A DNA stretch of 19,770 nucleotides from a virus. Taxonomy: Duplodnaviria > Heunggongvirae > Uroviricota > Caudoviricetes. The notes beneath the pieces are model-generated. The model had not been told where the DNA came from. It did not search any database and was given only the letters and a program-made list of their open reading frames with translations. Location: the IMG/VR virus record IMGVR_UViG_2695420763_000003; one strand, given 5' to 3'. Shown piece by piece: positions 1 through 19,770 of the stretch. The translations under genes were made by a program, and so were the position numbers. How positions within the stretch are numbered: position 1 is the stretch's first letter; every line of letters begins with the position of its first letter.

Positions 1-1404
1 CCCGCCAGTATCCCAGCAGATACGGGATACCGACATTTCTGCACCATTCCGGCGGGTATAGGTTTTATTGATGGCCTCATCCACACGCAGCAGCGTCTGT
101 TCATCGTCGTGGCGACCCATAATAATCTGCCGGTCAATCAGCCAGCTTTCCTCACCCGGCCCCCATCCCCATACGCGCATTTCGTAGCGGTCCAGCTGGG
201 AGTCGATACCGGCAGTCAGGTAAGCCACACGGTCAGGAACGGGCGCTGAATAATGCTCTTTCCGCTCTGCCATCACTTCAGCATCCGGACGTTCGCCGAT
301 TTTCGCTTCCCACGTCTCACCGAGCGTGGTGTTCACGAAGGTTTTACGTTTTCCCGTATCCCCTTTCGTCTTCATCCAGTCTTTGACAATCTGCACCCAG
401 GTGGTGAACGGGCTGTACGCCGTCCAGATGTGAAAGGTCACGCTGTCAGGCGGTTCAATCTCTTCACCGGATGACGAAAACCAGAGAATGCCATCACGGG
501 TCCAGATCCCGGTCTTTTCGCAGATATAACGGGCATCAGTGAAGTCCAGTTCCTGCTGGCGGATGACGCAGGCATTATGTTCGCAGAGATAAAACACGCT
601 GGAGGGATCATCCGGCGTCCATTTGAGGCCAAACGGCGTCTCTTTATCGCCAAATTTAAGGTACTGCTCCTCCCCGCAGTGCGGGCAGGCAACATGAAAA
701 CGCATAAAATGCGGGGATTCACTGGCTGCACGCTCAATCTGACAGGTGCCTCTCACTTTGGGCGTGGAGCCACGGATGGACTTTGGCCAGACCGAGCCTT
801 CAATACGCTTGTCACCCAGGAACGTCGGAGAGCCTTCCTGTTCAATATCATCATCAAAAGCAGCAAGTTCATCATAACCCGCCACATCCACCGACTTTTC
901 ACGGTAGTTTTTTGCCGCTTTACCGCCCAGGCACCAGAAGCCACGCCCATTAGTGAAACGCTTCATGGTGAGCGTGTTATCCCGGTGCTTTTTACCATAC
1001 CACGGGGCCAGCGCCAGCAGCGACGGAATATCACGAATAGTCGGCTCAACGTGGGTTTTCATAAAGTTCTCGGCATCACCATCCGTCGGCAACCAGATAA
1101 GGGTGTTGCGCTGCTTATGCTCTATGAAGTAGGCATAAACACCCAGCAGCATTTTGGAATAACCGACACGGGCAGACTTCACCACATTCACCTCACGGAT
1201 GTAGTCGCTGCCCATCGCATTCATGATGGCCCGCTGAAAGGGCAGTGTTTCCCAGCGCCCTTCCTGGTATGCGGATTCTTTCGGGAGATAGTAATTAGCA
1301 TCCGCCCATTCAACGGCGGTCTGTGGCTCCGGCCTGAACAGTGAGCGAAGCCCGGCGCGGACAAAATGCCGCAGCCTGTTAACCTGACTGTTCGATATAT
1401 TCAC
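1..1404 (-). CDS. A: Terminase large subunit gpA, N-terminal part (partial; continues beyond window start)
   Basis: Minus-strand translation from GTG at 1404 reads VNISNSQVNRLRHFVRAGLRSLF... and stays in frame to position 1. Spot checks at 541-600, 721-780, 961-1020 and 1261-1378 give SVFYLCEHNACVIRQQELDF, SIRGSTPKVRGTCQIERAAS, LLALAPWYGKKHRDNTLTMK and TAVEWADANYYLPKESAYQE, matching phage lambda gpA as recalled. Absent from the ORF track because it has no stop inside the window. Confidence 0.9.
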   Translation of the reverse strand, partial: MNISNSQVNRLRHFVRAGLRSLFRPEPQTAVEWADANYYLPKESAYQEGRWETLPFQRAIMNAMGSDYIREVNVVKSARVGYSKMLLGVYAYFIEHKQRNTLIWLPTDGDAENFMKTHVEPTIRDIPSLLALAPWYGKKHRDNTLTMKRFTNGRGFWCLGGKAAKNYREKSVDVAGYDELAAFDDDIEQEGSPTFLGDKRIEGSVWPKSIRGSTPKVRGTCQIERAASESPHFMRFHVACPHCGEEQYLKFGDKETPFGLKWTPDDPSSVFYLCEHNACVIRQQELDFTDARYICEKTGIWTRDGILWFSSSGEEIEPPDSVTFHIWTAYSPFTTWVQIVKDWMKTKGDTGKRKTFVNTTLGETWEAKIGERPDAEVMAERKEHYSAPVPDRVAYLTAGIDSQLDRYEMRVWGWGPGEESWLIDRQIIMGRHDDEQTLLRVDEAINKTYTRRNGAEMSVSRICWDTGG

Positions 1405-1924
1405 TCAGCAACCCCGGTATCAGTTCATCCAGCGCGGCTGCTTTGTTCATGGCTTTGATGATATCCCGTTTCAGGAAATCAACATGTCGGTTTTCCAGTT
1501 CCGGAAAACGCCGCTGCACCGACAGGGGGATCCCGTCGAGAATACTGGCAATTTCACCTGCGATCCGCGACAGCACGAAAGTACAGAATGCGGTTTCCAC
1601 CACTTCAGCGGAGTCTCTGGCATTCTTCAGTTCCTGTGCGTCGGCCTGCGCACGCGTAAGTCGATGGCGTTCGTACTCAATAGTCCCTGGCTGGAGATCT
1701 GTCTCGCTGGCCTGCCGCAGTTCTTCAACTTCCCGGCGCAGCTTTTCGTTCTCAATTTCAGCATCCCTTTCGGCATACCATCTTATAACGGCGGCAGAGT
1801 CATAAAGCACCTCATTACCCTTGCCACCGCCTCGCAGAACGGGCATTCCCTGTTCCTGCCAGTTCTGAATGGTACGGATACTCGCACCGAAAATGTCAGC
1901 CAGCTGCTTTTTGTTGACTTCCAT
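1379..1924 (-). CDS. Nu1: Terminase small subunit gpNu1
   Basis: 181-aa ORF MEVNKKQLADIFGASIRTIQNWQEQGMPVLRGGGKGNEVLYDSAAV... is near-identical to lambda Nu1 as recalled. Its 3' end overlaps the GTG start of A, as in lambda. Confidence 0.95.
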   Translation of the reverse strand: MEVNKKQLADIFGASIRTIQNWQEQGMPVLRGGGKGNEVLYDSAAVIRWYAERDAEIENEKLRREVEELRQASETDLQPGTIEYERHRLTRAQADAQELKNARDSAEVVETAFCTFVLSRIAGEIASILDGIPLSVQRRFPELENRHVDFLKRDIIKAMNKAAALDELIPGLLSEYIEQSG

Positions 1925-1944
1925 TGTTCATTCCACGGACAAAA

Positions 1945-2125
1945 ACAGAGAAAGGAAACGACAGAGGCCAAAAAGCCCGTTTTCAGCACCTGTCGTTTCC
2001 TTTCTTTTCAGGGGGTATTTTAAATAAAAACATTAAGTTACAACGAAGAAGAACGGAAATGCCTTAAACCGGAAAATTTTCATAAATAGCGAAAACCCGC
2101 GAGGTCGCCGCCCCGTAACCTGTCG
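1945..2125. other. cos: cos site: cosB R-element inverted repeats plus cosN cohesive-end sequence
   Basis: The lambda cohesive-end 12-mer GGGCGGCGACCT appears as its complement AGGTCGCCGCCC at 2102-2113. A perfect 15-bp inverted repeat GAAAGGAAACGACAG (1950-1964) / CTGTCGTTTCCTTTC (1990-2004) lies between cosN and the Nu1 start where lambda has its Nu1-binding R elements. Flanking sequence matches both lambda genome ends. Confidence 0.8.
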
Positions 2126-2312
2126 GATCGCCGGAAAGGACCCGCAAAATGATAATAATTATCATCTGCATGTCACAACGTGCATCTACGCAATCAAACC
2201 ACGTCAAATAATCAATTATGACGCAGATATCGTATTAATTGATCTGCATCAACTTAACGTAAAAACAACTTCAGACAATACAAATCAGCGACACTGAATA
2301 CGGGACAACCTC

Positions 2313-2507
2313 ATGTCAACGAAGAACAGAACCCGCAGAACAACAACCCGCAACATCCGCTTTCCTAACCAAATGATTGAACAAATTAACATCGCTCTTG
2401 AGCAAAAAGGGTCTGGGAATTTCTCAGCCTGGGTCATTGAAGCCTGCCGTCGGAGACTAACGTCAGAAAAGAGAGCATATACATCAATCCAAAGTGATGA
2501 TGGATGA
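2313..2507 (+). CDS. Small putative ribbon-helix-helix (Arc/CopG-like) DNA-binding protein, 64 aa
   Basis: Track ORF MSTKNRTRRTTTRNIRFPNQMIEQINIALEQKGSGNFSAWVIEACRRRL... has a basic N-terminus, then a beta-strand-like NIRFP followed by two short helices, the pattern of RHH proteins. An AT-rich palindrome-containing region (2150-2300) lies upstream. The fold is inferred from sequence pattern only. Confidence 0.45.
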   Translation: MSTKNRTRRTTTRNIRFPNQMIEQINIALEQKGSGNFSAWVIEACRRRLTSEKRAYTSIQSDDG

Positions 2508-2694
2508 ACATCCCGGTTTCTTCCACCATCGCACCGGAAAAGCGACTATGAGGGTAACCCTGCGTCTGTCAGCACAGTAAAACCCGGTGTGCATCGTTTT
2601 TGATTATTCCCGCACACTCACGCAGAAGGAATTCCCCGTCGGGCTACGGTCATGGTTAATGCGGGAATACGGCGACGATACAGCGCATAATGTG

Positions 2695-3243
2695 TCAGGC
2701 TTGAATACCTTTATCGAATCCCGGTAATAAAAACTGTCTCTGTCTCTCCAGACGTTCCAGCTTTGCAAGCAATTGAGGTTTTTTCGTTCTCCCCCAGCGA
2801 TTGAGCAGACGGCCTGGCATGCTGGCGACATCCTTCTCTTTCATGTACTCCAGCATTACGGCGTTACGTTCTGCTTCATAACTTTCGCTGTACTTACGGA
2901 GTTCTGCTGACATCCAGTTAAACGCATTGATATAGGCTTCTTTAACAGCATCGGCTTTTGCCCCGTTAAATCCCATAACCAGCATAACGAAGCCACTAAA
3001 GTCCATGCGGTAGTAAATCTGTTTCTTGTCAAAAATACCTAAGTCATTGATTTTCTCGACGGCCCAAAAATGGGTTGTCGAGAATTCCTCAGAACATCTC
3101 AAACATTTAATAGCCCTAATCACATGCTGATGGCGTTTACCAAATGCCCTGGCAATCTGGAAGGTGTCAGTTACCGGTTGACCTTCTGCTGCGGTAACTA
3201 ACTGGCGAAAGTCGAAGTCATGATTCGCAATTAATTCATTCAT
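2695..3243 (-). CDS. Rha-family phage regulatory protein (antirepressor-like)
   Basis: MNELIANHDFDFRQLVTAAEGQPVTDTFQIARAFGKRHQHVIRAIK... carries the GQPVTDS..IA..FGKRH..V.R.I pattern of the Phage_pRha domain. The track ORF extends to a TTG at 3327; I prefer the ATG at 3243. Confidence 0.65.
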   Translation of the reverse strand: MNELIANHDFDFRQLVTAAEGQPVTDTFQIARAFGKRHQHVIRAIKCLRCSEEFSTTHFWAVEKINDLGIFDKKQIYYRMDFSGFVMLVMGFNGAKADAVKEAYINAFNWMSAELRKYSESYEAERNAVMLEYMKEKDVASMPGRLLNRWGRTKKPQLLAKLERLERQRQFLLPGFDKGIQA

Positions 3244-3391
3244 GGCGTTGCCTGCTTCTTGAAATGAACCTTTGCCGCACAGGAAACCAGCCCACCGAGG
3301 CTCGCCAGCACTAACTGGTATCCTCAAAGGCCCATTCCAAAGGGTCAGGTTCGGTGTTTATTGTGCGCTGCGGTGCGCGGTGAAATACCGG

Positions 3392-3420
3392 TACAAAAAT
3401 GCCCCGCATCTGCGAGGCAT
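3392..3420 (-). terminator. Intrinsic terminator downstream of Rz/Rz1
   Basis: On the minus strand AUGCCUCGCA-GA-UGCGGGGCAU forms a 10-bp stem (one G-U pair) followed by UUUUUGU. It sits about 40 nt after the Rz stop. Confidence 0.5.
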
Positions 3421-3460
3421 TTTCCTGAAAGTCACTTGTTAAATTTCAGTGAAATTAAAA

Positions 3461-3898
3461 TTATTTTAAGCACTGCGTCCTGATGTATTCCTGCAGGTAG
3501 TTAACCTGCGCGGTTATCTTGTCGATTCCACCTCGGAGACGGTAATAATTGAGTTCAGCATCTGCTGTAAGTCCTGGGCTTTCTCCATCGCCCATGCTGC
3601 TGGCTCCGGTCGTTGACTTTGCACAGGTGGCGGAGACTTGCAGGCGCTTACGCCCAGCAGAAACATCAGCACGGAGACTTTCGATAGTCGCATTAGCATC
3701 AGCAAGCTCCTTTGTGTATCTGGCGTCAAGTTCTGCTACATCACGTTGCCGCTTCTGCATATCAGCGATGATGGATGTGGCTTTATCGCGCTGCTCTTTG
3801 TAGGCGATGGCGTTATCACGGTAATGATTAACAGCCCATGACAGGCAGGCGATAATGCAGATAACCAGAGCGGAGATAATAACGGTTACCCTGCTCAT
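3461..3898 (-). CDS. Rz: i-spanin Rz
   Basis: [39 protein letters not shown]... resembles lambda Rz with its N-terminal TM segment. The ATG at 3898 overlaps the R stop (ATGA). The track ORF starts at an upstream GTG (3910). Confidence 0.85.
3514..3699 (-). CDS. Rz1: o-spanin Rz1 lipoprotein, embedded in the +1 frame of Rz
   Basis: Track ORF 3514..3729 contains [36 protein letters not shown]..., a signal peptide with lipobox-like VSAC and a proline-rich mature region, fully inside Rz as in lambda. Exact start is uncertain. Confidence 0.6.
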
Positions 3899-4392
3899 TG
3901 TTGCCCCCACAAACAGACTTCACGCTCAATCTCGCGGCGAGTCATCAGCCCTTTCCATTGCTTACCGCCAGCGTATGTCCAGCGCCGTAGCTGATCACAT
4001 GCGCCTTTGATATCGCCCTGGTTTATTTTGCGAAGAAGCGTCGATGTTCTGAAATTGCCAGCGCCCACGTTGTAAACGAACGAGTAAAGAGCGCCGCGCG
4101 TTGTTTCCGGTATATCGACGTTGATGTACGGGTTAATTTGTCTGGCGACCGTGGCAAGGTCTTTATTCAGGAGGGCTTTGCATTCTGCTTCGGTATACGT
4201 TTTACCGGGCATGATGTCTTTTCCGGTGTGTCCGTGACATACAGTCCATACGCCAACGATATCTTTGTATGGTATGTAGCTGACACCTTCCAGACCATCG
4301 TTACCACCTGGACCAGTGATGAGCACAGACGCTATGGCAACAGCCCCACTACCAATAGCAGCTGCAACAGCCTTGCGTAATGACGGCGACAT
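3895..4392 (-). CDS. R: SAR endolysin (P21 R-type lysozyme)
   Basis: 165-aa [60 protein letters not shown]... is near-identical to the phage 21 R endolysin as recalled, with its glycine/alanine-rich N-terminal SAR segment. Confidence 0.9.
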
Positions 4393-4598
4393 TATTCACC
4401 TCTCGCAGCCTTACGCTTATCTTCTTTAATCTTGAAATAAAGATTTGTCAGATACGTCAGCAGGCCAAACAGCAGACTTCCCAGCACACCTATTGCCACC
4501 CACTGGGACGGAGAGACTTTGTCCAGCAGCTGCAGTAACCAGTATCCCGTCCCCACCGCTGACGTGGTGTATGACACACCTGTTGTGATTTTTTCCAT
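4392..4598 (-). CDS. S: Pinholin (S21-type holin)
   Basis: 68-aa [68 protein letters not shown] resembles phage 21 pinholin S21. Its stop overlaps the R start. Confidence 0.85.
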
Positions 4599-4640
4599 CT
4601 GATGTATGTCTCCGTCACCGCCGACAGAAAATGAAAGTAA

Positions 4641-4679
4641 AGAAAAACAAAAAAGCCGCCAGTGTCACCCACTGACGGC
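4641..4679 (-). terminator. Intrinsic terminator about 45 nt upstream of the S start, in the late-transcript direction
   Basis: Minus-strand RNA GCCGUCAGUG-GGUGA-CACUGGCGGC forms a 10-bp stem (one G-U pair) followed by UUUUUUGUUUUUC. Confidence 0.5.
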
Positions 4680-4853
4680 CAACGCCGGGAGCCGTGATTA
4701 TGGCATTCAGGCTCTGCTAAAAATGCCAGATAACATTCCGGCCTCCCCTGATTCAGGTTATAAATGACACAATATCTTGACAACATCCGTCACTGTCTGT
4801 CAGAAAATGTACTGCCATATAGAAGCAACATGTGAAGTACATCTATCCTTTTG

Positions 4854-4896
4854 AGCCAGCACCTCTCCACCGAAAGTCAGTGCTGGCTGTTTTTTT
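4854..4896 (+). terminator. Plus-strand intrinsic terminator (unit A)
   Basis: 9-bp stem AGCCAGCAC (4854-4862) / GUGCUGGCU (4880-4888), 17-nt loop, then GTTTTTTT. Confidence 0.5.
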
Positions 4897-5003
4897 CCTT
4901 AATAAGGCATCTGTAACTGAAACAATCCGCATATTGATAATATATTGACAGGCATCATTGCTGTCTGTGAAAAATAAGTCTCTACAAACATATAAGGCCT
5001 TTT

Positions 5004-5045
5004 AGCCAGCGTCTTCTTTTTCAGGTCAGTCGCTGGCTTTTTTTA
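5004..5045 (+). terminator. Plus-strand intrinsic terminator (unit B)
   Basis: 8-bp stem AGCCAGCG (5004-5011) / CGCTGGCT (5031-5038), 19-nt loop, then TTTTTTT. It ends exactly at the stop codon of the convergent esterase gene. Confidence 0.5.
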
Positions 5046-6896
5046 TTATGCTGCCGGTGCATTTATCTCCAGCATCAGACTTTCTATCTCAACGCCATAC
5101 GCTGCATTTTTTGTAACATCCGTCAGCGTCAGCGCATTCAGTCCCAGTGTCAGACTGTCTTTTATAACCTGGAATGCCGGGCCAGCCACTCCATTCAGTT
5201 TCGGAGTAACCGTGGCACTGCCGGCGGTGAACACCAGCTCCAGCGTCTGCCAGTCGTTACCGTAATCGCCGAACTCCCCCAGCTTCGTGTTTCCGGCTTT
5301 CCTGTGATGCATCAGATTCACTCTGCCGTCAGTGGTCTGAGTGAAGTACGACATCAGGAACGGATTACCGGTACCCGTCATCGCCACACCATCAGGAACG
5401 GGAGCATCCGTATACAGATAAATCCCCAGCCCGAACTGATTGTTGGTCAGTGCGCCTGACAGGCGGAACTTACAGGTCAGTCTGCCGCCCTGTGTCAGCA
5501 GGGTAATTGCGTCATCCACCGGATGCGTCAGGGACCAGGTTTTATTGCTCTGCTTGGTGATCTTAAATACACCATCTGACAACTGAATTCCGCCATCCTT
5601 AATGCTCCAGCCCTGCGCAGCAGCCTCTCCGGCTGCCGGCAGCAGGGAGATTGTGCGAACGGACGTATCTGCAGACGGACCCGATGGCGTGTTGCCGCCG
5701 GGCGAGGGTTTGATTTCCGGTGCCTTACCACTGATGAAGGCTGAGGTGCGCCCGGCTGCGTTCAGAATAGCGGTTGCCAGACGATCCGGAATAATGCTCC
5801 TGCGCGCCCATGAACTGAAATGTGTCGGGCGGTTTGATGATACCTGGTTTCCATTCGTTCTCGATGCCGCACCGTAATATCCTGATGCCGGAATATCCGG
5901 ATCTTCTGCCGGCGCGTTAGTGGCGGTATTGACGCCGTTACCGTCTGTCATGAAGGGCACAAAATAAACGCCCTCACTCTCCCTGTTTTTGTACGCCCCG
6001 TAAATGGTGTTGTACTGGGTGCCGTAGGTATTTTTCCAGTAATACGTCGTGTCACCACAAATCCACGGCACATCTGCAGCACTGCCACCATGGCACTGCG
6101 CGTTAAACACGGAGAGGTCAGCACGAAACTGTGTCAGCATGGCTGTAAACAGCGCAGGTTGCTGTGCGTGGGTGGCGGCGCTCATGTCAAACTCTCCCTG
6201 CATCCAGCACACCGCCAGCAACACATTTTTCGGGTTCTTCTGTAATGCAGCTTTGGTGCGCGCAATCAGGTCCTGATATAACGGTTTACCCACACCCCAG
6301 CGCGCCGAATCCTGGCTGGCCCCCGTGTCCGCACTGAATGTCCCCTCCGCGCCCTGGGTAAATGCCGAACCACCACGACAGCATGGTACCAGCAGGATCC
6401 CCGCGTTATTCGGGATATACGGGAGCAGTTTTTTGGCAATATGTAAACCCTGGCCGACACAGCCGTACTGCCCTTTGCTCAGGTCTGCCTTCGGATGATT
6501 CAGCGTACTCATATCCTGCACATCATGCAGGCAGTGGTCGGCCGGAATAATATCGTTATATCTGCAGGCAGCCCCACCCGGCGTCACTGTACTGCGGCGC
6601 GCCAGCTGTTTAATGCGCGGATCCGGAGCATCGTATGAATCCGGCAGCGGAAGCCCTTCACCGTAAGCCATGGCATTGGATTGCCCGGCCAGTACGATGA
6701 CGTAGTACCAATCCGGCTCAGTTGCACCACTGACCACCACATCACCTTCTGCTGTAATCGCCTGCATCAGGGTATAAGGGGTTATGGCCACCGGACTACC
6801 AAACGGCTGCCAGCCCTCTTTCAGTTTGTGTGTCAGCTTTTCCGCAAGGTCTGACGGCGACGCCGCCCTGACAACATCATAATGTTTAAATGTCAT
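5046..6896 (-). CDS. nanS-p: Prophage sialate O-acetylesterase, NanS-p type (DUF1737 N-domain + SGNH/SASA esterase + C-terminal domain)
   Basis: 616-aa ORF. The N-terminus MTFKHYDVVRAASPSDLAEKLTHKLKEGWQPFGSPV is DUF1737-like. VIVLAGQSNAMAYGEG carries the GQSN motif of SGNH/SASA esterases. The C-terminal ~200 aa are Gly/Thr-rich and beta-rich. Position between Q and S matches nanS-p genes of Stx and related prophages. Confidence 0.8.
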   Translation of the reverse strand: MTFKHYDVVRAASPSDLAEKLTHKLKEGWQPFGSPVAITPYTLMQAITAEGDVVVSGATEPDWYYVIVLAGQSNAMAYGEGLPLPDSYDAPDPRIKQLARRSTVTPGGAACRYNDIIPADHCLHDVQDMSTLNHPKADLSKGQYGCVGQGLHIAKKLLPYIPNNAGILLVPCCRGGSAFTQGAEGTFSADTGASQDSARWGVGKPLYQDLIARTKAALQKNPKNVLLAVCWMQGEFDMSAATHAQQPALFTAMLTQFRADLSVFNAQCHGGSAADVPWICGDTTYYWKNTYGTQYNTIYGAYKNRESEGVYFVPFMTDGNGVNTATNAPAEDPDIPASGYYGAASRTNGNQVSSNRPTHFSSWARRSIIPDRLATAILNAAGRTSAFISGKAPEIKPSPGGNTPSGPSADTSVRTISLLPAAGEAAAQGWSIKDGGIQLSDGVFKITKQSNKTWSLTHPVDDAITLLTQGGRLTCKFRLSGALTNNQFGLGIYLYTDAPVPDGVAMTGTGNPFLMSYFTQTTDGRVNLMHHRKAGNTKLGEFGDYGNDWQTLELVFTAGSATVTPKLNGVAGPAFQVIKDSLTLGLNALTLTDVTKNAAYGVEIESLMLEINAPAA

Positions 6897-6939
6897 TATT
6901 CCTCCCGGCCGGGATAGTGTATTAAATCAGATATGGAGT

Positions 6940-6984
6940 GGGCTGTAGTCCGGAAGCCTGAATGACACACGGGGACTACAGCCC
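6940..6984. repeat. Perfect 12-bp inverted repeat (stem-loop) in the 5' leader of the esterase gene
   Basis: GGGCTGTAGTCC (6940-6951) and GGACTACAGCCC (6973-6984) separated by 21 nt, about 45 nt upstream of the ATG at 6896. No adjacent T-run. Confidence 0.6.
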
Positions 6985-7079
6985 AAGAAATGAAGAAGGC
7001 CACGCAGTTGCGCAGCCTGATAAACCCTGGTTAAAATCCACACGATAACAACACAACAATATCAGTATCTCATGCTATT

Positions 7080-7105
7080 GCCCGAACCCATTCGGGCATT
7101 TTTTA
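7080..7105 (+). terminator. Plus-strand intrinsic terminator
   Basis: GCCCGAA-CCCA-TTCGGGC (7-bp stem) followed by ATTTTTT. Confidence 0.45.
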
Positions 7106-7110
7106 CCCAT

Positions 7111-7141
7111 AAAAAATGCCCCTCCGGAGAGGGGCATTTTT
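7111..7141. terminator. Bidirectional intrinsic terminator
   Basis: AAAAAA-TGCCCCTC-CGGA-GAGGGGCA-TTTTT: 8-bp GC-rich stem with an A-run on one side and a T-run on the other. Confidence 0.55.
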
Positions 7142-7338
7142 GCATGCACATTCTTTTTCTTGCATGGTGCCGGGTGCCTCCCGGTGAATTCAGTATCAGC
7201 ACCTGAATCCGCGATTATCACATATACCTACTTGCTGATTGCCCCTCCGCACAGGGGGATTCACCATGCAGTAGTATTTTTAATAAACAGCAAATAAAAA
7301 AATCAAGCATTATGCAGGCTGTTTCTTTTTATCACCGG

Positions 7339-7470
7339 CTACAGCAATACCACAATGCCGCAGACCAGCACCCCATCCGCCAGCACCGACATGATTCTGC
7401 TGGTGAAATCCACCATCACCACCAGAAACAGCAGGAGTGCAGCCACAGCCAGGCGCAGTTTTACCGTCAC
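7339..7470 (-). CDS. Putative 43-aa hydrophobic small protein, start overlapping the stop of the TerB-like frame
   Basis: GTG at 7470..7468 overlaps TGA at 7469..7467 (GTGA). Translation is VTVKLRLAVAALLLFLVVMVDFTSRIMSVLADGVLVCGIVVLL, a single predicted TM helix. Below the ORF-track length cutoff. Expression is unproven. Confidence 0.3.
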   Translation of the reverse strand: MTVKLRLAVAALLLFLVVMVDFTSRIMSVLADGVLVCGIVVLL

Positions 7471-7960
7471 AGGTGATTCTCCAGACGAAGACCCAGAACA
7501 CCGGCAATCTCTTCCAGCACCTTGCGCTCTTCCGGCTCAATTTCGCCGTCTGCCTCCGCAATGGCCACCGCCACATCCAGCACATCTTCCGCTTCACGCG
7601 TATCGTGTTTCACATCCTCGATCTCACGTAACGCCGCACGACGACCAATTTTAAAGTTCGTATCCAGCTGACCGATAATGGTTGCGCTAATCGCATTAAT
7701 TTCTGACGTAAACGCGGACAGCGCAGGCTGATTACGCAGTACCTGTTCGATCTTCGCTTTCTAGGAAGCCTCACATTCACCATCTGCACAGGCCACCAGG
7801 TAGGCAGCATTAATAACCGCCTGTGCCAGATCGCGTTTCTCAAACTTTCCTTTTTCCGGTTAACGTGACACACCAATAACTCTTGTCGAAAAAGCCAGCA
7901 AGCTGAAAGACCGGTATTCACAACCACCAGCGCGTTTACTGTACTGGCGTGATTTCAGTC
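7467..7960 (-). pseudogene. Degraded TerB-family (tellurite-resistance-like) gene
   Basis: Minus-strand segments translate to ...AGFFDK..., ...PEKGKFEKRDLAQAVINAAYLVACADGECEAS, then in-frame TAG (7761-7763), then KAKIEQVLRNQPALSAFTSEINAISATIIGQLDTNFKIGRRAALREIEDVKHDTREAEDVLDVAVAIAEADGEIEPEERKVLEEIAGVLGLRLENHL*. These segments show TerB-like ADG and EEK motifs. They are broken by an in-frame TAA (7860-7862), the TAG, and at least one frameshift near the N-terminus. No Met-initiated intact ORF remains. Confidence 0.5.
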
Positions 7961-7990
7961 ATAAAAAAACCCGCCTGGCGACGGGTGTAA
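7961..7990 (-). terminator. tR'-like intrinsic terminator of the short pR' leader RNA
   Basis: Minus-strand RNA ACCCG-UCGCCAGG-CGGGU followed by UUUUUUUAU, about 40-60 nt downstream of the predicted pR' start. Confidence 0.6.
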
Positions 7991-8033
7991 AAAATCTTCT
8001 AACGTCAGGCATAAAACGCCCATCGTTAGGGCA

Positions 8034-8061
8034 AATTTACCACAGATTCGGGAAAAATCAA
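8034..8061 (-). promoter_or_regulatory. Late promoter pR' with adjacent qut-like region
   Basis: Minus-strand TTGATT (-35, 8061..8056), 16-nt spacer, TAAATT (-10, 8039..8034). The segment GGTAAATTTGCCCTAACGATGGG closely matches the lambda pR' -10/start region GGTAAATTTGACTCAACGATGGG as recalled. It lies directly downstream of Q. Confidence 0.65.
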
Positions 8062-8066
8062 CAAAG

Positions 8067-8888
8067 CTATCTGGTCACCTTTTTCAGTTGTTGTTCTGCC
8101 CATGCTTCTTCAATATCAAACTGCACCACCAGCGTATCGTAAAAACGTTTAACTGTTTTTTTCCATGTATCAAGAGATATGGCATCGGTTACATTACATA
8201 TGGCATTAAATGCCTCCGTTGAAGGTAATCTTTCATAGCCACGACCACCACAACGCTGGCAGTCTCTGATAACAGGCATACCACGTTTTACCGACTCTTC
8301 ACGATGAATGGCAACACCGCGCCCACGACAATCTTTACAGGCAGTGGATACCTCTCCCTTCCCTCCACACTCCGGACAGGCAACTTTTACCACCTCCCTG
8401 ACTTTTTTCCATTCCTCCCAGTAAGACGGATACACGCCTTTTGTGCACTTTGCCCACACTGGCGGCTTACCATCCGGATACTGGATCTTGTTTGTAAAAA
8501 CCTCGCTTTCAATAAATTTTTTTCCGTGACAACAGGGGCACTGTTTTTTGCTCGCCGCGCTACGGGCATAATCTTCAAACGCATACGAAGCCATAATACG
8601 CATCACTGCCGGTTTTATTTCTGCCGGGAGTTTTCTTAACGCCGCCACGCGATCACACCGACTGAGTGCATATTCTGTCAGCAATTCTGTTGCCCGCTCT
8701 CTGTCATTCATACTAATGCCCATTTTCCCAAGGAACGCAGAAAACCCCATCTCAGCCCAATTCTGTGTCATGCCCTGCGCGGCCATCACATCAGTGATAC
8801 TCAGCGTATCTTTCGACGTTGAGGCCGATGCATCAGTCAGGCCGGGGGATTTTGGGGAGTAGTATTTCGGTAAATCTTCCAGTTTCAT
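8067..8888 (-). CDS. Q: Late-gene antiterminator Q (Qin quuQ-like, 273 aa)
   Basis: Sits between rusA and pR'. The N-terminus MKLEDLPKYYSPKSP... resembles Qin-type Q as recalled. Contains four CxxCxGxG-like motifs (CPCCHGKK, CPECGGKG, CKDCRGRG, CQRCGGRG). Start overlaps the rusA stop (ATGA). Confidence 0.8.
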   Translation of the reverse strand: MKLEDLPKYYSPKSPGLTDASASTSKDTLSITDVMAAQGMTQNWAEMGFSAFLGKMGISMNDRERATELLTEYALSRCDRVAALRKLPAEIKPAVMRIMASYAFEDYARSAASKKQCPCCHGKKFIESEVFTNKIQYPDGKPPVWAKCTKGVYPSYWEEWKKVREVVKVACPECGGKGEVSTACKDCRGRGVAIHREESVKRGMPVIRDCQRCGGRGYERLPSTEAFNAICNVTDAISLDTWKKTVKRFYDTLVVQFDIEEAWAEQQLKKVTR

Positions 8889-9259
8889 TTTTTGACCTGC
8901 CCTTCAAGCATTATGGGGTAAATTTTCACCCCCAGACGTCCACCAGATACTGGCTGAGCACGAACGATATTGATTTCATCAAACTGCTCATCGTCCATTA
9001 GCAACCCCGCATGCGTCAGCGCATCCAGCGGCGCTTTCAGAATATTGTCCAGGTCACGGCGGCGCTTATCCGGTGGCTCGGCAATAATCTTTATCGCCAG
9101 CCTTCCGGACAGGCTTAATTTCAGCCGCTGCTGGCGAACAATAAGCGCCACAGCCCGGCGATAACGCTCACCGGCTTTTGATACAAAATATGTGCTGCCA
9201 CGACGTCGCCAGTAGGTGTTCACCGTCGGCGGGTAAAGCAAAACAAACTCTATACGCAT
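8885..9259 (-). CDS. rusA: Holliday-junction resolvase RusA
   Basis: 124-aa ORF with RusA family motifs (...PPDKRRRDLDNILKAPLDALTHAGLLMDDEQ...). AGAGG RBS upstream. Confidence 0.9.
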   Translation of the reverse strand: MRIEFVLLYPPTVNTYWRRRGSTYFVSKAGERYRRAVALIVRQQRLKLSLSGRLAIKIIAEPPDKRRRDLDNILKAPLDALTHAGLLMDDEQFDEINIVRAQPVSGGRLGVKIYPIMLEGQVKK

Positions 9260-9271
9260 CAGTAACCTCTT

Positions 9272-10318
9272 TTACCCGAGCACGCCGGTTGCAAAGGCGT
9301 GATCAAGAAAACGAAAAATTAAATCAACCTGGGAACCATGCTTTTCTTCAAATGCCAGCGGATCAGCATGAAGTTCGTTGTGATGCTCCCGACACAACGG
9401 TAGCGTGAAAATATCGTGGGCTTTTGTCCCTATTCCGCCCTGACCATGACCAATCAGGTGATGGGGATCGTCGGCTGGCTTACCACAACACGCACACGGC
9501 TGTGTCTTTACCCAGCGTGTGTATTTCTCATTTACCCAGCGGCGACGTTTAGGTCGCTTCATTAAAGATTCCGGAGACTCCGGATCAACAGCAATGCTGA
9601 CCACCGTCTTTTCCTGTGGCGGGTTTTGCTGGTGGGCGTGAGGCAGCGGCGCAAGATTTTTTGTGCGCTGCTTCAGTATGCTGGTGGCGGTCGGTTCTCC
9701 CGGTATGATGTCGCTTTCGCGGTACACCGGGCGGATTTTTTCCGCACGTAATCCCAGCGAACGACGCAATACTGCCTCCGGTAGCGCGTCCGCCACCTGA
9801 TTGCAGACAGCCCACCAGGATAATTCAGCCAGCGATAATTCCCGCTCCTGCGTGCCATTCATTGCATGGCGTATGACGTCAATCATCCATGCTGACAGGT
9901 TTTGGTGAGCAAGTTGCCCGAGTGATTCGGAAGTCTGGTCACGCAGCTGGTTGTCGCAGTGCCAGCACAACACCATCGCGCCGGTACCGTAACGATGTAT
10001 GACGGTTTCACTGTGATGGTAGTCACCATGAGGCCACTGGCAGGATTTGACATGACGCAGGAGCCAGTCAGACAGTGCACCAGCACCGCCTGCAGCGCGA
10101 ATCACCCGTTCGTTTCTGAAAAATGGCAGTAATGATTTATCTTCCGCCAGCGGCTGGCGAACGGCAGGAACGACCCCGGACGACAGATTACGCATGCTTT
10201 TCGGTTCAGGCTCCACCAGCACTCGAGGGTTATGAAATACCTGCATGGATTCACGGCCCGGCTTAACGATCACCAGCCCGAGTTCCGGTACCAGAACAGG
10301 TCGAAGTAATACCCGCAC
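9272..10318 (-). CDS. ydfU: DUF968-family protein with C-terminal HNH-like Cys/His motif (Qin YdfU-like)
   Basis: 348-aa MRVLLRPVLVPELGLVIVKPGRES... ending ...CACCGKPADDPHHLIGHGQGG...CREHHNELH. Matches my recollection of Qin YdfU. GTG start. Confidence 0.75.
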   Translation of the reverse strand: MRVLLRPVLVPELGLVIVKPGRESMQVFHNPRVLVEPEPKSMRNLSSGVVPAVRQPLAEDKSLLPFFRNERVIRAAGGAGALSDWLLRHVKSCQWPHGDYHHSETVIHRYGTGAMVLCWHCDNQLRDQTSESLGQLAHQNLSAWMIDVIRHAMNGTQERELSLAELSWWAVCNQVADALPEAVLRRSLGLRAEKIRPVYRESDIIPGEPTATSILKQRTKNLAPLPHAHQQNPPQEKTVVSIAVDPESPESLMKRPKRRRWVNEKYTRWVKTQPCACCGKPADDPHHLIGHGQGGIGTKAHDIFTLPLCREHHNELHADPLAFEEKHGSQVDLIFRFLDHAFATGVLG

Positions 10319-10319
10319 G

Positions 10320-10598
10320 TTACCTCCAGATGCGTTGCTGGAATGTGCGGGACGGACGCGGTGGGCGTTCGGAGTAAGGAAGCCTGACGGAGATTATCCA
10401 GTGACGATAATCGAGGCTGAGGGCTTTCTTAATCTCGTATCCGTGTCTGCGGTAGCACTGAATTAGCCACTCGGCCTGTTCTTCAGTGCATGGGGGATGC
10501 TGGAACCAGTCAGATTTGAAAGTGCGGGAACGCCGCCCGTGCCTGCTGGCAAAGACGGCAGAATCATCAGAATTGTATAATTTGGTATCGTGCGCCAT
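10320..10598 (-). CDS. rem: Small hypothetical protein in the position of Qin rem
   Basis: Track ORF 10320..10679 starts at a TTG that overlaps the hok terminator. I prefer the internal ATG at 10598 (MAHDTKLYNSDDSAVF..., 92 aa). Assignment to rem is by synteny (ydfU-rem-hokD) only. Confidence 0.35.
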   Translation of the reverse strand: MAHDTKLYNSDDSAVFASRHGRRSRTFKSDWFQHPPCTEEQAEWLIQCYRRHGYEIKKALSLDYRHWIISVRLPYSERPPRPSRTFQQRIWR

Positions 10599-10667
10599 CG
10601 GTTGTCTCTGCTGGCGCAGCAGGTGCCAGTTGTTCAGGCTGGCGTGCGAATTGTAAACCAGAATGCC

Positions 10668-10698
10668 AGGAAAAAACAAAACCCGCCGAAGCGGGTTA
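10668..10698 (-). terminator. Intrinsic terminator of the hok mRNA
   Basis: Minus-strand RNA AACCCGC-UUCG-GCGGGUU followed by UUGUUUUUUCC. Preceded by a 9-bp hairpin GGCGAGGGA-GAAA-UCCCUCGCC in the 3' UTR (about 10734-10755). Confidence 0.5.
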
Positions 10699-10765
10699 AG
10701 TGCGGGTGCGTTGAGGATGCCTGATTCATCAGAGGTGGCGAGGGATTTCTCCCTCGCCGGGTCTC

Positions 10766-10921
10766 TTACTCCTCAGGTTCGTAAGCTGTGAAGACAGCGA
10801 CCTCCGTCTGGCCGGTTCGGATTCGTACCTCGCAGAGGTCTTTCCTCGTTACCAGTGCCGTCACTATGACGGTTAAACAGATGACGATCAGGGCGATTAA
10901 CATCGCCTTTTGCTGCTTCAT
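10766..10921 (-). CDS. hokD: Type I toxin Hok (HokD/RelF-like, 51 aa)
   Basis: MKQQKAMLIALIVICLTVIVTALVTRKDLCEVRIRTGQTEVAVFTAYEPEE with AAGGAG RBS. The track ORF 10766..10978 adds an in-frame 19-codon upstream extension (mok-like). The upstream leader carries a 9-bp inverted repeat (11043-11051 / 11070-11078). Confidence 0.9.
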   Translation of the reverse strand: MKQQKAMLIALIVICLTVIVTALVTRKDLCEVRIRTGQTEVAVFTAYEPEE

Positions 10922-11166
10922 AGCCTGCTTCTCCTTGCCTTTCGGCGCGTAAGAGGCTAACCTACATGTGTCTAGCATGAAATTGGCCTCAGATTAATGT
11001 TAGGCGTCTTGCAGGACGCGTAATGTTAACTGGGGCTTTTCTCTGTCTGCCTTACGGTGGCATGCCCGAGGCAGACAGCCTCAAGCGCCCGCAGCAATTC
11101 TACTTAACTCTCGCTTTACCGCAAACCGTTTTTACCCGATATGGGAATTCCCATATCGTAATGAAT

Positions 11167-11271
11167 TTAGTTCCCTAGTCGATCCATCAAAAACACAACC
11201 AGGCAGTAAACGCCCACAACAGCAATAACAGCCAGCGCACCTTCCATTGCCAGTGAGATATCATCCGACAT
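11167..11271 (-). CDS. Putative 34-aa small membrane protein
   Basis: AAGGAGGG RBS 4-5 nt before the ATG at 11271. Translation is MSDDISLAMEGALAVIAVVGVYCLVVFLMDRLGN, one predicted TM helix. Too short for the ORF track. Confidence 0.3.
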   Translation of the reverse strand: MSDDISLAMEGALAVIAVVGVYCLVVFLMDRLGN

Positions 11272-11306
11272 ATTCCCTCCTTTGGTGTTAATCCCGGCGA
11301 ACGTTT

Positions 11307-11390
11307 TTACCCCCACCGACAAATAACATATACTAAAAAAGCGATAGCCATAGCAACGCCTGTAATTGCAAATGCTTCAGGCCAGTTCAT
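11307..11390 (-). CDS. Putative 27-aa small hydrophobic protein, start overlapping the stop of the upstream 197-aa gene
   Basis: ATG at 11390..11388 overlaps TGA at 11389..11387 (ATGA). GGAGG lies 8 nt upstream. Translation is MNWPEAFAITGVAMAIAFLVYVICRWG. Confidence 0.3.
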   Translation of the reverse strand: MNWPEAFAITGVAMAIAFLVYVICRWG

Positions 11391-11980
11391 TGGCACACCT
11401 CCTGCGGCGGTTCTGGTAGCGGCATCCAGTGTGACGGTTTCCACGACGCACCAGGAATTATCCACCCATCATTAGCGTCAGGATGCCCCGGGATGTAAGT
11501 CGCCCACTTCATTCGCCAGTCACCTTTCCTGTCAAACTCCACGGCAACAAGAACGGCTGTTTTGGTATCCGGCATTCGCTCACTACAGCTTATCCAACCA
11601 TCCGGAGTTACCGGATAGTTGGTTGACGTTTCCGAGATTTCCCGAAAATTATTGGTTGACGAACCCTTATTTTCCCGAAAGTTTCCAGCCTGAAGCATGG
11701 CGGCGCGGTGACACCAGATAATCCAGCCAAGCGCCATATCCCATGCCATGTATTCTCTATCGCCATTTTTTGCTCTGCGGCGATCTACAGATTCTCCGAA
11801 ACGCTTCTCCATAAATAATTCATAGGCTGCTCGTTCATCCGATACTGCTGCCAGTGATGCCAGCGCAATCCGTGCCAGCTCTTCCGCTTCTTCTGCTGGC
11901 AGTACAACGTTGCTACCAGGTCCGTATGTTTCGCGCCACTCCTTGATTGTCAGCAGTCGCTCTTTGGTAATAGTGATCAT
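11387..11980 (-). CDS. Hypothetical protein with C-terminal DUF551-like region
   Basis: 197-aa ORF. The C-terminal Trp-rich segment GWISCSERMPDTKTAVLVAVEF...WMPLPEPP resembles DUF551 of lambdoid nin-region proteins, from memory. Confidence 0.55.
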   Translation of the reverse strand: MITITKERLLTIKEWRETYGPGSNVVLPAEEAEELARIALASLAAVSDERAAYELFMEKRFGESVDRRRAKNGDREYMAWDMALGWIIWCHRAAMLQAGNFRENKGSSTNNFREISETSTNYPVTPDGWISCSERMPDTKTAVLVAVEFDRKGDWRMKWATYIPGHPDANDGWIIPGASWKPSHWMPLPEPPQEVCQ

Positions 11981-12492
11981 GCCGCGTTTCCTTCTTTCTT
12001 ATTAACAATTACACCGTCATATATTTCATTAAGGTGCCCTCTCAACTCCATGCGCCTTAATGCAGATAACATGTAATCGCATTCAACCTGCTTATTCCCA
12101 ATAAAAGGTTTATCTTCAGGGTTACCCCAACAGCAATTCCCCTTGGGCCATCCATGTACTTTCCGTACTCTTCCGTTAACAACGTGAAGTAATCCCCAGC
12201 CAGGAGGTAAATCCTCAATTGAAATAATTCCCGGCTCACTAATAAAGAATCGCCAGTCGCCCATGCCAAGTGAGGGATTTTTACGGAAACGCTTTTTTCT
12301 ATCTGCCAACAAATCAGCACGAGAACACTTCGCCTCTATCAGGCATGATGCTGAATTTCTGAATCCCATAGCATCTGGCTGTTCTCCGGTACTGGTTACA
12401 GCTATAAAGCGGTCATGAAAACAAACCTTGAACCCGTTGCGCTTAAGGAACTTGTACGCAATCTGACAGAGTTCGCGGTGTGTTAACGCCAT
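11977..12492 (-). CDS. Hypothetical protein with a PD-(D/E)XK nuclease-like motif
   Basis: 171-aa ORF. GEQPDAMGFRNSASCLIEAKCS contains a PD...ExK pattern typical of restriction-endonuclease-fold nucleases. Start overlaps the upstream stop. Confidence 0.5.
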   Translation of the reverse strand: MALTHRELCQIAYKFLKRNGFKVCFHDRFIAVTSTGEQPDAMGFRNSASCLIEAKCSRADLLADRKKRFRKNPSLGMGDWRFFISEPGIISIEDLPPGWGLLHVVNGRVRKVHGWPKGNCCWGNPEDKPFIGNKQVECDYMLSALRRMELRGHLNEIYDGVIVNKKEGNAA

Positions 12493-12493
12493 A

Positions 12494-12931
12494 TCACTCT
12501 CCTTTGATGCGAATGCCAGCGACGCGTAATGCGTGTTCTAGGTCAATCAGGTAAAGCCAACTGCCATTTTCTTTAGGTATCATGACATGTCGCTCATCTG
12601 CATTTATCGGGTGTCCATATCGAAGGTCGTAGCGAGTCGGTAATTGAACTTCCCGCGCTTCCAGTTCAGCAATACGCTTGCTCCCATCAGAGATAACGCC
12701 TTCGTAATACTCACGCTGCTCGTTGAGTTGTGATTTTGCTTCTTCCAGTCCATCCAGCAAATCAGCGATAATATCCGCTTCCCGATGACGGATGTGACGC
12801 TTAAACGCAGCAAGAGCCGCATCACAATCCCGTTCAGCATTTGGGCTGTCCGGGATAGCCTGATACCACGCCAGCGTCGACTGATAGTTTTGTGCTGCCT
12901 CACGAAGCGCCTCATAGTTAACCTCTCTCAT
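12494..12931 (-). CDS. Hypothetical protein (145 aa), nin-region accessory gene
   Basis: Complete ORF, tightly packed in an operon-like array. No recognised domain. Confidence 0.5.
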   Translation of the reverse strand: MREVNYEALREAAQNYQSTLAWYQAIPDSPNAERDCDAALAAFKRHIRHREADIIADLLDGLEEAKSQLNEQREYYEGVISDGSKRIAELEAREVQLPTRYDLRYGHPINADERHVMIPKENGSWLYLIDLEHALRVAGIRIKGE

Positions 12932-13293
12932 TGAGCCACCTCCTGATAAATCACCGCATGCCCCAGTTTCTCCGCCAGTGCCAGCTCTGCCTTAGCGCCC
13001 GCTGACCGCTGCCAGCCATTCAGCATGTAAATCGCATCCACACAACGAATCATTGCCATGCAAATATCCATGTAGTGCGGCTGTGTCAGCCCGTCCGGAA
13101 GTACTGCCGGGGTTAAGACGGTATGCCCTTCCCGTTTCAGTTCCTCTTCCGCCTTGTGAAACGCCTCACGGTTGAAATTTTCATATCCCGTCATTGGACC
13201 GGCAATATAAACTCTCACCCTCACTCCATCACCTCCTGAAAGTTTCCCCGATAGAACGCCAGCACACGCTGCATAACTTCGCTCTGGCGGCAC
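12928..13293 (-). CDS. DUF4406-like (nucleoside 2-deoxyribosyltransferase-like fold) protein
   Basis: VYIAGPMTGYENFNREAFHKAEEELKREGHTVLTPAV...DAIYMLNGWQRSAGAKAELALAEKLG matches the DUF4406 pattern as recalled. The true start may be the GTG at 13218 rather than the ATG at 13293. Confidence 0.55.
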   Translation of the reverse strand: MPPERSYAACAGVLSGKLSGGDGVRVRVYIAGPMTGYENFNREAFHKAEEELKREGHTVLTPAVLPDGLTQPHYMDICMAMIRCVDAIYMLNGWQRSAGAKAELALAEKLGHAVIYQEVAQ

Positions 13294-13628
13294 TCACGAC
13301 AAATTATGTTCTGCCGTCTGTTGTAACGACGTATTTCTCCGTCAGGTAACTTTCGAATCAGTGTCGGGTCAGCAGCCTTCTCCGGTGTCTTACGCCATAC
13401 GCGATACGCCTGCTCTGATGGAAATACCCCGCAATCAGAGAGCCAGACATCACCACTGGCCGCAAGCGCACCAGATAAACGACGAATAGCGGTCTTACTG
13501 ACACCCGTTTTATCTGCCAGTTGTCGAAAAGTTTCTCGTCCGCTCAGGCGCACGAATTCCACAATGCGCGCCTTCACTTCTTCCCGCTCTTCTGGTGTAA
13601 ATACTTTTGCCATAAGCGCCTCCGGCAA
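13221..13628 (-). CDS. Hypothetical HTH-containing protein (135 aa)
   Basis: Helix-turn-helix-like segment RETFRQLADKTGVSKTAIRRL near the N-terminus. Confidence 0.5.
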   Translation of the reverse strand: MPEALMAKVFTPEEREEVKARIVEFVRLSGRETFRQLADKTGVSKTAIRRLSGALAASGDVWLSDCGVFPSEQAYRVWRKTPEKAADPTLIRKLPDGEIRRYNRRQNIICRECRQSEVMQRVLAFYRGNFQEVME

Positions 13629-14399
13629 TCACTTTTCCGATACAACACGGCGGGAAGAATCAGTAATCTGTCGAACAATATCCCGGTGCTTGTTCAGCTC
13701 CCGCAGCGCGGCGCAGACTCGCTCCCACTTCTGAACATCACTTTTCGCCCTGCGCAGCGCCAGGTTTGCCCTGCGAAGGGACGGAAAAATCAGCTCATCT
13801 GCTTGCGTTTCGGTAAACGATGGCAACGGCTGCACAATGTCCGCCACAGTTTCTGTTTTAATTTCTTCCTGTGTTGCGGCTTCCCGGACTGGTAACGCAG
13901 CACCTGCTGGCTGAGGAAAGGCCTTACCATCACTTTCCGTTACCAGCGCGGCTTTCGGCTCTGCTGGTAAATTATCGCCCGGCATGCAGTAACGAAATTT
14001 ACCGTTCTGATTAACGCGTGCCAGCCGCCCCGTTGCGGTTACCACCGCCAGCGTGGAAGCAACCTTGCGAGTACTGACACCGAACTTACCCGCCAGTTCC
14101 TCACACGTTTTAGCCCCATCCTGACCGATAAACTCAATCATCATGTCTGCGGTAACTTTTTGTTCGACCTCCCCGGTCAGCATATCCTGTGCTTCAGATT
14201 TTACTGGCCGCTCTTCGGTTACCCGGGATTCACCTTCGCCAGCCAGAAACCAGGTGTGACCAGTTTTATCAACGACGCCATTTCTTTTGAGTTCCCACAG
14301 CTCGTTGACAGCCTCTTCACGACTGATTCCAAGGCGAGCTGCCACCACATGTGAAGAGGCTTTTTTCAGTGCTTTCAGTGCGTCAGATACGGTTTCCAT
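13629..14399 (-). CDS. Hypothetical protein with two winged-helix-like segments (possibly DUF1627-like)
   Basis: 256-aa ORF directly downstream of the DnaC-like gene. Two wHTH-like segments: SHVVAARLGISREEAVNELWELKRNGVV and TCEELAGKFGVSTRKVASTLAVVTATGRL. Confidence 0.55.
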   Translation of the reverse strand: METVSDALKALKKASSHVVAARLGISREEAVNELWELKRNGVVDKTGHTWFLAGEGESRVTEERPVKSEAQDMLTGEVEQKVTADMMIEFIGQDGAKTCEELAGKFGVSTRKVASTLAVVTATGRLARVNQNGKFRYCMPGDNLPAEPKAALVTESDGKAFPQPAGAALPVREAATQEEIKTETVADIVQPLPSFTETQADELIFPSLRRANLALRRAKSDVQKWERVCAALRELNKHRDIVRQITDSSRRVVSEK

Positions 14400-14420
14400 T
14401 AAAATTTCCTCCGGACAAAA

Positions 14421-15167
14421 TTACTTCACAACCCTCATATTGCTGACATTTGGACGCCAGCTATCCCAGTTAAACGTCACCCATCGACCACCGTTCATGG
14501 TCATGCGGTCCATAATCCTCTCACCAAGAAGCGTACTCATTGCGGCATGATTCAGGTTTGTTAACATCCCGACACTGCACAGTGATGCTGTCCGGCGATC
14601 AATTATCTGGTGCAATACCACCTGCTCGTTTTTCGTCTCACGCTGAACGCCTATTTCATCCAGGACCAGCAAATCAACCCCGCAAAGCTCCTGTAAAAAT
14701 TTTTCCCCGGATTTGCCGTTGTCGTAGCTGTCATGCAACACGCTCATGACGTCAGACACGGTGACGATAATCACGCTGCGCCCCTTCACCATCAGCCGGT
14801 TGCCCATCGCCGCTGCAAGGTGATTTTTCCCGGTGCCGGTTTTACCGCTGAACACAAAATTCGTGCACCCGGTCATCAGTTCGTCAGCTATGGATTTGGC
14901 CTGGCTCAGCGCGTATTTTTGCCCGTCGTTCTGCACCTGATAATTTGCAAACGAGCATTTGCTGTGCAGAGGCTGGATGCCCGAACGATTCAGGATTTTT
15001 TCCACCCGCAACTGGCGATTCTGGCGGTTAATCTCCTCGCTGCGTTTTCGTCCTTCAGCAAGTTGCCATTCCCGCCACTCCTCCACCGTCCGGTACGGTG
15101 GAACCGACCCCTGTGGTGCAAGTCTGCGAATACGTTCAAGAACCCCAACTGCCGCAATGTTTTTCAT
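14421..15167 (-). CDS. DnaC-like replicative helicase loader (IstB-type AAA+ ATPase)
   Basis: 248-aa ORF with Walker A FSGKTGTGKNHLAAAMG and Walker B LLVLDEIG. Confidence 0.9.
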   Translation of the reverse strand: MKNIAAVGVLERIRRLAPQGSVPPYRTVEEWREWQLAEGRKRSEEINRQNRQLRVEKILNRSGIQPLHSKCSFANYQVQNDGQKYALSQAKSIADELMTGCTNFVFSGKTGTGKNHLAAAMGNRLMVKGRSVIIVTVSDVMSVLHDSYDNGKSGEKFLQELCGVDLLVLDEIGVQRETKNEQVVLHQIIDRRTASLCSVGMLTNLNHAAMSTLLGERIMDRMTMNGGRWVTFNWDSWRPNVSNMRVVK

Positions 15168-15173
15168 GACACG

Positions 15174-16151
15174 TCACCCCCTGAATCCCGGCGGTATTTC
15201 AGTGTCCGGTTCAGAAATGTGATTCACGCAACGCTGCGCAGGCGAACGCCCCAGGCGGATAACCAGTTCATCCCATTTTTCCCGGAGTTTTGCCGGACTC
15301 ATGATGTTTTTTACCCAGAACGAATCCCGCTGGAGACGCCCAAACATTTCACAAATTTGTCTGTGAGTTCTGCCATCCAGCATCCGCATTGTGCGAACGT
15401 CATTGGCCCATGCTGTCCAGTTGGGTTCTTTCGGTCTAGTGATCTCGCCATCATAGCTGGCCGCCTGCTCGTAAAGACTCACGATTCGTCCCCAGATCCA
15501 CTGTGCGCACACCAAATCTTCCTGACTTCCCCACTGGCGTTTTTTCGCACTGAACACAACCGCGTCAGGGTGTCGGGTTAAAAAATCCTGTTCAGCCGTC
15601 TGCGGGTCCGGTTGCGAAGCGTCCGGACAAGAAGATCTTTTATCTGACGGATCAGGTTTTAATACTGACGGATCGGGGTCAATCATCGCCCCCCTAATCG
15701 GCAGTTTTTTATCAACAGTTGATCCATCAAAATTTGACGGGTCAACCGTTGAGGGGGCAATATTTGACGGGTCAACTGTTAACGGGTCATTTTTTGCCGG
15801 GCTAATTTTTCTTTTCGGTTTATATGACTCACGCGCCGCCGCCGCAGCTGCTTCGAGTTTTTCCACATTAAGCCGATAGATATTGCTTACATTACGCCCA
15901 CCGACCTTACGCTCTTCCTTCGTCAGCCAGCCCTCTTTCGCCAGTTCTGCAATAGCCGATTTCACTGTGGATTCACTTCTTGCACCGATCTGACGCCGGA
16001 TAGTTTCAATGGCAGGCCATGACACGCCCTCGTCATTGCTGTAGTCTGCAAGACGGGCCATAACCGCCACCCTGGATAAGATCATGCCGGTGAAGGCGCA
16101 CCCTTCCCAGACAAGACCATGAAGCTTGCTGCTCATAAAACCCCCGAACAC
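15174..16151 (-). CDS. Replication initiation / primosome protein: N-terminal HTH domain, repeat-containing linker, C-terminal DnaT-like domain
   Basis: 325-aa ORF. The C-terminus ...NHISEPDTEIPPGFRG matches the conserved C-terminal tail of E. coli DnaT (...VSEPDSQIPPGFRG) as recalled. The linker PLTVDPSNIAPSTVDPSNFDGSTVD is encoded by the iteron array. Confidence 0.8.
   Translation of the reverse strand: MFGGFMSSKLHGLVWEGCAFTGMILSRVAVMARLADYSNDEGVSWPAIETIRRQIGARSESTVKSAIAELAKEGWLTKEERKVGGRNVSNIYRLNVEKLEAAAAAARESYKPKRKISPAKNDPLTVDPSNIAPSTVDPSNFDGSTVDKKLPIRGAMIDPDPSVLKPDPSDKRSSCPDASQPDPQTAEQDFLTRHPDAVVFSAKKRQWGSQEDLVCAQWIWGRIVSLYEQAASYDGEITRPKEPNWTAWANDVRTMRMLDGRTHRQICEMFGRLQRDSFWVKNIMSPAKLREKWDELVIRLGRSPAQRCVNHISEPDTEIPPGFRG
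15644..15790. repeat. Iteron array (candidate origin of replication) inside the initiator gene
   Basis: CTGACGGATC at 15644-15653 and 15665-15674. Near-palindromic TTTGACGGGTCAAC at 15733-15746 and 15763-15776. Related TCAACAGTTGA / GTCAACTGTTAACGGGTCA elements. A T-rich stretch follows at 15790-15812. Confidence 0.55.
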
Positions 16152-16158
16152 CGTGCTT

Positions 16159-16584
16159 TTAGTGCATCACCACAGCATTCCCTGCCGGGCCGCCGCGATT
16201 CATCTGGTCATACAAAACAACCGCTGACGCAACAAAATCATCGACATCCTTCACCAGCCGATCCCTCCGTTCGACGATCTCACGGTAATATTCAGAACTG
16301 TGGCTGCGCATACGGGCCACCAGCAAAGGCGGCATCGCCTTTTCGATCGCCGGTAACAGAGCCTGCATTTTTTCAACAGCATCAGGGGTGTCTTTATCCA
16401 GCCAACGGAAAATTTTCTGGGTATTACGGGCCAGGGCTTCCGGATGGCTGTCGTCATACAGTTCCGGGAACGTCATTCCCAGCTCGAAATACGCTTTGGT
16501 AATTTTCGCAGCCGGCACTTTTTCGCCGTCCGGATGCGCCCAGACATTCATCGCCATGCGGATGTGTTCATGCTTGATTTTCAT
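16159..16584 (-). CDS. YdaT-like protein (Rac prophage family)
   Basis: 141-aa MKIKHEHIRMAMNVWAHPDGEKVP... Sits immediately downstream of the Cro-like gene, with an AGGAG RBS. Family assignment is from memory of Rac ydaS-ydaT synteny. Confidence 0.55.
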   Translation of the reverse strand: MKIKHEHIRMAMNVWAHPDGEKVPAAKITKAYFELGMTFPELYDDSHPEALARNTQKIFRWLDKDTPDAVEKMQALLPAIEKAMPPLLVARMRSHSSEYYREIVERRDRLVKDVDDFVASAVVLYDQMNRGGPAGNAVVMH

Positions 16585-16849
16585 GAATCAAGCTCCTAGA
16601 AAGTGGTTGTGTTAACGTTTTGGTATCTTCCAGCTCGGGCCAAATATTCATCCAATCAAAAGGCCTTAGTTGCTGACGTGTAACTTCACCATTACTGGCT
16701 CGCTCAATAAGGACACATAACGATGCCCCTAACACTTGACCTTTACTCAATGCCTTTCTTAGATAACCGATGCTGGTACCACACTCGCATGCAAACATAC
16801 GCTGTTCATCTGACGAAAGAGAATTGAGAAATATTCTTAATTCTTCCAT
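16568..16849 (-). CDS. Cro-like HTH regulator (YdaS-like)
   Basis: 93-aa ORF with AAGGAG RBS, divergent from the repressor gene. The pattern FACECGTSIGYLRKALSKGQVL...IERASNGEVTRQQLRPFDW resembles YdaS/Cro-type HTH proteins. Confidence 0.6.
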   Translation of the reverse strand: MEELRIFLNSLSSDEQRMFACECGTSIGYLRKALSKGQVLGASLCVLIERASNGEVTRQQLRPFDWMNIWPELEDTKTLTQPLSRSLIHENQA

Positions 16850-16874
16850 AGCTACTCCTTAGTAAACACAGCAA

Positions 16875-16943
16875 AGAATACCCACAGGTAAACAAAAGTC
16901 AATACCCACAGGTTGTTTACCTTGCGGTAATCGCATCTATTAT
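16875..16943. promoter_or_regulatory. Divergent promoter/operator region of the immunity switch
   Basis: Direct repeats ATACCCACAGGT at 16878-16889 and 16902-16913. Inverted repeat GGTAAACAA (16887-16895) / TTGTTTACC (16913-16921). Minus-strand promoter TTGACT-16-TATTCT overlaps the repeats. Plus-strand -10 TATTAT (16938-16943) lies about 6 nt before the repressor ATG, implying a leaderless mRNA. Confidence 0.55.
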
Positions 16944-16949
16944 TTACCT

Positions 16950-17369
16950 ATGGACAAATATGAATTTAGACGACAGCAACTCATCAAAATTCGTGATGAG
17001 AAATGCGATGGTAAAGCGGTTAACGTGGCCAGAAAGATCGGGCGCGAGCCTTCTTATGTATCAAGAATGTTGTACCCAGAGGGGAAAAAGGGAAAAAAAC
17101 GGATCGCTGATGATATGGTGGAGATTATCGAAGAGTCCTTTGGGTTACCCCGGGGATGGATGGATGGTATCGTTTCATCATCAACGAACACAGCCTCCAG
17201 TTATGAAACAAGGGTTCTAACGCCACGACAACGTATTTTTTTAGATCTCTTAGACGAACTGCCAGAAAGTGAAGCGGATAAATTATTAAAAACTCTTGAA
17301 GAGAAAAAACAGTATTACAATATGATCTACGAAGAAATCCGTAAAAAGAAAGCACAAAACGCATCATAG
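16950..17369 (+). CDS. dicA: Prophage repressor (DicA-like HTH protein)
   Basis: 139-aa ORF divergent from the Cro-like gene, with HTH segment AVNVARKIGREPSYVSRML. The C-terminal ...LLDELPESEADKLLKTLEEK resembles the DicA C-terminus as recalled. No SD sequence upstream. Confidence 0.7.
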   Translation: MDKYEFRRQQLIKIRDEKCDGKAVNVARKIGREPSYVSRMLYPEGKKGKKRIADDMVEIIEESFGLPRGWMDGIVSSSTNTASSYETRVLTPRQRIFLDLLDELPESEADKLLKTLEEKKQYYNMIYEEIRKKKAQNAS

Positions 17370-17403
17370 CTCACCAAACAACTAGTCACCAGTTAAGACA
17401 CCG

Positions 17404-17450
17404 CAAAAATTTACCCATAGGTATTTACTTTTTAAATACCTATGGGTATC
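17404..17450 (+). promoter_or_regulatory. 15-bp perfect palindrome (operator-like) doubling as a terminator-like hairpin downstream of the repressor gene
   Basis: ACCCATAGGTATTTA (17404-17418) and TAAATACCTATGGGT (17424-17438), followed by ATCCTTCTTTTC. The half-site ACCCATAGGT is related to the ACCCACAGGT repeats at 16881-16913. Confidence 0.5.
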
Positions 17451-17634
17451 CTTCTTTTCATACCAACCCACCCCGCCCCACAGAATGCAGGGCAATACTT
17501 CGAGTTACCAGGCAGTGGTCAGGGGTTAAGTAGCCAGCCCGAGGCGTAAGAACATGACGGCAGGGTTCAACTTTAATAACTATGCAGCAGGTTTTTGTTC
17601 CGCTACCCCGGCGTTAAGGGGAAATGAGGTCAGC

Positions 17635-17790
17635 ATGGATACTATCGATCTTGGCAACAACGAATCTCTGGTGTACGGCGTGTTTCCCAACCAGGACGGC
17701 ACGTTCACCGCGATGACGTATACCAAAAGCAAAACGTTTAAAACCGAAAATGGTGCCCGTCGCTGGCTGGAAAGAAACTCAGGTGAGTGA
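17635..17790 (+). CDS. ydfA: YdfA-like small protein (DUF1391-like, 51 aa)
   Basis: MDTIDLGNNESLVYGVFPNQDGTFTAMTYTKSKTFKTENGARRWLERNSGE with GAGG RBS. The track ORF starts further upstream at 17554. First gene of a dicB-type operon by synteny. Confidence 0.7.
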   Translation: MDTIDLGNNESLVYGVFPNQDGTFTAMTYTKSKTFKTENGARRWLERNSGE

Positions 17791-17791
17791 T

Positions 17792-17920
17792 ATGGATTTC
17801 GACACAATCATGGAAAAGGCTTACGAAGAATACTTCGAAGACCTTGCCGAAGGCGAAGAAGCTCTCAGCTTCAGTGAGTTTAAACAGGCGCTTTCCAGCT
17901 CGGCAAAATCTAACGGCTGA
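17792..17920 (+). CDS. ydfB: YdfB-like small acidic protein (42 aa)
   Basis: MDFDTIMEKAYEEYFEDLAEGEEALSFSEFKQALSSSAKSNG. The ATG lies 1 nt after the ydfA stop. Too short for the ORF track. Confidence 0.6.
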   Translation: MDFDTIMEKAYEEYFEDLAEGEEALSFSEFKQALSSSAKSNG

Positions 17921-17949
17921 TAAGCGAAGTAGCACCGCGAGGAATCAGT

Positions 17950-18168
17950 ATGCAGAAACGAGAACCCGTCATAATCGCGCCAGACTATACCGATGATGAA
18001 CTTTATGAGTGGATGCGCCAGAAAATTAATGCAGCGCAGGATCTGAAATGGGCTAATGAAGCCAGGGCTAAGCAGGCTGAAAATCTGTCCGCTCTGGAGC
18101 AGGATATCACCAATCTGGAAAAAGCAGCGGCATTAAGCATTGCCAGAATGATTACATACCCGCGTTAA
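17950..18168 (+). CDS. ydfC: YdfC-like protein (72 aa)
   Basis: Track ORF MQKREPVIIAPDYTDDELYEWMRQKINAAQDLKWANEARAK... with GAGGAA RBS. Length and position match ydfC of the Qin dicB operon. Confidence 0.65.
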   Translation: MQKREPVIIAPDYTDDELYEWMRQKINAAQDLKWANEARAKQAENLSALEQDITNLEKAAALSIARMITYPR

Positions 18169-18507
18169 TAGCTAACCAACGAAGCTAAGGTTGGTAATTA
18201 AGGAGTTCTCCACGGGTGAGGTGGGGTGCGTGCGCCGGACACGGGTGAGCATCCGGCACTGACAGTTTACTGAAAGGATATTTCCCTGAAAAGTCAGACC
18301 ATAACGCGAAAGCGCACGGCGAGGTAGCTGGTTCATAGATAGCCTGTCGTTAAATTTTCGTCGACCGTGCGCTTCCGGTTGTGGCAATCCGCGAAATGGC
18401 GCGGCGGTAAGTATGGAGGGGTTATTCCTTCCCCGTTGAGGACACCGGGTTGTCAGGTTGACCATACGCTTAAGTGACAACCCCGCTGCAACGCCCTCTG
18501 TTATCAA

Positions 18508-18561
18508 TTTTCTGGTGACTTTTGGCGGTATCAGTTCTACTCCGTGACTGCTCTGCCGCCC
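18508..18561 (+). ncRNA. dicF: DicF small RNA (ftsZ-targeting sRNA processed from the dicB operon transcript)
   Basis: TTTCTGGTGACTTTTGGCGGTATCAGTTCTACTCCGTGACTGCTCTGCCGCCC followed by TTTTT matches the 53-nt K-12 DicF sequence as I recall it, with about 3 substitutions. It ends in a GGCGG...GCCGCC terminator hairpin. Coordinates are from my own line indexing and were not re-verified to the base. Confidence 0.75.
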
Positions 18562-18735
18562 TTTTTAAAGTGAATTTTGTGATGCGGTGAATGCGGCTAA
18601 GCGCACGCGGAACAGTTAAAACCAAAAACAGTGTTATGGGTGGATTCTCTGTATCCGGCGTTAATTGTTAACTGGTTAACGTCACCTGGAGGCACCAGGC
18701 ACTGCATCACAAAATTCATTGTTGAGGACGCGATA

Positions 18736-18924
18736 ATGGAAACGTTATTACCAAACGTTAATACGTCTGAAGGTTGTTTTGAAATTGGTGTCACTATCAG
18801 TAACCCTGTATTTACTGAAGATGCCATTAACAAGAGAAAACACGAACGGGAGTTATTAAATAAAATATGCATTCTTTCAATGCTGGCCCGTTTACGTCCG
18901 ATACAAAAAGGATGCTGGCAATGA
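18736..18924 (+). CDS. dicB: Cell-division inhibitor DicB (62 aa)
   Basis: METLLPNVNTSEGCFEIGVTISNPVFTEDAINKRKHERELLNKICILSMLARLRPIQKGCWQ with GAGGA RBS. Matches my recollection of DicB. The track lists it with a longer upstream extension (18631). Confidence 0.8.
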   Translation: METLLPNVNTSEGCFEIGVTISNPVFTEDAINKRKHERELLNKICILSMLARLRPIQKGCWQ

Positions 18925-19112
18925 ATACAGCATTTGCACTTGTTCTGACATTTTTTCTTGTTTCCGGAGAGCCAGTTGATATTGCAGTCAGTGTTCACAG
19001 GACAATGCAGGAGTGTGTGACTGCAGCAACCGAACAGAAAATTCCCAGTAACTGTTACCCGGTCGATAAAGTTATTCACCAGGATAATAACGAAATCCCG
19101 GCAGGTCTTTAA
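18921..19112 (+). CDS. ydfD: YdfD-like small protein (63 aa) with hydrophobic N-terminus
   Basis: MNTAFALVLTFFLVSGEPVDIAVSVHRTMQECVTAATEQKIPSNCYPVDKVIHQDNNEIPAGL. The ATG overlaps the dicB stop (ATGA). Confidence 0.75.
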   Translation: MNTAFALVLTFFLVSGEPVDIAVSVHRTMQECVTAATEQKIPSNCYPVDKVIHQDNNEIPAGL

Positions 19113-19204
19113 AACAGTTCCGTAATAAACATCCGATTTCATTCTTATATGCCAGCAATGGCAGGGATTTGTTCACCCTTAAATCTGTAATGAGGTAAAA
19201 CAAA

Positions 19205-19770
19205 ATGAGTAAAGTCTTTATTTGCGCCGCCATTCCGGACGAACAGGCAATAAAGGAAGAAGGTGCAGTCGCTGTAGCCACTGCCATTGAAGCCGGTGAT
19301 GAACGTCGCGCCCGCGCAAAATTTCACTGGCAATTCCTGGAACATTATCCGGCTGCTCAGGACTGCGCTTATAAATTTATTGTCTGTGAGGATAAACCCG
19401 GCATACCCCGCCCTGCCCTCGATTCCTGGGATGCTGAATATATGCAGGAAAACCGCTGGGATGAGGCGTCTGCTTCCTTTGTCCCGGTTGAGACTGAATC
19501 AGATCCGATGAACGTCACTTTTGACAAGCTGGCCCCTGAAGTACAGAACGCTGTCATGGTTAAGTTCGACACATGTGAAAACATCACCGTTGATATGGTT
19601 ATTAGCGCACAGGAATTGTTGCAGGAAGACATGGCAACATTCGACGGACATATCGTTGAAGCGTTGATGAAAATGCCAGAAGTTAACGCCATGTATCCGG
19701 AGCTTAAGCTGCATGCCATCGGGTGGGTTAAGCATAAATGTAAGCCTGGTGCCAAATGGCCCGAAATTCA
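19205..19770 (+). CDS. ydfE: YdfE-like protein, N-terminal 188 codons (partial; runs off window end)
   Basis: MSKVFICAAIPDEQAIKEEGAVAVATAIEAGDERRARAKFHWQFLEHYPAAQDCAYKF... with GAGG RBS and no stop before the window end. Assigned by synteny and recalled similarity. Confidence 0.6.
   Translation, partial: MSKVFICAAIPDEQAIKEEGAVAVATAIEAGDERRARAKFHWQFLEHYPAAQDCAYKFIVCEDKPGIPRPALDSWDAEYMQENRWDEASASFVPVETESDPMNVTFDKLAPEVQNAVMVKFDTCENITVDMVISAQELLQEDMATFDGHIVEALMKMPEVNAMYPELKLHAIGWVKHKCKPGAKWPEI

What the first reader, a model, noticed from the sequence alone, without database searches (positions are those of the whole stretch)
2150..2507. Orphan RHH-type regulator next to cos, behind an AT-rich palindromic region
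A 64-aa RHH-like protein with an unusually basic N-terminus sits alone on the plus strand between cos and the Rha gene. Its upstream region carries palindromes such as GATAATAATTATCATC (about 2150-2165). RHH proteins are usually antitoxins or autoregulators, but no partner gene is adjacent.
Basis: partly seen in the sequence, partly recalled or inferred. Interest (0 to 1): 0.35.

Follow-up and report, generated by a model that had tools for sequence, protein, structure and literature searches.

The report
Lambda ylcI gene beside Fur box
The small gene is ylcI, a conserved but never-characterised gene found in phage lambda and most E. coli prophages that probably encodes a ribbon-helix-helix DNA-binding protein, and the palindrome upstream of it is a known binding site for the host iron regulator Fur, not a new operator.

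Summary
Window 2313-2507 (+) encodes a 64-aa basic protein. It is the only plus-strand gene between cos/Nu1 and a Rha-type gene, and a perfect palindrome lies at 2149-2165.

The gene is not new. It belongs to the YlcI/YnfO family (Pfam DUF3950). It sits at the same place in phage lambda (unannotated in NC_001416), in K-12 DLP12 (ylcI) and Qin (ynfO), and in 86% of complete E. coli genomes. It is under strong purifying selection (dN/dS 0.03-0.2).

A ribbon-helix-helix fold is supported by four weak but concordant lines of evidence. No toxin partner exists.

The palindrome TGATAAT-N-ATTATCA is a perfect Fur-box core next to cosQ. The homologous K-12 sites (nohA, nohB) were published as strong Fur sites. 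The nohA site was gel-shifted, and Fur ChIP-exo marks the equivalent spot in CFT073, where ylcI is absent.

Best reading: a prophage-expressed RHH repressor of unknown target, possibly tuned by iron.

Distant relatives are the lone opposite-strand gene in phage satellites. Two of them are fused to a small-terminase DNA-binding domain.

The entity is already known. Its function is still open. Interest is modest.

The parts
2313..2507 (+). ylcI-type gene (64 aa; stop codon included). YlcI/YnfO family, DUF3950.
   Evidence: ORF. Pfam PF13132 E 2e-20 (72.8 bits, cutoff 25). NCBIfam NF041551 37.6 bits (cutoff 30). PHROG 949 E 2e-35. 97% nt identity to K-12 ylcI and 99% to lambda over codons 1-52. 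dN/dS 0.03-0.2.
2349..2492 (+). Predicted ribbon-helix-helix core: strand residues 13-18 (RNIRFP), helix A residues 19-32, turn GSGN, helix B from residue 37.
   Evidence: AF2 model with H19-32 and H37-60, mean pLDDT 68.7. hhalign register with Arc. Invariant I15, R16, F37, V41 and near-invariant F17, S38, W40, A44, C45.
2469..2504 (+). Hypervariable C-terminal tail (residues 53-64). A mosaic junction between phage types.
   Evidence: Translations of eight alleles share residues 1-49, and their tails become unrelated within a few residues after that.
2145..2165 (.). Fur box. Perfect 7-1-7 core TGATAAT-A-ATTATCA at 2150-2164, and a 16/19 match to the classical Fur box at 2145-2163.
   Evidence: 0.01 expected by chance for the 19-mer at up to 3 mismatches. 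Homologous K-12 sites nohB (25.3 bits, predicted) and nohA (22.3 bits, -233 from nohA, gel-shifted) in PMC2189734. In the window the centre is 233 bp from the Nu1 ATG. The arms are conserved in lambda, DLP12 and 21-like prophages.
2137..2143 (-). cosQ heptamer (GGGTCCT on the minus strand), 6 bp from the Fur-box core.
   Evidence: Sequence. Identity as cosQ rests on my knowledge of lambda. 2102-2143 is 100% conserved against a 21-like prophage.
2102..2113 (-). cosN 12-nt cohesive-end sequence (GGGCGGCGACCT on the minus strand).
   Evidence: Sequence. Alignment with the lambda right and left ends.
2196..2312 (+). Conserved non-coding block directly upstream of the gene. Candidate promoter, leader or operator region. 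Contains the inverted repeat ATCAATTA-N17-TAATTGAT (2211-2243).
   Evidence: 89-90% identical to 21-like prophages, where third codon positions of the gene are only 63-69% identical. Inverted repeat. No fold signal, z = 0.0. The best plus-strand sigma-70 match anywhere in 2100-2312 is only 8/12.
2149..2176 (-). Promoter-like site GTGACA-16-TATCAT facing cos and Nu1. Its -10 lies inside the Fur box. Function doubtful.
   Evidence: 10/12. In lambda the -10 reads TATCAC, and 21-like loci carry a 7-bp insertion in the spacer.

Best explanation
The ORF is the ylcI gene of lambdoid phages. The same gene sits at the right end of phage lambda itself.

It most likely encodes a dimeric ribbon-helix-helix DNA-binding protein. 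In that model residues about 12-17 (T-R-N-I-R-F) pair with the partner's strand to form the ribbon read in the major groove. The basic N-terminal arm adds backbone contacts, and the two helices (19-32 and 37 onward) form the dimer core.

The gene is transcribed against the direction of the late operon. It is therefore expected to be made from the quiescent prophage and shut off by opposing late transcription. It probably acts as a small sequence-specific repressor or autoregulator whose target is still unknown.

The palindrome upstream is not its operator. It is a host Fur box abutting cosQ, so iron, through Fur, may tune transcription that starts there.

Shown: identity, conservation, purifying selection, the Fur-box match, and published Fur binding to homologous sites.

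Inferred: the RHH fold (my estimate about 0.8), DNA binding and repressor role (about 0.55), and Fur control of ylcI specifically (about 0.3). The confidence of 0.5 is for the composite statement; identity as ylcI alone is about 0.98.
For: Identity and spread.
- The gene is in the same place in lambda, DLP12 and three terminase types.
- It occurs in 4685 of 5426 complete E. coli genomes, median 2 copies.

Real protein. dN/dS is 0.03-0.2. The IRF...NFSAWV.EAC core is invariant across genera.

RHH fold.
- AF2 topology.
- Foldseek lists dominated by NikR, Arc, MazE, NikA, HicB, ParD and CopG.
- 8 of 21 members hit the HicB-like PHROG (best 7e-5) and others hit Arc-like repressor PHROGs.
- hhalign P = 1.9e-4, in register with the Arc strand.

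Regulator-like setting in relatives.
- In 22 of 39 distant loci the gene is the lone opposite-strand gene between the AlpA/AntA and primase operons of satellites.
- Repeats or palindromes surround its -10, for example GGTACGTACC twice around TATAAT, and 3-4 ..AACAC repeats followed by TATAGT.

Transcribed in K-12. ybcW-ylcI is listed as a convergent excludon. Low read counts appear in a K-12 RNA-seq set.

Fur box. The box and the gene keep a fixed spacing, 149 nt in 83 of 108 viral contigs.
Against: - No single RHH test is statistically significant for this protein. Foldseek E is about 1, the window protein's own PHROG cross-hit is E 0.02, and it has no Pfam RHH hit.
- The model is a monomer of modest confidence (pLDDT 68.7).
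- No convincing sigma-70 promoter is found on the plus strand.
- No operator can be assigned. The window's ATCTGCAT repeats are degenerate in lambda and DLP12.
- No motif is shared with the Rha upstream region.
- In a fur deletion, ylcI and ynfO reads fall to zero rather than rise, and nohD/nohQ do not rise. Counts are very low, but this argues against simple Fur repression.
- No experiment on YlcI was found.
Confidence: 0.5

Rival explanations
1. cos-associated DNA-binding accessory. YlcI binds near the packaging site and modulates cos recognition, cos cleavage or late read-through into the terminase genes, rather than acting as an ordinary transcription factor.
For: - The gene always lies at the lysis/packaging junction, in phages with three different terminase types.
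- It keeps a fixed distance from cosQ and the Fur box.
- Two satellite relatives are fusions of DUF3950 with the N-terminal DNA-binding domain of a small terminase. Terminase_2 positions 1-53 score 29 and 45 bits against a cutoff of 26.1.
- That domain is 66% identical to the TerS N-terminus of a helper-type phage.
Against: - In HNH-type phages an HNH gene and about 400 bp separate the gene from cos.
- In satellites the gene lies in the regulatory zone, several kb from terS.
- As far as I know, cos function in lambda has been mapped without any need for this region.
- Another relative (P0241, 175 aa) carries a long unrelated C-terminal extension, so C-terminal additions are not peculiar to TerS.
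Confidence: 0.12
2. The transcript matters more than the protein. Antisense transcription from the ylcI promoter collides with or pairs with late-orientation neighbours (Rha here, ybcW in lambda and DLP12, AntA in satellites) and keeps them silent in the prophage.
For: - ybcW-ylcI was scored as a convergent excludon in K-12 RNA-seq.
- The gene is convergent with an antirepressor-type gene here (Rha), in satellites (AntA) and near KilA-N/ORF11CD3 in L005.
Against: - Strong purifying selection acts on the amino-acid sequence (dN/dS 0.03-0.2), while synonymous sites are free to vary.
- The protein motif is conserved across genera whose DNA is unalignable.
- This mechanism could coexist with a protein function.
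Confidence: 0.1
3. Orphan antitoxin-like protein that neutralises a toxin encoded elsewhere, a HicB- or ParD-like RHH acting in trans.
For: The best named cross-hits are HicB-like antitoxin PHROG 497 (8 of 21 members) and antitoxin structures in Foldseek (MazE9, ParD2, TacA, VapB).
Against: - No toxin gene is adjacent in any context examined.
- The match covers only the RHH DNA-binding part.
- The C-terminal tail, where RHH antitoxins carry their toxin-binding segment, is short and hypervariable.
Confidence: 0.05
4. The palindrome is YlcI's own operator, with Fur binding incidental.
For: The palindrome and the gene co-occur in 108 of 114 viral contigs at a fixed spacing. RHH proteins commonly autoregulate through palindromes.
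Against: - It matches the Fur 7-1-7 core perfectly. Fur gel-shifts the homologous nohA site, and the nohB site was predicted as a strong cluster.
- A degenerate copy next to cosQ is Fur-bound in vivo in CFT073, where ylcI is absent.
- ylcI exists without it in HNH-type phages.
- It lies 156 bp from the ATG.
Confidence: 0.08

Closest known systems
YlcI (E. coli K-12 DLP12 prophage) and YnfO (Qin prophage); Pfam DUF3950, NCBIfam NF041551, PHROG 949
   Same: Same gene. 97% nt identity to K-12 ylcI over 416 of the 421 query bases, which span the upstream region and the gene. Same position between the Nu1 homologue and the lysis-side morons, and same orientation. All curated cut-offs are passed.
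   Different: Only the last residues differ (..IQSDDG here..IKSDEE in lambda and DLP12). The family has no assigned function.
Unannotated ORF at the right end of phage lambda (NC_001416 complement, about 48112-48306)
   Same: 62 of 64 residues identical, and 100% over the first 58. Same distance from cosN, cosQ and the Fur box.
   Different: Lambda carries ybcW, ybcV and bor beyond it, where this prophage carries a Rha-type gene.
Arc and Mnt repressors of phage P22 (ribbon-helix-helix)
   Same: Size, and a basic N-terminal arm followed by strand-helix-helix. The strand motif N-I-R-F-P aligns with Arc N-L-R-W-P. Arc appears in the Foldseek list, and Arc-like PHROGs are hit by family members.
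   Different: No significant sequence homology for this protein. It is not divergent from an antirepressor promoter as in immI; the nearby Rha gene is convergent. The operator is unknown.
Fur sites 'nohA' and 'nohB' of E. coli K-12 (Chen et al. 2007, PMC2189734)
   Same: Same sequence element at the same place, 233 bp upstream of the Nu1 homologue. It is a perfect 7-1-7 core.
   Different: The paper assigned the sites to nohA and nohB. The divergent ylcI/ynfO genes are not mentioned there. No regulatory outcome is established, and fur-deletion data show no derepression.
Lone opposite-strand DUF3950 genes of Gram-negative phage satellites (PICI/cf-PICI/P4-like), including DUF3950-TerS-HTH fusions
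   Same: Same conserved core (IRF...NFS.WV.EAC). Always the single gene opposing long co-directional operons.
   Different: 34-47% identity, a different strand motif (KGIRFP or KNIRFE), and different upstream repeats. They lie next to AlpA/AntA and primase genes, not next to cos.

Membership tests
YlcI/YnfO family (NF041551; Pfam DUF3950 PF13132) | Score above the curated cut-offs of the family models | tested here: met
   PF13132 72.8 bits against cutoff 25. NF041551 37.6 bits against cutoff 30.
YlcI/YnfO family (NF041551; Pfam DUF3950 PF13132) | Conserved NFS motif and core IRF...NFSAWV.EAC | tested here: met
   Residues 15-17 are IRF and 36-45 are NFSAWVIEAC. I15, R16, F37 and V41 are invariant in 21 diverse members.
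YlcI/YnfO family (NF041551; Pfam DUF3950 PF13132) | Position in lambdoid prophages between the lysis cassette and the terminase genes, opposite strand | tested here: met
   Window, lambda, DLP12, BP-4795, 21-like prophages.
Ribbon-helix-helix (Arc/MetJ/CopG) superfamily | Strand-helix-helix topology of about 45 residues | tested here: inconclusive
   The monomer AF2 model gives an extended N-terminus, H19-32 and H37-60, at pLDDT 68.7. The strand can only form in a dimer, which the tool cannot model.
Ribbon-helix-helix (Arc/MetJ/CopG) superfamily | Significant structural or profile similarity to known RHH proteins | tested here: inconclusive
   Foldseek top hits are nearly all RHH, but with E 0.1-3. 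hhalign P = 1.9e-4, probability 47%. Family-level PHROG cross-hits reach 7e-5. No Pfam RHH hit for this protein.
Ribbon-helix-helix (Arc/MetJ/CopG) superfamily | Alternating polar and hydrophobic strand residues, and a Gly-containing turn with an N-capping Ser/Thr/Asn before helix B | tested here: met
   N14-I15-R16-F17, and G35-N36-F37-S38 before helix B, read directly from the sequence.
Ribbon-helix-helix (Arc/MetJ/CopG) superfamily | Homodimerisation and sequence-specific DNA binding | not testable with these tools
   Needs EMSA or footprinting, or a multimer model.
Type II toxin-antitoxin antitoxin (RHH class) | Adjacent co-transcribed toxin gene | tested here: not met
   No co-directional neighbour in the window or in any related locus.
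P22 immI-type Arc/Mnt module | RHH gene divergent from or co-transcribed with an antirepressor gene, sharing operators | tested here: not met
   The Rha-type gene is convergent. No motif is shared between the two upstream regions.
Fur box (for the palindrome) | Match to the 19-bp consensus GATAATGATAATCATTATC or the 7-1-7 core TGATAATNATTATCA | tested here: met
   14/14 to the 7-1-7 core and 16/19 to the 19-mer, with 0.05 and 0.01 expected by chance. The 7-1-7 consensus is from my knowledge (Baichoo and Helmann 2002); the string also appears as a Fur box in papers found.
Fur box (for the palindrome) | Fur binding shown experimentally | not tested
   Not tested on this sequence. The homologous nohA site was gel-shifted and found by Fur titration, and nohB was predicted at 25.3 bits. 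A ChIP-exo peak lies at the cosQ-adjacent site of a CFT073 prophage.

The most novel reading that the evidence does not exclude
Phage lambda and most E. coli lambdoid prophages carry an overlooked regulatory module at the right genome end. It consists of a host Fur site abutting cosQ and a lysogen-expressed RHH repressor (YlcI) that couples iron status to a prophage decision, such as silencing antirepressor-type morons or unscheduled terminase expression at cos.

In this reading the same protein family supplies the master repressor of a large class of Gram-negative phage satellites. The RHH-TerS-HTH fusions would then act as cos-binding interference factors.
Probability: 0.15. Interest if true: 0.65.

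Novelty: already known. Interest (0 to 1): 0.3.

Why it matters
The gene and the Fur site are both already catalogued, so nothing new is discovered as an entity.

It still has some value.
- The best-studied phage carries a strongly conserved, probably DNA-binding gene next to cos. It is missing from the reference annotation and has no known role.
- A perfect Fur box abuts cosQ, and its purpose was never explained.
- Relatives of the protein occupy the position expected of a repressor in many phage satellites.

A few simple experiments on lambda would settle whether this is an iron-linked prophage regulator.

Tried and rejected
- Antitoxin reading: rejected, because there is no partner gene in any context.
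- Palindrome as the protein's operator: set aside in favour of the Fur box. The gene and the box each occur without the other.
- PDB sequence searches, with the single protein and with a profile, gave only spurious L16 and pAgo hits.
- The Pfam scan of 21 members gave a single RHH_6 hit at E 0.092.
- A second large protein search with the profile listed only close relatives, so it made no bridge to other families.
- The 'transcriptional repressor' label under the Pasteurella phage Pmp7 match belongs to a gene on the opposite strand.
- Rfam found nothing in 1900-3500.
- The leader (2170-2330) and the conserved block 2508-2700 show no excess folding, with z between 0.0 and +0.55.
- Promoter scans found no plus-strand site better than 8/12.
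- The repeats ATCTGCAT and GCAGAT upstream are not conserved in lambda or DLP12.
- No motif is shared with the Rha upstream region. The 19-nt inverted repeat flanking the gene is within chance.
- The lambda ribosome-profiling paper could not be retrieved. Literature searches gave no functional work on YlcI, YnfO or DUF3950, and none linking Fur to cosQ.
- Many apparent homologues are noisy or contaminating copies of lambda control DNA and were excluded.

Full report
**What is there**

The window is a lambdoid prophage read in reverse of the lambda map.
- The large terminase gene and Nu1 are on the minus strand. Nu1 is at 1379-1924 (Pfam Phage_Nu1, E 2e-101).
- The cohesive-end sequence is at 2102-2113 and the cosQ heptamer at 2137-2143.
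- A 64-aa ORF is on the plus strand at 2313-2507.
- Beyond it, on the minus strand, lie a Rha/ORF11CD3 gene (2695-3327), Rz, lysozyme and holin.

The ORF is the only plus-strand gene in this stretch. Its N-terminus is very basic.

**Identity of the gene**

The protein passes the curated cut-offs of Pfam DUF3950 (72.8 bits against 25) and NCBIfam YlcI_YnfO_N (37.6 against 30). It matches PHROG 949, a family of unknown function.

The same gene lies at the same place in several genomes.
- Phage lambda: no feature is annotated there in NC_001416, and it is 'hypothetical protein' in a recent record.
- K-12 DLP12, as ylcI, with 97% nt identity over 416 of the 421 query bases.
- 4685 of 5426 complete E. 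coli genomes, with a median of two copies and up to 13.

The position is also kept in phages with two other packaging modules. These are 21-like terminases and HNH-TerS-TerL.

**Is it a real protein gene?**

Over codons 1-52, eight alleles give dN/dS of 0.03-0.20 at dS 0.28-2.0. After about residue 49 the tails become unrelated, so the 3' end is a mosaic junction.

Across genera the core IRF...NFSAWV.EAC is invariant or nearly so.

The family is small. A scan of 1.84 billion cluster representatives found 141 at E up to 0.001, and many of those are noisy copies of lambda.

**Fold**

No single test is significant, but all point the same way.
- The AF2 monomer model (pLDDT 68.7) has an extended N-terminus and helices 19-32 and 37-60.
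- Foldseek against the PDB returns NikR, Arc, MazE9, NikA, HicB, ParD, TacA and VapB, with TM about 0.5 and rmsd about 2 Å over about 40 residues, but E about 1.
- Named BFVD hits are again Arc-type, CopG, NikA and other RHH proteins.
- 8 of 21 family members hit the HicB-like PHROG (best 7e-5), and several hit Arc-like repressor PHROGs.
It aligns RNIRFPNQMIEQI with Arc's FNLRWPREVLDLV.

I take the RHH fold as likely, at about 0.8. No toxin or other partner gene is adjacent in any context, so 'orphan' is right.

**The palindrome is a Fur box**

TGATAAT-N-ATTATCA is the 7-1-7 core of the Fur consensus (my knowledge). The window matches it 14/14, and matches the classical 19-mer 16/19, with 0.05 and 0.01 expected by chance.

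Chen et al. 2007 (PMC2189734) list strong Fur clusters labelled nohB (25.3 bits, DLP12) and nohA (22.3 bits, 233 bp upstream of nohA, Qin). The nohA site was gel-shifted by Fur and had been found earlier by Fur titration. In the window the palindrome centre is exactly 233 bp from the Nu1 ATG, so it is the same site.

The arms are invariant in lambda, DLP12 and 21-like prophages, while the centre base varies.

Fur ChIP-exo in CFT073 (PMC10164565) has an iron-replete peak at 1424699-1424711. In that genome this falls on GTGATAATTATTCTCG, a few bases from GGGTCCT (cosQ), in a prophage that has no ylcI.

Conversely, HNH-type phages have ylcI only 41 bp from the HNH start codon, with no such box. 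The box therefore belongs to the cos-proximal block and is not demonstrably YlcI's operator.

The two are usually linked, however. Of 114 viral contigs with cosQ plus a perfect box and enough flank, 108 carry ylcI. The start codon is 149 nt from the end of the box in 83 of them and 156 nt in 18.

**What Fur does there is unclear**

The best promoter-like site (10/12) is on the minus strand. Its -10 lies inside the box and it faces cos and Nu1. It is weakened in lambda and disrupted by a 7-bp insertion in 21-like loci.

Plus-strand candidates reach only 8/12.

The fur-deletion RNA-seq of PMC10164565 shows the following.
- nohD and nohQ are unchanged in MG1655.
- In a second K-12 strain (locus tags Y75_RS..., which I take to be W3110), ylcI, ynfO, ybcV, ybcW and nohD fall rather than rise.
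- All counts are very low.

Simple Fur repression is therefore not supported.

**Upstream block**

The 117 bp before the ATG (2196-2312) are 89-90% identical to 21-like prophages. In the same comparison, third codon positions of the gene are only 63-69% identical. This non-coding block is therefore constrained. It shows no fold signal and holds a conserved ATCAATTA-N17-TAATTGAT inverted repeat. It is the best place to look for the promoter and the true operator.

**Relatives elsewhere**

In 22 of 39 distant loci, from Serratia, Pectobacterium, Xenorhabdus, Proteus, Enterobacter and others, the gene is the single opposite-strand gene of a phage satellite. A separate look-up in Morganella showed the same layout. 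The gene lies between int-AlpA-AntA and the primase-capsid operon. Its upstream regions carry repeats around a TATAGT or TATAAT -10. That is the layout expected of a repressor.

Two satellite proteins fuse DUF3950 to the N-terminal DNA-binding domain of a small terminase. That domain is 66% identical to the TerS of a helper-type phage.

Some members look chromosomal.

**Verdict**

The RHH and orphan readings are supported. The operator reading of the palindrome is replaced by a documented Fur site.

The gene is a known, widely annotated, uncharacterised family member, so novelty is 'already known'. What remains open is its function and the reason for a Fur box at cosQ.

Noticed in passing
L020-L057 and L070, L072; many P-ids: Dozens of 'genomes' of unrelated taxa (Kitasatospora, Cohnella, Streptomyces, Shewanella, Flavobacterium and others) and many ENA contigs of about 3.5 kb or about 48.4 kb carry 100%-identical or frameshifted lambda ylcI near a contig end. 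This is most likely lambda control DNA left in assemblies (nanopore 3.6-kb control strand or whole-lambda spike-in). It inflates the apparent host range of the family.
   Followed up: partly
L005 about 1218-10043 (E. coli CP027459.1): An 8.8-kb satellite is inserted inside the large-terminase gene of an HNH-type lambdoid prophage. It carries int, an AlpA-like gene, two DUF3950 genes, primase, TerS and a capsid-like gene. A 15-bp overlap marks the junctions. This 'helper-embedded PICI' layout is already described in PMC10111431. That paper does not mention the DUF3950 genes.
   Followed up: yes
L005 8001-8363 (P0252) and L016 4714-5103 (P0193): Fusion proteins of DUF3950 with the N-terminal HTH of a small terminase (Terminase_2 positions 1-53). 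The HTH of P0252 is closer to the helper-type phage TerS (66%) than to the satellite's own TerS (53%). Possible cos-binding interference or regulatory factor.
   Followed up: partly
window 2508-2700: A block of about 190 bp between the 3' end of ylcI and the last late-orientation gene is conserved in BP-4795, L005 and L019. It has no Rfam hit, no fold signal on either strand, and no PHROG for its 46-aa ORF. Unexplained.
   Followed up: partly
L100 995-1021 (CFT073, NC_004431 1424694-1424720): A degenerate Fur box (TGATAATTATTCTCG) lies next to cosQ in a prophage without ylcI. It coincides with a published iron-replete Fur ChIP-exo peak. This suggests Fur binding beside cosQ is a feature of lambda-type cos regions in general.
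   Followed up: partly
L010 6190-6300: Three tandem repeats of about 32 bp, each with a hairpin (for example CCCGATATCATCGGGG), lie just downstream of the satellite DUF3950 gene. Function unknown.
   Followed up: no
L058, L073, L090 around 6001: DUF3950 homologues (46-60% identity) sit in apparently chromosomal, non-prophage settings. One is between a gene resembling rsmF and genes resembling yebY, yebZ and yobA in Citrobacter. Another is next to cytochrome bd-like genes in Rouxiella. The neighbours were named by eye from translations.
   Followed up: no
window 7043-7295, 10916-11090, 18510-18561: Rfam gathering-level hits: AgvB (7043-7104 +), STnc100 (7105-7295 -), sok (10916-11090 -) and DicF (18510-18561 +).
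   Followed up: no
window 3396-3423 (minus strand): A terminator-like hairpin (AAAATGCCTCGCA/TGCGGGGCATTTT followed by T's) lies just after Rz and before the Rha-type gene. The Rha gene may therefore have its own promoter.
   Followed up: no

Follow-up and report, generated by a model that had tools for sequence, protein, structure and literature searches.

Several terminators within the Q-dependent late transcript, and morons that carry terminators of their own, are standard in Stx phages and other lambdoid phages. It is well established that Q-loaded polymerase starting at pR' reads through the late terminators of lambdoid phages, and that the tR' terminators constitutively stop pR' transcripts in lysogens (both restated in PMC7547250). 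The tR' elements of lambda, phage 21 and phage 82, as well as tR'/StxS of the Stx phages, are late-operon intrinsic terminators that are overridden by Q (PMC7547250), and as intrinsic terminators within a late operon they resemble the element described here, a terminator just ahead of the holin gene S (the pre-S terminator). The difference is in position. Whereas tR' lies right after pR' and defines a short leader RNA, the pre-S terminator is found 3.3 kb further on, past the cargo genes and directly before S, and would act mainly on transcripts initiated elsewhere than at pR'. The predicted terminators flanking stx, e.g., upstream of stx2 in phage 933W, are similar in that they isolate cargo inside a Q-dependent late transcript, but they flank the toxin genes while the pre-S terminator flanks the lysis cassette. 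Further away, the insulator terminator of Tn916 (PMC11658703) is reported to be a mobile-element terminator that keeps element genes able to harm the host from being expressed prematurely. This is a different element in a different host, and what is shared is the logic, not the family.

The closest described element is in phage 434, of which the curated GenBank record (OL657226) lists a terminator at 45673-45709 that is identical in sequence to positions 4679-4643 of the DNA studied here. The likeness extends to 100% identity over 161 nt, with the terminator 44 nt before a class II pinholin gene and the same esterase module upstream. On the other hand, phage 434 has a Q82-like Q in place of the 273-aa QuuQ-like Q found here, although the element itself is the same. 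The annotation in phage 434 is a prediction, and the record cites no experiment. The pre-S terminator is a real, ordinary and already known element. In the present locus it probably acts as a Rho-independent terminator that forms part of the conserved 5' leader of a pinholin cassette of the S21 family and keeps S-R-Rz silent until a Q-loaded polymerase passes.

The analysed DNA, a stretch of 19,770 nt referred to as the window, is an EHEC/EPEC-type lambdoid prophage of E. coli with its late genes on the minus strand. Genes were assigned with Pfam for proteins and Rfam for RNAs (Table 1), and the Pfam matches bear out the Q, S, R and Rz assignments of an earlier, sequence-only reading of the window. 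Related records include phage 434, H-19B and many Stx1a phages. In such related phages, Q is annotated as quuQ or antitermination protein Q and the nanS-p gene as yjhS or SASA esterase, and the S homologue of phage 434 is labelled 'holin class II, pinholin'. Following Rz on the late strand are a Rha-like gene and then terminase. The layout is that of a Q-antiterminated late terminator, with Q and the pR'/tR' module upstream and S-R-Rz and terminase downstream, all on the same strand. The pR' hexamers are putative, and the site at 8061-8034 fell below the threshold of the promoter scan. Both tRNA and stx genes are absent from the window.

Table 1. Features of the late region, listed in the direction of late transcription; d is the terminator score described in the text.
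Feature	Position	Strand	Evidence or remark
RusA	8885-9259	- (late strand)	
Q antiterminator, QuuQ-like, 273 aa	8067-8888	-	PF03589, E = 5e-50
Putative pR': TTGATT, 16-nt spacer, TGgTAAATT (extended -10)	8034..8061	-	putative, read from the sequence
tR'-like terminator (CCCGTCGCCAGGCGGG + T7), ~80 nt past Q stop	7963..7985 (stem 7985-7970)	-	d = 32.6
TerB/TciA-like pseudogene	7310-7927	-	two ORFs (105, 95 aa), in-frame stop
STnc100 sRNA (PasD-related)	7105..7295	-	Rfam RF02076, 146 bits
STnc100 terminator	7136-7117	-	d = 46.6
AgvB	7043-7104	+	96.5 bits
Hairpin just 5' of nanS-p, degenerate U tract (TCTTCATTTC)	6997..7018	-	-14.9 kcal/mol
nanS-p-type SASA sialate O-acetylesterase	5046..6896	-	Pfam DUF1737, SASA, DUF6645
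Second plus-strand terminator, PasC-like stem	5005..5047	+	d = 22.5; abuts/overlaps nanS-p stop codon
PasA sRNA gene	4812..4896	+	complete; own terminator, T-run 4890-4896; mapped from PMC8550237 Table S6
Pre-S terminator, stem-loop	4655..4679	-	GCCGTCAGTG / loop GGTGA / CACTGGCGGC, 10 bp
Pre-S terminator, U tract	4643..4654	-	TTTTTTGTTTTT, T6GT5; tail score 5.59, window maximum
S leader, 44 nt	4599..4642	-	ribosome-binding site GGAG
S, class II (S21-type) pinholin, 68 aa	4392..4598	-	PF04971 (phage 21 holin family), E = 1.2e-32
R endolysin (SAR endolysin in phage 434 annotation)	3895..4392	-	PF00959, E = 8e-46
Rz i-spanin	3461..3910	-	PF03245, E = 1e-34
Terminator-like hairpin + T5, 38 nt past Rz stop	3395..3423 (stem 3419-3400)	-	d = 22.2

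Several other features of the window were recorded in passing. The TerB/TciA homologue of a related genome is a RefSeq pseudogene that also has an internal stop. STnc100 and AgvB lie tail to tail just 5' of nanS-p, at the position taken by stx in toxin phages. A sok antitoxin RNA was found at 10916-11090 on the minus strand (115 bits), and at the corresponding position a related genome has an annotated hokD-type toxin. A DicF sRNA is present at 18510-18561 on the plus strand (71.5 bits), which in that related genome lies beside a dicB/kil-type region. In the immunity region, shortly past a plus-strand ORF of 139 aa, positions 17412-17448 hold a perfect 16-bp inverted repeat (TACCCATAGGTATTTA...TAAATACCTATGGGTA) that the scan flagged as terminator-like on both strands.

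The 10 pairs of the pre-S stem include seven G-C pairs and one G-U pair and close a loop of 5 nt; an 11th pair (G-U) is possible using the first U of the tail. The hairpin alone has a folding energy of -18.4 kcal/mol, and with a short flanking helix the minimum free energy is -21.6 kcal/mol (z = -3.2 relative to dinucleotide shuffles). The U tract begins at the very base 3' of the stem and ends 44 nt 5' of the S ATG (4598), which agrees with the strong, U-rich terminator with a 10-bp stem that the sequence-only reading had placed about 45 nt before S. The element has the same orientation as Q, S, R and Rz and is noncoding, located in the gap from the nanS-p stop (5046) to the S start (4598). 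On the opposite strand, no T-run is present 3' of the stem. The pre-S site has the anatomy of an intrinsic terminator, for which a GC-rich stem of about 5-14 bp with a short loop and an adjoining U-rich tract of about 7-9 nt are expected, and it combines this with the proper orientation, a noncoding location and a score above chance. The promoter scan detected no promoter-like site in the 44-nt leader, and as the distance from the tail to S is too short to hold a promoter, S-R-Rz should be reachable only by polymerase that passes the pre-S terminator, in lambdoid phages the Q-loaded polymerase coming from pR'.

At the downstream end of this leader (4599-4610, minus strand), the sequence reads ATA CAT CAG ATG, so that of the two Met codons forming the S71/S68 dual start the upstream one is missing. 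The dual start, ATG TAC CAG ATG, is found in 933W and in most relatives. Without the upstream Met, only the 68-aa holin form of S should be made, and no antiholin form.

Terminator strength was predicted with a d'Aubenton-Carafa-type score d, which is calculated from the hairpin energy per nucleotide and a weighted U tail, applied to every T-run on both strands of the 19.8-kb window. The pre-S terminator ranked first on either strand, with d = 55.7 compared to 46.6 for the runner-up. When the whole window was shuffled 40 times with dinucleotides preserved, the top score was 14.5, and sites with d above zero numbered 8 in the actual sequence against a mean of 0.4 per shuffle. Rfam gave nothing credible for the hairpin, either at gathering thresholds or at E <= 10 over positions 4500-5150.

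We compared the window with 80 IMG/VR viral contigs encoding the S21-type holin family and with phage records. This set contains 42 distinct 150-nt sequences upstream of the holin gene, of which 33 are distinct over the 60 nt around the hairpin. All 33 variants have the hairpin at the same distance from S, with energies from -15 to -24.5 kcal/mol, and most keep a T-run directly 3' of it. The U tract is weak (CCCCTCCTGTTG, GGTCTTTATATTG) in some variants, those of types E and F, which may for this reason terminate poorly. RNAalifold recovered the same helix from an alignment of 22 distinct variants. In the specified helix 91.7% of the cells pair, as compared to 13-60% after displacement of the 3' partners by 1-3 columns. 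Changes on both sides of a pair occur in 6 of the 11 helix pairs, e.g., A-U to G-C at columns 30/48, and the covariation score was 0.374 as compared to 0.265 in shuffles, none of 500 shuffles reaching the observed value. One sequence of the 22-sequence alignment (F_L053 in alignment A1) is a column out of register and was retained, which makes the pairing counts conservative. The pre-S hairpin is under selection as an RNA structure.

The gene that precedes the hairpin differs among these loci. It is nanS-p with PasA in loci of the window type, a 148-aa ORF in 933W and stx1B without an esterase in locus L042, while locus L066 has no late-strand ORF for 1.4 kb. In 933W, the hairpin (L004 ~4430-4465) aligns with that of the window and is unannotated in the phage record. 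Because the hairpin is kept before S whatever gene precedes it, shows covariation and recurs within the S21 family, the terminator belongs to the holin leader. It is a recurrent part of a conserved S leader and was not brought in by the present cargo.

Recurrence within the family is also seen at larger distance. Phage 21, the type phage of the holin family, has a hairpin (-25.5 kcal/mol, z = -4.8) followed by U7 at about 50 nt 5' of S21. Located 3' of two tRNA genes and distinct from the annotated tR' of this phage, it is analogous to the terminator of the window and unrelated to it in sequence. This hairpin (L087 1255-1315, corresponding to OL657228 ~39754-39814) follows tRNA-Thr and is unannotated in an otherwise detailed, curated record. 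Descent of the pre-S terminator from the phage 21 tR', as an 'ancestral tR'', was considered; local alignments matched just the 3' arm and the T-run, which are common to any terminator and do not establish homology.

Among distinct S21-family loci from other Enterobacterales species, 22 of 55 have a strong terminator (d > 20) with a tail that starts 15-130 nt before S. In same-strand background windows such terminators were found in 49 of 1,995 cases, which amounts to an enrichment of about 16-fold before S21-family holins. They lie preferentially near -55 and -120, and the genes 5' of these terminators vary (a DNA methylase, Q, or none). In 26 of the 55 more distant loci a terminator was not detectable in the 130 nt before S, with d at or below zero or no candidate site present, from which it follows that the pre-S design is common and not obligatory. 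Taken together, the score, the shuffles, the covariation, the recurrence in varied contexts and the annotation of phage 434 agree that a strong intrinsic terminator, oriented like the late transcript, separates the lysis genes from the late promoter region, as the sequence-only reading had proposed.

An explanation that shares much of this evidence is that the terminator is the 3' end of a nanS-p moron, imported with the esterase and without any special tie to the lysis genes. It is the first good late-strand terminator past the nanS-p stop, 366 nt downstream, morons are said to bring their own promoter and terminator (PMC8065619), and in the loci examined the type A leader always occurs with the esterase-PasA module. 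However, an alignable hairpin with compensated pairs is present before S in loci without an adjacent esterase (stx1B in L042, L066, and the 933W type with its intervening ORF), and the pre-S21 terminators of phage 21 and many Enterobacterales prophages follow unrelated genes. Furthermore, the breakpoints in 933W and in leader types B, C, E and F, which share the downstream leader, fall upstream of the hairpin. We therefore regard import with the esterase as rather unlikely. The mechanism would be the same as with a terminator of the holin leader, and the two explanations differ just in 'ownership'.

Besides the pre-S terminator, the late strand carries other hairpins with U tracts. A terminator of the pR' leader had been expected at 7961-7990, and here the stem 7985-7970 with its T7 was found, with -12.0 kcal/mol and z = -3.1. 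Between pR' and S there are four late-strand sites with a hairpin and a U tract, i.e., 7985-7970, 7136-7117, 7018-6997 (poor U tract) and 4679-4655. The sequence-only reading was right about the cargo that separates the lysis genes from pR', the distance from tR' to the pre-S site being about 3.3 kb; of the sites that it named, two lie before the lysis genes, compared to the four counted here. At 7117-7136 the hairpin qualifies as a terminator whichever strand is scored. The hairpin at 7018-6997 resembles in sequence a hairpin downstream of stx2B in 933W (L004 1725-1748).

The terminator that had been claimed after Rz is a real hairpin followed by T5, and with an extended stem it reaches -20.2 kcal/mol (z = -4.4). 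Since it follows the lysis genes, it has no bearing on lysis. Polymerase has to traverse it on the way to the Rha-like gene and terminase, and it matters for the terminase and head genes.

The arrangement suggests how the late region would be controlled, where termination in vivo, the origin of the stopped transcripts and read-through by Q-modified polymerase are what we infer from the elements described above. In a lysogen, unmodified polymerase would enter the late strand from cargo promoters between tR' and S, in the STnc100/nanS-p region, or by a second route, leaking through tR'. In the promoter scan, late-strand cargo promoters were weak consensus matches at best. On reaching the pre-S site, the unmodified polymerase would form the GC-rich hairpin, stall on the U tract and be released 44 nt before the S start, and nanS-p is a cargo gene whose transcripts would end there. 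The lethal S-R-Rz genes would in this way be silent in the lysogen while the esterase and the sRNA cargo could be expressed. Upon induction, Q would load on polymerase at pR' and render it terminator-resistant. The Q-modified polymerase would then pass tR', the cargo terminators, the pre-S terminator and finally the post-Rz terminator.

The cargo includes sRNA genes, among them PasA, which the sequence-only reading had overlooked. According to a 2026 preprint (10.64898/2026.05.13.724894), the esterase and the holin-lysozyme operon have the Hfq-dependent sRNAs PasA and PasC between them. Positions 4580-5060 of the window are 100% identical to prophage PP2 of EPEC E2348/69, for which Table S6 of PMC8550237 gives the PasA coordinates and Northern probe and indicates a strand opposite to that of the neighbours ('> < >'). 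The probe is present verbatim on the minus strand of the window. The minor, 236-nt read-through form of PasA ends at the second plus-strand terminator (5005-5047). With PasA on the plus strand, the late transcript is antisense to an active sRNA gene that it crosses on its way to the pre-S terminator. The possibility that the pre-S hairpin is itself the 3' end of PasA or PasC was rejected, since PasA is on the plus strand with its own terminator and the hairpin is on the minus strand, 132 nt beyond the PasA 5' end.

Two further observations concern PasA. A perfect TTGACA is present at 4777-4782 on the plus strand, 17 nt 5' of a poor -10 (TCAGAA) that fits the reported PasA 5' end. In the RIL-seq data (PMC8550237 Tables S3 and S7), 34 PasA chimeras were with the 3' end of the adjacent esterase mRNA, with motif CUGAUGCUGGA; the site of these chimeras, EPEC 743225-743255, corresponds to window positions ~5086-5056. 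This suggests that PasA may act on its own convergent neighbour.

The identity with prophage PP2 allows a comparison with expression in uninduced EPEC E2348/69 (RNA-seq, PMC8550237 Table S2), given as DESeq2 baseMean values that are not length-normalised and for which reads may be ambiguous among similar prophages. In activating and non-activating medium, respectively, baseMean was 102 and 16 for the esterase (E2348C_0688, 1,851 bp) and 3,879 and 230 for pasA. The corresponding values were 3.5 and 1.1 for the holin (E2348C_0689, 207 bp), 3.2 and 0.8 for the endolysin (E2348C_0690, 498 bp), and 1.0 and 0.6 for Rz (E2348C_0691, 438 bp). Per base, read density over S-R-Rz was thus below that of the esterase by about 8-fold in activating and about 4-fold in non-activating medium, at very low counts. 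With S-R-Rz nearly silent and the esterase transcribed, the data agree weakly with termination between the esterase and S. The drop could also be caused by head-on interference from the strongly expressed antisense pasA or by decay of the esterase mRNA. Prophage PP5, which carries the PasC locus, offers no replicate of the expression pattern because an IS4 transposase gene, and not a holin gene, follows its esterase.

The same EPEC RIL-seq data contain a late-strand fragment of the 450-nt esterase-holin gap, at window positions 4817-4799, in 19 chimeras with PasB, which indicates that late-strand RNA exists upstream of the pre-S terminator in the lysogen. This fragment is also a reason to consider that the hairpin and U tract form the Hfq-binding 3' end of a late-strand RNA that sponges or is antisense to PasA or PasB, with termination as a by-product. 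Candidates would be a nanS-p 3' UTR of about 390 nt, fully complementary to PasA, or an RNA of about 105 nt starting from a TTGTCA-15-TATAAC sequence (4783-4757). A strong hairpin with a long U tail is the usual Hfq 3' module, and the region 4641-4752 folds well (-45.7 kcal/mol, z = -3.2). Yet the PasB chimeras are a single recorded interaction, with the fragment some 120 nt 5' of the hairpin, the absence of an Rfam match extends to E <= 10, and the hairpin is conserved in leaders that have no PasA module. In addition, the 5' stem of such an RNA is unsupported, as the variants GGGGAGG, GGGTTGG and GGGGTGG all face an unchanged GGCTCCC, the spacer of the candidate promoter is 15 nt, and no Hfq-bound (EcOnc) sRNA is listed at the homologous sites of Sp4 and Sp12, the Sakai prophages that were searched. 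That a separate late-strand sRNA ends at the hairpin was rejected on account of the unsupported 5' stem, the spacer and the Sakai result, and we consider an Hfq-binding function of the hairpin quite improbable.

There are two ways in which the pre-S terminator might have a wider role, which together we hold to be unlikely. It may form, with tR', a fixed 'gate' that brackets a cargo bay, with cargo such as stx, nanS-p, PasA/PasC, STnc100 and AgvB being expressed in lysogens and never reaching the holin gene. Alternatively, a late-strand RNA that regulates PasA/PasB, fully antisense to PasA and with an Hfq-type 3' end, may link the activity of the cargo sRNAs to late transcription.

A role of the stem-loop in S translation or mRNA stability without termination, either by an sdi-like effect on the holin/antiholin ratio or as a 5' stabiliser, would fit its position in the S leader, its conservation with the holin gene and the dual-start S (ATG TAC CAG ATG) of most relatives. 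However, the stem-loop is located 44-60 nt 5' of the start, clear of the ribosome-binding site, and the conserved T-run after the stem would be needless for a translational element. Moreover, the type A leader has no upstream start codon and yet possesses the strongest version of the hairpin, making a translational role very improbable. Finally, the inverted repeat might have arisen by chance or might act at the DNA level, as a recombination boundary or a palindrome bound by a protein, and the proximity of the hairpin to mosaic junctions between leader types might speak for this. Such a reading is effectively refuted by the covariation and shuffle controls and hardly credible, since no shuffle of the window approaches the pre-S score, the compensatory changes keep RNA pairing including G-U, which is meaningless in duplex DNA, and the T-run on one side only makes the element directional. 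Each of these explanations accounts for less of the evidence than a terminator in the holin leader.

The 122-nt leader that includes the terminator is widespread. Among 5,426 complete E. coli genomes, 699 carry it, with 2,847 occurrences in all and a median of four in the genomes that have it. In RefSeq the pre-S leader terminator is unannotated in E. coli genomes, and with about 2,850 copies its recognition would be useful for annotation. Among the papers searched, none was found on this specific pre-S terminator, nor one in which such a terminator is described as conserved among S21-type cassettes. Its conservation in these cassettes may be unpublished, while being incremental on a textbook mechanism.

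The pre-S terminator leaves the current understanding of late-gene control unchanged. What it would explain is how cargo in the late region can be transcribed during lysogeny without leakage into the lethal holin-endolysin genes, the Stx-phage cargo isolated in this manner being a sialate esterase, several regulatory sRNAs and toxin genes. Recognition of the element would aid the reading of EHEC and EPEC prophage transcriptomes, and it would explain why toxin release and lysis stay tied to Q.

What the first reader, a model, noticed from the sequence alone, without database searches (positions are those of the whole stretch)
4771..5045. Tandem duplicated hairpin units antisense to the late transcript between the esterase and the lysis genes
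Two diverged copies of one module sit head to tail: TTGACA, 10 nt, CTGTCTGT, A-rich block, about 50 nt, then an 8-9-bp AGCCAGC(A/G)...(C/T)GCTGGCT stem with a T7 run. The terminators work only on the plus strand, opposite to every neighbouring gene. That suggests a pair of small antisense RNAs or a duplicated convergent-transcription stop. Spacing from TTGACA to any good -10 hexamer is poor, so the promoter is unproven.
Basis: seen in the sequence. Interest (0 to 1): 0.6.

Follow-up and report, generated by a model that had tools for sequence, protein, structure and literature searches.

The report
Two tandem prophage small-RNA genes

Summary
Window 4777-5047 (+) carries two diverged copies of one module: TTGACA, 10 nt, CTGTCTGT, an A-rich block, a short body, CCTTTT, then an AGCCAGC(A/G)...(C/T)GCTGGCT hairpin and a T-run. 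The copies lie between the sialate esterase gene (5046-6896, -) and the holin gene (4392-4598, -).

The similarity is far above chance (z = 10.3; 0 of 3000 shuffles).

Unit 1 is 100% identical to PasA of EPEC E2348/69 (window 4812-4896). PasA is a Northern-validated, Hfq-dependent sRNA with 41 RIL-seq partners. Its 236-nt minor isoform ends at the unit 2 terminator.

Unit 2 (about 4981-5047) matches the EHEC Hfq-crosslink clusters EcOnc51 and EcOnc52, and the sRNA-like RIL-seq entry "pasA.E2348C_0688.IGR".

The tandem is the main architecture. It occurs at about 2,600 places in 679 of 5,426 complete E. coli genomes, and also in E. albertii.

PasC is a one-unit fusion: unit 1 promoter and body joined to a unit 2-type terminator.

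Three things remain open: the promoters, unit 2's independent transcription, and any cis effect on the late transcript.

Two small points appear new. The locus is a diverged tandem duplication, which a 2026 preprint denies for pasA, and PasC originates from it.

Verdict: already known; modest interest.

The parts
4777..4808 (+). Unit 1 promoter-like block: -35 TTGACA (4777-4782), 10 nt, CTGTCTGT (4793-4800), and A-rich candidate -10 sequences (TGT-CAGAAA with an 18-nt spacer, or GAAAAT 4803-4808 with a 20-nt spacer).
   Evidence: Sequence. Nearly invariant in all unit 1 and PasC loci. The PasA 5' end at 4812 lies 30 nt downstream of the TTGACA. Promoter function is inferred, not shown.
4812..4896 (+). 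PasA sRNA, the major 85-nt form (the transcript of unit 1).
   Evidence: The window is identical, without gaps, to E2348/69 NC_011601.1 over 4590-5110. Table S6 of PMC8550237 gives PasA as 743499 to 743415 on the minus strand. The mapping w = 5046 + 743265 - x comes from the esterase stop codon. The Northern probe matches 4863-4887 exactly.
4855..4864 (+). Published predicted PasA seed, GCCAGCACCU, lying in the 5' arm of the terminator stem. The matching position in unit 2 is GCCAGCGUCU (5005-5014).
   Evidence: Fig. S5 text of PMC8550237; sequence.
4854..4896 (+). Unit 1 intrinsic terminator and Hfq module: 9-bp stem (4854-4862 with 4880-4888), 17-nt loop, G, then U7. It is preceded by CCUUUU at 4847-4852.
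   Evidence: fold; stem covariation; annotated as a terminator in the phage 434 record.
4945..4975 (+). Unit 2 promoter-like block: -35 TTGACA (4945-4950), 10 nt, CTGTCTGT (4961-4968), and A-rich candidate -10 sequences (TGT-GAAAAA with an 18-nt spacer, or AAAAAT 4970-4975 with a 19-nt spacer).
   Evidence: Retained with about 20 nt of upstream sequence in loci that have unit 2 only (Sakai Sp4 and a plasmid). Function is inferred.
4981..5047 (+). Unit 2 RNA, about 66 nt. The 5' end is inferred; the 3' end is at the second terminator. It corresponds to EcOnc51/EcOnc52 of EHEC Sakai and to 'pasA.E2348C_0688.IGR' of EPEC.
   Evidence: EcOnc52 maps to window 4979-5056 (the coordinate shift is about 0 in Sp4). 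EcOnc51 maps to unit 2 of Sp12 once the +132 to +149 shift is applied. RIL-seq: 5 partners, fraction as RNA2 = 1, U-tract of 7. The fold has z = -3.35.
5004..5044 (+). Unit 2 intrinsic terminator: 8-bp stem (5004-5011 with 5031-5038) plus 2 further pairs, then a U-run at 5039-5044. It is preceded by CCUUUU at 4998-5003.
   Evidence: (I8). Annotated as a terminator in the phage 434 record.
4812..5047 (+). Minor 236-nt PasA isoform: read-through of terminator 1 that stops at terminator 2.
   Evidence: Table S6 of PMC8550237 gives the minor end as 743264, which is window 5047.
5046..6896 (-). Sialate O-acetylesterase gene (NanS-p type; DUF1737, SASA and DUF6645 domains). Its stop codon abuts the unit 2 terminator.
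5058..5088 (-). RIL-seq target site of PasA in the last codons of the esterase mRNA (motif CUGAUGCUGGA).
   Evidence: Table S7 text of PMC8550237; exact match in the window.
4392..4598 (-). Class II (P21-type) holin gene S, the first lysis gene downstream on the late transcript.
4654..4680 (-). Strong intrinsic terminator on the late strand, between the PasA promoter and the holin ribosome-binding site. This is context only and not part of the duplicated module.
   Evidence: 11-bp stem, 7 G-C pairs, T-run. Annotated as a terminator in the phage 434 record.

Best explanation
Window 4777-5047 (+) is a diverged tandem pair of small-RNA genes. They are carried as a "moron" between the prophage esterase gene and the holin gene, and are transcribed against the Q-dependent late operon.

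Each unit has three parts:
- its own sigma-70-type promoter, with a perfect -35 TTGACA and a weak A-rich -10 (inferred);
- a short body;
- a canonical Hfq module, made of CCUUUU, a G+C-rich hairpin and a U-tail. This module also acts as the intrinsic terminator.

Unit 1 makes PasA (85 nt, 4812-4896). This is shown on identical DNA in EPEC. Unit 2 makes an RNA of about 66 nt (about 4981-5047). It has been seen as an Hfq-bound species in EHEC and EPEC.

Terminator 1 leaks. Read-through RNA polymerase is stopped by terminator 2 at the esterase stop codon, which gives the 236-nt isoform. No antisense RNA therefore enters the esterase gene.

Both RNAs are expressed from the silent prophage and act in trans, with Hfq, on host and virulence mRNAs. 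They use a seed that overlaps the 5' arm of the terminator: GCCAGCACCU in unit 1 and GCCAGCGUCU in unit 2. The single-base difference implies partly different target sets (inferred).

PasC, the related published sRNA, is a one-unit derivative. It has the unit 1 promoter and body fused at the AGCCAGC repeat to a unit 2-type terminator.

My sub-confidences are:
- unit 1 is PasA: about 0.97;
- unit 2 is a true paralogue that yields an Hfq-bound RNA: about 0.85;
- unit 2 has its own promoter: about 0.6.
For: **Identity of unit 1**
- The window is base-for-base identical to the E2348/69 PP2 locus over 4590-5110.
- The PasA probe matches 4863-4887.
- PasA is Northern-validated and Hfq-dependent. It has 41 unique RIL-seq partners and 4,983 chimeric fragments, and is the second RNA in 94% of them under activating conditions.
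- The minor isoform ends at window 5047.

**Unit 2**
- EcOnc52 maps to window 4979-5056 and EcOnc51 maps to unit 2 of Sp12. The coordinate shift between genome versions was determined with STnc100, EcOnc05 and EcOnc08 in Sp4, and with HnrS/EcOnc10 in Sp12.
- The RIL-seq entry for the unit 2 region has 5 partners and is always the second RNA of its chimeras.

**Paralogy**
- z = 10.3 against shuffles.
- Shared blocks are AATAT-TTGACA-N10-CTGTCTGT-A-rich, AACAT, and CCTTTT-AGCCAGC...GCTGGCT-T-run.

**Terminator stems**
- 91% of cells are paired, against 21-54% in slid controls.
- Pair 8 is A-U in unit 1 and G-C in unit 2 and PasC.

**Conservation of the tandem**
- The junction query has 2,616 places in 679 of 5,426 complete E. 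coli genomes, median 4 per genome.
- E. albertii carries the tandem at 98% identity.
- The phage 434 record and 22 Stx1a-converting phage records (plus YYZ-2008 and H-19B) carry it.

**PasC as a fusion**
- PasC loci lack exactly the 150-nt period.
- One tandem, L126, carries the PasC-type terminator on unit 2.
Against: - I found no transcription-start data for either unit. The best -10 candidates are weak or lie 18-20 nt from the -35, and the consensus scan did not call them.
- The 2026 preprint says the PasA 5' end is made by cleavage of a longer transcript.
- The authors who mapped the locus treat the unit 2 region as the tail of a read-through PasA isoform, not as a separate gene.
- No Northern result is listed for EcOnc51 or EcOnc52. 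The unit 2 copies in Sp12 and Sp4 are identical, so crosslink reads map to both. Expression of the copy that lacks unit 1 is therefore not proven.
- The PasA fold as a whole is not unusually stable (z = -1.3).
- No regulatory outcome has been shown for any PasA or unit 2 target.
Confidence: 0.8

Rival explanations
1. There is one gene and a fail-safe terminator. Only unit 1 has a working promoter. Unit 2 is a decayed duplicate whose only role is to stop read-through from PasA before it enters the esterase gene. The RNA seen over unit 2 is the 3' part of the 236-nt isoform, or a processing product of it.
For: The 236-nt isoform exists, and the depositors list the unit 2 region under PasA. Unit 2 has far fewer chimeric fragments than PasA: 119 and 54 against 4,983 and 116. 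In one genome unit 2 has lost its terminator (dog isolate).
Against: The TTGACA-N10-CTGTCTGT-A-rich block is conserved between the two units, although a pure terminator would not need it. Unit 2 is the more conserved unit: 32 of the 39 unit 2 hairpins found have identical upstream 95-mers. Loci with unit 2 only keep the promoter block intact. The EcOnc51 and EcOnc52 clusters begin close to the predicted start site.
Confidence: 0.25
2. The units act in cis as antisense regulators of the late transcript. Both RNAs are perfectly complementary to the esterase-holin intergenic part of the late mRNA. They would work mainly by pairing with it, leading to RNase III cleavage or transcriptional interference. 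That could damp leaky holin expression in lysogens or set lysis timing, in the manner of a type I toxin-antitoxin pair.
For: - The genes converge on the late operon, 215-450 nt upstream of the start codon of a lethal membrane protein.
- A strong late-strand terminator at 4680-4654 already insulates the holin gene, which suggests selection against leakage.
- Late-strand RNA antisense to the PasA 5' end (window 4799-4817) is found on Hfq: 798 chimeric fragments, all with PasB.
Against: - Nothing shows PasA pairing with its own antisense.
- RIL-seq partners of PasA are mostly trans-encoded coding regions and 5' UTRs, 36 of 41.
- The RNAs do not overlap the holin ribosome-binding site or coding sequence.
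- Many prophages carry only one unit or a fused unit.
- This reading does not exclude trans action.
Confidence: 0.12
3. The conserved blocks are promoters for the other strand. Read on the - strand, each unit gives CAGACA-N17-(G/T)ATATT: 4799-4771 for unit 1 and 4967-4939 for unit 2. These would drive late-strand RNAs toward the holin gene. On this view the + strand RNAs are secondary.
For: The unit 2 version scores 9 of 12 in the consensus scan, whereas the + strand TTGACA promoters were not called. This reading would explain why AATAT(C/A) and TGTCTG are both conserved between units. Late-strand RNA is present over 4799-4817 in lysogens.
Against: Promoter-like hits in this region are no more frequent than in shuffles. 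The perfect TTGACA would fall in the spacer and would need no conservation. The experimentally seen abundant RNAs are on the + strand and end at the + strand terminators. Both readings may hold together, as face-to-face promoters.
Confidence: 0.1
4. The hairpins are only structural punctuation of the late mRNA, for example 3' stabilisers of the esterase message or processing sites, or they are copies of a dispersed repeat. No small RNA would be involved.
For: The hairpins also fold on the - strand (z = -2.3 and -3.0) and lie just 3' of the esterase stop codon.
Against: T-runs follow the stems only on the + strand. Discrete + strand RNAs are documented. The units are found only at this one syntenic position and nowhere else.
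Confidence: 0.03

Closest known systems
PasA (pathogenicity-associated sRNA A) of EPEC E2348/69, from Pearl Mizrahi et al. 2021 (PMC8550237)
   Same: Unit 1 is this gene. The sequence is 100% identical over the 85-nt RNA and over its flanks. The position is the same (esterase, PasA, holin), as are the antisense orientation and the terminator.
   Different: Nothing differs in sequence. The published description does not treat the downstream 150 nt as a second, paralogous gene.
EcOnc51 / EcOnc52 Hfq-CRAC clusters of EHEC Sakai, from Tree et al. 2014 (PMC4104026)
   Same: Both map to unit 2, in prophages Sp12 and Sp4. The Sakai unit 2 differs from the window's by a 2-nt loop deletion and one extra C before the T-run.
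   Different: They were catalogued only as crosslink clusters of 77-78 nt. There is no Northern blot, no ends and no function. Later work cited them as PasA homologues without separating the two units.
PasC of EPEC E2348/69 and phage 2B8
   Same: The promoter and 5' body are those of unit 1, and the terminator is a unit 2 allele. It abuts the esterase stop codon just as unit 2 does.
   Different: PasC is a single unit, 150 nt shorter. Its terminator has an 11-bp stem and an 8-nt loop. It is found at 262 places in 206 genomes, against about 2,600 for the tandem junction.
AgvB / AsxR anti-sRNAs (Rfam RF02702, RF02703)
   Same: These are also short Hfq-bound RNAs in the late-region moron site of lambdoid prophages, transcribed against the late operon. 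They too have a conserved 3' part and a variable 5' part. An AgvB copy lies on the other side of the same esterase gene, at 7043-7104.
   Different: There is no sequence or model similarity: the Rfam models do not hit 4771-5047 even at E = 10. They sit on the other side of the esterase gene, between it and the late promoter. No sponge activity is known for PasA.
Tandemly duplicated sRNA pairs such as OmrA/OmrB (E. coli) and PrrF1/PrrF2 (Pseudomonas)
   Same: These are adjacent paralogous sRNA genes in the same orientation. Each has its own promoter and terminator, with one part conserved and another diverged. In PrrF there is also a read-through product spanning both (from my own knowledge of those systems).
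   Different: They are unrelated in sequence, encoded in the core genome, and have known regulators (OmpR, Fur). Here the regulator is unknown and the second promoter is unproven.

Membership tests
PasA sRNA | Sequence identity to E2348CN_0003 (NC_011601.1, 743499-743415, minus strand) | tested here: met
   The gapless alignment is identical over window 4590-5110. The probe matches 4863-4887 exactly.
PasA sRNA | Lies between the prophage sialate esterase gene and the class II holin gene, convergent with the esterase | tested here: met
   ORFs and Pfam: SASA/DUF6645 esterase at 5046-6896 (-) and P21-type holin at 4392-4598 (-). The RefSeq annotation of the identical locus agrees.
PasA sRNA | 3' stem-loop with a poly-U tail (intrinsic terminator and Hfq site) | tested here: met
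   9-bp stem followed by U7; the stem covaries with its paralogues.
PasA sRNA | Hfq-dependent accumulation and Hfq-mediated pairing with mRNAs | not testable with these tools
   Taken from PMC8550237 for identical DNA in another strain.
EcOnc51/52 (unit 2 RNA) | Co-location with the published Hfq-CRAC clusters after correcting for the genome version | tested here: met
   The shift is about 0 in Sp4 and +132 to +149 in Sp12. Both clusters then fall on unit 2.
EcOnc51/52 (unit 2 RNA) | Independent transcription from its own promoter | tested here: inconclusive
   The promoter block is conserved and is kept in loci with unit 2 only. However, I found no start-site data, and reads map to several identical copies.
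AgvB/AsxR anti-sRNA family (Rfam RF02702/RF02703) | Match to the Rfam covariance model | tested here: not met
   There is no hit in 4600-5150 at E up to 10, while AgvB is found at 7043-7104 with 96.5 bits.
Any Rfam family | Score at or above the gathering threshold | tested here: not met
   Only chance-level hits to snoRNA and U12 models, at E = 0.11 to 8.8. PasA is not in Rfam 15.
Dispersed repeat or mobile element | Copies in varied genomic contexts | tested here: not met
   Every locus I examined lies next to the esterase gene, a frameshifted copy of it or a remnant, and the intact loci have the holin gene on the other side. A scan of 185,579 species genomes found only E. albertii besides chance hits.
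Type I toxin-antitoxin antisense RNA | Antisense RNA overlaps the toxin mRNA and blocks its translation or stability | not tested
   The RNAs are complementary to the late transcript 215-450 nt upstream of the holin start codon, but not to its ribosome-binding site or coding sequence. No functional data exist.

The most novel reading that the evidence does not exclude
The duplicated block may be a pair of face-to-face promoters: TTGACA...A-rich on the + strand, overlapping CAGACA-N17-(G/T)ATATT on the late strand. PasA and its twin would then be, besides trans-acting sRNAs, the antitoxin-like half of a cis-antisense switch. That switch would control a locally initiated holin-leader RNA, which is seen on Hfq paired with PasB. 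It would protect lysogens from holin leakage or tune lysis timing.
Probability: 0.08. Interest if true: 0.6.

Novelty: already known. Interest (0 to 1): 0.25.

Why it matters
PasA is among the most connected accessory-genome sRNAs of enteropathogenic E. coli. This locus is present in several copies per genome in most EHEC and EPEC strains.

If the locus is a diverged tandem pair, and PasC a fusion of the two units, three things follow:
- the counting of "PasA" copies and variants changes;
- the "minor isoform" has an explanation;
- a second, nearly invariant sRNA with a one-base-different seed has been folded into PasA in interactome tables.

This is a refinement of a known system, not a new kind of element.

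Tried and rejected
- **Rfam.** I searched at gathering thresholds and at E up to 10. There is no family for either unit.
- **HnrS.** This 66-nt multicopy prophage sRNA (PMC13502914) looked like a candidate for unit 2 because of its size and copy number. It is a different gene, 3 kb away in Sp12, recognised by its mazF-complementary CTACCCAATCAGTAC. It is absent from the window.
- **EcOnc51 mapping.** I first mapped EcOnc51 to unit 1 using the published coordinates directly. This was wrong, because the current Sakai record is shifted by 132-149 nt in Sp12 and by about 0 in Sp4. Both clusters fall on unit 2.
- **EcOnc50 probe.** I tried it as a further anchor for the coordinate shift. It was not found in the fetched stretch.
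- **"DUF6645" gene.** In some genomes a DUF6645 gene lies next to the tandem, which suggested a different neighbour. It is only a frameshifted esterase gene.
- **Duplex prediction.** RNA duplex prediction between the sRNAs and the esterase 3' end gave unrealistically long duplexes and was not used.
- **Start-site tables.** The supplements of the EHEC dRNA-seq/Term-seq paper are not held, so no start-site table could be read.
- **Small ORFs.**
  - The 15-codon ORF inside PasA (4807-4854) loses its ATG in the PasA-2 allele.
  - The 98-codon - strand ORF at 4490-4786 has no Pfam match and overlaps the holin gene.
  - I treat both as non-coding.
Full report
**Setting**

The window is the late region of a mosaic lambdoid prophage. 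No phage record covers more than 36% of it. On the - strand lie:
- an STnc100-type late leader at 7105-7295;
- a 616-aa DUF1737/SASA/DUF6645 sialate esterase gene at 5046-6896;
- a P21-type class II holin gene at 4392-4598;
- a lysozyme gene at 3895-4392.

The finding lies in the 447-nt gap between the esterase stop codon and the holin start codon. Over 4600-5100 the window is 100% identical to phage 434 and 99.4% identical to 21 of the 22 Stx1a-converting phage records and to phage YYZ-2008 (the last Stx1a record is 95.4%). Over 4590-5110 it is identical to prophage PP2 of EPEC E2348/69.

TTGACA-N10-CTGTCTGT occurs exactly twice in the window, at 4777 and 4945, both on the + strand. None is expected by chance.

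Each copy continues in the same way:
- an A-rich block;
- a short body, 45 nt in unit 1 and 28 nt in unit 2;
- CCTTTT;
- a hairpin, AGCCAGCAC/GTGCTGGCT at 4854-4888 and AGCCAGCG/CGCTGGCT at 5004-5038;
- a T-run.

A semi-global alignment of the two units scores 19.5, against 2.64 +/- 1.63 for 3000 dinucleotide shuffles, and 82 of 110 aligned positions are identical. The promoter-plus-body part alone still gives z = 3.7.

The T-runs follow the stems only on the + strand. The curated phage 434 record annotates both hairpins as terminators on that strand.

Across eight distinct stem variants, 91% of cells are paired, against 21-54% when the partner column is slid. Pair 8 is A-U in unit 1 and G-C in unit 2 and PasC.

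**Unit 1 is PasA**

Table S6 of Pearl Mizrahi et al. 2021 places PasA at NC_011601.1 743499 to 743415 on the minus strand. This is the major 85-nt form. A minor form ends at 743264 and is 236 nt long. The Northern probe is GCCAGCACTGACTTTCGGTGGAGAG.

The esterase stop codon is at 743265 in that record and at 5046 in the window, and the alignment between them has no gaps. It follows that:
- PasA is window 4812-4896;
- the minor form ends at 5047, on the unit 2 terminator;
- the probe is the reverse complement of 4863-4887.

PasA was confirmed by Northern blot and is destabilised without Hfq. It has 41 unique RIL-seq partners. Of these, 36 are coding regions or 5' UTRs. PasA is the second RNA in 94-100% of its chimeras.

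Its predicted seed, GCCAGCACCU (4855-4864), lies in the 5' arm of the terminator. One of its targets is the 3' end of the neighbouring esterase mRNA, which is window 5058-5088 on the - strand.

**Unit 2 has also been seen, without being recognised as a gene of its own**

In the same RIL-seq data, the region between PasA and the esterase on the PasA strand ("pasA.E2348C_0688.IGR") behaves as follows:
- it has a U-tract of 7 and five partners;
- it is always the second RNA of its chimeras;
- it met the authors' sRNA criteria;
- it was listed under PasA as the read-through form.

The same table says that homologues exist in EHEC as EcOnc51 and EcOnc52.

Tree et al. 2014 give these clusters at 2237479-2237555 (+, Sp12) and 1181998-1182075 (-, Sp4). 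Those coordinates refer to an older Sakai record, so I determined the shift to the current one in each prophage.

*Sp4.* The shift is about zero.
- The current record has STnc100 at 1179745-1179935. This contains EcOnc05, published at 1179806-1179914.
- A - strand terminator has its 3' end near 1179936, and the low end of EcOnc08 is at 1179938.

*Sp12.* The shift is +132 to +149.
- The 66-nt sRNA HnrS can be recognised at 2234371-2234436 by its promoter, its terminator and its mazF-complementary CTACCCAATCAGTAC.
- Its published cluster, EcOnc10, is at 2234239-2234287.

With these shifts EcOnc52 is window 4979-5056, and EcOnc51 falls on unit 2 of Sp12, starting near the predicted start site. 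Both clusters are therefore unit 2.

In Sp4 an IS629 has replaced everything upstream of window position about 4924, so unit 1 is absent there while the unit 2 promoter block is intact. This would be strong evidence for an independent promoter. However, the unit 2 copies of Sp4 and Sp12 are identical, so reads map to both, and the near-equal read totals suggest exactly that.

**Promoters remain inferred**

For unit 1 the options are TTGACA, an 18-nt spacer (ending in TGT) and CAGAAA, or a 20-nt spacer and GAAAAT. For unit 2 they are an 18-nt spacer (ending in TGT) and GAAAAA, or a 19-nt spacer and AAAAAT. The consensus scan called none of these.

In favour of promoters:
- the RNA 5' boundaries at 4812 and about 4979-4982 lie 30-32 nt downstream of each TTGACA;
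- the block is nearly invariant in every unit 1, PasC and unit 2 locus examined.

Against them, the 2026 preprint by Zhu, Shabalina and Storz states that the PasA 5' end comes from cleavage of a longer transcript.

The same conserved blocks can also be read on the late strand as CAGACA-N17-(G/T)ATATT. The unit 2 version scores 9 of 12. Late-strand RNA over 4799-4817 is found on Hfq paired with PasB. I keep this reading as a low-probability rival or an addition.

**Distribution and evolution**

| Query | Places | Genomes (of 5,426 complete E. coli) |
|---|---|---|
| 336-nt tandem, 4740-5075 | 3,576 | 692 (671 with a place covering at least 80%) |
| Junction, 4850-4990 (terminator 1 to promoter 2) | 2,616 | 679 (median 4, maximum 8 per genome) |
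| PasC-type fusion 67-mer | 262 | 206 |

- 33 tandems with a terminator spacing of 149-151 nt;
- 19 PasC-type single units;
- 10 with unit 1 only;
- 6 with unit 2 only;
- one tandem, L126, in which unit 2 carries the PasC-type terminator (confirmed).

Unit 2 is almost invariant. Unit 1 has two major body alleles, which correspond to the published PasA and PasA-2.

Among one genome per species for 185,579 species, the promoter motif found only E. albertii besides chance hits. There the tandem is 98% identical to the window.

PasC loci carry the unit 1 promoter and body joined at AGCCAGCG to a unit 2-type terminator that abuts the esterase stop codon. They are one 150-nt period shorter. With L126 as the matching parent form, PasC is best read as a deletion between the AGCCAGC repeats of a tandem. 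This is an inference.

The preprint notes that PasA and PasC align, and concludes they share a common origin. [quoted passage not shown] The diverged copy 150 nt downstream was evidently not counted.

**Mechanism and verdict**

The best-supported reading is two Hfq-dependent, trans-acting sRNA genes expressed from the silent prophage. Their terminators double as Hfq-binding modules, and together they keep antisense transcription out of the esterase gene.

The status of each part is:
- *Shown on identical DNA elsewhere:* the PasA RNA, its ends, its Hfq dependence, its partners and the read-through isoform.
- *Shown here:* the identity with PasA, the paralogy of the two units, stem covariation, the architecture census, and the re-mapping of EcOnc51/52 to unit 2.
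- *Inferred:* both promoters, independent transcription of unit 2, divergence of the seeds, and the origin of PasC.
- *Untested:* any cis effect on the late transcript or on the holin.

The locus is already known. The new points are refinements, so interest is modest.

Noticed in passing
window 7043-7104 (+) and 7105-7295 (-): A perfect AgvB anti-GcvB sRNA (96.5 bits) sits end to end and convergent with an STnc100/PasD-type late leader (146 bits). The esterase gene is therefore flanked on both sides by sRNA genes that point against late transcription.
   Followed up: partly
window 4654-4680 (-), also 4725-4742 (-): A strong intrinsic terminator on the late strand (11-bp stem, 7 G-C pairs) lies between the PasA promoter and the holin ribosome-binding site. 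It would stop any RNA polymerase not modified by Q before the lysis genes. It is also annotated in the phage 434 record. A weaker second candidate lies at 4742-4725.
   Followed up: partly
window 4771-4799 and 4939-4967 (- strand reading): The blocks conserved between the two units also read as - strand promoters, CAGACA-N17-GATATT and CAGACA-N17-TATATT. They overlap the + strand TTGACA promoters face to face. The unit 2 copy scores 9 of 12 in the scan.
   Followed up: partly
window 4799-4817 (-), equal to NC_011601.1 743494-743512 (+): Published RIL-seq lists a late-strand RNA antisense to the PasA 5' end. It acts as a target-like partner of the unrelated prophage sRNA PasB, with 19 and 798 chimeric fragments. 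PasB may therefore act on the holin leader.
   Followed up: no
window 5058-5088 (-): The PasA RIL-seq target motif CUGAUGCUGGA lies in the last codons of the neighbouring esterase gene, 22 nt from its stop codon. The same site in the PP5 esterase is also listed as a PasA target. The sRNA gene and one of its target sites thus travel together.
   Followed up: partly
window 10916-11090 (-): An Rfam sok antitoxin match (115 bits) lies here, with a 70-codon ORF at 10766-10978 on the same strand. This is a hok/sok-type toxin-antitoxin module in the prophage.
   Followed up: no
window 18510-18561 (+): A full-length DicF sRNA match (71.5 bits).
   Followed up: no
window 4807-4854 (+): A 15-codon ORF (MYCHIEATCEVHLSF) lies inside PasA. 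Its ATG is upstream of the mapped 5' end and is ATA in the PasA-2 allele, so it is probably not coding.
   Followed up: yes
window 2453-2505; L012 472-537: Sakai Sp12 carries the 66-nt sRNA HnrS (EcOnc10) about 3 kb beyond the lysis genes. The window matches the flanks at 80-86% identity but has only about 50 nt where Sp12 has about 250 nt, so HnrS is absent here.
   Followed up: yes
L012, L004, L159 against Tree et al. 2014 table S2: Published EcOnc coordinates are offset from the current Sakai RefSeq record by about 0 nt in Sp4 (1.18 Mb) but by +132 to +149 nt in Sp12 (2.23 Mb). Anyone using that table with NC_002695.2 will misplace clusters by a whole small-RNA gene.
   Followed up: yes
L006 (E. 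coli 19KM2326N), L007 (plasmid of 2013C-3513), L011 (pNJS001-2): These are decayed or truncated versions of the locus. In L006 the tandem has lost the unit 2 terminator. L007 is a plasmid copy with unit 2 only and a G.U variant stem. In L011 unit 1 is cut by an IS1203 inside its stem.
   Followed up: partly

Follow-up and report, generated by a model that had tools for sequence, protein, structure and literature searches.

Previously described nanS-p loci

Much about the prophage-borne esterase NanS-p is already known, namely the gene itself, the three-domain build of its product, its position after Q or stx, its carriage by non-stx prophages, and its co-induction with the late genes. Every NanS-p allele of EDL933 and O104:H4 that was tested, from Stx and non-Stx prophages, was an active esterase and permitted growth on Neu5,9Ac2 (PMC8065619, PMC10462455). 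The nanS-p homologues were found to be inducible by mitomycin-C/norfloxacin (PMC10462455, PMC8065619), and mitomycin C raised nanS-p by 1–2.4 logs (PMC10462455). Convergent sRNA pairs have been described at this moron site (PMC4104026), and the arrangement esterase-PasA-holin-lysozyme is common, with stx adjoining less than 3% of the chromosomal PasA genes (bioRxiv 10.64898/2026.05.13.724894). The order in the Stx1 phage YYZ-2008 is Q, stx1A, stx1B, a 616-aa esterase 99% identical to the one analyzed here, and the holin gene.

The window, i.e., the whole stretch of DNA that was analyzed, consisted of 19,770 nt of a Caudoviricetes virus (IMG/VR record IMGVR_UViG_2695420763_000003). Its nanS-p gene is very probably a functional allele in the standard moron slot, the product of which would be synthesized late under the control of Q, released by lysis, and used in the de-O-acetylation of sialic acids.

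Gene order of the late region

The nanS-p coding sequence (5046..6896, minus strand; 616 aa, ATG start) was defined by its ORF and translation. The late region showed the order Q, a group consisting of a TerB pseudogene, a DUF3927 ORF and sRNA genes, then nanS-p, PasA, and S-R-Rz. The 273-aa antiterminator Q (8067..8888, minus strand) was recognized by Pfam (PF03589 Antiterm, E = 4.7e-50), and an identical-type 273-aa Q precedes nanS-p in related loci. The lysis cassette (3461..4598, minus strand) consisted of a P21-type holin S (4392-4598, PF04971), a lysozyme (3895-4392, PF00959), and Rz (3461-3910, PF03245). The location of nanS-p between Q/PR'/tR' and S matches the order in YYZ-2008, 933W, and phi24B.

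The initial annotation had placed nanS-p in the slot used for stx, in a prophage devoid of stx, and both points were confirmed: the gene occupies the same place as in YYZ-2008, and tblastn detected neither stx nor stx remnants in the window. Homology between the window and YYZ-2008 ends approximately 205 nt short of stx1B, and stx was located upstream in 2 of 80 related viral loci. No tRNA genes, as present upstream of stx in 933W, were found in the window.

The description of nanS-p as the only intact cargo of the late region was correct in one respect, as the neighboring TerB-family gene (7470..7847, minus strand) is a pseudogene with an in-frame stop, 124 of 126 residues being identical to the intact 142-aa TerB of L088 by tblastn. 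However, nanS-p is not the sole intact cargo, because three sRNA genes are also present in the late region, along with an apparently intact 43-aa DUF3927/TciB-like ORF (7339..7470, minus strand; phrog_1470, E = 1.6e-21), a Rha-family regulator (2695-3327), and a DUF3950 gene (2313-2507). The 43-aa DUF3927/TciB-like form is also annotated in relatives. The TerB gene of a close relative carries the annotation 'internal stop'.

Domain architecture and catalytic site of the esterase

The Pfam search revealed DUF1737, SASA, and DUF6645 in the protein, each above its curated cut-off. The N-terminal DUF1737 domain (aa 3-50; 6747..6890, minus strand) matched PF08410 with E = 1.1e-15 (57.7 bits against a cut-off of 24). 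It is followed by a NanS-like SGNH/SASA esterase domain (aa 59-379; 5760..6722, minus strand), which phmmer aligned with 3PT5, the chromosomal NanS/YjhS of E. coli, with E = 5e-121; within it, SASA (PF03629) matched aa 66-262 (48.6 bits against 24.8). The C-terminal part (aa 421-613; 5058..5636, minus strand) was matched by phmmer to 6YP6, the structure of a NanS-p C-terminal domain (E = 1.1e-29), and DUF6645 (PF20350) spans aa 467-577 (E = 4.5e-18; 65.9 bits against 27). At the level of sequence, this region is assigned to a lectin-like jelly-roll fold. A single-sequence AlphaFold2 model of the esterase had a mean pLDDT of 31 and a pTM of 0.23 and was discarded.

The domain search thus agreed with the NanS-p-type identity and the domain composition initially proposed, and the SGNH catalytic residues are present as well. 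The motif GQSN occurs at aa 71-74 (Gln72, Ser73) and RPTH at aa 356-359 (His359). These motifs did not vary among the aligned proteins of 933W, phi24B, and YYZ-2008, and the three residues align to Gln18, Ser19, and His301 of NanS, for which the roles of the catalytic Ser, the oxyanion Gln, and the His have been described (PMC9063846). The block IV motif is RPTH in this protein, whereas RSSH/RASH is commoner; the RPTH variant is also found in Stx2a prophage 86 (PMC10462455). The C-terminal domain is 37% identical to the crystallized/phi24B domain, with three of the four proposed sugar-site aromatics still aromatic and the fourth replaced by Leu.

A GGGAGG ribosome-binding site could be read at 6901..6906 (minus strand), 4 nt 5' of the ATG. 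Comparison with diverged alleles gave dN/dS values of 0.16-0.22 in all three domains, which indicates purifying selection on nanS-p, including DUF1737. Judged from its sequence, the gene is a real and full-length NanS-p sialate O-acetylesterase. By analogy with the published homologues, the protein is predicted to be enzymatically active, Q-dependent, and released by lysis.

sRNA genes flanking nanS-p

The analysis of the flanks revealed a dense set of known sRNA genes around nanS-p. Upstream, an STnc100-type sRNA gene related to PasD (7105..7295, minus strand) matched the full Rfam model RF02076 with 146.2 bits (gathering score 47) and has its own terminator (7132-7109), in which a U-run follows a good hairpin. 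PasD2 itself gave no blastn match in the window, where the STnc100-type gene occupies the equivalent position. Convergent with this gene lies the anti-sRNA AgvB, a GcvB mimic (7043..7104, plus strand), which was identical to the consensus of RF02702 (96.5 bits, gathering score 56) and is antisense and downstream of PR'. This pair was overlooked in the earlier reading of the segment as a leader, which was therefore incomplete. An Rfam search of 4300-8300 at a permissive E-value yielded nothing credible beyond STnc100 and AgvB, with a sub-threshold AsxR match on the AgvB site.

Downstream, the PasA gene (4812..5047, plus strand) could be identified, with a major 85-nt form (4812-4896) and a minor 236-nt form that runs on to a second terminator and shares 2 nt with the stop codon of nanS-p. 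Both forms are identical (85/85 and 236/236 nt) and alike in orientation to the experimentally mapped PasA of E2348/69, the coordinates and probe of which are given in Table S6 of PMC8550237 and which was validated by northern blot and RIL-seq. The entire 447-nt spacer between the esterase and holin genes is 100% identical to that of EPEC E2348/69. The PasA terminator hairpins fold as expected.

The convergent terminators proposed to follow the gene exist as hairpin-plus-T-run sites 3' of nanS-p (approximately 4853-4896 and 5004-5047, plus strand), but they represent the 3' ends of the two forms, major and minor, of PasA, an Hfq-dependent sRNA. A role as terminators of nanS-p was rejected, because their T-runs lie on the plus strand and their positions match those of the PasA 3' ends exactly. 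The sequence CUGAUGCUGGA (5068..5078, minus strand), listed in the EPEC RIL-seq target table (PMC8550237) as the PasA-chimera site in the 3' end of the esterase mRNA, is also present in the window.

Late transcription and the leader stem-loop

A candidate PR' promoter could be read just after the Q stop codon (8034..8061, minus strand), with TTGATT, a 16-nt spacer, and TGgTAAATT; the promoter scan was too stringent to pick up this putative site. The terminator scan and the sequence revealed a tR'-like intrinsic terminator (7962..7986, minus strand) formed by ACCCGTCGCCAGGCGGGT followed by T7. Together with the STnc100 terminator (7132-7109) and a terminator-like hairpin at 6997..7018 (minus strand, terminator scan), at least three late-strand terminators are thus located between Q and nanS-p. 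Two further terminator-like hairpins were detected by the scan just 5' of S (4742-4725 and 4680-4654, minus strand). The region contained 10 terminator-like sites in total, compared with 3.4 ± 1.7 in shuffles, and the promoter scan found no strong sigma-70 site in the leader.

The leader of nanS-p also contains a stem-loop (6939..6985, minus strand), found with a repeat finder. It was initially annotated as a perfect 12-bp stem-loop; it is indeed perfect, but the stem is 13 bp long, with 100% complementary arms at 6939-6951 and 6973-6985 and a 21-nt loop. We calculated that chance would produce a perfect 13-mer inverted repeat with such a short separation about 0.003 times per 4 kb, and the fold of 6890-7030 gave z = -2.6. 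The stem-loop also occurs in the leaders of 933W, phi24B, and YYZ-2008. Over 11 distinct leaders, 88% of the cells were paired, and three pairs had changed on both sides, so that the structure is conserved across distant nanS-p alleles with a few compensatory changes. An attenuator or terminator function of this hairpin was rejected, as both strands lack a U-run after it.

Upon induction, RNA polymerase modified by Q would start from PR' and pass tR', the STnc100-type terminator, and the 7018-6997 hairpin, and the synthesis of nanS-p would thereby be coupled to that of the lysis proteins. The two would be made together because the Q-modified polymerase reads through the upstream terminators. 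Dependence of nanS-p on Q read-through, as initially suggested, is plausible given the PR'-like promoter and the late-strand terminators, but an exclusive dependence on Q is not supported.

Substantial expression of nanS-p without Q is possible, although somewhat unlikely. Transcripts from a putative STnc100/PasD-type promoter would leak past their own terminator and the weakened 7018-6997 hairpin, while the strong terminators at 4742-4654 keep the lysis genes off, so that some esterase would be made in uninduced lysogens and tuned by PasA pairing at the 3' end of the mRNA. Some Q-independent transcription may occur because PasD, an upstream sRNA of the same orientation, is abundant in EPEC cultures without inducer. 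In uninduced EPEC, PasD2 and PasA are both abundant, and Hfq chimeras were recorded between PasA and the esterase mRNA at its 3' end (PMC8550237 supplements); the PasA-bearing spacer is identical in the window and E2348/69. In the last terminator before the gene, the U-tract reads TTCTTC in the window and T5-T6 in relatives, a T-to-C change carried by the window alone among 74 leaders, and both terminator-like sites between PasA and S are on the late strand. However, the RIL-seq reads could stem from spontaneous induction of a subpopulation, and the STnc100 terminator combines a good hairpin with a U-run. Moreover, an esterase that lacks an export signal would remain inside the cell, with no access to periplasmic or external substrate unless the cell is lysed.

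Release of the esterase and possible virion association

Late, Q-dependent synthesis would be followed by exit of the esterase upon lysis, because DUF1737 stands where a signal peptide would be and would replace it. Outside the cell, the SGNH site with Ser73 and His359 and the C-terminal lectin-like domain would remove O-acetyl groups from free or mucin-bound sialic acids, and the freed sialic acid may then serve as food for surviving sibling lysogens. The gene lies amid known regulatory sRNA genes, with STnc100-type/AgvB upstream and the convergent PasA downstream.

It was also considered that NanS-p is mainly a part of the virion, in which DUF1737 docks on capsid hexons and displays or releases the esterase. 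The benefit, in mucus or on O-acetylated surface glycans, would then go to the phage and not, as nutrient, to the lysogen. Such a role is unlikely for the present locus. The gp84 protein of phi24B was found in virions, and cryo-EM placed a DUF1737 hexamer on the hexon centers (bioRxiv 10.64898/2026.04.10.717836); the sole source is, however, a preprint on a 57%-identical protein. The window protein has DUF1737, which is under purifying selection, nearly matches phi24B over residues 1-31, and is 58% identical to gp84 over aa 1-55, and the gene would be expressed alongside the late virion and lysis genes. The GYG/Tyr42 anchoring loop of phi24B nevertheless falls in an alignment gap; a Tyr is present at position 41 of the window protein, in a local sequence other than that of the phi24B loop. 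The SSP-containing interdomain linker proposed for self-processing (the SISSPEEPGNRPT segment of 933W/phi24B, SISSP...) is absent as well. Packaging in this prophage is encoded by lambda-type genes (Nu1) instead of the Traversvirus T=9 module. Two unrelated head modules accompany the identical 616-aa protein, one lambda-like (Nu1/GpA/gpW/S49/gpD-like) and one HK97-like (Terminase_2/S78-capsid), and at least three packaging types are found with alleles of at least 93% identity. Specific capsid docking is hard to picture since one allele is found with unrelated head modules.

A broader version, in which NanS-p would additionally be a capsid-displayed, self-processing mucin esterase, with DUF1737 fitting several unrelated head types and with tuning by PasA and the leader hairpin, in this prophage and in hundreds of stx-negative EHEC/EPEC prophages that carry the same allele, appears more doubtful still. 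That nanS-p is an inactive relic in a decaying prophage is highly improbable: the neighboring TerB is a pseudogene and prophages of such type are often cryptic, but the ORF is full-length and sized as in relatives, with intact catalytic residues, a strong ribosome-binding site, a dN/dS of approximately 0.2, and an identical protein on at least 22 contigs.

Distribution and comparison with known systems

NCBI already lists the exact 616-aa protein under the name 'SASA family carbohydrate esterase', and the 90% cluster to which it belongs comprises 13,211 members. Among the 5,426 complete genomes of E. coli, 687 contain 80% or more of window positions 4400-7400. The suggestion that a NanS-p without stx is unusual did not hold, as carriage by stx-negative prophages is common and published. 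The locus is thus of small value as a discovery, and the gain lies in a corrected locus map with dense known sRNA genes (STnc100-type, AgvB, PasA).

The NanS-p of YYZ-2008 (YYZ_gp42), which stands for the Stx1a prophages, has 616 aa like the window protein and is 99% identical to it. Both loci share the leader stem-loop (46/47 nt), PasA (85/85 nt), and the downstream holin. YYZ-2008 alone has stx1AB, inserted on the upstream side of the shared block some 200 nt away from it, another Q, and an HNH/terminase head module, while the window has the TerB pseudogene, DUF3927, and a full STnc100-type gene instead. The AgvB-family anti-sRNA of YYZ-2008 also has a 5' variable region unlike that of the window.

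The NanS-p proteins of 933W (L0105/z1466) and phi24B (vb_24B_21/gp84) share with the window the three-domain build, the catalytic motifs, the stx/Q-to-S position, and a homologous leader hairpin. The identity to these characterized proteins is 57% overall, with 58% in DUF1737, 71% in SASA, and 37% in the C-terminal domain. The window protein has 29 fewer residues, with neither the GYG loop nor the SISSPEEPGNRPT linker present, and its carrier is a lambda-like and not a Traversvirus prophage.

Chromosomal NanS/YjhS (3PT5) resembles the window protein in its SGNH type II core with Gln-Ser and His and without a catalytic Asp. NanS is exported via a signal peptide. It is the esterase core alone (337 residues), aligned to aa 59-379 only, whereas NanS-p is phage-borne and adds DUF1737 and a lectin-like C-terminus.

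Prophage PP2 of EPEC E2348/69 (pasD2, esterase E2348C_0688, pasA, holin) likewise encodes a 616-aa esterase, with approximately 97% DNA identity to the window from the lysis genes through nanS-p and with the same lysozyme, Rz, and Rha genes next. The difference lies in the leader: in PP2, PasD2 ends approximately 90 nt before the ATG, without AgvB and without the 13-bp hairpin, whereas the window has the STnc100-type/AgvB pair and the hairpin.

Identity of the NanS-p esterase

The window represents a piece of a lambdoid prophage with its late genes on the minus strand. The nanS-p ORF (5046–6896, minus strand) begins with ATG, 4 nt behind a GGGAGG read from the sequence, and encodes a 616-aa protein. 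Pfam analysis revealed DUF1737 (3–50 aa), SASA (66–262 aa), and DUF6645 (467–577 aa) domains, all over the curated cut-off. In a search against solved structures, residues 59–379 matched E. coli NanS/YjhS (3PT5, E = 5e-121) and residues 421–613 matched a crystallised NanS-p C-terminal domain (6YP6, E = 1.1e-29). The catalytic residues were kept: Gln72 and Ser73 form the Gln-Ser pair in the GQSN motif, and His359 is the histidine of the RxxH block, which here reads RPTH. All three were invariant across the alignment of the window, 933W, phi24B, and YYZ-2008 proteins. Their counterparts in NanS are Gln18, Ser19, and His301 (PMC9063846), and the RPTH variant has already been noted in Stx2a prophage 86 (PMC10462455). 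Since the SGNH catalytic residues are present and match those of NanS, the initial annotation of a NanS-p-type esterase was correct.

Comparison with diverged alleles revealed selection on nanS-p, with a dN/dS of 0.16–0.22. A domain-level comparison that took in the related loci L058/L059 and L077/L078 demonstrated intragenic recombination, as dS varies between domains; dS against L058 was 0.53 in DUF1737 and 0 in the C-terminal domain, while against L077 every domain was moderately diverged. This mosaic indicates recombination at domain boundaries, in agreement with published domain shuffling (PMC10462455).

Gene neighbourhood

Upstream of nanS-p lie RusA, DUF968, and a 273-aa Q antiterminator (8067–8888; PF03589), directly followed by a putative PR'-like promoter (8061–8034; TTGATT, 16-nt spacer, TGgTAAATT) and a tR'-like terminator (7986–7962). 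Between these elements and nanS-p are a 43-aa DUF3927/TciB-like ORF and a TerB-family gene (7470–7847, minus strand), located downstream of tR' and interrupted in frame by a Glu-to-stop change at approximately 7763–7761 in comparison with locus L088, whose 142-aa TerB is intact. Downstream of nanS-p are a P21-type holin (4392–4598), lysozyme, Rz, a Rha-family regulator, a DUF3950 gene, and the lambda-type small terminase Nu1. The window had neither tRNA genes nor stx.

The gene order of the Stx1 phage YYZ-2008 is Q, stx1A, stx1B, a 616-aa esterase 99% identical to that of the window, and holin. DNA homology between the two (97%) begins at the holin, covers nanS-p and approximately 295 nt of its leader, and ends approximately 205 nt short of stx1B. 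The gene was therefore rightly placed where Stx phages have stxAB followed by nanS-p.

Elsewhere in the window, Rfam identified a sok antitoxin RNA (115 bits; 10916–11090, minus strand) adjoining a short hok-like ORF (10766–10978); the two constitute a type I toxin-antitoxin module within the nin-like region. A DicF sRNA (Rfam, 71.5 bits; 18510–18561, plus strand) occurs in the early-left region, where its neighbours are Kil/DicB-like genes, judged by the annotated relative L001.

Small RNA genes and hairpins of the leader

An Rfam search at gathering thresholds revealed an STnc100-type sRNA on the late (minus) strand (7295–7105; 146 bits) and the anti-sRNA AgvB (anti-GcvB) on the plus strand (7043–7104; 96.5 bits), equal to the consensus. 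The two genes are convergent with abutting terminators and share an inverted repeat (7094–7141). The supposed nanS-p leader contains the convergent moron-site pair downstream of PR' described for EHEC prophages (PMC4104026).

A terminator-like hairpin (7018–6997, minus strand) lies ahead of the leader stem-loop. Its U-tract reads TTCTTC in the window only; the other 73 related leaders carry T5–T8 or are without the element, and T5–T6 is the form of this hairpin in most relatives. This T-to-C change could allow more read-through into nanS-p.

The leader stem-loop, previously described as 12 bp and perfect, is indeed perfectly paired and measures 13 bp (arms 6939–6951 and 6973–6985, minus strand; 21-nt loop). 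It could be ruled out as a terminator, since neither strand has a U-run after it. Homologous hairpins were present in the nanS-p leaders of 933W, phi24B, and YYZ-2008; among 74 related loci they occurred in three types of leader and were absent from the PasD2-type and AT-rich leaders. With a few compensatory pair changes, the stem-loop is kept in 933W and phi24B, whose NanS-p is only 57% identical to that of the window (sites compared: window 6939–6985, minus strand; L083, about 4085–4135; L084; L002, 6536–6581). Across 11 distinct leaders, 88% of cells paired, compared to 24–43% in slid controls, and both-side changes occurred in 3 of 14 pairs; in this small sample of related sequences, the pattern suggests that an RNA structure is conserved. 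No annotation or function for the stem-loop was found; our guess is a processing or stabilising 5' element.

PasA in the esterase-holin spacer

The 447-nt spacer between esterase and holin was 100% identical over its whole length to that of prophage PP2 in EPEC E2348/69, where PasA is an Hfq-dependent sRNA mapped by RNA-seq and northern blot with an 85-nt major and a 236-nt minor form (PMC8550237 Table S6). Identical PasA lies at 4812–4896 on the plus strand, the minor form extending to 5047, 2 nt into the stop codon of nanS-p. RIL-seq detected chimeras of PasA with the esterase mRNA at a 3'-end site, CUGAUGCUGGA (PMC8550237 supplement), which the window nanS-p has at 5078–5068. Because PasA was mapped in an identical spacer, the two opposite-strand hairpins with T-runs located 3' of nanS-p, formerly read as convergent terminators, are PasA 3' ends and not generic terminators. 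With STnc100-type, AgvB, and PasA genes present, nanS-p is therefore not the only intact late-region cargo, contrary to the earlier proposal. Among loci L003–L082 the spacer measured about 165, 295, or 450 nt, a division into three classes that is consistent with gain or loss of approximately 150-nt PasA/PasC-type units.

Expression and role of NanS-p

In the best-supported account, which takes Q-dependence, activity, and release over from homologues, prophage induction would lead to Q, and Q-modified polymerase from PR' would pass tR', the STnc100 terminator, and the 7018 hairpin to transcribe nanS-p and then S-R-Rz. NanS-p, which has no signal peptide, would be freed by lysis and would de-O-acetylate sialic acids, to the advantage of surviving lysogens.

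Compatible with this account, some transcription from the STnc100/PasD-type promoter may also read through to nanS-p at a basal level without Q, with PasA tuning the mRNA. The lysis genes might be insulated from such transcription by the strong late-strand terminators ahead of S (4742–4654), a pair of terminator-like hairpins (4654–4680 and 4725–4742, minus strand; one has 11 pairs followed by a U-run) situated between PasA and the start of the holin gene.

A virion role through DUF1737, likewise non-exclusive, may be proposed from a 2026 preprint (bioRxiv 10.64898/2026.04.10.717836) in which virions of phi24B contained the homologue, its DUF1737 being bound at hexon centres; however, the window protein is only 57% identical overall to that homologue and is missing the GYG/Tyr42 loop (by alignment) and the SSP linker, and the packaging genes of its prophage are lambda-type. 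Moreover, the identical 616-aa NanS-p occurs with lambda-like head modules in L086/L087 (Nu1/GpA/gpW/S49/gpD-like) and HK97-like modules in L088 (CP047378.1; Terminase_2/S78-capsid fusion), which bears on DUF1737 as a specific capsid-docking domain.

Distribution and comparison with known prophages

NCBI already lists the exact protein, under the name 'SASA family carbohydrate esterase', and 13,211 members make up its 90%-identity cluster. When 5,426 complete E. coli genomes were compared with window positions 4400–7400, 687 contained at least 80% of this stretch (best, 99.2%). Among viral-contig loci (proteins at least 93% identical), stx1 preceded nanS-p in only 2 of 80; the AgvB, STnc100, and hairpin leader occurred in 19 of 73 related loci and the PasA-plus-extension spacer in 34 of 67. 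A 2026 preprint describes the order PasD/STnc100, sialic acid esterase, PasA/PasC, holin-lysozyme as a common one and reports that less than 3% of chromosomal PasA genes adjoin stx (bioRxiv 10.64898/2026.05.13.724894).

According to the literature, phages that lack stx encode NanS-p esterases just as Stx phages do, every allele tested from EDL933 and O104:H4 has activity and allows growth on Neu5,9Ac2, and mitomycin C or norfloxacin induces nanS-p together with late genes (PMC10462455, PMC8065619). The novelty attached to an esterase in a prophage without stx does not hold, such prophages being already published: the window nanS-p is an ordinary, intact, already catalogued allele, which this stx-negative lambdoid prophage carries at the usual position.

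Follow-up and report, generated by a model that had tools for sequence, protein, structure and literature searches.

The cluster of hairpins between the TerB-like gene remnant and the esterase gene in the window (the whole stretch of 19,770 nt analyzed here) is very probably, on sequence evidence, a known convergent sRNA pair of lambda-like E. coli prophages: AgvB and an RNA of the STnc100/EcOnc06 type, located upstream of the lysis genes. We put the probability of this reading at about 0.9. The pair is already described and ordinary. Tree et al. 2014 (PMC4104026) reported a 'dyad' of convergent sRNAs located between the cargo genes of the late promoter and the esterase/lysis genes, later reviewed in PMC7873438, and the homologues of both sRNAs in E. 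coli O157:H7 Sakai have been validated by Hfq crosslinking and Northern blots (PMC4104026; PMC7873438). What is new, on a small scale, is a conserved hairpin in the esterase leader. For the module in the window, the transcripts, their ends and their binding of Hfq are predictions from homology. The features of the region are as follows.

7342–7829, minus strand: cargo ('moron') ORFs that precede the dyad, DUF3927 (7470–7342) and TerB/TciA-like (7829–7467)
7105–7295, minus strand: STnc100-family sRNA gene (RF02076), 5′ end approximate; probable homologue of Sakai EcOnc06 (Sp17/Sp10) and homologue of EcOnc27/sRNA103 (Sp5)
7162–7269, minus strand: structured core of the STnc100-family RNA, closed by a helix of GCAUGGUG (7269–7262) with CACCAUGC (7169–7162)
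7112–7141, bidirectional in form: terminator of the STnc100-family RNA, A-run, GCCCCTC/GAGGGGC stem and T-run, with perfect 13-bp arms
7043–7104, plus strand: AgvB anti-sRNA gene, from Rfam RF02702 and identity to Sakai AgvB1/AgvB2
7079–7104, plus strand: Rho-independent terminator of AgvB, 8-bp stem TGCCCGAA/TTCGGGCA, loop CCCA, then T6
7008–7037, plus strand: predicted sigma-70 promoter of AgvB, TTGCGC (7008–7013), 18-nt spacer and TAAAAT (7032–7037), 5 nt from C7043
6985–7018, minus strand: second terminator-like element (T2), 9-bp stem (7018–6997) with two G·U pairs, then UUCUUCAUUUCUU
6939–6985, minus strand: stem-loop in the esterase 5′ leader, perfect 13-bp inverted repeat around a loop of 21 nt; 42 nt separate its end from the ATG
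5046–6896, minus strand: sialate O-acetylesterase-type (nanS-p-type) gene, the 'conserved late ORF' that follows the dyad, with DUF1737, SASA and DUF6645 domains (Pfam; PGAP annotation of an identical locus)

Identification of two convergent sRNA genes

The sequence-only reading had placed a dense group of hairpins and terminators of mixed polarity between a TerB remnant and the esterase gene, and this position is correct (TerB-like pseudogene 7829–7467, esterase gene 6896–5046). All of the elements it listed were found at the claimed positions or no more than 1–2 nt away, and they fold far better than shuffled sequences, with z-scores from −3.3 to −5.8 for all stems. Its 12-bp inverted repeat at 6940–6984 is indeed perfect and is actually 13 bp long (6939–6951/6973–6985). 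Its plus-strand terminator at 7080–7105 is the AgvB terminator (stem 7079–7098, then T6), and its bidirectional terminator at 7111–7141 is that of the STnc100-family RNA (arms 7112–7124/7129–7141). The GC-rich hairpins noted at 7150–7290, CCGGGTGCCTCCCGG at 7170–7184 and CCCCTCCGCACAGGGGG at 7242–7258, are invariant helices inside the same RNA. The minus-strand stem of T2 was absent from that list.

An sRNA or riboregulator had been one of the explanations offered, and the Rfam scan proposed as a check bears it out. Two curated sRNA families were matched over their full length and above their gathering scores: RF02702 on the plus strand (96.5 bits against a gathering score of 56, model positions 1–62 of 62, E = 6e-18) and RF02076 on the minus strand (146.2 bits against 47, model positions 1–206 of 206, E = 6.5e-33). 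The STnc100 match ends 1 nt from the AgvB match on the opposite strand, so the two genes are convergent. Complementarity between the 3′ ends of the two RNAs was considered and rejected; the inverted repeat 7094–7105/7110–7121 instead reflects both RNAs ending in the same GGGCAUUUUUU.

We also considered whether GC-rich palindromes without a function could have clustered here by chance. Nothing beyond the general frequency of hairpins speaks for this; the number of terminator-like sites in the whole window is only modestly above that of shuffled sequences (30 versus 20.3 ± 4.9 per 19.8 kb). However, 3 of the 30 sites in the consensus scan fall in these 361 nt, where ∼0.4 would be expected, and the folding z-scores and Rfam E-values given above are far from those of chance. 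The module is also conserved in thousands of genomes: 2845 of the 5426 complete E. coli genomes have a match to the 501 nt around it. The Rfam matches, the identity with Sakai and the covariation of both the leader stem and the STnc100 structure (below) already refute this explanation.

AgvB on the plus strand

The AgvB sequence of the window agrees with both copies in E. coli O157:H7 Sakai, AgvB1 and AgvB2, at 62 of 62 positions. The predicted RNA is ∼60 nt long (7043–7102, from C7043 to the fourth T of the terminator), within the 51–60 nt that define the class, and its 5′ end agrees with the start CGATAAC... mapped by RACE. The terminator is part of the conserved ∼42-nt 3′ domain of the AgvB/AsxR/EcOnc03 class, a domain common to AsxR, and a 64-nt RNA containing it folds at −13.7 kcal/mol (z −3.5). 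Both promoter hexamers are invariant among the window, Sakai Sp10 (AgvB1) and Sp5 (AsxR). At loci of the L015 type the same arrangement, TTGCGC-N18-TATTAT, precedes a different short RNA. The predicted promoter did not appear in our consensus scan because its −35 hexamer matches the consensus at only 3 of 6 positions.

In AgvB, the variable 5′ segment carries CACAACA (7052–7058), a mimic of the targets of the R1 seed of GcvB. The first 24 nt of AgvB and the G/U-rich region of K-12 GcvB gave a predicted duplex of −19.9 kcal/mol, compared with −13.8 ± 2.8 kcal/mol for shuffled sequences; 7 of 500 shuffles equalled or exceeded it. Duplex prediction with whole RNAs (AgvB with GcvB, and STnc100 with AgvB) gave long, unrealistic duplexes and was discarded, and the test with the 5′ 24 nt and shuffles was kept.

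In Sakai, AgvB (EcOnc01a/b) is a 60-nt RNA mapped by 5′-RACE that is destabilized without Hfq; it antagonizes GcvB, as proven by compensatory mutations, and helps growth in bovine rectal mucus (PMC4104026). By identity with the Sakai RNA, for which the mechanism was shown experimentally, we expect the short sigma-70 promoter in the window to drive a 60-nt AgvB that would end at its own terminator and bind Hfq. The 5′ segment containing CACAACA would pair with the R1 seed of host GcvB, and titration of GcvB would free transporters of peptides and amino acids, DppA among them, from its repression.

The STnc100-family RNA on the minus strand

The partner of AgvB in the window is 97.4% identical to the Sakai Sp17 copy of STnc100 and 95.4% identical to the Sp10 copy. 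Judged by position, the Sp17 copy (NC_002695.2, 3486448–3486643, minus strand) most likely corresponds to the published EcOnc06; the published EcOnc06 peak (3486349–3486411, version-1 coordinates) lies inside it only if the offset of about +140 measured at AgvB1 applies. The description of the dyad in the review agrees with EcOnc06 being the product of the STnc100 copy (PMC7873438), and EcOnc27 overlaps STnc100 (PMC12711010). STnc100 copies are transcribed in EDL933, one of them confirmed by Northern blot (PMC5331693), and STnc100 homologues bind Hfq and are stabilized by it (PMC4104026).

The 196-nt minus-strand sequence, which contains both GC-rich hairpins, folds at −70.5 kcal/mol (z −3.4). 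In the Rfam alignment and by RNAalifold, the closing helix of the core encloses three hairpins: CCCCC/GGGGG (7242–7258), GGAUUCAG/CUGAAUUC, and CCGGG/CCCGG (7170–7184). Among 19 STnc100 relatives RNAalifold gave 35 consensus pairs, 6 of them covarying with compensatory changes. Both GC hairpins are invariant in these relatives; compensatory changes occur in the closing helix, in the middle hairpin and in the stem of the terminator (alignment columns 199–218). About 60 nt of the core upstream of the terminator are almost invariant. The terminator itself has a folding energy of −25.0 kcal/mol as minus-strand RNA (z −4.8) and of −21.3 kcal/mol as plus-strand RNA (z −4.5). At 7141–7105 it has the form of an intrinsic terminator on the minus strand, and T5 follows it on the plus strand.

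Two candidate −10 elements, each with a weak −35 and neither listed by the consensus promoter scan, would give RNAs of different length: CATAAT (7314–7309) one of ∼195 nt and TAAAAA (7282–7277) one of ∼165 nt. Published sizes for STnc100-type RNAs are ∼177 nt (Sakai Northern), 191 nt and, for the Sp5 homologue, 235/247 nt (PMC4104026; PMC5331693). We thus predict a Hfq-binding RNA of ∼165–195 nt that would end at the strong bidirectional terminator, tail-to-tail with AgvB and 4 nt from the AgvB terminator. A small ORF within the STnc100 sequence (AUG at 7267, 23 codons) was judged non-coding, as neither its length nor its sequence is kept among relatives and it lacks a Shine–Dalgarno sequence.

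Gene neighborhood and transcription of the late strand

According to Pfam and PGAP, the genes around the dyad are ordered Q, TerB pseudogene, DUF3927 (PF13064), dyad, esterase, holin and lysozyme. The TerB/TciA-like gene has 98% identity to Sakai ECs_1959, is inactivated by an internal stop codon seen in its translation and is annotated as a pseudogene by PGAP. Q, a 273-aa PF03589 protein, has its stop at 8067. Directly after it lie a PR′-like promoter, TTGATT-N16-TAAATT, and terminator-like hairpins at 8033–8017 and 7986–7969, and from this sequence PR′/tR′ is likely at about 8062–7962. A tRNA scan found no tRNA genes in the window. In a permissive Rfam scan of 4400–8100 the esterase–holin spacer had no credible match; the scan also returned sub-threshold noise (Phe_leader, STnc370, suhB) and an expected weak cross-match to AsxR. 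A terminator is present at 4680–4654.

This arrangement bears on the kinship with tR′-proximal sRNAs such as StxS that the sequence-only reading had raised. An RNA of the lambda 6S/StxS kind would be a constitutive transcript from PR′ that ends at tR′. The module does resemble one in lying downstream of Q on the late strand with a strong terminator at its end, and in producing an RNA whose intrinsic terminator would be read through by Q-modified polymerase. However, the likely PR′/tR′, with its two terminator-like hairpins, sits directly after Q and is the window's own candidate for the lambda 6S/StxS slot. The module lies 670–1100 nt further on, at least 670 nt downstream of that slot and beyond the TerB-like and DUF3927 ORFs. 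It is not adjacent to Q or PR′, and its sequences match other curated families (RF02702 and RF02076). The proposed kinship does not hold, and we regard such an origin as exceedingly improbable.

The T2 stem lies downstream of the STnc100 terminator on the same strand and folds at −14.9 kcal/mol (z −3.5). Its DNA contains the −35 hexamer of the predicted AgvB promoter. Among 36 distinct relatives the stem is kept: a single G-C/G-U change is seen, and no pair changes on both sides. In the window a T-to-C change relative to Sakai interrupts the U tract (UUCUUC), and T2 may be weak for this reason; its tail, UUCUUCAUUU, is borderline for an intrinsic terminator, whereas relatives have U6–U8. The permissive Rfam scan of 4400–8100 gave no family match for T2. 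The same stem followed by U7–U8 is found in the leaders of other esterase loci, at which the AgvB part of the window has no homologous counterpart.

The late strand carries two terminator-like signals one after the other, and polymerase starting at PR′ can get to the esterase, holin and lysozyme genes only by reading through both. The second explanation in the sequence-only reading, successive Q-sensitive stops that insulate cargo genes, is compatible with this layout. In its strict form it holds that the hairpins are only Q-sensitive terminators separating the lysis genes from cargo transcription and that the released RNAs have no trans-acting function. The serial signals with lysis genes downstream fit this form, as does the persistence of a T2-type terminator in leaders that lack homology to the AgvB part; moreover, the literature establishes no function for STnc100/EcOnc06. 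However, the plus-strand element cannot stop late-strand transcription, and in Sakai it has been proven to act as a regulator. A near-invariant STnc100 core of ∼60 nt with covarying helices would be needless in a mere terminator, and the homologues bind Hfq and are stabilized by it. As a sole explanation we consider insulation quite improbable. As an additional role of the sRNA pair it is likely: the STnc100 terminator and T2, ∼90 nt further on, may also stop transcription that arrives from the cargo genes in the lysogen, and only Q-modified polymerase would then reach the esterase and lysis genes.

A conserved stem-loop in the esterase leader

The late-strand leader of ∼150 nt between AgvB and the esterase start codon belongs to no described family. 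The perfect inverted repeat within it folds as RNA into a stem-loop of −28.0 kcal/mol for the minus strand (z −5.8, equalled by 0 of 200 shuffles) and −25.2 kcal/mol for the plus strand. It has no U tract, which sets it apart from an intrinsic terminator, and the permissive Rfam scan of 4400–8100 gave no match for 6985–6939. Across 36 variants, 6 of the 13 pairs have changes on both sides, a count reached by none of 500 shuffles, and slid controls gave almost no covariation (0–1 pairs). In most variants the G·U pairs of the stem occur on the minus strand only. The loop varies freely in sequence and length among relatives.

A perfect repeat 58–104 nt upstream of the AgvB start could also act as DNA, as a palindromic site for a protein upstream of the AgvB promoter or as a site of recombination. 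Besides the symmetry itself, this view can draw on a recombination junction that lies inside the loop at three loci (L176, L163 and L164) and on the mosaic module boundaries around the dyad among related loci. Against it, the arms change while pairing is kept, as the six double-change pairs show, and several variants pair only through G·U pairs of the late strand; these are A·C mismatches on the other strand, and the symmetry of the DNA is therefore broken. The freedom of the loop to vary argues in the same direction. We consider a DNA-level role improbable, and take the stem-loop to be a conserved RNA structure, for which protection of an mRNA end or a processing site would be the most likely roles.

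The leader might be an undescribed cis-regulatory unit, a proposal that we make tentatively and hold to be on the whole doubtful. T2 and the STnc100 terminator would hold the esterase and lysis genes off in lysogens during AgvB synthesis. After induction, read-through by Q-modified polymerase would occlude the AgvB promoter and make a perfect antisense to AgvB, and the stem-loop would mark a processing or stabilizing site of the esterase–lysis mRNA.

Relatives and comparison with known systems

STnc100 was found upstream of the esterase gene in 15 of 20 related loci scanned, and in 7 of these an antisense AgvB-class RNA adjoins it. AgvB itself occurs in 619 of the 5426 complete E. coli genomes, with at least 99% identity in all but one of 621 records. 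The matching E. coli records include isolates from dog, pig, chicken and wildlife. Neither AgvB nor its partner is annotated in any of the RefSeq records inspected. One related locus, L001, is collinear with the window over 4409–10935 only (97.3% identity), and gene identities were therefore rechecked with Pfam. A search of genome contigs with the esterase N-terminus gave 12 loci, mostly chromosomal nanS-like genes without a phage leader.

The closest known system is the Sakai Sp10/Sp17 dyad (AgvB1/AgvB2 with EcOnc06). It shares with the window the identical AgvB, a long partner of 95–97% identity, the tail-to-tail layout, T2, the hairpin of the leader and, downstream, the esterase gene. Sp10 can be aligned with the window over the entire intergenic region and has the same order Q, TerB-like gene, dyad, esterase, holin. 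The window differs from the Sp10/Sp17 dyad in the stop codon of the TerB-like gene and in the T-to-C change in the T2 U tract. Sp10 has a 184-aa antiterminator in place of the 273-aa Q, and the 3′ arm of its leader hairpin contains a 4-nt insertion. Both Sp10 and Sp5 carry ileZ/argO tRNA genes after Q, in contrast to the window.

AsxR and EcOnc27/sRNA103 form a dyad 3′ of stx2AB in Stx2a phages (Sp5, 933W), in the same slot and with the same architecture. The anti-sRNA promoter, the ∼42-nt 3′ domain, the core helices of STnc100, T2 and the leader hairpin are conserved between that dyad and the window. However, the AsxR model reaches only 43 bits in the window, short of the 63 set as its gathering score, identity between the STnc100 copies is only ∼69%, and stx2AB takes the place of TerB/DUF3927 as upstream cargo.

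PasD of EPEC E2348/69 has been reported as a structural relative of STnc100 that is reportedly not recoverable from STnc100 by BLAST and has a different seed; PasD1/PasD2 precede a phage sialate esterase gene and Q is close by, and PasA/PasC lie between esterase and holin (PMC8550237; Zhu, Shabalina and Storz 2026 preprint). As far as gene order goes, the published description agrees with the window. RusA and TerB, the 'PasA/PasC conserved genes', are both present in the window.

Significance

Decoys of the AgvB type let a prophage reprogramme a core host regulon, that of GcvB, which governs amino-acid and peptide uptake; in Sakai they bring a measurable gain of fitness in the animal reservoir (PMC4104026). 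As long as AgvB and its partner are missing from annotation, genome scans will keep 'rediscovering' both. The conserved overlap of T2 with the AgvB promoter and the leader stem-loop offer handles on why such sRNAs form convergent dyads ahead of lysis genes. If the proposed role of the leader were true, the dyad would be a switch that couples sponging of a host sRNA to lysogeny and lysis, rather than two independent sRNA genes.

An sRNA pair in the spacer ahead of the esterase gene

The hairpins, terminators and inverted repeat reported from sequence alone between the TerB remnant and the esterase gene were all found again by inspection and with a repeat finder, the repeat measuring 13 bp. On the relevant strand all elements folded with z-scores of -3.3 to -5.8 against dinucleotide shuffles. 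Their high density was also borne out, a consensus scan placing 3 of the window's 30 terminator-like sites inside 361 nt where shuffles predict about 0.4. An Rfam scan at curated gathering thresholds, a check which that reading had proposed, returned two matches above their gathering scores that jointly span 7043-7295. The suggested 'sRNA or riboregulator' is thus specified as AgvB plus an STnc100-family RNA, each matched over the full model.

Features of the late region (hairpins from sequence and repeat finder)
8888-8067, minus: Q antiterminator gene (PF03589)
7962-8062, minus: contains a PR'-like promoter, TTGATT-N16-TAAATT, directly 3' of the Q stop codon
8033-8017, minus: small hairpin
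7986-7969, minus: strong terminator, stem plus T7
7467-7829, minus: TerB/TciA-like pseudogene with an in-frame stop inside the ORF
7470-7342, minus: DUF3927 ORF
7295-7105, minus: STnc100 match (RF02076), 146.2 bits, gathering score 47
7242-7258 and 7170-7184: two GC-rich hairpins
7112-7124/7129-7141: perfect 13-bp palindromic pair, A-run on one flank and T-run on the other (STnc100 terminator)
7043-7104, plus: AgvB (RF02702), 96.5 bits, gathering score 56
7079-7098, plus: 8-bp stem, then T6 (AgvB terminator)
7008-7013, plus: TTGCGC of the predicted AgvB promoter (read from the sequence), followed by an 18-nt spacer, TAAAAT (7032-7037), 5 nt and C7043
7018-6997, minus: T2, terminator-like stem (consensus scan), absent from the sequence-only list
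6939-6951/6973-6985: perfect 13-bp inverted repeat (leader hairpin)
6896-5046, minus: DUF1737-SASA-DUF6645 esterase gene

Of the elements first listed, the plus-strand terminator belongs to AgvB and the bidirectional one to STnc100, inside which the two GC-rich hairpins form helices. On the minus strand the order is Q, TerB/TciA-like gene, DUF3927, sRNA pair, esterase, P21-type holin and lysozyme. Sp10, a prophage of E. coli O157:H7 Sakai, matches this arrangement (Q, tRNAs, TerB-like gene, gap, esterase ECs_1961, holin). The TerB/TciA-like gene carries a single in-frame TAG in place of a Glu codon of Sakai ECs_1959 and is otherwise 98% identical. Elsewhere in the window we observed a sok antitoxin RNA (RF01794, 115 bits; 10916-11090, minus) beside a hokD-type gene, and DicF (RF00039, 71.5 bits; 18510-18561, plus).

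The pair is an already known module, rediscovered here, since dyads of an AgvB-type RNA and a longer convergent partner have been described. In Sakai the short partners are EcOnc01a/b (AgvB1/2), EcOnc02 (AsxR) and EcOnc03, which have a ~42-nt 3' domain in common but each a distinct 5' region of 14-18 nt (Tree et al., PMC4104026). According to the same study, the long partner is EcOnc27 (~235/247 nt) in prophage Sp5 and EcOnc06 (~177 nt, 'homologue 5' of ECs1961') in Sp17. For the published EcOnc06 coordinates (Sakai genome version 1) to lie within the STnc100 copy of Sp17, the offset of ~+140 measured at AgvB1 has to hold there too. According to a review (PMC7873438), at least eight Sakai prophages carry a dyad in the stretch that separates late promoter and lysis genes, and the reason for this placement is unclear. 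EcOnc27/sRNA103 overlaps an STnc100 prediction (PMC12711010), and fimZ and espA transcripts rise when it is overexpressed (PMC12711010, PMC7873438). In EDL933, 11 STnc100 copies are transcribed, one confirmed by Northern blot (PMC5331693). A 2026 preprint (Zhu, Shabalina and Storz) relates the EPEC sRNA PasD to STnc100 and describes a shared synteny of esterase, Q, RusA and TerB with STnc100/PasD loci. The preprint also locates PasA/PasC between esterase and holin. At that position in the window (4640-4760, minus, esterase stop to holin start) we observed an sRNA-like 11-bp terminator, 4680-4654, followed by TTTTTTGTTTTT; this spacer gave no Rfam match.

The two RNAs

The STnc100-family RNA ends at 7141-7112 plus U6. 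Its terminator stands tail-to-tail with that of AgvB, 4 nt apart, and GGGCAUUUUUU ends both RNAs. Both GC-rich hairpins were invariant across 19 aligned relatives. They are enclosed by the closing helix GCAUGGUG/CACCAUGC, which together with the middle hairpin and the terminator showed compensatory changes (6 of 35 pairs covarying). The copy is 95.4% identical to that of Sp10 and 97.4% to that of Sp17; Sp10 could be aligned over the whole spacer, and the Sp5 spacer 3' of stx2B, though alignable, was more distant.

AgvB of the window is identical (62/62) to the Sp10 and Sp17 copies, and the 5' end mapped by RACE corresponds to C7043. Both promoter hexamers were invariant across the window, Sp10 and the Sp5 AsxR locus. 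AgvB is a 60-nt RNA that is destabilized without Hfq. It bears the target consensus of GcvB R1, and compensatory mutants showed that it lifts the repression of DppA by GcvB; a strain deleted for both copies is less fit in bovine rectal mucus (PMC4104026). In the window CACAACA lies at 7052-7058, and a duplex of the 5' 24 nt with the G/U-rich region of K-12 GcvB was predicted at -19.9 kcal/mol (shuffles -13.8 ± 2.8; 7 of 500 as good). Given its identity to the RNA shown to do so in Sakai, this AgvB would titrate GcvB.

Late-strand terminators

The sequence-only reading had offered successive Q-sensitive stops as an alternative. Read on the late (minus) strand, the AgvB terminator lacks a U tract. 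T2, with two G.U pairs, folds better on that strand and is directly followed by UUCUUCAUUU; the tract is U5-U6 in Sakai and most relatives, and esterase leaders without homology to the AgvB part have the same T2 stem followed by U7-U8. Judging by this fold and these tracts, T2 very probably acts as a true terminator of the late strand, and the -35 of the predicted AgvB promoter is encoded in the same DNA; this overlap is a minor new observation. The T2 tail (6990-6996, minus) reads UUCUUC in the window, and UUUUUUC in Sp10 and the commonest variant (39 copies). With UUCUUC, T2 termination may be weaker in this prophage. Since both terminators stand before the esterase and lysis genes, only Q-modified polymerase should reach these genes, judging from the established behaviour of lambda Q. 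By that analogy insulation is probably also true, the same sequences likely serving both purposes; the sRNA reading stays primary.

The proposed kinship with the tR'-proximal sRNAs of Stx phages was rejected, as the PR'/tR' candidates lie at about 8062-7962. That interval would be the true tR'-proximal short-RNA slot, analogous to lambda 6S/StxS, with a predicted transcript of ~60-80 nt.

The leader hairpin

The 13-bp repeat is part of the 5' leader of the esterase gene, with 42 nt between its end and the ATG. Viral contigs and Sakai yielded 36 distinct variants, among which pairing was retained in 90% of cells and both sides had changed at 6 of 13 pairs. The count of double-change cells was reached by none of 500 shuffles, and the signal was lost when the partner was slid by 1-3 columns. 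The loop varies by lineage in sequence and length, and in several lineages some pairs survive solely as late-strand G.U. These paired changes, the free loop and the strand-specific G.U pairs favour a folded element of the late RNA over a palindrome in DNA. The hairpin has no U tract and no Rfam match, and no description of it was found in the literature searched; this covarying stem-loop is a second minor new observation. Our guess is a processing or stabilizing element of the esterase-lysis mRNA. In three viral contigs (L176, L163, L164) esterase-leader homology breaks off inside the loop: the 5' arm is kept and the 3' arm is swapped for unrelated sequence, and therefore a recombination junction lies within the hairpin.

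Distribution and variation of the slot

A search with the 501 nt around the cluster hit 2845 of 5426 complete E. coli genomes, with coverage of 80% or more in 717 of them, and also 203 phage records, mostly Stx-converting phages. Full-length AgvB occurred in 619 of the genomes, with a median of two copies and at least 99% identity in all but one of 621 records; no annotated feature lay under it among the matches listed.

Among 20 related loci scanned, STnc100 lay upstream of the esterase gene in 15, three of which had two tandem copies (L048:1222-1879, L083:1222-1879, L075:1601-2278). AgvB with an identical score was found in three loci, and an AgvB-class RNA at threshold with a different 5' region in four. 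In L015, L027, L075 and relatives a TTGCGC-N18-TATTAT promoter is retained, and an unrelated ~70-nt RNA, antisense to the late strand (L015:2279-2400) and with its own terminator (GCCCGCGTCTCCCTGCGCGGGC plus T7), replaces AgvB. This suggests a constant promoter behind which one sRNA replaces another. Because its contents vary across loci in these ways, the slot behaves like a conserved frame of promoter and terminator in which the sRNA cargo can be swapped, in agreement with the 'related but not identical' wording used by Tree et al. (PMC4104026).

Follow-up and report, generated by a model that had tools for sequence, protein, structure and literature searches.

The tciA–tciB pair of phage P1 has carried that name since 2004. 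It encodes TciA, a protein of about 142 aa with a TerB domain, and, directly downstream and joined by a stop/start overlap, the 54-aa DUF3927 protein TciB, a predicted hairpin; tRNA genes flank the pair, which lies in the C1-controlled ban operon, is expressed with the lytic programme and is non-essential. In a CRISPR interference screen of P1, tciA, tciB and tciC came out as non-essential (PMC10695390), TciA peptides have been detected in P1 virion preparations (PMC9024508), and the operon has been lost in about half of one P1-like subgroup (PMC9603915). In the literature we found no experiment assigning a function to TciA or TciB, whose name is given only 'by homology', and the genome note on the lytic phage Pollock calls the role of its TciA unknown (PMC4319500).

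Intact lambdoid versions of the pair are found in phage JLK-2012 (NC_049942) and in prophages of E. coli CUVET21-H2 and UPEC-245U, where they share with the locus described here both the slot and its neighbours (Q, tRNAs, tciA, tciB, nanS-p/yjhS and S-R-Rz), at a DNA identity of 90–95%. In Shiga-toxin phages the corresponding slot, which follows Q and pR'/tR' (as well as the tRNAs, where relatives are intact) and precedes nanS-p, holds stx1 or stx2. The architecture of this slot, with Q, pR', a moron coding sequence, convergent small RNAs (sRNAs) and a conserved ORF, has been described previously (Tree et al. 2014; PMC4104026), and a 2026 preprint places TerB (PF05099) among the genes common near prophage Pas sRNAs. 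The same domain, full length and with duplicated acidic DGx5E motifs, is the TerB (PDB 2JXU) of the terZABCDE(F) clusters for tellurite resistance, phage inhibition and colicin resistance; no other ter genes stand beside tciAB.

Here we analyse a locus in a 19,770-nt stretch of DNA from a tailed phage (Caudoviricetes; IMG/VR record IMGVR_UViG_2695420763_000003), referred to below as the window. An initial annotation made from the sequence had placed at 7339–7960 a decayed TerB-like gene coupled to a 43-aa membrane ORF, a combination that it did not know as a described system. The stretch is very probably a non-functional relic of the phage moron module tciA–tciB named in P1. The claim of novelty does not hold: tciA and tciB are named in the P1 record AF234172 and in JLK-2012, and PGAP and PHROGs families exist for both. 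The pair is an already named, catalogued and annotated cargo, and the locus is an ordinary one.

Results

The locus occupies the cargo slot of a lambdoid late operon

All relevant genes lie on the minus strand of the window. The upstream border of the slot is formed by a Q-type late antiterminator of 273 aa (8067..8888; Pfam PF03589 Antiterm, E=4.7e-50), which PGAP annotates as 'antitermination protein' in a 100%-identical locus, L001; rusA (8885–9259, minus strand) lies just upstream of Q. A putative pR'-like sequence on the minus strand (TTGATT-N16-TGgTAAATT, about 8061–8034) was recognized by eye only, and a terminator-like GC hairpin followed by a T-run (7969..7986, minus strand), found by consensus scan, is a candidate tR'; both are assigned their function by position. 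A promoter scan for a consensus sigma-70 promoter on the minus strand, as pR' or as a moron promoter, returned none in the window or in L003, the intact locus of E. coli CUVET21-H2, and we infer pR' and Q-dependent expression of the slot from position. Between the hairpin and the cargo, minus-strand positions 7849..7968 hold leader DNA that does not code for TerB and is usually found ahead of a 65-aa ORF that follows Q, window positions 8079..7846 being 93% identical to L003 5687..5454 and to L009 2734..2501.

On the other side of the cargo, an STnc100-family sRNA element (7105..7295, minus strand; Rfam RF02076, 146 bits, above the gathering score) directly follows tciB, 44 nt downstream. It is adjoined by the AgvB (anti-GcvB) sRNA gene (7043..7104; Rfam RF02702, 96.5 bits), which lies on the plus strand, convergent with the late operon, and has its own terminator (7079–7098, plus strand; consensus scan). 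The downstream border is a NanS-p-like esterase of 616 aa (5046..6896, minus strand) with DUF1737, SASA and DUF6645 domains (Pfam), called 'SASA family carbohydrate esterase' by PGAP. After the esterase come a holin, an endolysin, Rz/Rz1, Nu1 and a terminase large-subunit frame that runs for 466 codons without a stop up to the window edge. With Q, hairpin, cargo, nanS-p-like esterase and lysis genes in this order, the proposal that the locus sits at the stx/moron position of a lambdoid late operon is borne out. The features of the lambdoid moron slot (Tree et al. 2014) are all present, in the form of Q with a terminator before the cargo and of convergent sRNAs and nanS-p after it. A genuine hok/sok locus was detected elsewhere in the window (Rfam).

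A 1.9-kb deletion and an amber codon inactivate tciA

The TerB-like frame on the minus strand is genuine. The 97 codons after the TAG (7470–7760) match PF05099 with 32.3 bits (E=1.3e-7) against a cut-off of 24.4, where an intact ortholog reaches 60.2 bits (E=2.9e-16), and TciA matches in sequence the K. pneumoniae TerB of the NMR structure 2JXU over residues 13–137 (E=4e-8). From 7848 down to 7322, the DNA is 90–97% identical to annotated TerB-family genes. PGAP calls a pseudogene with 'internal stop' at 7467–7829 in a 100%-identical locus; alignment, the Pfam TerB match and the PGAP call together define a tciA remnant at 7467..7848 (minus strand) that comprises codons ~18–143 and the TGA and has no start codon or ribosome-binding site (RBS) of its own.

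Two conserved acidic DGx5E motifs are the hallmark of the TerB family. In 25 intact TciA sequences these motifs, D39 G40 ... E46 and D117 G118 ... E124, are invariant or nearly so. The remnant retains the second motif, and its first ends in an amber codon (GAG to TAG, Glu46*; 7761..7763, minus strand; alignment), so that the in-frame TAG reported at this position replaces the invariant glutamate that closes the motif. TciA keeps a length of 141–144 aa, with E46, D117, G118 and E124 invariant, down to about 50% identity, and the remnant differs from the intact L003 gene by 17 synonymous versus 3 non-synonymous codons. This ratio and the conservation of length and residues indicate that intact tciA was under past purifying selection.

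The remaining lesions in the initial decay map were placed differently by alignment. The nonsense codon TAG stands, and the actual second lesion of tciA is a deletion of its 5' end, in place of the TAA and 'at least one frameshift' that had been listed. TerB homology ends at 7846–7848, and the TAA at 7860–7862 lies beyond it, in Q-proximal leader DNA. Within 7467–7848, the part homologous to tciA, there are no indels relative to intact genes, and therefore no frameshift. Upstream of 7848, a candidate TerB similarity of 7 residues in one frame (LAGFFDK versus MLGIFKK) was rejected as chance, the DNA there being 93% identical to the non-coding leader.

Pairwise BLAST against L003 divides the locus into two blocks: window 7848..7322 corresponds to tciA–tciB of L003, and window 8079..7846 to the DNA just downstream of L003 Q. 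Between the two blocks, 1925 bp of L003 are absent from the window. The lost DNA comprises the 65-aa ORF, a DNA methyltransferase, tRNA-Ile, two tRNA-Arg and the first 50 nt of tciA, which cost tciA its start codon and about 17 codons. The deletion junction (7846..7848, minus strand) lies in short A-rich microhomology, with one breakpoint, GGGAAAAAG, at the RBS of the 65-aa ORF and the other, TTAAAAAG, at tciA codons 16–18. The junction sequences and the BLAST blocks indicate that a microhomology deletion fused the Q-proximal leader to tciA. ARAGORN found no tRNA genes in the window, consistent with the 1.9-kb deletion. Since the RBS, the start codon and about 17 codons are lost and a stop replaces an invariant residue, we infer from the sequence that no TciA can be made from the window locus.

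The coupled small ORF is a truncated tciB

The overlap reported to join the TerB-like frame to the small ORF is exact: GTGA at 7467–7470 contains the tciA stop (7469..7467) and the tciB GTG (7470..7468). The ORF itself (7339..7470, minus strand) has 43 codons, a GTG start, a GGAG 8 nt upstream and two hydrophobic segments (Pfam, hydropathy profile). It matches Pfam PF13064 (DUF3927) with E=6.8e-12 over profile positions 2–41 of 53. Because the ORF is conserved in intact orthologs, the possibility raised at the outset that it arose by chance in decayed DNA falls away, and we regard it as a real gene.

A further lesion, missed by the initial annotation, truncates this gene. Alignments place a premature amber codon (TGG to TAG, W44*) at 7339..7341 (minus strand), which shortens a 55-aa protein to 43 aa, intact versions having 54–57 aa. 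Compared with the 55-aa O157 and O145 alleles, the last 11 codons and the original TGA (PVIKRNSLHNA*) are still present at 7303..7338 (minus strand) but are now untranslated. With the truncation, the second hydrophobic segment loses its end and the protein its C-terminal WPxxK tail. This motif, as WP(V/I)xK, is conserved in the TciB of P1, O157, SP-058 and Pollock, and the window ORF accordingly has no full-length DUF3927 match with WPxxK.

In hydropathy profiles, TciB has two hydrophobic segments split by DF(T/S)xx, with basic residues at both ends, which by the positive-inside rule suggests a predicted N-in/C-in membrane hairpin. The window version is without its conserved tail and has lost translational coupling to tciA. 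It is at most a crippled 43-aa TciB, which may still be translated from late readthrough transcripts via its own GGAG; if made, this remnant may do something. The corrected map of the locus is a 1.9-kb deletion plus two amber codons, in a prophage that is also without the methyltransferase and tRNAs usual between Q and the cargo.

The pair belongs to the P1-type tciA–tciB module

Searched by megablast, 7250–8070 has 100%-identical counterparts in many complete genomes of E. coli. At one of these, L001, PGAP places a 'tellurite resistance TerB family protein (pseudogene, internal stop)' beside a 'DUF3927 family protein', and PGAP labels for the pair are present in hundreds of E. coli genomes. 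In tblastn searches of phage genomes, the TerB protein was 41–51% identical to P1 TciA, and P1 TciB is a full-length DUF3927 protein (106 bits). An intact TciA ortholog matches phrog_632 'tellurite resistance' over 143 of 143 positions (E=8.8e-69), and the 55-aa O157 TciB matches phrog_1470 'TciB-like inhibition of cell division or resistance to colicin' (E=1.5e-29), both families being in the PHROGs moron/host-takeover category. PADLOC defence models gave no match, with only a 14.9-bit partial match for TciA and none for TciB.

Intact ortholog pairs, which the initial annotation had proposed to look for, were found in the same slot of other prophages, as a TerB gene of 143 aa and a DUF3927 gene of 54–57 aa with a 4-nt overlap. 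They sit after tRNA-Ile/Arg/Arg and before the esterase, in the order Q, pR'/tR', 65-aa ORF, DNA methyltransferase, tRNA-Ile/Arg/Arg, tciA, tciB, STnc100, AgvB, nanS-p, lysis genes. The annotation of phage JLK-2012 reads Q, tRNAs, tciA, tciB, yjhS, S, R, Rz. Unlike these intact versions, the window has lost the methyltransferase and tRNAs to the deletion, and neither of its reading frames is whole.

The features that define the P1-type module are thus shared between the window, which has the overlapping DUF3927 ORF, and its intact orthologs, which supply the TciA-type protein; in the window, both frames are broken, tciA by the 5' deletion and E46* and tciB by W44*, whereas the P1 copy is not inactivated in this way. 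The module stands in a Q-dependent late operon in the window and in the C1-controlled ban operon in P1. No ORF like P1 TciC follows tciB; the window has no tciC homolog and carries the STnc100 element in its place, and TciC seems to be specific to P1.

Comparison with Shiga-toxin phages bears on the slot as a whole. Stx phages carry stxAB where the window carries tciAB, a cargo that encodes no toxin, but they share the downstream STnc100-like DNA with the window slot. This sharing of flanking DNA without tciAB fits the idea that a single slot takes either stx or tciAB as its cargo.

tciA and tciB travel as a pair

To search for TciB downstream of TerB genes, we built a small HMM from known TciBs. 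It detected a TciB ORF immediately after the TerB gene in the two P1 variants, in JLK-2012 and in the N4-like phages SP-058 and Pollock, and an unannotated one at this place in Klebsiella phage 5 LV-2017. A weaker match to the TciB HMM came from gp7 of the Erwinia jumbo phage ChrisDB (E=2.6e-7). The arrangement recurs in 6–7 unrelated phages, and, with the Erwinia match counted, five or more unrelated phage groups of Enterobacterales carry tciA–tciB (P1-like, lambdoid, N4-like, Klebsiella temperate and Erwinia jumbo). The HMM found no TciB beside the TerB homologs of Pseudomonas phages PMBT3 and AF and Vibrio phage D491, so TciA is not strictly dependent on TciB. The module often adjoins tRNA genes.

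Within E. coli, the pairing is strict. Among 5426 complete genomes, allele-independent probes detected the tciA core at 2723 places in 805 genomes and tciB at 2721 places in 804 genomes; the median number of tciA–tciB copies per genome is 4 and the maximum 8. tciA and tciB are strictly co-located in this species. An excess of tciB over tciA suggested by allele-specific 41-mers was dropped in view of these allele-independent counts (2723 versus 2721). As for natural TerB+DUF3927 fusions, only two were found (P0004 and P0064), and both were rejected as frameshift read-throughs. Intact tciA proteins are abundant, with 354–848 member sequences each for P0001, P0003 and P0007.

Lesions of tciA are routine in E. 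coli prophages

The initial annotation considered the decay of the TerB-like gene notable, given that the rest of the late region looks intact. We measured how common each lesion is with 41-mers centred on it, for which megablast seeds only if the lesion is present, in the 5426 complete E. coli genomes. The deletion junction was found at 638 places in 502 genomes. The E46* (TAG) allele of tciA was found at 962 places in 577 genomes, and the GAG allele with the same flanks at 164 places in 159 genomes. For tciB, the W44* allele occurs at 112 places in 96 genomes and the TGG allele at 2752 places in 650 genomes. Expressed as a share of tciA copies, the TAG of the window is present in at least 35% and its deletion in 23%, both values being inflated by heavy sampling of STEC lineages.

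The lesions also occur in other combinations. Loci L019 and L020 have the same deletion with Glu46 intact, L002 (O145 RM13514) combines a full 5' end with the TAG, and L018 has a full 5' end with a −1 frameshift in the A-run at codons 16–18. At least three independent tciA lesions therefore circulate, reshuffled among prophages, which makes decay of tciA routine; with the same TAG at 962 places, the description of the decay as notable is not sustained. An order in which the TAG preceded the deletion, suggested by L002, was dropped since L019 and L020 carry the deletion with GAG; because recombination shuffles both lesions, their order is undecidable.

Recurrent inactivation raises the question of whether the decay is neutral. 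Redundant or mismatched tciA copies might be harmful in poly-lysogenic STEC, with tciB having a function of its own, and in favour of this are the three or more independent lesions of tciA (E46*, the 5' deletion and the L018 frameshift), the intact TGG of tciB at 2752 places compared with the TAG in at least 35% of tciA copies, and the several copies (median 4, up to 8) per genome. However, oversampling of clones from O157, O26, O145 and related lineages pushes the counts up, as does recombination between resident prophages; tciB is a smaller mutational target than tciA (165 nt versus 432 nt) and is itself hit, by W44* at 112 places; and intact tciA proteins (P0001, P0003, P0007) are abundant. 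Neutral decay in cryptic prophages suffices to account for all these observations, and we consider non-neutral decay quite improbable. A related and likewise improbable proposal is that repeated inactivation in poly-lysogenic STEC (E46*, the 5' deletion, the A-run frameshift and TciB W44*) might reflect selection, through copy incompatibility or lysogen cost, and that the intact module might be a new lytic-phase host-takeover or exclusion function.

Discussion

We interpret the locus as a broken copy of the tciA–tciB module, and what the intact module does can be approached through its fold, partner and genomic contexts. The AlphaFold model of the intact TciA protein P0003 is all-alpha, with seven helices, a pLDDT of 85.5 and a lower-confidence basic N-terminal helix. 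Foldseek against the PDB gave as its top three matches chains of 2H5N (probability 1.00, TM 0.55–0.64, with a weak E-value of 0.027), which we take to be a TerB-like fold; 2JXU was not returned among the PDB matches of this model. As the Foldseek E-values are modest, membership of TciA in the TerB family comes mainly from sequence profiles.

In ter clusters, TerB is reported to interact at the membrane with TerC (PMC11003894, citing Turkovicova 2016). The partner in tciAB would differ, being a 54-aa hairpin and not the multi-pass TerC. By analogy, TciA would be a soluble TerB-type domain made up of alpha helices and bearing two acidic DGx5E motifs, tethered by the TciB hairpin at the inner face of the cytoplasmic membrane. 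The genomic contexts of the pair (the C1-controlled ban operon of P1, the early region of N4-like phages and the lambdoid late operon) point to expression during lytic growth, when the pair might adjust envelope or ion physiology or exclude colicins or competing phages; the intact pair would be dispensable for plaque formation. This model, a membrane-tethered module for envelope physiology or exclusion, draws on analogy with TerB–TerC, and we offer it tentatively as one possibility for the intact pair.

The small size, hydrophobicity and position of the 43-aa ORF, in a late operon near the lysis genes and with the STnc100 and AgvB sRNA genes within 250 nt of tciB, could also be read as those of a type I toxin-like or holin/antiholin-like peptide under the control of the adjacent sRNAs, the TerB frame being incidental; the hok/sok locus elsewhere in the window shows that modules of this kind occur in the prophage. 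However, no Rfam sRNA overlaps 7339–7470: STnc100 and tciB share a strand, and AgvB ends at a distance of 235 nt. Phages in which these sRNAs are absent and the pair lies away from the lysis genes, for example in the ban operon of P1 or the early region of N4-like phages, always have TciB translationally coupled to TciA, and in E. coli TciB co-occurs 1:1 with tciA. In P1, knockdown of tciB left plaque formation unaffected (PMC10695390). We therefore regard a toxin-like or holin-like peptide as very unlikely.

That the pair is a genuine tellurite-resistance determinant, as its Pfam, PGAP and PHROGs labels ('tellurite resistance TerB') and the 2JXU match (E=4e-8) would have it, is hardly credible, given that the window and about 15 related loci examined contain no terC, terD or terE, that the smallest ter construct cited for resistance (PMC11003894) is terBCDEF, and that the window copy is a pseudogene. 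The label 'tellurite resistance' is nominal, since none of the loci examined has other ter genes beside tciAB.

A dead copy of tciA–tciB in the stx slot is of little consequence in itself, but it draws attention to a common module of that slot. The surveys that followed from it give quantitative support to tciA–tciB as a strict pair: of 5426 E. coli genomes, about 805 hold it, in about 2720 co-located copies, and synteny is kept across unrelated phages.

A deletion between Q and the cargo genes

The window prophage lacks DNA that usually lies between the Q antiterminator and the cargo: a 65-aa ORF, an N6/N4 DNA methyltransferase and a tRNA-Ile/Arg/Arg cluster. The deletion junction falls at 7846–7848, and the absent DNA corresponds to positions 3529–5453 of L003, an E. 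coli CUVET21-H2 prophage with intact tciAB. Complete E. coli genomes carry the identical junction in 638 places (502 genomes). A 105-codon ORF (7610–7927, minus strand) crosses the junction in a frame other than that of tciA; for this ORF no family match was found in context, and it is most likely a chance ORF arising from the fusion.

Probably mis-called copies of tciA

A 120-aa 'TerB family protein' (P0042, with 284 member sequences) appears in the output of PGAP and other gene-calling programs. Calls of this type start at a CTG codon (Leu24), in copies whose true 5' end has been deleted or frameshifted, and are probably mis-called pseudogenes. Among the E. coli loci with tciA lesions, the sites concerned lie at about 2470–2500 in L018 and upstream of the respective calls in L019 and L020. 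The L018 lesion, a −1 frameshift in an A-run at codons 16–18, is a third independent one.

RNA elements in the window

Between tciB on one side and nanS-p on the other, an AgvB (anti-GcvB) sRNA gene (7043–7104, plus strand) and an STnc100-family element (7105–7295, minus strand) stand back to back. For EHEC prophages, convergent sRNAs at the moron site have been described, and this arrangement fits that description; Stx phages likewise have STnc100-like DNA downstream of stx.

In the early region, a sok antitoxin RNA (Rfam, 115 bits) overlaps a 70-aa ORF (10766–10978), and the minus-strand segment 10766–11090 that contains them is presumably a hok/sok-type type I toxin–antitoxin locus; hokD is annotated in a related locus, L005. 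Rfam also identifies a DicF sRNA in the window (18510–18561, plus strand; 71.5 bits), and the P1 record carries the annotation 'dicF-like region' within the ban operon, to which tciABC also belongs.

tciAB in other phages

An unannotated TciB/DUF3927 ORF was detected in Klebsiella phage 5 LV-2017 (KY271399) at about 1626–1790 (hmmsearch, E = 1.9e-25), immediately 3' of a TerB-like gene and with a late antiterminator and an endolysin on either side.

Very different phages have tRNA genes flanking tciAB: in P1, Asn and Thr precede the module and Ile follows it; Asn, Thr and Gly in JLK-2012; Ile, Arg and Arg in the E. coli lambdoid prophages L003 and L004; and, in the Erwinia jumbo phage ChrisDB, Trp and Cys upstream with Tyr, Gln and Ile downstream. 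The tciAB module seems to travel together with tRNA clusters, or to insert beside them.

Follow-up and report, generated by a model that had tools for sequence, protein, structure and literature searches.

The DNA analysed here, a stretch of 19,770 nucleotides referred to throughout as the window, carries on its minus strand a DUF968 gene, rusA and the gene of a Q antiterminator, followed by a putative late promoter (pR'), a short leader that ends in an intrinsic terminator (tR'), a TerB-family pseudogene, a DUF3927 gene, a sialate esterase gene and lysis genes (Table 1). All features of the module under study lie on the minus strand, and the gene order is that of the end of a lambdoid early-right operon and the start of a late operon. 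The TerB pseudogene, located just downstream of the module, is interrupted by an internal stop. Several E. coli strains, 2013C-4830 among them, carry chromosomal prophage DNA that is 100% identical to positions 6900..8900 of the window, and positions 7900..8900 share 99.6% DNA identity with the Stx2a-converting phage Stx2_EH1910. The Q protein of this phage is 100% identical to that of the window, and its Q-pR' stretch is located upstream of stx2A, the order being Q gene, methylase, three tRNAs and stx2AB. The original prediction for this locus, which was made from the letters of the sequence, had described a start region nearly identical to that of lambda pR' placed beside a Q protein considered to be unlike lambda Q, and had asked which class of Q specificity operates here.

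Table 1. Positions of the genes, promoter elements and leader RNA features around the Q gene of the window
Feature	Position	Strand	Basis or remark
DUF968 gene	10318..9272	minus	
rusA	9259..8885	minus	
Q antiterminator gene; 273 aa, Q-lambda family, enlarged zinc arm	8888..8067	minus	Intact ORF
-35 hexamer TTGATT of late promoter pR'	8061..8056	minus	Read from the sequence; putative function
-35/-10 spacer, 16 nt		minus	TTTCCCGAATCTGTGG
Clade-specific spacer block TTTTCCCGAATCTGTG, -29..-14	8056..8041	minus	Candidate Q-binding element
Extended -10, TGG + TAAATT	8042..8034	minus	Hexamer the same as the lambda pR' -10
Putative +1 (A8027) and pause element AACGAT (+1..+6) + GGG (+7..+9)	8019..8027	minus	
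Predicted 5'-terminal stem-loop, +1..+27	8001..8027	minus	MFE fold
A/U-rich linker AGAAGAUUUUUUAC, single-stranded, joining the two hairpins	7987..8000	minus	Fold
Intrinsic terminator tR', stem ACCCGTC/GGCGGGT, loop GCCA, then T7	7986..7963	minus	Scan and fold
TerB-family pseudogene, then DUF3927 gene	Downstream of the pR'/leader region		
Sialate esterase gene	6896..5046	minus	Followed by lysis genes

Family, fold and zinc arm of the Q protein

Profile classification, one of the checks that had been proposed for this locus, places the window Q in Pfam family PF03589 (E 4.7e-50; 168.1 bits against a cut-off of 26.7), which is the Q-lambda family and is distinct from the families of Q21 (PF06530) and Q82 (PF06323) (PMC9388147). 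At E values up to 0.01 the Pfam scan returned PF03589 and PF00684 only, with no match to PF06530 or PF06323; two control proteins, 933W Q and DLP12 QuuD, both matched PF06530. In BLASTP the window Q aligns with lambda Q from the first to the last residue (1-273 against 1-207) at 32% identity (E 9e-41), with a single large gap. Its best sequence matches in the PDB by phmmer are the Q-lambda chains 7UBM/7UBN (9e-41), 4MO1 and 7UBJ, the alignment with 7UBM_Q falling into two stretches (residues 1-113 and 182-273), and it belongs to phrog_127 (1.8e-112), the same PHROG as lambda Q. An AF2 model built from 43 homologues (pLDDT 80.5) was compared with known structures by Foldseek: the top eight hits were all Q-lambda structures, with a probability of 1.00 and a best E of 8.9e-15, and Q-lambda structures were the only significant fold matches. 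Sequence family and modelled fold therefore agree that the window Q is a full-length lambda Q homologue and a member of the Q-lambda family. Conservation with lambda Q includes the helix-turn-helix (HTH) body, the zinc ribbon Cys, the C-terminal VTR and the N-terminal segment (residues 1-55), which in lambda Q forms the exit-channel nozzle (PMC9388147). The original prediction was right about the length of the protein, 273 aa, and its richness in Cys (12 residues), and wrong in calling it unlike lambda Q; with the family assignment, the supposed mismatch between a lambda-type promoter and a foreign Q falls away.

The main difference from lambda Q is an insertion of about 66 aa that separates the body from the lambda-type zinc ribbon and brings two extra CxxC motifs. 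Eight Cys are invariant in the 43-sequence alignment and form four CxxC pairs (C117/C120, C171/C174, C184/C187 and C210/C213), of which C184/C187/C210/C213 fall at the zinc ligand positions of lambda Q in the alignment; the enlarged arm would hold a second zinc site. The two extra motifs also account for the PF00684 (DnaJ CXXCXGXG) match, which at 4e-07 and 30.6 bits lies below the curated 32.7-bit cut-off. The likeness to the DnaJ Cys-rich domain consists of four CxxCxGxG-like motifs and a weak Foldseek match to DnaJA2 (E 0.7), but in the window Q the motifs sit in the putative DNA-contacting arm of an antiterminator and not in a chaperone. Long-arm Qs occur in isolated phages, namely HK225, mEp237, SfV, ST104, mEp460 and Stx2c phages, and the long-arm form is therefore functional.

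The protein had further been described as Qin-type. It is indeed nearer to QuuQ (YdfT) of the K-12 Qin prophage (40% identity) than to lambda Q, and QuuQ is likewise a long-arm PF03589 Q; however, QuuQ is without a sub-insertion of about 20 aa that is present in the arm of the window Q, and the two differ in recognition helix and spacer, as described below.

Promoter elements, spacer and Q specificity

The minus strand downstream of the Q stop codon (8069..8067) reads ctttgTTGATTtttcccgaatctgTGgTAAATTtgccctAACGATGGGcgttttatgcctgaCGTTagaagattttttacACCCGTCgccaGGCGGGTTTTTTTat, with the -35 hexamer beginning 5 nt further downstream. Within it, 20 of the 23 bases of GGTAAATTTGCCCTAACGATGGG (8041..8019) agree with lambda pR' GGTAAATTTGACTCAACGATGGG. 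The window contains no second site of this kind, and none of 200 dinucleotide shuffles produced a match of this quality, which bears out the near-identity of the start region that had been noted earlier. The TAAATT hexamer is identical to that of lambda, unlike which the window has an extended -10, and AACGAT+GGG at the start is identical to both lambda and P22. Judged by consensus pR' is weak, a generic promoter scan leaving it uncalled with a score of 8/12 where 9 was needed. We place +1 at A8027 by analogy with lambda and because the curated record BK000583 annotates the initial A of AACGAT as the 5' nucleotide of the P22 late RNA; in lambda, a span of 194 nt starting from this A (1088..1281 of locus L001) ends in the T-run of tR'. 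Pausing by sigma-70 at AACGAT would likewise follow what has been reported for lambda (PMC9388147, PMC4005639). A hairpin that the scan found at 8033..8017 was rejected as a terminator, as it extends across the start site and relatives do not retain its left arm.

We examined more than 300 loci with relatives of the window Q, lambda Q or QuuQ and read the DNA that follows each stop codon; the lambda Q and K-12 QuuQ scans returned mostly near-identical proteins, and served for the leader-length statistics given below while adding few pause-element variants. Every PF03589 Q clade has the -10 hexamer followed 6 nt later by AACGATGGG, a sequence that is exact in 48 of the 64 unique family promoters (promoter-leader sequences) and has at most one mismatch in 58. 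The TAAATT...AACGATGGG motif was not found in the pR' regions beside the PF06530 Qs of 933W and DLP12. The bases that lambda and the window have in common are those which in lambda are contacted by sigma-70, that is, the -10, the -10-like pause element and the GGG (PMC9388147, PMC4005639). The lambda-like bases are accordingly a signature of the family, homologous sigma-contacting parts and not a borrowed promoter. As for the TTG with which the lambda match continues (TAAATTTG), the nearest relatives do not have it, and it may be incidental. Uncompensated point changes of the pause element (AATGAT, AAAGAT and AACAAT) were found in close relatives, and some copies of the module with a changed pause element may be inactive.

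A second type of conservation is specific to the clade of the window. The block TTTTCCCGAATCTGTG retains 88-100% identity beside Qs that are just 51-59% identical, in Enterobacter, Dryocola, Kalamiella, Erwinia and Chimaeribacter; in the same comparisons, the DNA directly upstream of the block and the leader from +10 onwards show 0-36% identity, and these relatives have the hexamer TTTACT at the -35 position. Compared with other Q clades, the block is 38-50% identical, which is background. Lambda Q binds between the -35 and the -10. There, it contacts a 13-bp site with its body at one end and its arm at the other (PMC9388147). Co-conservation with Q, taken together with the published position of the lambda Q site between -35 and -10, makes the spacer block a likely Q-binding element.

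The type of spacer tracks the type of recognition helix in the HTH, with five helix types pairing with five spacer types. In the window clade the helix SLDTWKK goes with the spacer TTTTCCCGAA.CTGTGG; in lambda and P22, TQPTWSR with TTGAATAA..TTGGG; in the Qin type, QWY.GYA with ATTCAAAAA..TGG; and in three further loci (L019, L014 and L013), PETTWRR or PETSWRN with TGGCG.T.TTTGT. Locus L056 has yet another pair of helix and spacer. Its Q shares the long arm of the window Q, yet helix and spacer both differ, and it is thus the helix that appears to set the specificity class. Over the wider helix region the window Q reads SLDTWKKTVK as opposed to TQPTWSRTVK in lambda Q, and its spacer TTTCCCGAATCTGTGG is 16 nt long as opposed to the 17 nt of lambda TATTGAATAAAATTGGG. 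QuuQ has LTDYQWYKGYA in this region, beside a spacer, ATTTTTCAAAAAATATGGA, whose identity to that of the window (50%) is at background level, and K-12 Qin probably differs from the window in Q-binding specificity. From these comparisons, the window Q probably forms a specificity class of its own within the lambda family, neither that of lambda nor that of K-12 Qin, and its clade would represent a new Q-binding specificity, read in part by the two-zinc arm. The question of specificity class that had been raised for this locus is hence a fair one in narrower form, the spacer differing from those of both lambda and Qin, while the premise of a lambda-type promoter beside a Q unlike that of lambda is not upheld.

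Conservation of this kind also bears on whether the locus is a mosaic in which a lambda-type pR' has recombined beside a heterologous Q, so that the promoter is unusable or is used by a mechanism other than that of lambda. Lambdoid phages are mosaic, and joints are visible in the family of this very module: the segment +10..+27 of the window shares 78% identity with the leader of K-12 Qin although the two Qs are just 40% identical, and at two loci (L007 and L008) a Q and spacer of the window type are joined to a long leader resembling that of lambda 6S RNA. These joints, however, fall downstream of the pause element, and none was found between Q and the promoter. The unit composed of Q, spacer and pause element stays intact as Q identity drops from 100% to 51% across several genera, and the window Q is itself a Q-lambda family member. 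A mismatched mosaic is consequently largely refuted, and we consider it highly improbable.

The terminated leader and its 5' stem-loop

The terminator consists of a hairpin at 7986..7969 and seven T at 7969..7963, placing the stem at +42..+59 and the end of the T-run at +65. The leader RNA released there would be about 63-66 nt long, as compared with 194 nt in lambda, and the earlier placing of the terminator some 40-60 nt downstream was correct. The leader had been noted as very short next to lambda 6S RNA; in the family, a short leader is the usual form. The first hairpin and T-run begin at +48..+62 in 40 of 44 unique leaders beside window-type Qs, in 30 of 33 beside Qin-type Qs and in 20 of 31 beside lambda-type Qs, and in P22, which has a lambda-type Q, t late is annotated and ends at +59. 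Short leaders are therefore the norm in three classes of Q, and the 194-nt 6S RNA of lambda is a minority form. The sequences of the terminators are unrelated between clades and their position is maintained, which argues for function. Within the close clade the stem core CCCGC/GCGGG is almost invariant, and covariation there is uninformative. By analogy with lambda, tR' is the predicted target of Q antitermination.

The predicted fold of the leader comprises a 5' hairpin, the A/U-rich linker and the terminator (-21.3 kcal/mol, z -2.75). The outer stem of the 5' hairpin pairs AACG (+1..+4) with CGUU (+24..+27), and GGGCGU pairs with AUGCCU. Among the 4-mers in the interval +15..+36 of the family leaders, CGTT is the most frequent; it is present in 59 of the 64 unique ones, at positions that range from +16 to +32, and this variation argues for pairing over a DNA signal at fixed distance. 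When the MFE structure of +1..+34 was computed for each sequence, nucleotides 1-4 were all paired in 15 of 21 non-redundant family leaders, with 0.95 expected from controls in which +10..+34 only was shuffled. Double changes that preserve the pairing occur in two lambda-type relatives, AATGA/TCATT in L049 and AACAA/TTGTT in L016; several recent E. coli point variants in the 5' stem are uncompensated. RNAalifold predicted no structure from a MAFFT alignment of 21 diverse leaders, because loop length varies and the columns of the 3' partner are misaligned. The 5' stem-loop is conserved across clades with a loop of variable length. No description of it was found in the literature searched, a scope that does not include the older lambda literature. 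Roles in protecting the 5' end, or an effect exerted once the RNA has passed through the nozzle of Q, are speculative.

The shape of the leader, in which an A/U-rich linker joins the 5' hairpin to a terminator with U7, would also suit a small RNA, and the short pR'-tR' transcript might itself be the main product in lysogens, as a constitutive, trans-acting sRNA of the Hfq type like that demonstrated for StxS and proposed for lambda 6S RNA, over and above its role as an antitermination leader. There are precedents for this among transcripts of the same kind: StxS is made from pR' through early termination and binds Hfq (PMC7547250), and lambda 6S RNA, which lysogens contain, associates with Hfq (bioRxiv 2024.10.31.621285). 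Moreover, among 5426 complete E. coli genomes, 1674 (about 31%) carry the 112-nt promoter-leader module, in up to 4 copies, with nothing annotated. Against it, no Rfam family reaches threshold: a search of 7900..8100 gave no match at the gathering score, and the sub-threshold matches, taken up to E 10, were driven by the terminator. The linker, which would be the likeliest seed, is variable among close relatives, and a search of the literature yielded neither expression nor target data for the leader. Full-text queries with strings of the leader sequence, or with quuQ/ydfT and Hfq, gave no matches; QuuQ with antitermination gave nothing relevant; and no reports of transcription, pausing, binding or antitermination were found for the window Q class.

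Two known prophage sRNAs were considered as identities for the leader and rejected. HnrS, a multicopy prophage sRNA of 66 nt (PMC13502914), resembled the window leader in size and in its late-region location. Its identity with the leader is excluded by the lack of a complement to the mazF 3' end: no 15-nt mazF-end complement is present in the leader, in the window or in any of the more than 300 fetched loci. StxS, which is 258 nt long and is processed to 74 nt (PMC7547250), belongs with a clade of 144-aa Qs and not with the window Q. Taken together, a trans-acting sRNA as the main lysogen product appears rather doubtful to us; as its role would be an additional one, it is compatible with the antitermination explanation. 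Somewhat less doubtful, and still tentative, is the broader joint proposal that the pR'-tR' transcript of about 65 nt serves as a constitutive regulatory RNA in lysogens and that its stem-loop is a functional RNA element.

A probable late-gene control module of the Q-lambda type

We interpret 8888..7963 as a complete Q-lambda-type late-gene control module of an E. coli lambdoid prophage, a reading to which we assign a probability of roughly 85%. In the model, the start site, the pausing, the binding of Q to the spacer and the antitermination are drawn from the literature on lambda and P22. RNA polymerase with sigma-70 would start constitutively at pR', after which sigma region 2 would re-bind at the -10-like AACGAT and hold the polymerase in a pause at about +16 to +18. 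As long as Q is absent, transcription would terminate at the hairpin and T7 (+42..+65) and an RNA of about 65 nt would be released. Once the early-right operon, with the DUF968 gene, rusA and Q, is switched on, Q would bind TTTTCCCGAATCTGTG between the -35 and the -10, making contact through its HTH body and its zinc arm. Loaded onto the paused complex, Q would render it resistant to the terminator, allowing readthrough into the lysis and morphogenesis genes and, in some relatives, into stx2. In its functional reading, then, the original prediction was right: a late promoter of the pR' type directly follows the Q gene and is itself followed by an early terminator.

The same architecture can be followed through known systems. 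The module shares with the Q/pR'/qut/6S RNA-tR' system of lambda (PF03589; structures 4MO1 and 7UBJ-7UBN) a promoter directly after Q and a terminator ahead of the lysis genes, in addition to the homologies of protein and start region described above, and differs from it in recognition helix, spacer, insertion, extended -10 and leader length. Gene 23, P late and t late of P22 (BK000583) have the same architecture, a short leader and a CGTT partner for the 5' stem-loop, but combine them with a 207-aa lambda-type Q and a lambda-type spacer, and the sequences of terminator and linker are unrelated to those of the window. K-12 Qin follows the same short leader plan. In the Q21 family (PF06530), to which the 933W Q with StxS and DLP12 QuuD belong, the genome position and the succession of Q, pR' and early terminator are the same, and the terminated RNA of 933W-type phages acts as a small regulatory RNA; the protein family, however, is unrelated.

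It might still be argued that the module is a decayed, non-functional relic in a cryptic prophage and that its conservation reflects recent common descent. Defective prophages are common in E. coli, the nearby TerB pseudogene contains an internal stop, and close relatives show point variants of the pause element. Yet Q has an undamaged ORF, and its identical-protein cluster numbers 4648 sequences. Spacer, pause element and terminator architecture are kept across genera in which flanking DNA is at background, and an identical Q with a 99.6% identical Q-pR' stretch is present upstream of stx2 in the deposited genome of a Stx2a-converting phage. Decay of the module is thus unlikely, if less remote than its origin as a mismatched mosaic, and we retain the reading as a complete late-gene control module.

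As a kind, the module is a textbook one, and little changes in this respect: the window carries an uncharacterised member of the standard and very common late control module of the Q-lambda family. Its particular Q/pR' class, which is missed when the Qs of Stx phages are typed as '933W-like' or '21-like', is very common as well, and stx2a of at least one converting phage is under its control. Comparison across the family has provided testable candidate Q-binding elements for five or more specificity classes of lambda-type Q, possible sources of orthogonal antitermination parts. Both the short terminated leader and the 5' stem-loop conserved within it could belong to the expanding group of prophage RNAs that derive from pR'.

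A conserved predicted stem-loop at the 5' end of the leader RNA

In leaders belonging to the Q-lambda family, a CGUU motif, located at a variable distance, can pair with the AACG at +1 to +4 of the pause element, giving the 5'-terminal stem-loop predicted in the window and in several related loci (see table). This pairing was found in 15 of the 21 non-redundant Q-lambda-family leaders, against 0.95 expected from shuffled sequences, and it is preserved through two double substitutions, those of the relatives L049 and L016. On this comparative evidence, the predicted stem-loop is a conserved element of Q-lambda-family leaders. A second, weak hairpin (GCCC/GGGC) overlies the transcription start site together with the pause element; because its left arm is not conserved among relatives, this candidate was rejected as probably a chance occurrence.

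Mosaic joints and putative modules of Q

The joints of mosaic loci are positioned immediately 3' of the pause element. From +10 to +27 (8001..8018, minus strand) the window leader shares 78% identity with the K-12 Qin leader (L003, 4400..4417), while the two Q proteins are only 40% identical, and in the loci L007 and L008 a long leader resembling lambda 6S RNA is joined to a Q and a promoter spacer of the window type. The Q of the Entomohabitans locus L056 (1501..2313) carries the same long arm as the window Q, including the QYPDGKPPxWAKCTKG sub-insertion, whereas its recognition helix differs, as does the spacer read in the 80 nt downstream of the gene. This combination of a window-type arm with another helix and spacer suggests that the arm and the helix-turn-helix of Q are modules that evolve separately.

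Genes and RNAs neighbouring the module

The first late-operon gene beyond tR' is annotated as a pseudogene, which points to a degree of prophage decay. Rfam matches in the window include STnc100 and AgvB, both of which exceed the gathering score, as well as sok and DicF.

Features of the window discussed in the text
Feature	Position	Strand	Source	Remarks
Weak hairpin	8017..8033	-	Terminator scan
5'-terminal stem-loop	8001..8027	-	Prediction	Also in L049, L016, L005-L031, L314 (1152..1175)
TerB-family pseudogene	about 7467..7829	-	Annotation of identical RefSeq sequence	Internal stop
DUF3927 gene (small)	about 7339..7470		Annotation of identical RefSeq sequence	Follows the pseudogene
STnc100	7105..7295	-	Rfam, 146 bits	Between tR' and esterase gene
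AgvB (anti-GcvB sRNA)	7043..7104	+	Rfam, 96.5 bits	Between tR' and esterase gene
sok antitoxin RNA	10916..11090	-	Rfam, 115 bits	Adjoins hok-like ORF
DicF RNA	18510..18561	+	Rfam, 71.5 bits	Prophage early region

Distribution of the module and its association with stx2

Scanning of genome contigs also revealed lambda-identical Q and pR' loci on short contigs from assemblies of unrelated organisms (L033-L052 and others), labelled Kitasatospora, Bradyrhizobium, Oceanobacillus, Shewanella and Leeuwenhoekiella, among others; the most likely source of such loci is contamination of the assemblies with DNA of lambda.

The 112-nt promoter-leader of the window (7955..8066, minus strand) occurs in 1674 of 5426 complete E. 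coli genomes, in up to four copies per genome, with no annotated feature under it among the matches listed. Phage Stx2_EH1910 (L002; LC567834, 6013..9810) encodes a Q protein identical to that of the window within a Q-pR' stretch of 99.6% identity, downstream of which lie a methylase gene, three tRNA genes and stx2AB. Given this arrangement, at least one phage, Stx2_EH1910, is predicted to have its Shiga toxin 2a under the control of a Q of the window class.

Follow-up and report, generated by a model that had tools for sequence, protein, structure and literature searches.

Why does a phage antitermination protein of the lambda Q family carry four cysteine-glycine motifs where lambda Q carries two? 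The question is raised by a single open reading frame on the minus strand of a 19,770-nt stretch of viral DNA (Caudoviricetes; IMG/VR record IMGVR_UViG_2695420763_000003; the whole stretch is called the window below), which encodes 273 amino acids plus a stop codon. A first-pass annotation made from the letters alone had named the product a Q protein, likened its four CxxCxGxG-like motifs to those of the DnaJ cysteine-rich domain, and proposed two zinc centers instead of the single Cys4 finger of lambda Q. All four motifs are found in the translation (beginning at residues 117, 171, 184, and 210) and are conserved; what they build is the subject of this analysis.

Family membership, anatomy, and late promoter

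The name Q protein is borne out by profile searches. The 273-aa protein matches Pfam family PF03589 (Antiterm) with 168.1 bits against a cut-off of 26.7 (E 4.7e-50) and chains of lambda Q in the PDB (best, 7ubm; E 9e-41), and it also matches the PHROG profile phrog_127, "anti-termination protein Q-like" (E 1.8e-112). No match to PF06530 (Q21) or PF06323 (Q82) was obtained in the Pfam profile search. Q21 and Q82 have the same role and gene position as the lambda family, without sequence or structural similarity to it (PMC9388147); the phage 21 Q structure, which had been put forward for comparison, is therefore the wrong comparator, and the right ones are the lambda Q structures 4MO1 and 7UBJ-7UBN. 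Three features tested for membership of the lambda Q family were all found, namely, the profile match, the fold with a Cys4 arm, and, at the level of sequence, a promoter, pause element, and terminator downstream of the gene. Judged by its sequence, then, the window protein is the late-gene antiterminator Q of a lambdoid prophage of E. coli and belongs to the lambda family, within a long-form subgroup that includes phi80 Q. It is an unremarkable representative of a family already described, and it is present in public databases together with its precomputed PF00684 matches; what is gained here is a clearer structural reading and not a new system. The structural feature that sets it apart from lambda Q is common to most of the family.

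Lambda Q (207 aa, one Cys4 site) is homologous to the window protein over its full length, at ∼40% identity (tblastn), and shares with it the nozzle segment, the body, the helix-turn-helix, a two-motif zinc-ribbon arm, the gene position, and the layout of -10 hexamer, AACGAT, and terminator. The window protein differs in having 68 more residues, two more motifs, and a long hairpin. Residues 1 to 113 align with lambda residues 1 to 113 without a gap (84.5 bits), and residues 182 to 273 align with lambda residues 116 to 207 (Table 1). The additional residues stand at the body-to-arm hinge, directly after the conserved RSAA (R109, S110, and A111 are each conserved in at least 90% of a 139-homologue alignment), and carry motifs 1 and 2; these two motifs occur jointly or not at all, forming a single uninterrupted block in the comparison with lambda Q. 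The cysteines of motifs 3 and 4 align with lambda C118, C121, C144, and C147, the ligands of the zinc in the arm (lambda residues 114 to 152), which is classed as a type I shuffled zinc ribbon (PMC9388147), and motifs 3 and 4 are thus lambda Q's own Cys4 zinc ribbon. Near the C terminus, L268 and T272 correspond to lambda L202 and T206. In lambda Q these two residues contact the flap-tip helix, RSAA contacts the beta' zinc-binding domain, and the arm swings by ∼75 degrees at the hinge upon DNA binding (PMC9388147). Placed at that hinge and adjoining the residues that contact the beta' zinc-binding domain, the insertion could change how Q is loaded.

The architecture recurs in phi80 Q (gp17; 269 aa, ∼40% identical to the window protein), whose motifs begin at C115, C169, C182, and C207 and which has a homologous hairpin (FTNKVSYPWGKPPYW...), and mEp237 Q is a further long form of the same build.

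Table 1. Coordinates of the Q gene, its protein segments, and the late control region in the window
Feature	Position	Strand	Basis
Q antiterminator gene, long form of lambda Q family	8067..8888	-	ORF, PF03589, lambda Q match, RefSeq "antitermination protein"
N-terminal nozzle-forming segment and first body half, ending in RSAA, aa 1-113	8550..8888	-	Lambda Q alignment
68-residue insertion between lambda residues 113 and 116, predicted second zinc ribbon, aa 114-181	8346..8549	-	Alignment gap, AlphaFold2 pLDDT 79-94
Motif 1, CPCCHGKK (aa 117; C117, C120; extra C119)	8517..8540	-	Translation
Long beta-hairpin, strands 125-136 and 159-170, aa 125-170	8379..8516	-	DSSP on both AlphaFold2 models
Hypervariable, cassette-like hairpin tip, aa 135-160	8409..8486	-	Homologue comparison
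Motif 2, CPECGGKG (aa 171; C171, C174)	8355..8378	-	Translation
Lambda Q "arm" homologue (zinc ribbon, lambda 116-152), motifs 3 and 4, aa 182-218	8235..8345	-	Alignment, superposition, conservation
Motif 3, CKDCRGRG (aa 184)	8316..8339	-	Translation
Motif 4, CQRCGGRG (aa 210)	8238..8261	-	Translation
Second body half, helix-turn-helix and C-terminal helix, aa 219-273	8070..8234	-	Alignment to lambda Q 153-207
Putative PR'-like late promoter	8034..8061	-	Sequence, register with lambda and phi80 PR'
-35 TTGATT	8061-8056	-	Directly after stop codon
16-nt spacer with presumed Q-binding element TTTCCCGAATCTGTGG	8055-8040	-	Sequence
-10 TAAATT	8039-8034	-	Sequence
Putative sigma-dependent pause element AACGAT, then GGG	8022..8027	-	Identical hexamer, same -10 distance as lambda PR'
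Putative intrinsic tR'-like terminator, stem 7986-7969 plus T7	7962..7986	-	Terminator scan

Downstream of the gene, the generic promoter scan did not report a PR' (8/12 consensus matches), and we therefore assigned it by alignment with lambda and phi80. Lambda PR' consists of TTGACT, 17 nt, TAAATT, six bases, and AACGATGGG; in the window, AACGATGGG starts at 8027 on the minus strand, likewise six bases past the -10 hexamer. AACGAT has the role of a sigma-dependent pause element (PMC9388147). The phi80 PR', in which promoter and Q site are annotated, has the same layout, and the same spacer as in the window lies downstream of four other long-form Q genes. This spacer differs from that of lambda, and the presumed Q-binding element differs with it. 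The putative terminator has seven pairs (five of them G-C) followed by TTTTTTT and lies ∼65 nt downstream of the inferred start, giving a predicted terminated leader RNA of that length, shorter than lambda's. The arrangement of putative promoter, Q-binding element, pause element, and tR' is as expected for a lambda-type Q. By analogy with lambda, the helix-turn-helix body and the zinc-ribbon arm would bind the Q-binding element in the promoter spacer, Q would load at AACGAT, where sigma holds RNA polymerase in a pause, the N-terminal segment would refold into a nozzle on the RNA-exit channel, and the polymerase would then read through the terminator into the lysis and late genes.

Conservation and predicted fold of the inserted module

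The four motifs span residues 117 to 217, from the middle of the protein toward its C terminus; three are strict CxxCxGxG, and motif 1 is CxxCxGxK. With the window protein's own cysteine and glycine content, only ∼0.002 strict motifs per protein would be expected, and chance therefore does not account for them. We followed the cysteines through an alignment of 139 homologues that are 26 to 95% identical to the window protein (137 long forms and 2 short forms). All 139 keep C184, C187, C210, and C213; every one of the 137 long forms also has C171 and C174, and all but one have C117 and C120 (136/137). The extra C119 is present in 105/139. Absence of the motifs from orthologues had been named as what would speak against the zinc reading, and they are present there. 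Spacing is fixed on one side and free on the other: C174 and C184 are always 9 residues apart and C187 and C210 are 22 apart in 136/139, whereas the stretch from C120 to C171 ranges from 10 to 59 aa, with length variation confined to the interval between motifs 1 and 2. Departures from the pattern are a CxC in place of CxxC at motif 3, in phi80 Q and many other lineages, and the loss of motif 1 through a locally scrambled segment in one cluster (P0003; 16 member sequences). With homologues clustered at 50% identity, 33 representatives span the whole protein; four motif positions are present in 28 of these and two in 4, and the cluster to which lambda Q belongs is one further short form. On this count lambda Q, with its single finger, is an unusual short form in the minority, and all structural and mechanistic work on the Q family has been done with it.

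Structure prediction, one of the checks proposed at the outset, was run with AlphaFold2 for the full protein, on the 139-sequence alignment (mean pLDDT 90.2, pTM 0.77), and separately for residues 108 to 224 (pLDDT 83.7), with secondary structure assigned by DSSP. From the hinge onward the models place a strand (114 to 116), motif 1, a strand (125 to 136), a loop with two short helices, a strand (159 to 170), motif 2, a strand (179 to 181), motif 3, a strand (192 to 194), a helix (196 to 202), a strand (207 to 209), and motif 4. Since the DSSP assignment offers neither of the two 12-residue strands another long strand as partner, they must, in these models, form a hairpin, at whose base motifs 1 and 2 are predicted to meet in the layout of a zinc ribbon; the hairpin stem sequences FIExxVFTxK and VREVxxV are conserved. 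In a Foldseek search of the PDB with the full model only lambda Q was significant, the best hit being 7ubn_Q, the NusA-containing "engaged" state (E 3.6e-15, TMt 0.82), and the model of residues 108 to 224 superposed on lambda Q arms through the part with motifs 3 and 4 (41 to 43 columns, root mean square deviation [RMSD] 1.4 to 3.4 Å, Foldseek probability 1.0). For the insertion, Foldseek searches with the isolated arm and the whole model returned no structural relative in the PDB, and a search of BFVD returned only small uncharacterized phage proteins (65 to 113 aa, E > 0.03), none of them informative.

The conservation of eight cysteines, the joint presence or absence of motifs 1 and 2, and the AlphaFold2 topology together make two Cys4 zinc centers likely, against one in lambda Q, with the proviso that AlphaFold2 models no metals and that zinc and iron cannot be read apart from sequence. 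To that extent the initial proposal of two centers stands; the predicted arrangement is, however, tandem and not DnaJ-like, and the lambda finger is itself already made of two motifs. In the literature searched, we found no description of a second zinc site in a long-form Q: papers on zinc and lambda Q or phi80 yielded lambda Q, Q21, and unrelated work. The predicted pairing of motifs 1 with 2 and 3 with 4, which draws on topology and homology, follows from three independent observations: the lambda Q structures show zinc bound by motifs 3 and 4, homologues either have or lack motifs 1 and 2 as a unit, and length varies only in the stretch between these two. Against it, motifs 2 and 3 are separated by 13 residues, near the 14 residues that part the two consecutive DnaJ-type motifs of the single zinc site in anti-TRAP (RtpA; 2BX9), so that a site made of motifs 2 and 3 is geometrically possible. 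In favor of the tandem pairing, compact Q homologues have motifs 1 and 2 fourteen residues apart, which is the anti-TRAP spacing. Anti-TRAP, a 53-aa protein of unrelated function, gave weak, subthreshold matches to motifs 2 and 3 (E 0.03 to 0.15).

We consider it probable, with some confidence, that the protein acts as a lambda-type Q and holds two tandem Cys4 sites, the second being a structural zinc ribbon. Conservation and model topology suggest that motifs 1 and 2 would clamp the base of the 12-plus-12-residue hairpin, and the second site is most likely structural, holding a rigid hairpin beside the surface through which the arm meets RNA polymerase. It may be that the module stiffens the hinge, or that it adds to the surface turned toward the polymerase.

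The hairpin tip evolves differently from the rest. Hairpin tips differ among long-form lineages, and tips of six unrelated types are seen in relatives with 55 to 100% identity to the window protein. Three relatives (P0028, P0030, and P0090) are 95 to 97% identical over residues 1 to 116 and 80 to 83% identical over residues 171 to 273 but share only 0 to 9% in the tip, and at the DNA level identity is 5 to 31% in the tip against roughly 80 to 100% in the 5' flank. As read from these comparisons, the variation is cassette replacement. Comparison of the downstream DNA placed four of the tip types (A, B, D, and F) upstream of the same PR' spacer, TTTCC(C/G)GAAT(CT/TC)GTG, from which it follows that the choice of Q-binding element does not depend on the tip, and on this ground we ruled the tip out as a determinant of that specificity.

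This result also bears on the idea that the insertion adds a third element for reading DNA, one that extends or changes recognition of the Q-binding element. Such a role would fit the position of the insertion at the base of the DNA-contacting arm, its net charge of ∼+5, and the difference between the PR' spacer here and that of lambda; nevertheless, since unrelated tips share a near-identical spacer, the variable part does not read the site, and we consider the idea unlikely. Backbone contacts may still be made by the conserved knuckles or the stem.

Returning to a structural second ribbon, RNA polymerase is conserved and the tip is hypervariable, so the tip is either functionally neutral or facing something variable. 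It is conceivable, though we would not favor it, that the second ribbon exists to present a rigid hairpin whose rapidly exchanged tip is a surface for specificity or evasion, independent of recognition of the Q-binding element. If so, the tip might contact or escape a factor of the host or of a rival prophage whose target is Q or the RNA polymerase that Q has modified; alternatively, it might tune loading efficiency and hence late-gene and Shiga toxin output.

DnaJ resemblance and other readings of the cysteines

The DnaJ/Hsp40 cysteine-rich domain (PF00684; 1EXK, 1NLT) has four CxxCxGxG-type repeats and two Cys4 sites, the same number as expected here. The resemblance noted in the first-pass annotation is real as far as the type of motif goes: the window protein scores E 4e-7 with PF00684 and E 5.6e-6 with TIGR02349 (DnaJ_bact), and a profile of the arm matches the E. 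coli DnaJ cysteine-rich domain in the PDB (1exk, E 1.5e-5). It does not extend to the domain or the fold. The PF00684 score of 30.6 bits is below the gathering cut-off of 32.7, and its best stretch covers only motifs 2 to 4 (profile positions 1 to 52 of 65). Because the motif is repeated, the local alignments are ambiguous, with Pfam aligning motifs 2, 3, and 4 with DnaJ motifs 1 to 3 and the PDB profile search aligning motifs 2 and 3 with DnaJ motifs 3 and 4. Lambda Q's finger, CRDCHGTG...CGRCKGVG, itself matches PF00684 at 23 bits, which makes the DnaJ-like motif a property of the whole family, to which the long form adds one pair. We found no paper linking Q antiterminators with DnaJ motifs in the literature searched.

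In DnaJ the zinc pairing is nested, with motif 1 paired with 4 and motif 2 with 3, as opposed to the tandem pairing predicted for the window protein, which also has no chaperone context. A true DnaJ-type cysteine-rich domain, with nested pairing, a V-shaped fold, and perhaps chaperone-like or thiol activity, would account for the motif-level matches, and the spacing between motifs 2 and 3 could support one of its sites; one homologue (P0029) even carries the database name "chaperone protein DnaJ," which we regard as a misnomer. Structure tells against it. DnaJ structures reached only E 0.97 to 3.8 in Foldseek, with TM scores of at most 0.33 and RMSD above 10 Å (best, E 0.97, TM 0.33, 10.5 Å), whereas motifs 3 and 4 are a zinc site in solved lambda Q structures, on which the corresponding region of the model superposes. 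Profile searches of the window protein found neither a J domain nor a DnaJ C-terminal domain, and the gain or loss of motifs 1 and 2 as one block likewise speaks against nesting. Given the sub-cut-off score, the missing fold match, the predicted tandem topology, and the missing J domain, we rejected DnaJ-domain membership and hold the corresponding reading to be very unlikely.

We give still less credence to the view that metal is bound at motifs 3 and 4 only, with the cysteines of the first two motifs left free, or joined in disulfides, in a metal-free hairpin. The cluster that has lost motif 1 would be in keeping with it, but among the 137 long forms, with identities as low as 26%, 136 to 137 retain the four cysteines and the glycines that follow them although the loop in between is free to vary, which is the signature of metal ligands; moreover, disulfides are an improbable choice for a DNA-binding protein of the cytoplasm.

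Least credible of all is a rubredoxin-like iron or redox-sensing site at motifs 1 and 2 that couples the late genes to oxidative stress, for although CPxCG-type knuckles resemble those of rubredoxin and the extra C119 is widely conserved, neither family nor structure searches returned a rubredoxin match. The homologous lambda Q site, furthermore, binds zinc (PMC9388147).

Genomic setting and Shiga toxin phage relative

Of 5426 complete E. coli genomes, 3271 contain similar DNA; the gene bears the annotation "antitermination protein" there and comes after DUF968 and RusA genes. In the surrounding prophage, replication genes lie upstream of Q, and a TerB pseudogene, DUF3927, a SASA esterase, holin, lysozyme, and terminase lie downstream; a search for tRNA genes between Q and the late genes, where Stx phages have them, found none. 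An identical protein is encoded by quuQ of the Stx2a-converting phage Stx2_EH1910, in which quuQ is followed by a methylase, three tRNAs, and stx2AB, and there readthrough would reach stx2. Since the identical Q controls stx2a in that phage (E. coli O145:H28), variation in how Q is built may influence the output of toxin. Among the Stx2 phages of O145:H28, the L-Stx2a phage of EH1910 is the sole exception to a conserved L-Stx2a Q sequence (preprint 10.1101/2024.03.06.583675).

Cargo downstream of the Q module

We compared the region from 5046 to 8066 of the window with positions 9822-13079 of the database locus L001. In Stx2_EH1910, an Stx2a phage that encodes an identical Q protein, a DNA methylase gene, three tRNA genes and stx2AB lie between the Q gene and an esterase gene. 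The window contains no tRNA genes and no stx; the slot preceding its 616-aa SASA esterase is instead filled by remnants of TerB-family (tellurite-resistance-like) and DUF3927 genes. The cargo driven by the same Q and promoter module therefore differs between the window and Stx2_EH1910.

Features of the window downstream of Q, with the DUF968 ORF
Feature	Position	Strand	Remark
TerB-family pseudogene and DUF3927 gene	7310-7927	minus	directly after the tR'-like terminator
TerB-family ORF	7610-7927	minus	
TerB-family ORF	7467-7613	minus	
DUF968 ORF	9272-10318		contains octapeptide CWHCDNQL

An internal stop splits the TerB-family gene into two ORFs, and the DUF3927 gene comes next on the same strand. 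RefSeq annotates this same TerB pseudogene in strain CD45. In the database locus L005, the Q gene is followed by an intact, 142-aa TerB plus DUF3927, and therefore the two genes appear to be conserved cargo, positioned as a pair immediately behind Q, and to have decayed in the window.

Variant, rearranged and misnamed homologues

Two 272-aa homologues resemble the window Q protein closely, each with a distinctive pattern of change. In P0003 (16 member sequences, 95% identical), ASKNSALLSRKK stands in place of the residues around motif 1, a replacement that resembles the product of two closely spaced frameshifts and that destroys C117 and C120 while leaving the remainder intact; as a natural motif-1 knockout, P0003 could reveal whether the putative second zinc site is needed. 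The differences of P0023, from a Logan assembly, are almost exclusively A>V, R>C, P>L, T>I, S>L/F and H>Y, all of them C-to-T changes in the coding strand. Rather than a real variant, P0023 seems to have been assembled from reads that had undergone bisulfite conversion or deamination.

Three longer homologues may derive from prophage remnants that have undergone rearrangement, or may be artefacts of assembly. P0001 (337 aa) carries an N-terminal internal duplication of the segment spanning motif 1, the hairpin and motif 2, while P0205 (319 aa) and P0212 (326 aa) both have Q motifs 2 to 4 at the C terminus. P0212 additionally has CWHCDNQL at residue 117, the octapeptide also found in the DUF968 ORF of the window, suggesting a DUF968-Q fusion via a deletion across rusA. 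A long-form Q from Serratia quinivorans (P0029) bears the NCBI name "chaperone protein DnaJ," evidently a misannotation set off by the CxxCxGxG motifs.

Structural model of the window Q protein

The closest PDB match of the whole-protein AlphaFold2 model, computed without templates, is lambda Q in the NusA-induced "engaged" conformation (7ubn) and not free lambda Q. Residues 31 to 55, in the N-terminal segment, are modeled as two helices (31-44 and 46-55), whereas the matching segment of free lambda Q is disordered. The model also matches several uncharacterized phage proteins of 65 to 113 aa in BFVD, including A0A1B1INS8 and A0A292GLC4, over ∼70 columns (probability, 1.0; rmsd, 2.6 to 5.6 Å). 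Such small proteins may represent relatives of the Q arm that exist as stand-alone zinc-ribbon mini-proteins.

Follow-up and report, generated by a model that had tools for sequence, protein, structure and literature searches.

The window analysed here is a 19,770-nucleotide stretch of viral DNA (Caudoviricetes; IMG/VR record IMGVR_UViG_2695420763_000003). An ORF reading of the window shows that positions 11387-14399 are filled by six intact, tightly packed minus-strand ORFs, which we call g1 to g6 (Table 1), flanked by replication genes and by hok/sok. Five of the six proteins (g1, g2, g3, g4 and g6) match curated Pfam families far beyond chance. Two start codons were corrected from the sequence and the near-identical RefSeq locus: that of g2 to the ATG at 13613, which has a GGAGG 7 nt upstream, rather than the TTG at 13628, and that of g3 to the GTG at 13224. 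The array runs past g6, with a 27-aa and then a 34-aa ORF before hok/sok; the former, found by tblastn in 27 of 80 related loci, has no RefSeq annotation, and the latter is annotated as WP_001278450.1 in NZ_CP180607. That record's near-identical prophage has its integrase and a TerB gene marked as pseudogenes. The frameshift that it shows in g5 is an artefact of annotation, as the DNA does not differ from that of the intact ORF in the window.

Table 1. The six genes of the array and neighbouring features, in positions of the window.
Feature	Position	Strand	Description	Basis
HTH_36/DnaD_N-like initiator	16151-15174		upstream neighbour of g1-g6	
IstB/DnaC-like ATPase	15167-14421		upstream neighbour of g1-g6	
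g1	13629..14399	-	256-aa DUF1627 protein	Pfam, PHROG
g2	13221..13613	-	130-aa DUF977 protein, lambda Ren homologue	Pfam, PHROG, BLASTP
g3	12928..13224	-	98-aa DUF4406 protein	Pfam, fold
g4	12494..12931	-	145-aa Ead/Ea22-like protein	Pfam, BLASTP
g5	11977..12492	-	171-aa PD-(D/E)XK nuclease-fold protein, sister family of MmcB-like (DUF1052)	
g6	11387..11980	-	197-aa protein, DUF551 domain C-terminal	Pfam
27-aa hydrophobic ORF	11307..11390	-	ATG overlaps g6 stop (ATGA)	read from sequence
34-aa hydrophobic ORF	11167..11271	-	own GGAGG RBS; last ORF before hok/sok	
hok	10921-10766		downstream of g1-g6, with sok RNA	

The spacing at four of the five junctions, either an overlap (GTGA at g2/g3, ATGA at g3/g4 and g5/g6) or a 1-nt gap (TGAtATG at g4/g5), makes translational coupling plausible there. 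At g1/g2, by contrast with the overlapping stops and starts of the original prediction, the genes are separated by a 15-nt spacer and g2 has its own RBS. Promoter-like sites were absent from the minus strand across the scanned region 10600-16600, and terminator-like sites were absent within the six genes; the first minus-strand terminator-like site is a weak one at 11216-11200, inside the 34-aa ORF. An Rfam E-value scan returned no RNA family within g1-g6, and no meaningful tandem repeats were found.

The gene order of the near-identical annotated locus (HTH initiator, DnaC-like, g1 to g6, hokD, DUF968, RusA, Q) bears out the suggestion that the array is nin-like in position, lying as it does between the replication genes and hok/DUF968/RusA/Q. 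Like the lambda region in which ren follows P and ren and ninB to ninI lie between P and Q, the array occupies this part of the rightward early operon, is built of compact overlapping genes and includes a Ren homologue (g2); the downstream RusA and DUF968 genes occupy the position of a NinG-type resolvase. The likeness does not extend to the families themselves: none of NinB, NinC, NinD, NinE, NinF, NinG, NinH or NinI was matched by g1-g6 (Pfam E <= 0.1; PHROG E <= 0.01), so the outcome named in advance as counting against the original prediction, that all six are known nin functions, did not occur.

Although the six genes had been taken as one array, parts of it assort independently across E. 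coli genomes and phages. At least 80% of the array is present in only 7 of 5426 E. coli genomes, whereas parts of it occur in 4001, and no phage record carries more than 33% of it. Each gene on its own is widespread, occurring in many E. coli genomes at 95-100% identity. Of 80 viral contigs that carry a near-identical g5, six have g1 and g2 and two have g3, and an Ea22-like gene lies directly upstream of g5 in 11 of 79 such contigs. The array is therefore mosaic rather than one unit, with at least three cassettes that assort independently: the Rac-type g1-g2-g3, g4, and g5 together with the first 45 codons of g6. Phage Rac-SA53 (KU052037) has a like order (ydaU, ydaV, 'ydaW' (DUF1627), LygF (DUF977), rac19 (DUF4406), ead and, later, hok) and about 87% DNA identity across the g1-g3 part, but its ead is longer and rac21, rac22, IS1 and other genes replace g5-g6.

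The first two proteins of the Rac-type cassette had been described as HTH proteins, and repeated winged-helix matches agree with this: both are apparently of the winged-helix type, though all of the HTH matches fall below curated thresholds. g1 matches DUF1627 (9.7e-99) and PHROG 630 (4.5e-133); it has two segments that resemble winged helices (at about residues 1-60 and 85-135) as well as a low-complexity linker, and is helical towards its C-terminus. Its sub-threshold HTH matches are to Crp-like, PafC, MntR and ADAR1 Z-alpha domains, and its middle segment is 31% identical to the winged HTH of g2. A homologue search with g1 returned only close E. coli copies, each named just 'DUF1627 domain-containing protein'. 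g2 matches DUF977 (7.8e-41) and, over the full profile, PHROG 142 'Ren-like exclusion protein' (9.4e-43); with lambda Ren, which itself falls outside Pfam DUF977, it shares 28% identity over 90 aa (BLASTP E 3e-8) and a C-terminal block, ECRQSxxMxRVLAxY. Judged by its sequence, g2 is a homologue of lambda Ren. In lambda, ren lets the phage escape Rex exclusion. The counterpart of g2 in Rac-SA53 bears the name LygF, which we could trace to a Salmonella subtractive hybridisation only, with no function attached.

g3 belongs to DUF4406 (PF14359; 4e-37), and we are confident that it adopts the Rossmannoid fold of the nucleoside 2-deoxyribosyltransferase/Rcl/MilB type, as anticipated when it was called nucleoside-deoxyribosyltransferase-like. 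An invariant glutamate, E80, sits in the helix (75-87) that follows the SxG loop, an arrangement which we take to be that of Rcl and NDT. When the DUF4406 alignment, which is of low diversity (Neff 2.1), was compared by hhalign with manually entered sequences of rat Rcl and L. leichmannii NDT, there was no signal, so E80 is a candidate for the catalytic Glu as judged from the fold and the spacing of motifs. A profile of close g3 homologues likewise gave nothing significant against the PDB. Relative to the superfamily (NDT, Rcl/DNPH1, MilB/BlsM), which is named 'DrHyd' in the nomenclature of PMC9503650, g3 is short (98 residues versus 135-165), lacks the C-terminal extension and has no detected sequence-profile link to NDT/Rcl. 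Rather than being a transferase, we infer, g3 may be a nucleotide N-glycosidase with (d)NMPs as its substrates. It was found in 872 of 5426 complete E. coli genomes and adjoined a DUF977 gene in all eight matches sampled among them. PHROG coordinates and GenBank labels had raised the idea that DUF4406 is fused to a MazG-like pyrophosphatase or dCMP deaminase; this was dropped, since the phage genes encode only 117 to 135 aa and are stand-alone DUF4406 proteins with inconsistent labels.

The fourth protein is a member of Ead_Ea22 (PF13935; 4.7e-12, 47.1 bits, cutoff 27) and shares 39% identity over 127 aa with lambda Ea22 (BLASTP E 7e-18), including the block LNEQREYYEGVISDGSKRIA. The alignment covers lambda Ea22 residues 1-118 and stops at g4 residue 108; the lambda-type C-terminal domain, which has been solved by NMR, was not found in g4, either by this alignment or as a PDB match. 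As far as these alignments go, g4 is an Ea22 N-terminus and coiled coil joined to a different C-terminal domain, unrelated to the solved lambda one. Ea22 is described as pro-lysogenic and mosaic, with portable C-terminal domains that include DUF551 (PMC10834534). With g2 as a Ren homologue (PHROG 142) and g4 as an Ea22 homologue, the expectation that no function could be assigned was too cautious. Compared with the exo-xis 'ea' region of lambda, P22 and Stx phages, the cassette here is differently placed: it follows the replication genes in the rightward operon, whereas homologues of g6-g5-g4 occupy the 'ea' region of the leftward operon in Stx2 phages and in Shigella phage Ss-VASD, in the latter between the recombination genes and xis/int.

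g5, flagged originally as a candidate nuclease from a PD...EAK motif, does have the alpha-beta-beta-beta-alpha-beta core of the PD-(D/E)XK superfamily. D40 is invariant. Close homologues never vary at E53 and K55 either, and across 58 diverse members these two are conserved to 90% or more. The protein matches PHROG 9263 (1e-121) and is homologous to the solved structure 3DNX (SPO1766) of the MmcB-like/DUF1052 family; against Pfam MmcB-like (PF06319), g5 gave no match at threshold and distant members of its family reached only 14-17.8 bits (cutoff 22). MmcB is a PD-(D/E)XK endonuclease needed for resistance to mitomycin C and cisplatin (PMC9578287). The MmcB-like family, to which Caulobacter MmcB belongs, is chromosomal and SOS-regulated, whereas the g5 family is phage-borne; g5 also carries a GMGDWR motif and, at its C-terminus, an additional conserved helix segment (E137, R146). 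The g5 family forms 3253 clusters at 50% identity, is covered by neither a Pfam nor an NCBIfam model, and is present as g5 in 931 of 5426 complete E. coli genomes and at 250 places on E. coli plasmids. Homologues of g5, like those of g3, are common in virulent phages; one lies between the helicase and primase genes of Vibrio phage OTA22 and another directly upstream of primase in Salmonella phage Det7, a context that points to a role in replication or repair. The 'adenylosuccinate synthase' label of the homologue in Yersinia phage P400 is a mislabel of a 166-aa protein. Natural fusions join the g5 domain to DUF551 (P0329), a dATP/dGTP pyrophosphohydrolase (P0326), the Ea22 N-terminus (P0089, P0100) and TniB (P0256). 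g5 is a candidate metal-dependent, MmcB-like PD-(D/E)XK endonuclease that would act on replication or repair DNA intermediates.

The DUF551-like protein of the original prediction is g6, whose residues 128-193 match DUF551 (PF04448) at 1.7e-21 (77.3 bits, cutoff 22) and which matches several PHROGs section by section. In 60 of 77 loci the g5 stop is also where a g6-like ORF begins; many of these 60 conserve only the first 45 aa of g6, at 91-97%, and this conserved N-terminal module travels with g5. The g5 homologues of Klebsiella, Yersinia, Vibrio and Ackermannviridae phages have no DUF551 neighbour, so the two do not always go together, and g6 may be a lambdoid-specific partner of g5.

We consider that the region probably holds the accessory genes, equivalent to nin, in the rightward early operon of an E. 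coli lambdoid prophage of the Rac/Sp type; it is a mosaic rather than a six-gene system. g1-g6 would be transcribed with the replication genes from an early rightward promoter and translated largely by coupling. Behind the DnaC-like gene, g1-g2-g3 would form the Rac-type block, in which g2 would be the counterpart of lambda Ren and g3, with its NDT/Rcl/MilB-type fold, an N-glycosidase on (d)NMPs; g4 would be an Ea22-type coiled-coil protein with its C-terminal domain swapped, and g5 and g6 an MmcB-like endonuclease with a lambdoid-specific DUF551 partner. Single-sequence PDB searches with g1 to g6 gave nothing significant, and a literature search found no published biochemical function for any member of DUF1627, DUF977, DUF4406, DUF551 or the g5 family. 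The gene structure, the family and fold assignments, the homologies to Ren, Ea22 and 3DNX and the mosaicism are established by the analysis, while every biochemical activity and biological role proposed here is a prediction. The fold assignments lead to testable activities for two of the genes (MmcB-like nuclease; Rcl/MilB-like nucleotide hydrolase), g2 and g4 are now tied to lambda genes with known phenotypes, and the linkage and natural fusion of g5 and DUF551 offer a first handle on the latter. g1-g6 are among the commonest unexplained genes of E. coli prophages, including Shiga-toxin phages. The block nevertheless consists of ordinary, widely shared accessory early genes, and its annotation is refined while the understanding of lambdoid phage genomes is unchanged. 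A bolder proposal, which we regard as doubtful, is that the g5 family is a new class of replication-associated, structure-specific endonuclease, two-part with DUF551 in lambdoid phages, and that DUF4406 proteins serve phages as (d)NMP N-glycosidases, either altering nucleotide pools or clearing away an immune trigger derived from a nucleotide. Were the two-part enzyme real, it would give DUF551 its first function.

The foremost alternative to an accessory nin-equivalent region is an anti-defence island, a role for which the original prediction had allowed, in which g2 would counter Rex-type abortive infection, g3 would destroy or deplete a nucleotide-derived immune signal or substrate, and g5/g6 would attack a host defence component or host DNA. 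The relationship of g2 to Ren, with its textbook link to escape from Rex exclusion, is in keeping with this, and an early-expressed, variable, mosaic region is typical of counter-defence loci. The fold of g3 is common to TIR, ThsB and SLOG proteins, which make or bind immune nucleotides, but structurally it comes closest to nucleotide hydrolases and transferases of the housekeeping type, not to immune proteins. In PADLOC-DB 2.0, which holds defence models only, g3 to g6 had no match and g1 and g2 had only chance-level ones (E >= 0.001) to the HTH parts of Csa3, CARF and CapH models. These searches give no direct support, and the presence of g5 homologues among the replication genes of virulent phages suggests a replication or repair role; we therefore think an anti-defence island unlikely.

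Far less probable still is that these are prophage genes for host benefit or defence (superinfection exclusion or abortive infection), in which case the lysogen would express the nuclease and the NDT/TIR-like protein as effectors. PD-(D/E)XK nucleases and TIR-related folds are common defence effectors, hok/sok adjoins, and the plasmid copies of g5 would fit, but no PADLOC model was matched, sensor or regulator partners are absent, and virulent phages commonly carry homologues of both g5 and g3. Moreover, the early lytic operon that contains the genes, with the replication genes on one side of them and Q on the other, is repressed, and their coding strand has no promoter-like site in the scanned region. 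The integrase and TerB pseudogenes of NZ_CP180607 might suggest that the block no longer has a function and is decaying in a defective prophage, but this is equally improbable given six intact ORFs with conserved catalytic-type residues, compact overlapping junctions that have been kept, the wide occurrence of every gene at high identity, and a g5 reading frame that is uninterrupted in NZ_CP180607 as well.

The interval 11387-14399 of the window contains six minus-strand ORFs, here called g1 (upstream-most) to g6, and the six-gene array of the original prediction is present, with corrections to its start codons and end point. The starts were corrected by reading the sequence together with the RefSeq annotation of the NZ_CP180607 locus, two SNPs apart: g2 begins at ATG 13613, with GGAGG in front, and g3 at GTG 13224. 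Spacers of 15 nt and 1 nt separate g1 from g2 and g4 from g5, whereas the other junctions overlap, by GTGA (g2/g3) or ATGA (g3/g4 and g5/g6). Pfam matches lie far above chance for five of the six proteins (g1-g4 and g6). The coupled array runs past the end point originally given, through two short hydrophobic ORFs that could encode membrane peptides. Upstream lie genes for an HTH_36/DnaD_N-type initiator and an IstB/DnaC-type ATPase; downstream are hokD, a hypothetical gene, DUF968, RusA and Q. When the coding strand was scanned from 10600 to 16600, no promoter-like site was detected and no terminator-like site fell within the six genes; the 34-aa ORF contains the first, which is weak.

Genes of the array, the ORFs that continue it and adjacent RNA matches (window coordinates)
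Feature	Coordinates	Strand	Match or remark
g1	13629-14399	-	Pfam DUF1627, 9.7e-99
g2	13221-13613	-	Pfam DUF977, 7.8e-41
g3	12928-13224	-	Pfam DUF4406, 4e-37
g4	12494-12931	-	Pfam Ead_Ea22, 4.7e-12
g5	11977-12492	-	PHROG 9263, 1e-121
g6	11387-11980	-	Pfam DUF551, 1.7e-21, C-terminal domain
27-aa hydrophobic ORF	11307-11390	-	ATGA overlap with g6 stop
34-aa hydrophobic ORF	11167-11271	-	own RBS; RefSeq-annotated; before hok/sok
sok	10916-11090	-	Rfam, 115 bits; beside hok
isrK-like	10676-10757	-	Rfam, sub-threshold (27.7 bits, E 0.003); terminator region right after hok

No Pfam or NCBIfam match was obtained for g5, and its family, which comprises 3253 clusters at 50% identity, is covered by no Pfam model, its members only grazing the MmcB-like and Hjc models. 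The structure 3dnx represents DUF1052/PF06319, a family since renamed MmcB-like (PMC3424549); a profile built from 58 diverse members of the g5 family matches its sequence at E 2e-4 and lines up D40, E53-x-K55 and the SRxDFxAD motif. With close homologues in the profile, E is 0.16 and the motifs align in the same way. A Foldseek search of g5 against viral models also matches phage proteins labelled 'MmcB family'. The earlier guess of a PD-(D/E)XK fold holds, and the analysis adds the assignment of g5 as an MmcB-like protein with a conserved catalytic motif. MmcB is a PD-(D/E)XK endonuclease that Caulobacter needs for resistance to mitomycin C and cisplatin (PMC9578287). Also new is the presence of g5 homologues in the replication modules of virulent phages: full-length proteins of 205 aa, with intact motif and overlapping gene ends, are encoded between the helicase and primase genes of Vibrio phage OTA22 (L088 1363-1980) and immediately 5' of the T4 gp61-like primase gene of Salmonella phage Det7 (L089 1480-2097). 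This context points to a role for the family in replication or repair, not counter-defence. Four other modules were found fused to the g5 domain: the Ea22 N-terminus (proteins P0089 and P0100), DUF551 (P0329, and P0020, a recent in-frame fusion), a dATP/dGTP pyrophosphohydrolase (P0326) and TniB (P0256).

In NZ_CP180607 (L001 9591-10106) the g5 DNA is that of the window, yet RefSeq annotates two pieces there, one a 'hypothetical protein' of 110 aa and the other a 'frameshifted' pseudogene. A frameshift was rejected, as the ORF runs for 171 codons without interruption, so the split is an artefact of annotation. Forms of g5 truncated to 111 aa also make up a large protein cluster (P0065, 645 members).

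The window represents an E. coli lambdoid prophage, and NZ_CP180607 is 99.9% identical to it over the interval. Escherichia phage Rac-SA53 has the same order (ydaU, ydaV, 'ydaW' (DUF1627), LygF (DUF977), rac19 (DUF4406), ead, then hok). On this shared order, the array is the Rac-type counterpart of the ren-nin region of lambda, where ren directly follows P. Its genes are frequent and had been annotated as DUFs before. Of 5426 complete E. coli genomes, 4001 contain some part of the interval but only 7 contain at least 80% of it, and the share found in any one phage record never exceeds a third. The g6-g5-g4 homologues of Shigella phage Ss-VASD and of many Stx2 phages lie instead in the leftward early operon, with the recombination genes on one side and xis/int on the other.

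Framing the six genes as a single array was wrong, because they are cassettes that assort independently. Among 80 viral contigs with near-identical g5, g1 and g2 are present in 6 and g3 in 2, and an Ea22-like gene lies immediately upstream of g5 in only 11 of 79. In 60 of 77 a g6-like ORF starts where g5 stops, a linkage that this analysis adds; often only the first 45 residues of g6 are conserved (91-97%), the remainder being divergent. The DUF551 partner is absent next to g5 homologues in Klebsiella, Yersinia, Vibrio and Ackermannviridae phages. In E. coli, g5 was found in 931 genomes, with 250 places on plasmids, and g3 in 872, with a DUF977 gene adjoining in all eight matches sampled. The 250 plasmid places are on plasmids of ~60-100 kb (e.g. 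NZ_JBREQL010000002 67437-67952; MH445381 51506-52018), where a DUF551/'EaA' gene adjoins g5, and g5 is also in a record of 66.7 kb that bears the name phage P1; we infer that these are phage-plasmids. In the Stx-type Ss-VASD, a short DUF1627-domain protein of 129 aa is encoded in the leftward early region (L003 2407-2796), so that the DUF1627 domain at the C-terminus of g1 apparently forms a portable module too.

The DUF551-like call for g6 was upheld by Pfam, and the modules upstream of this domain match separate PHROGs, section by section. YfdS of the cryptic prophage CPS-53 also carries DUF551; loss of yfdS causes peroxide sensitivity, and overexpression of yfdQRST inhibits initiation of chromosomal replication (PMC4776307).

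That no function could be assigned to any of the genes was too pessimistic, because g2 is a homologue of Ren and g4 of Ea22. The former matches PHROG 142, 'Ren-like exclusion protein' (9.4e-43), aligns directly with lambda Ren (28% identity, 90 aa, E 3e-8) and shares with it the C-terminal block ECRQSxxMxRVLAxY. The original description and fold guesses otherwise hold: g1 and g2, proposed as HTH proteins, give recurrent sub-threshold winged-helix matches (Trp repressor, AsnC, IclR, Crp, PafC, MntR, LrpA and Z-alpha), and the g2 wHTH is similar to the central part of g1 (31% over 52 aa, E 5e-4). No function for DUF1627 was found in the papers searched. PADLOC, whose models are of defence proteins, gave no matches for g3 to g6, and those for g1 and g2 were HTH hits at chance level; the only link of the array to counter-defence that was found is the homology of g2 to Ren.

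Across its N-terminus and coiled coil, g4 is 39% identical to lambda Ea22 (E 7e-18), in an alignment that includes the block LNEQREYYEGVISDGSKRIA and stops at residue 108. Ea22 is described as pro-lysogenic and mosaic, with portable C-terminal domains, DUF551 among them (PMC10834534). Residues 65-116 of g4 also match the MucB_RseB N-terminal domain of Pfam (23.6 bits against a gathering threshold of 22.3), a local similarity that is probably fortuitous and falls in the coiled coil and linker; some g4 homologues are named 'RseB domain-containing protein' in RefSeq.

The suggestion that g3 has a fold like that of nucleoside 2-deoxyribosyltransferase (NDT) was confirmed. Its invariant residues include Y6, G9, D53, S74, G76 and E80, the last in the helix following the third strand and an SxG loop, the position at which the catalytic Glu would lie in NDT and Rcl. 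Profile alignment of DUF4406 to Rcl and NDT sequences gave no signal. We infer that g3 is a putative small nucleotide N-glycosidase. GenBank names of its phage homologues disagree (NDT, MazG-like, dCMP deaminase, hydrolase); domain fusions were considered as their source and rejected. The labels 'MazG-like pyrophosphatase' and 'deoxycytidylate deaminase' on g3 homologues (L091 1504-1857; L092 1438-1845) and 'adenylosuccinate synthase' on a g5 homologue (L086 2986-3486) are implausible for proteins this short (117 to 166 aa), and are apparently mislabels with the potential to spread to other annotations.

Elsewhere in the window, Rfam gathering-level matches were obtained for the anti-sRNA AgvB, the sRNA STnc100 and DicF, at 7043-7104 (+), 7105-7295 (-) and 18510-18561 (+). 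According to a 2026 preprint, prophage Pas sRNAs (PasA/PasC) commonly have RusA, TerB and DUF1627 genes no more than 10 kb away; this prophage carries homologues of each of these three genes.

Follow-up and report, generated by a model that had tools for sequence, protein, structure and literature searches.

A probable replication origin of palindromic repeats inside the initiator gene of a Rac-like lambdoid prophage

Introduction

In phage lambda, the replication origin lies within the initiator gene itself, in the middle part that encodes the linker of the O protein, and its sites have internal twofold symmetry. From the N-terminus onwards, the layout consists of a DNA-binding domain (Phage_rep_O), iterons of 18-19 bp at spacings of 20-24 bp, an A/T-richer stretch and a C-terminal recruitment domain, and the partner protein is P. 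Two further systems are close to the locus described here. The Rac prophage carries an active origin, oriJ (PMC3945230; Potrykus et al. 2000, as cited in PMC11014345), and in K-12 its genes are ordered racR-ydaS-ydaT-ydaU-ydaV-ydaW. The DopC proteins of Cellvibrionales and Oceanospirillales, whose gene has been described as a domesticated O-like gene, combine an HTH_36 domain with a DnaT C-terminal motif; they are chromosomal, occur with the lambda-P-like DopE, and were reported without iteron-like sequences (PMC5509034).

Here, we analyse a 19,770-nt stretch of a Caudoviricetes virus record (IMGVR_UViG_2695420763_000003), referred to as the window. As in lambda, its repeats have internal twofold symmetry and fall within the middle part of the initiator gene that encodes the linker, and the order of the parts is the one just given, with a candidate A/T-richer stretch after the repeats. 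The parts differ, however. The N-terminal domain is of the HTH_36 type, the repeats are 10-12-bp palindromes with an in-frame 15-bp period plus a distal pair, and the partner is a DnaC homologue, with a DnaT-like tail on the initiator. The gene order is that of Rac in K-12. The Rac initiator YdaU, like that of the window, has mid-gene repeats and ends in ...AIPPGFRG, whereas its N-domain (DUF1376) is different and its repeat sequence is unrelated. DopC shares with the window initiator an HTH_36 N-terminus, a DnaT-like C-terminus and an adjacent helicase-loader gene (PMC5509034), but the window gene is prophage-borne, contains an iteron-like array and has a DnaC homologue as its partner.

Results

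The window derives from a Rac-like lambdoid prophage in E. coli, and an identical copy adjoins ompW in E. coli strain Res13-Lact-EA06-22. The genes around the initiator are the following (window coordinates):

16950-17369, plus strand: repressor-like gene, 139 aa
16568-16849, minus strand: YdaS/Cro-like gene of the replication module
16159-16584, minus strand: YdaT-like gene of the replication module
15174-16136, minus strand: O-like initiator gene, 320 aa plus stop (open reading frame translation; PHROG 391)
14421-15167, minus strand: DnaC-family helicase loader gene, directly downstream of the initiator (similarity to DnaC; NCBIfam PRK12377)
After the loader gene, minus strand: DUF1627 gene of the replication module

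The initiator matches PHROG 391 ('replication initiation O-like') over its entire length, with residues 1-320 aligned to positions 1-298 of the 298-position profile (E 2.1e-115); the RefSeq name on the identical copy is 'helix-turn-helix domain-containing protein'. Pfam identifies HTH_36 at aa 25-71 (27.9 bits, cut-off 25) together with a sub-threshold match to DnaD_N, and the N-domain also gives weak MarR/PaaX-type matches. Its mean amino-acid identity over 64 orthologues is 81%. Phage_rep_O (PF04492) was absent from the Pfam search of the initiator, whereas lambda O itself matches this model at E 5.7e-36. The C-domain, by contrast, is a true homologue of the one in lambda O: BLASTP matches aa 153-300 to lambda O aa 145-277 (35% identity, E 5e-26), and tblastn with the C-domain gives matches in the O genes of lambda, 933W, H-19B and P27. 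Judged from these matches, the initiator is a member of the broader O-like PHROG 391 that has the C-domain of lambda O without Phage_rep_O or a P partner.

The features within the gene are, in gene sense:

15852-16136, minus strand: N-terminal winged-helix/HTH domain, aa 1-95 (Pfam HTH_36), presumed to bind the iterons
15786-15830, T-rich on the plus strand: T-rich tract, approximately 68-73% A+T, encoding the K/R-rich KPKRKISPAKN on the N-domain side of the array
15702-15806, minus strand: iteron array of approximately seven 15-nt units, codons 111-145, each unit centred on the palindrome (T)TGA-N4-TCA(A)
15645-15683, minus strand: two distal GATCCGTCA sites (15666-15674 and 15645-15653), 21 nt apart, with ATTGACCCC before them
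15625-15670, no strand assigned: candidate unwinding segment, approximately 65% A+T, from a nearest-neighbour stability scan
15606-15632, minus strand: conserved junction TCTTGTCCGGACGCTTCGCAACCGGAC, encoding SCPDASQPD, where the origin/N-domain module meets the C-domain module
15237-15593, minus strand: C-terminal domain, aa 182-300, homologous to lambda O (BLASTP)
15177-15236, minus strand: DnaT-like tail QRCVNHISEPDTEIPPGFRG, aa 301-320, with 14 of 20 residues identical to residues 160-179 of E. coli DnaT

Megablast matches to other phages begin at gene base 478 or 511, i.e., at the junction TCTTGTCCGGACGCTTCGCAACCGGAC, and its codons are common to SfIV, mEp460 and 733R5. From where these matches start, the junction is likely a mosaic recombination boundary.

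A sequence-only reading of this DNA had pointed to four TGACGG(A/G)TC-type repeats in the linker-coding part of the initiator gene. TGACGGRTC indeed has exactly four matches in the window (plus strand, 15645, 15666, 15735 and 15765), where 0.26 are expected, and four or more were reached in none of 200 dinucleotide-preserving shuffles. These copies, all within 15645-15773, are only part of the element, which comprises approximately nine sites in all, arranged as an array with a 15-nt period plus a distal pair, and TGA-N4-TCA, a palindrome, is a better description of the unit that would be recognised. Two TTTGACGGGTCAAC near-palindromes are present at 15733-15746 and 15763-15776. Tandem Repeats Finder reports 5.2 copies of a 15-nt period at 15712-15789, which also scores as a 30-nt period, and a repeat search found 5 copies at exact 15-nt spacing. 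Read in gene sense, the array consists of two perfect TTGACCCGTCAA units (15764-15775 and 15734-15745), three good ones (ATGACCCGTTAA, TTGCCCCCTCAA and TTGATGGATCAA) and two degenerate ones; the distal GATCCGTCA pair starts approximately 30 nt past the array, with a GATC inside each site. Of the 12 occurrences of the core TGA-N4-TCA in the window, 4 are within the element, and any other 160-nt stretch has at most one.

All repeats fall within linker codons (aa 111-165) of the 320-aa reading frame. With a period divisible by three, the units stay in frame and are translated into TVDPSN-like pentapeptide repeats. Among orthologues, the number of units varies from 3 to 8, and near-identical E. 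coli alleles differ in steps of exactly 15 or 30 nt. The 15-bp spacing is unusual and tighter than in lambda, and it turns adjacent sites to almost opposite sides of the helix, which is a weak point of a lambda-like reading. An RNA or DNA hairpin was considered and rejected: with arms of 4-5 bp around a centre of 2-4 nt, the palindromes are probably too small to fold alone.

The proposal that this is a lambda O/ori arrangement holds up well when the two genes are compared. The four annotated iterons of lambda end at O codon 145, directly before the start of the C-domain alignment, so that the alignment of the homologous C-domains puts the window array at the position of the lambda iterons. The distal pair and the least stable 40-mers of the gene, which start at 15625-15631 and are within the top 2% of the 40-mers of the window, align with the A+T-rich region of lambda. 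The segment 15625-15670 overlaps the distal sites and three GATC sequences (15634, 15650 and 15671), making it a candidate for the unwinding segment on the basis of the stability scan. Its A+T richness is modest and far below that of the much stronger lambda region, and comparably unstable patches are present at 15695-15735, 15790-15830 and around 15855.

The T-rich tract that the sequence-only reading had associated with the repeats is present at 15786-15830, but on the N-domain side of the array, while the segment equivalent to the A+T-rich region of lambda (15625-15670) is on the C-domain side. The tract is not the least stable segment of the gene, and since the main orthologue group is G+C-rich at this position, a role in unwinding is doubtful. 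As the tract is missing from that group and is not on the side where lambda has its A+T-rich region, it was rejected as the unwinding element. An origin driven by DnaA or IHF was rejected as well, because there is only one exact DnaA-box-like 9-mer (TTTTCCACA, at 15859) and no good IHF site.

We consider it likely that this Rac-like lambdoid prophage has its replication origin between approximately 15625 and 15806, where its own initiator gene encodes the linker. Upon derepression, rightward transcription from the immunity region would lead to synthesis of the initiator, whose N-terminal winged-helix domain, probably as a dimer, would bind the TGA-N4-TCA palindromes of the array together with the distal GATCCGTCA pair. 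Several proteins would thereby assemble into a counterpart of the lambda O-some, which would then stress the adjacent least stable segment (approximately 15625-15670), and the lambda-O-like C-domain and the DnaT-like tail would bring in host DnaB, complexed with the phage DnaC homologue encoded by the neighbouring gene. The prophage copy in the window may be defective, in which case its origin might stay silent in this strain.

Iterons of plasmids serve in both initiation and control, and a similar double role would fit an explanation in which the repeats are true initiator-binding sites that act mainly in autoregulation, in copy-number control (handcuffing) or as a roadblock, with opening and helicase loading taking place elsewhere. 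The exact DnaA-box-like 9-mer at 15859 would also fit, as would the only moderate instability of the local A+T-rich segment, given the comparable patches nearby. However, lambda has its origin at the homologous position, and across 64 orthologues no part of the gene varies less in its codons than the distal pair and its flanking A/T-rich codons. Moreover, another conserved non-coding candidate did not turn up within the replication module. We therefore regard a mainly regulatory function as unlikely compared with an origin at this site.

The conservation of the repeats in orthologous initiator genes had been set beforehand as a check. All orthologues examined that have the same N-domain (type A) carry both the array and the distal pair, with constraint at the nucleotide level. 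Whichever of at least four different C-domains follows this N-domain, the TGA-N4-TCA array and distal pair are always retained. Conversely, the initiators of mEp460_ev081 and mEp460_4F5 have a C-domain and tail that are 91.7% identical to those of the window (145 aa) and the same linker junction, but an unrelated N-domain, and their linker repeats differ as well: they contain five to six linker copies of CATCGGGTCAAAATG at 23/24-nt spacing, which is out of frame, so that these copies cannot be peptide repeats. In Rac YdaU (DUF1376), ATGTTCAAACA is repeated in both orientations in the middle of the gene, ahead of an A/T-rich stretch. Thus, four types of N-domain (HTH_36, the mEp460 type, Phage_rep_O and DUF1376) each come with their own type of repeat in the same place of the gene, as one would expect of repeats that are read by the N-domain. 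This covariation supports the notion that the repeats are binding sites for the N-domain of the initiator in which they are encoded.

The same data bear on a reading in which the repeats would be a regulatory or partition-like site for another protein, for example a host factor, the YdaT-like protein or the prophage's repressor or Cro-like regulator. Palindromic 10-12-mers are typical of operator half-site pairs, and the GATC sequences in the conserved distal pair could be targets of SeqA or Dam. Yet the motif is missing from the immunity region, which has a repeat of its own (AATACCCACAGGT), and a repressor operator was rejected for this reason. In SfIV and PhiR49_1, the type-A repeats are retained alongside the same N-domain although the immunity and regulator genes are unrelated, and a changed N-domain comes with changed repeats. 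It is thus the N-domain of the initiator that the repeats track, regardless of the immunity module, which makes recognition by a different protein very unlikely.

The codon usage of the linker is informative as well. In 20,000 trials of synonymous-codon resampling of the window's own peptide, four or more GAYCCGTCA were obtained with P = 5e-5, and neither four TGA-N4-TCA nor the lag-15 identity of 0.61 was reached in a single trial, showing that the DNA repeat is stronger than the repeated peptide demands. A one-genome-per-species scan, seeded with an alignment of type-A sequences only, provided 80 loci from dozens of Enterobacterales genera. Among 64 distinct genes, the linker is less conserved than the N-domain in amino-acid identity (0.66 versus 0.81) but more conserved in nucleotide identity (0.80 versus 0.72), and the fraction of same-residue pairs that use the same codon is 0.90 in the linker (a 25-codon segment) and 0.43 in the N-domain. 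In 66 orthologues, Ser codons in the linker are 51% TCA and 33% TCT, compared to 17% and 10% elsewhere in the gene, and Lys is encoded by AAA in 96% versus 62%. The codons of the distal pair are near-invariant in the 64 orthologues (GAT 64/64, CCG 62/64, TCA 54/64 and GTA 63/64). Recombination near the mosaic junction could account for part of the high nucleotide conservation, but leaves unexplained why amino-acid identity is lower than nucleotide identity.

A weight matrix derived from 311 units (TCTGAC[G/C]C[G/A]TCAAAA) has 1.3-1.6 bits at third-codon positions and is least conserved at the centre of the palindrome, which is the signature of binding through two half-sites and not that of a codon-structured repeat. 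In the subgroup to which the window belongs (Edwardsiella, Erwinia, Mixta and Morganella), units occur as TTGACCCCTCAA and as the complement TTGAGGGGTCAA; these encode IDPSN and VEGST, respectively, with retention of the palindrome. The repeats are selected as DNA, beyond the needs of coding. A pure by-product of a slippage-made, disordered, low-complexity pentapeptide linker with no DNA function, which would fit a period that is a multiple of 3 and encodes (T/I)VDPSN or SKSDx repeats, as well as the slippage-like steps in unit number, is largely excluded and deserves hardly any credence, since synonymous sites are the most conserved, resampling gives P ≤5e-5, the palindrome is kept while the peptide varies, including in inverted units, and the analogous repeats of mEp460-type and lambda genes are out of frame.

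The DnaT-like tail and the DnaC-like neighbour recognised in the sequence-only reading are both borne out. The tail, which shares 14 of its 20 residues with E. coli DnaT, matches positions 159-179 of the NCBIfam DnaT model, with 16.7 bits against a cut-off of 201, and in a sequence search of the PDB it matches the DnaT chains 2ru8, 6aep and 9zbt; the other matches are weak and of the MarR type. Membership of the DnaT family was rejected because the similarity is confined to the last 20-21 residues. As the tail alone resembles DnaT, the label 'primosomal protein I' on orthologues is an over-annotation, and the tail explains how pipelines arrive at it. Over 243 aa, the downstream loader has 48% identity with E. 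coli DnaC (E 8e-88), and it matches NCBIfam PRK12377 at E 1e-152. A tailed initiator followed by a DnaC homologue mirrors the dnaT-dnaC operon of the host.

The tail is also found at the end of initiators with two different C-domains, of Rac YdaU and of members of three other PHROG families, so that an (E/D)xxIPxGFRG-COOH tail is common to these proteins, the window initiator and host DnaT. We counted tails and partners in the 72 of the 80 loci that have a full-length initiator and a readable downstream reading frame. Where the downstream gene is lambda-P-like, the initiator has a W-E-x-x-L-type tail in 8 of 8 cases and never one of the GFRG type, and GFRG-tailed initiators are mostly without any phage loader. 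The route by which DnaT recruits DnaB/DnaC has been stated to be undefined (PMC13377028). We tentatively propose, as a possibility that we rate below even, that the (E/D)xxIPxGFRG-COOH tail is a portable docking peptide for a DnaC-type loader or for the DnaB-DnaC complex.

Discussion

The general principle at work here is textbook knowledge and the arrangement is an expected one; what is new is that both the DNA-binding domain and the repeat are different, and the advance is incremental. The finding is useful for annotation and will not surprise a specialist. A literature search found no description of these repeats within its scope, and an earlier prediction, for example in older subscription reviews of phage replication modules, is possible; searches with the motif strings returned only unrelated primers.

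If the tail does act in docking, tailed phage initiators would either hijack the DnaC route of the host or use a phage copy of DnaC, and the host dnaT-dnaC operon would be a domesticated remnant of an initiator-loader module. Docking would also provide a clue to how DnaT recruits DnaB/DnaC in replication restart.

The replication module is very common. A segment comprising the N-domain and linker is present at ≥80% coverage in 1518 of 5426 complete E. coli genomes, including O157 and O111 strains, and Shigella serotype-converting phages have related modules, as do prophages of Klebsiella, Edwardsiella, Erwinia, Providencia and others; a scan of viral contigs with the whole initiator protein gave only copies that are 99-100% identical. 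For this module, a candidate origin of approximately 180 bp and a predicted recognition motif are now defined, which may be of use in predicting the replication compatibility of prophages and in building new compatible replicons. The modularity of lambda, in which a domain goes together with its iterons, extends to initiators with unrelated DNA-binding domains.

Sites around the candidate origin

The candidate origin in the initiator gene is accompanied by the following features of the window:

15634, 15650, 15671 and 15721: GATC sites
15606-15632 (-): junction TCTTGTCCGGACGCTTCGCAACCGGAC, encoding the peptide SCPDASQPD
15859-15867 (+): DnaA-box-like 9-mer TTTTCCACA, an exact match to the relaxed consensus TTWTNCACA
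16876-16920: two copies of AATACCCACAGGT, in the divergent region of the repressor-like and Cro/YdaS-like genes

The four GATC sites fall within a span of only 88 nt, while the window as a whole is poor in GATC (46 observed versus approximately 77 expected). Moreover, the distal sites GATCCGTCA, which are codon-invariant across the 64 orthologues compared, contain GATC. The GATC sites of the candidate origin may be tied to Dam or SeqA control.

The DnaA-box-like 9-mer lies approximately 50 nt from the repeat array, within the region coding for the N-domain. The two AATACCCACAGGT copies, which are unrelated to the repeats of the initiator gene, are probably operators. In many orthologous phages, a DNA methyltransferase gene is located directly 3' of the initiator gene.

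Megablast matches of other phages to the initiator gene start at TCTTGTCCGGACGCTTCGCAACCGGAC, where a module comprising the origin and N-domain appears to meet one comprising the C-domain at a mosaic recombination junction. At the DNA level, TCTTGTCCGGACGCTTCGCAACCGGAC is near-identical among initiators whose sequence differs on both flanks.

Repeats and remnants in other initiators

Mid-gene repeats were also found in the initiator genes of E. coli K-12 Rac (L173) and of mEp460-type phages (L086 and L088):

L173:2505-2590: ATGTTCAAACA-type repeats in both orientations, mid-ydaU
L086:1399-1528 and L088:1459-1597: mEp460-type linker repeats

In Rac ydaU, the repeats are followed by an A/T-rich stretch carrying GATC sites, and it is plausible that this segment is the position of the known Rac origin, oriJ. 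The mEp460-type initiator shares its C-domain with that of the window but has a different N-domain; its linkers hold 5-6 copies of CATCGGGTCAAAATG, spaced by 23 or 24 nt, and additionally three ACAGAGAAT repeats.

For lambda, one element was compared by eye with the main orthologue group:

L172:1160-1186: CGTCAGAGAATTCTGGCGAATCC, just right of the lambda A+T-rich region

This element resembles the conserved CGTCAGAATCTGGCGGGGATCC of main-group linkers; the two may represent an origin element common to both. The main-group CGTCAGAATCTGGCGGGGATCC is an imperfect palindrome, CCGnCAGAnTCTGnCGG, and is missing from the window's own subgroup.

The e14-like ymfN genes of E. coli (L168 and L171) lack the array and join the first approximately 79 residues of a type-A N-domain to an unrelated, terminase-like remainder. 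Both genes represent decayed remnants of a type-A initiator.

The C-terminal tail and the helicase loader

The window initiator, Rac YdaU and host DnaT have a common ...IPPGFRG C-terminal tail, and a DnaC-family gene lies directly downstream of all three:

window 15177-15236 (-): ...IPPGFRG tail of the initiator
L173:2120-2977: Rac ydaU
L091:1979-2518: host dnaT

The sole orthologue from the genome scan with a DnaC-like gene downstream, in an uncultured Serratia MAG (L150), ends in ...GGTDDDFI rather than GFRG, which recalls the acidic C-terminal tail of SSB.

Three further PHROG families match the window initiator through the ...IPPGFRG tail only. Among the 72 orthologous loci, all initiators followed by a lambda-P-like gene (8/8) have W-E-x-x-L-type tails, and a GFRG-type tail never occurs together with a lambda-P-like downstream gene. 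The ...IPPGFRG tail may be a docking peptide for the loader.
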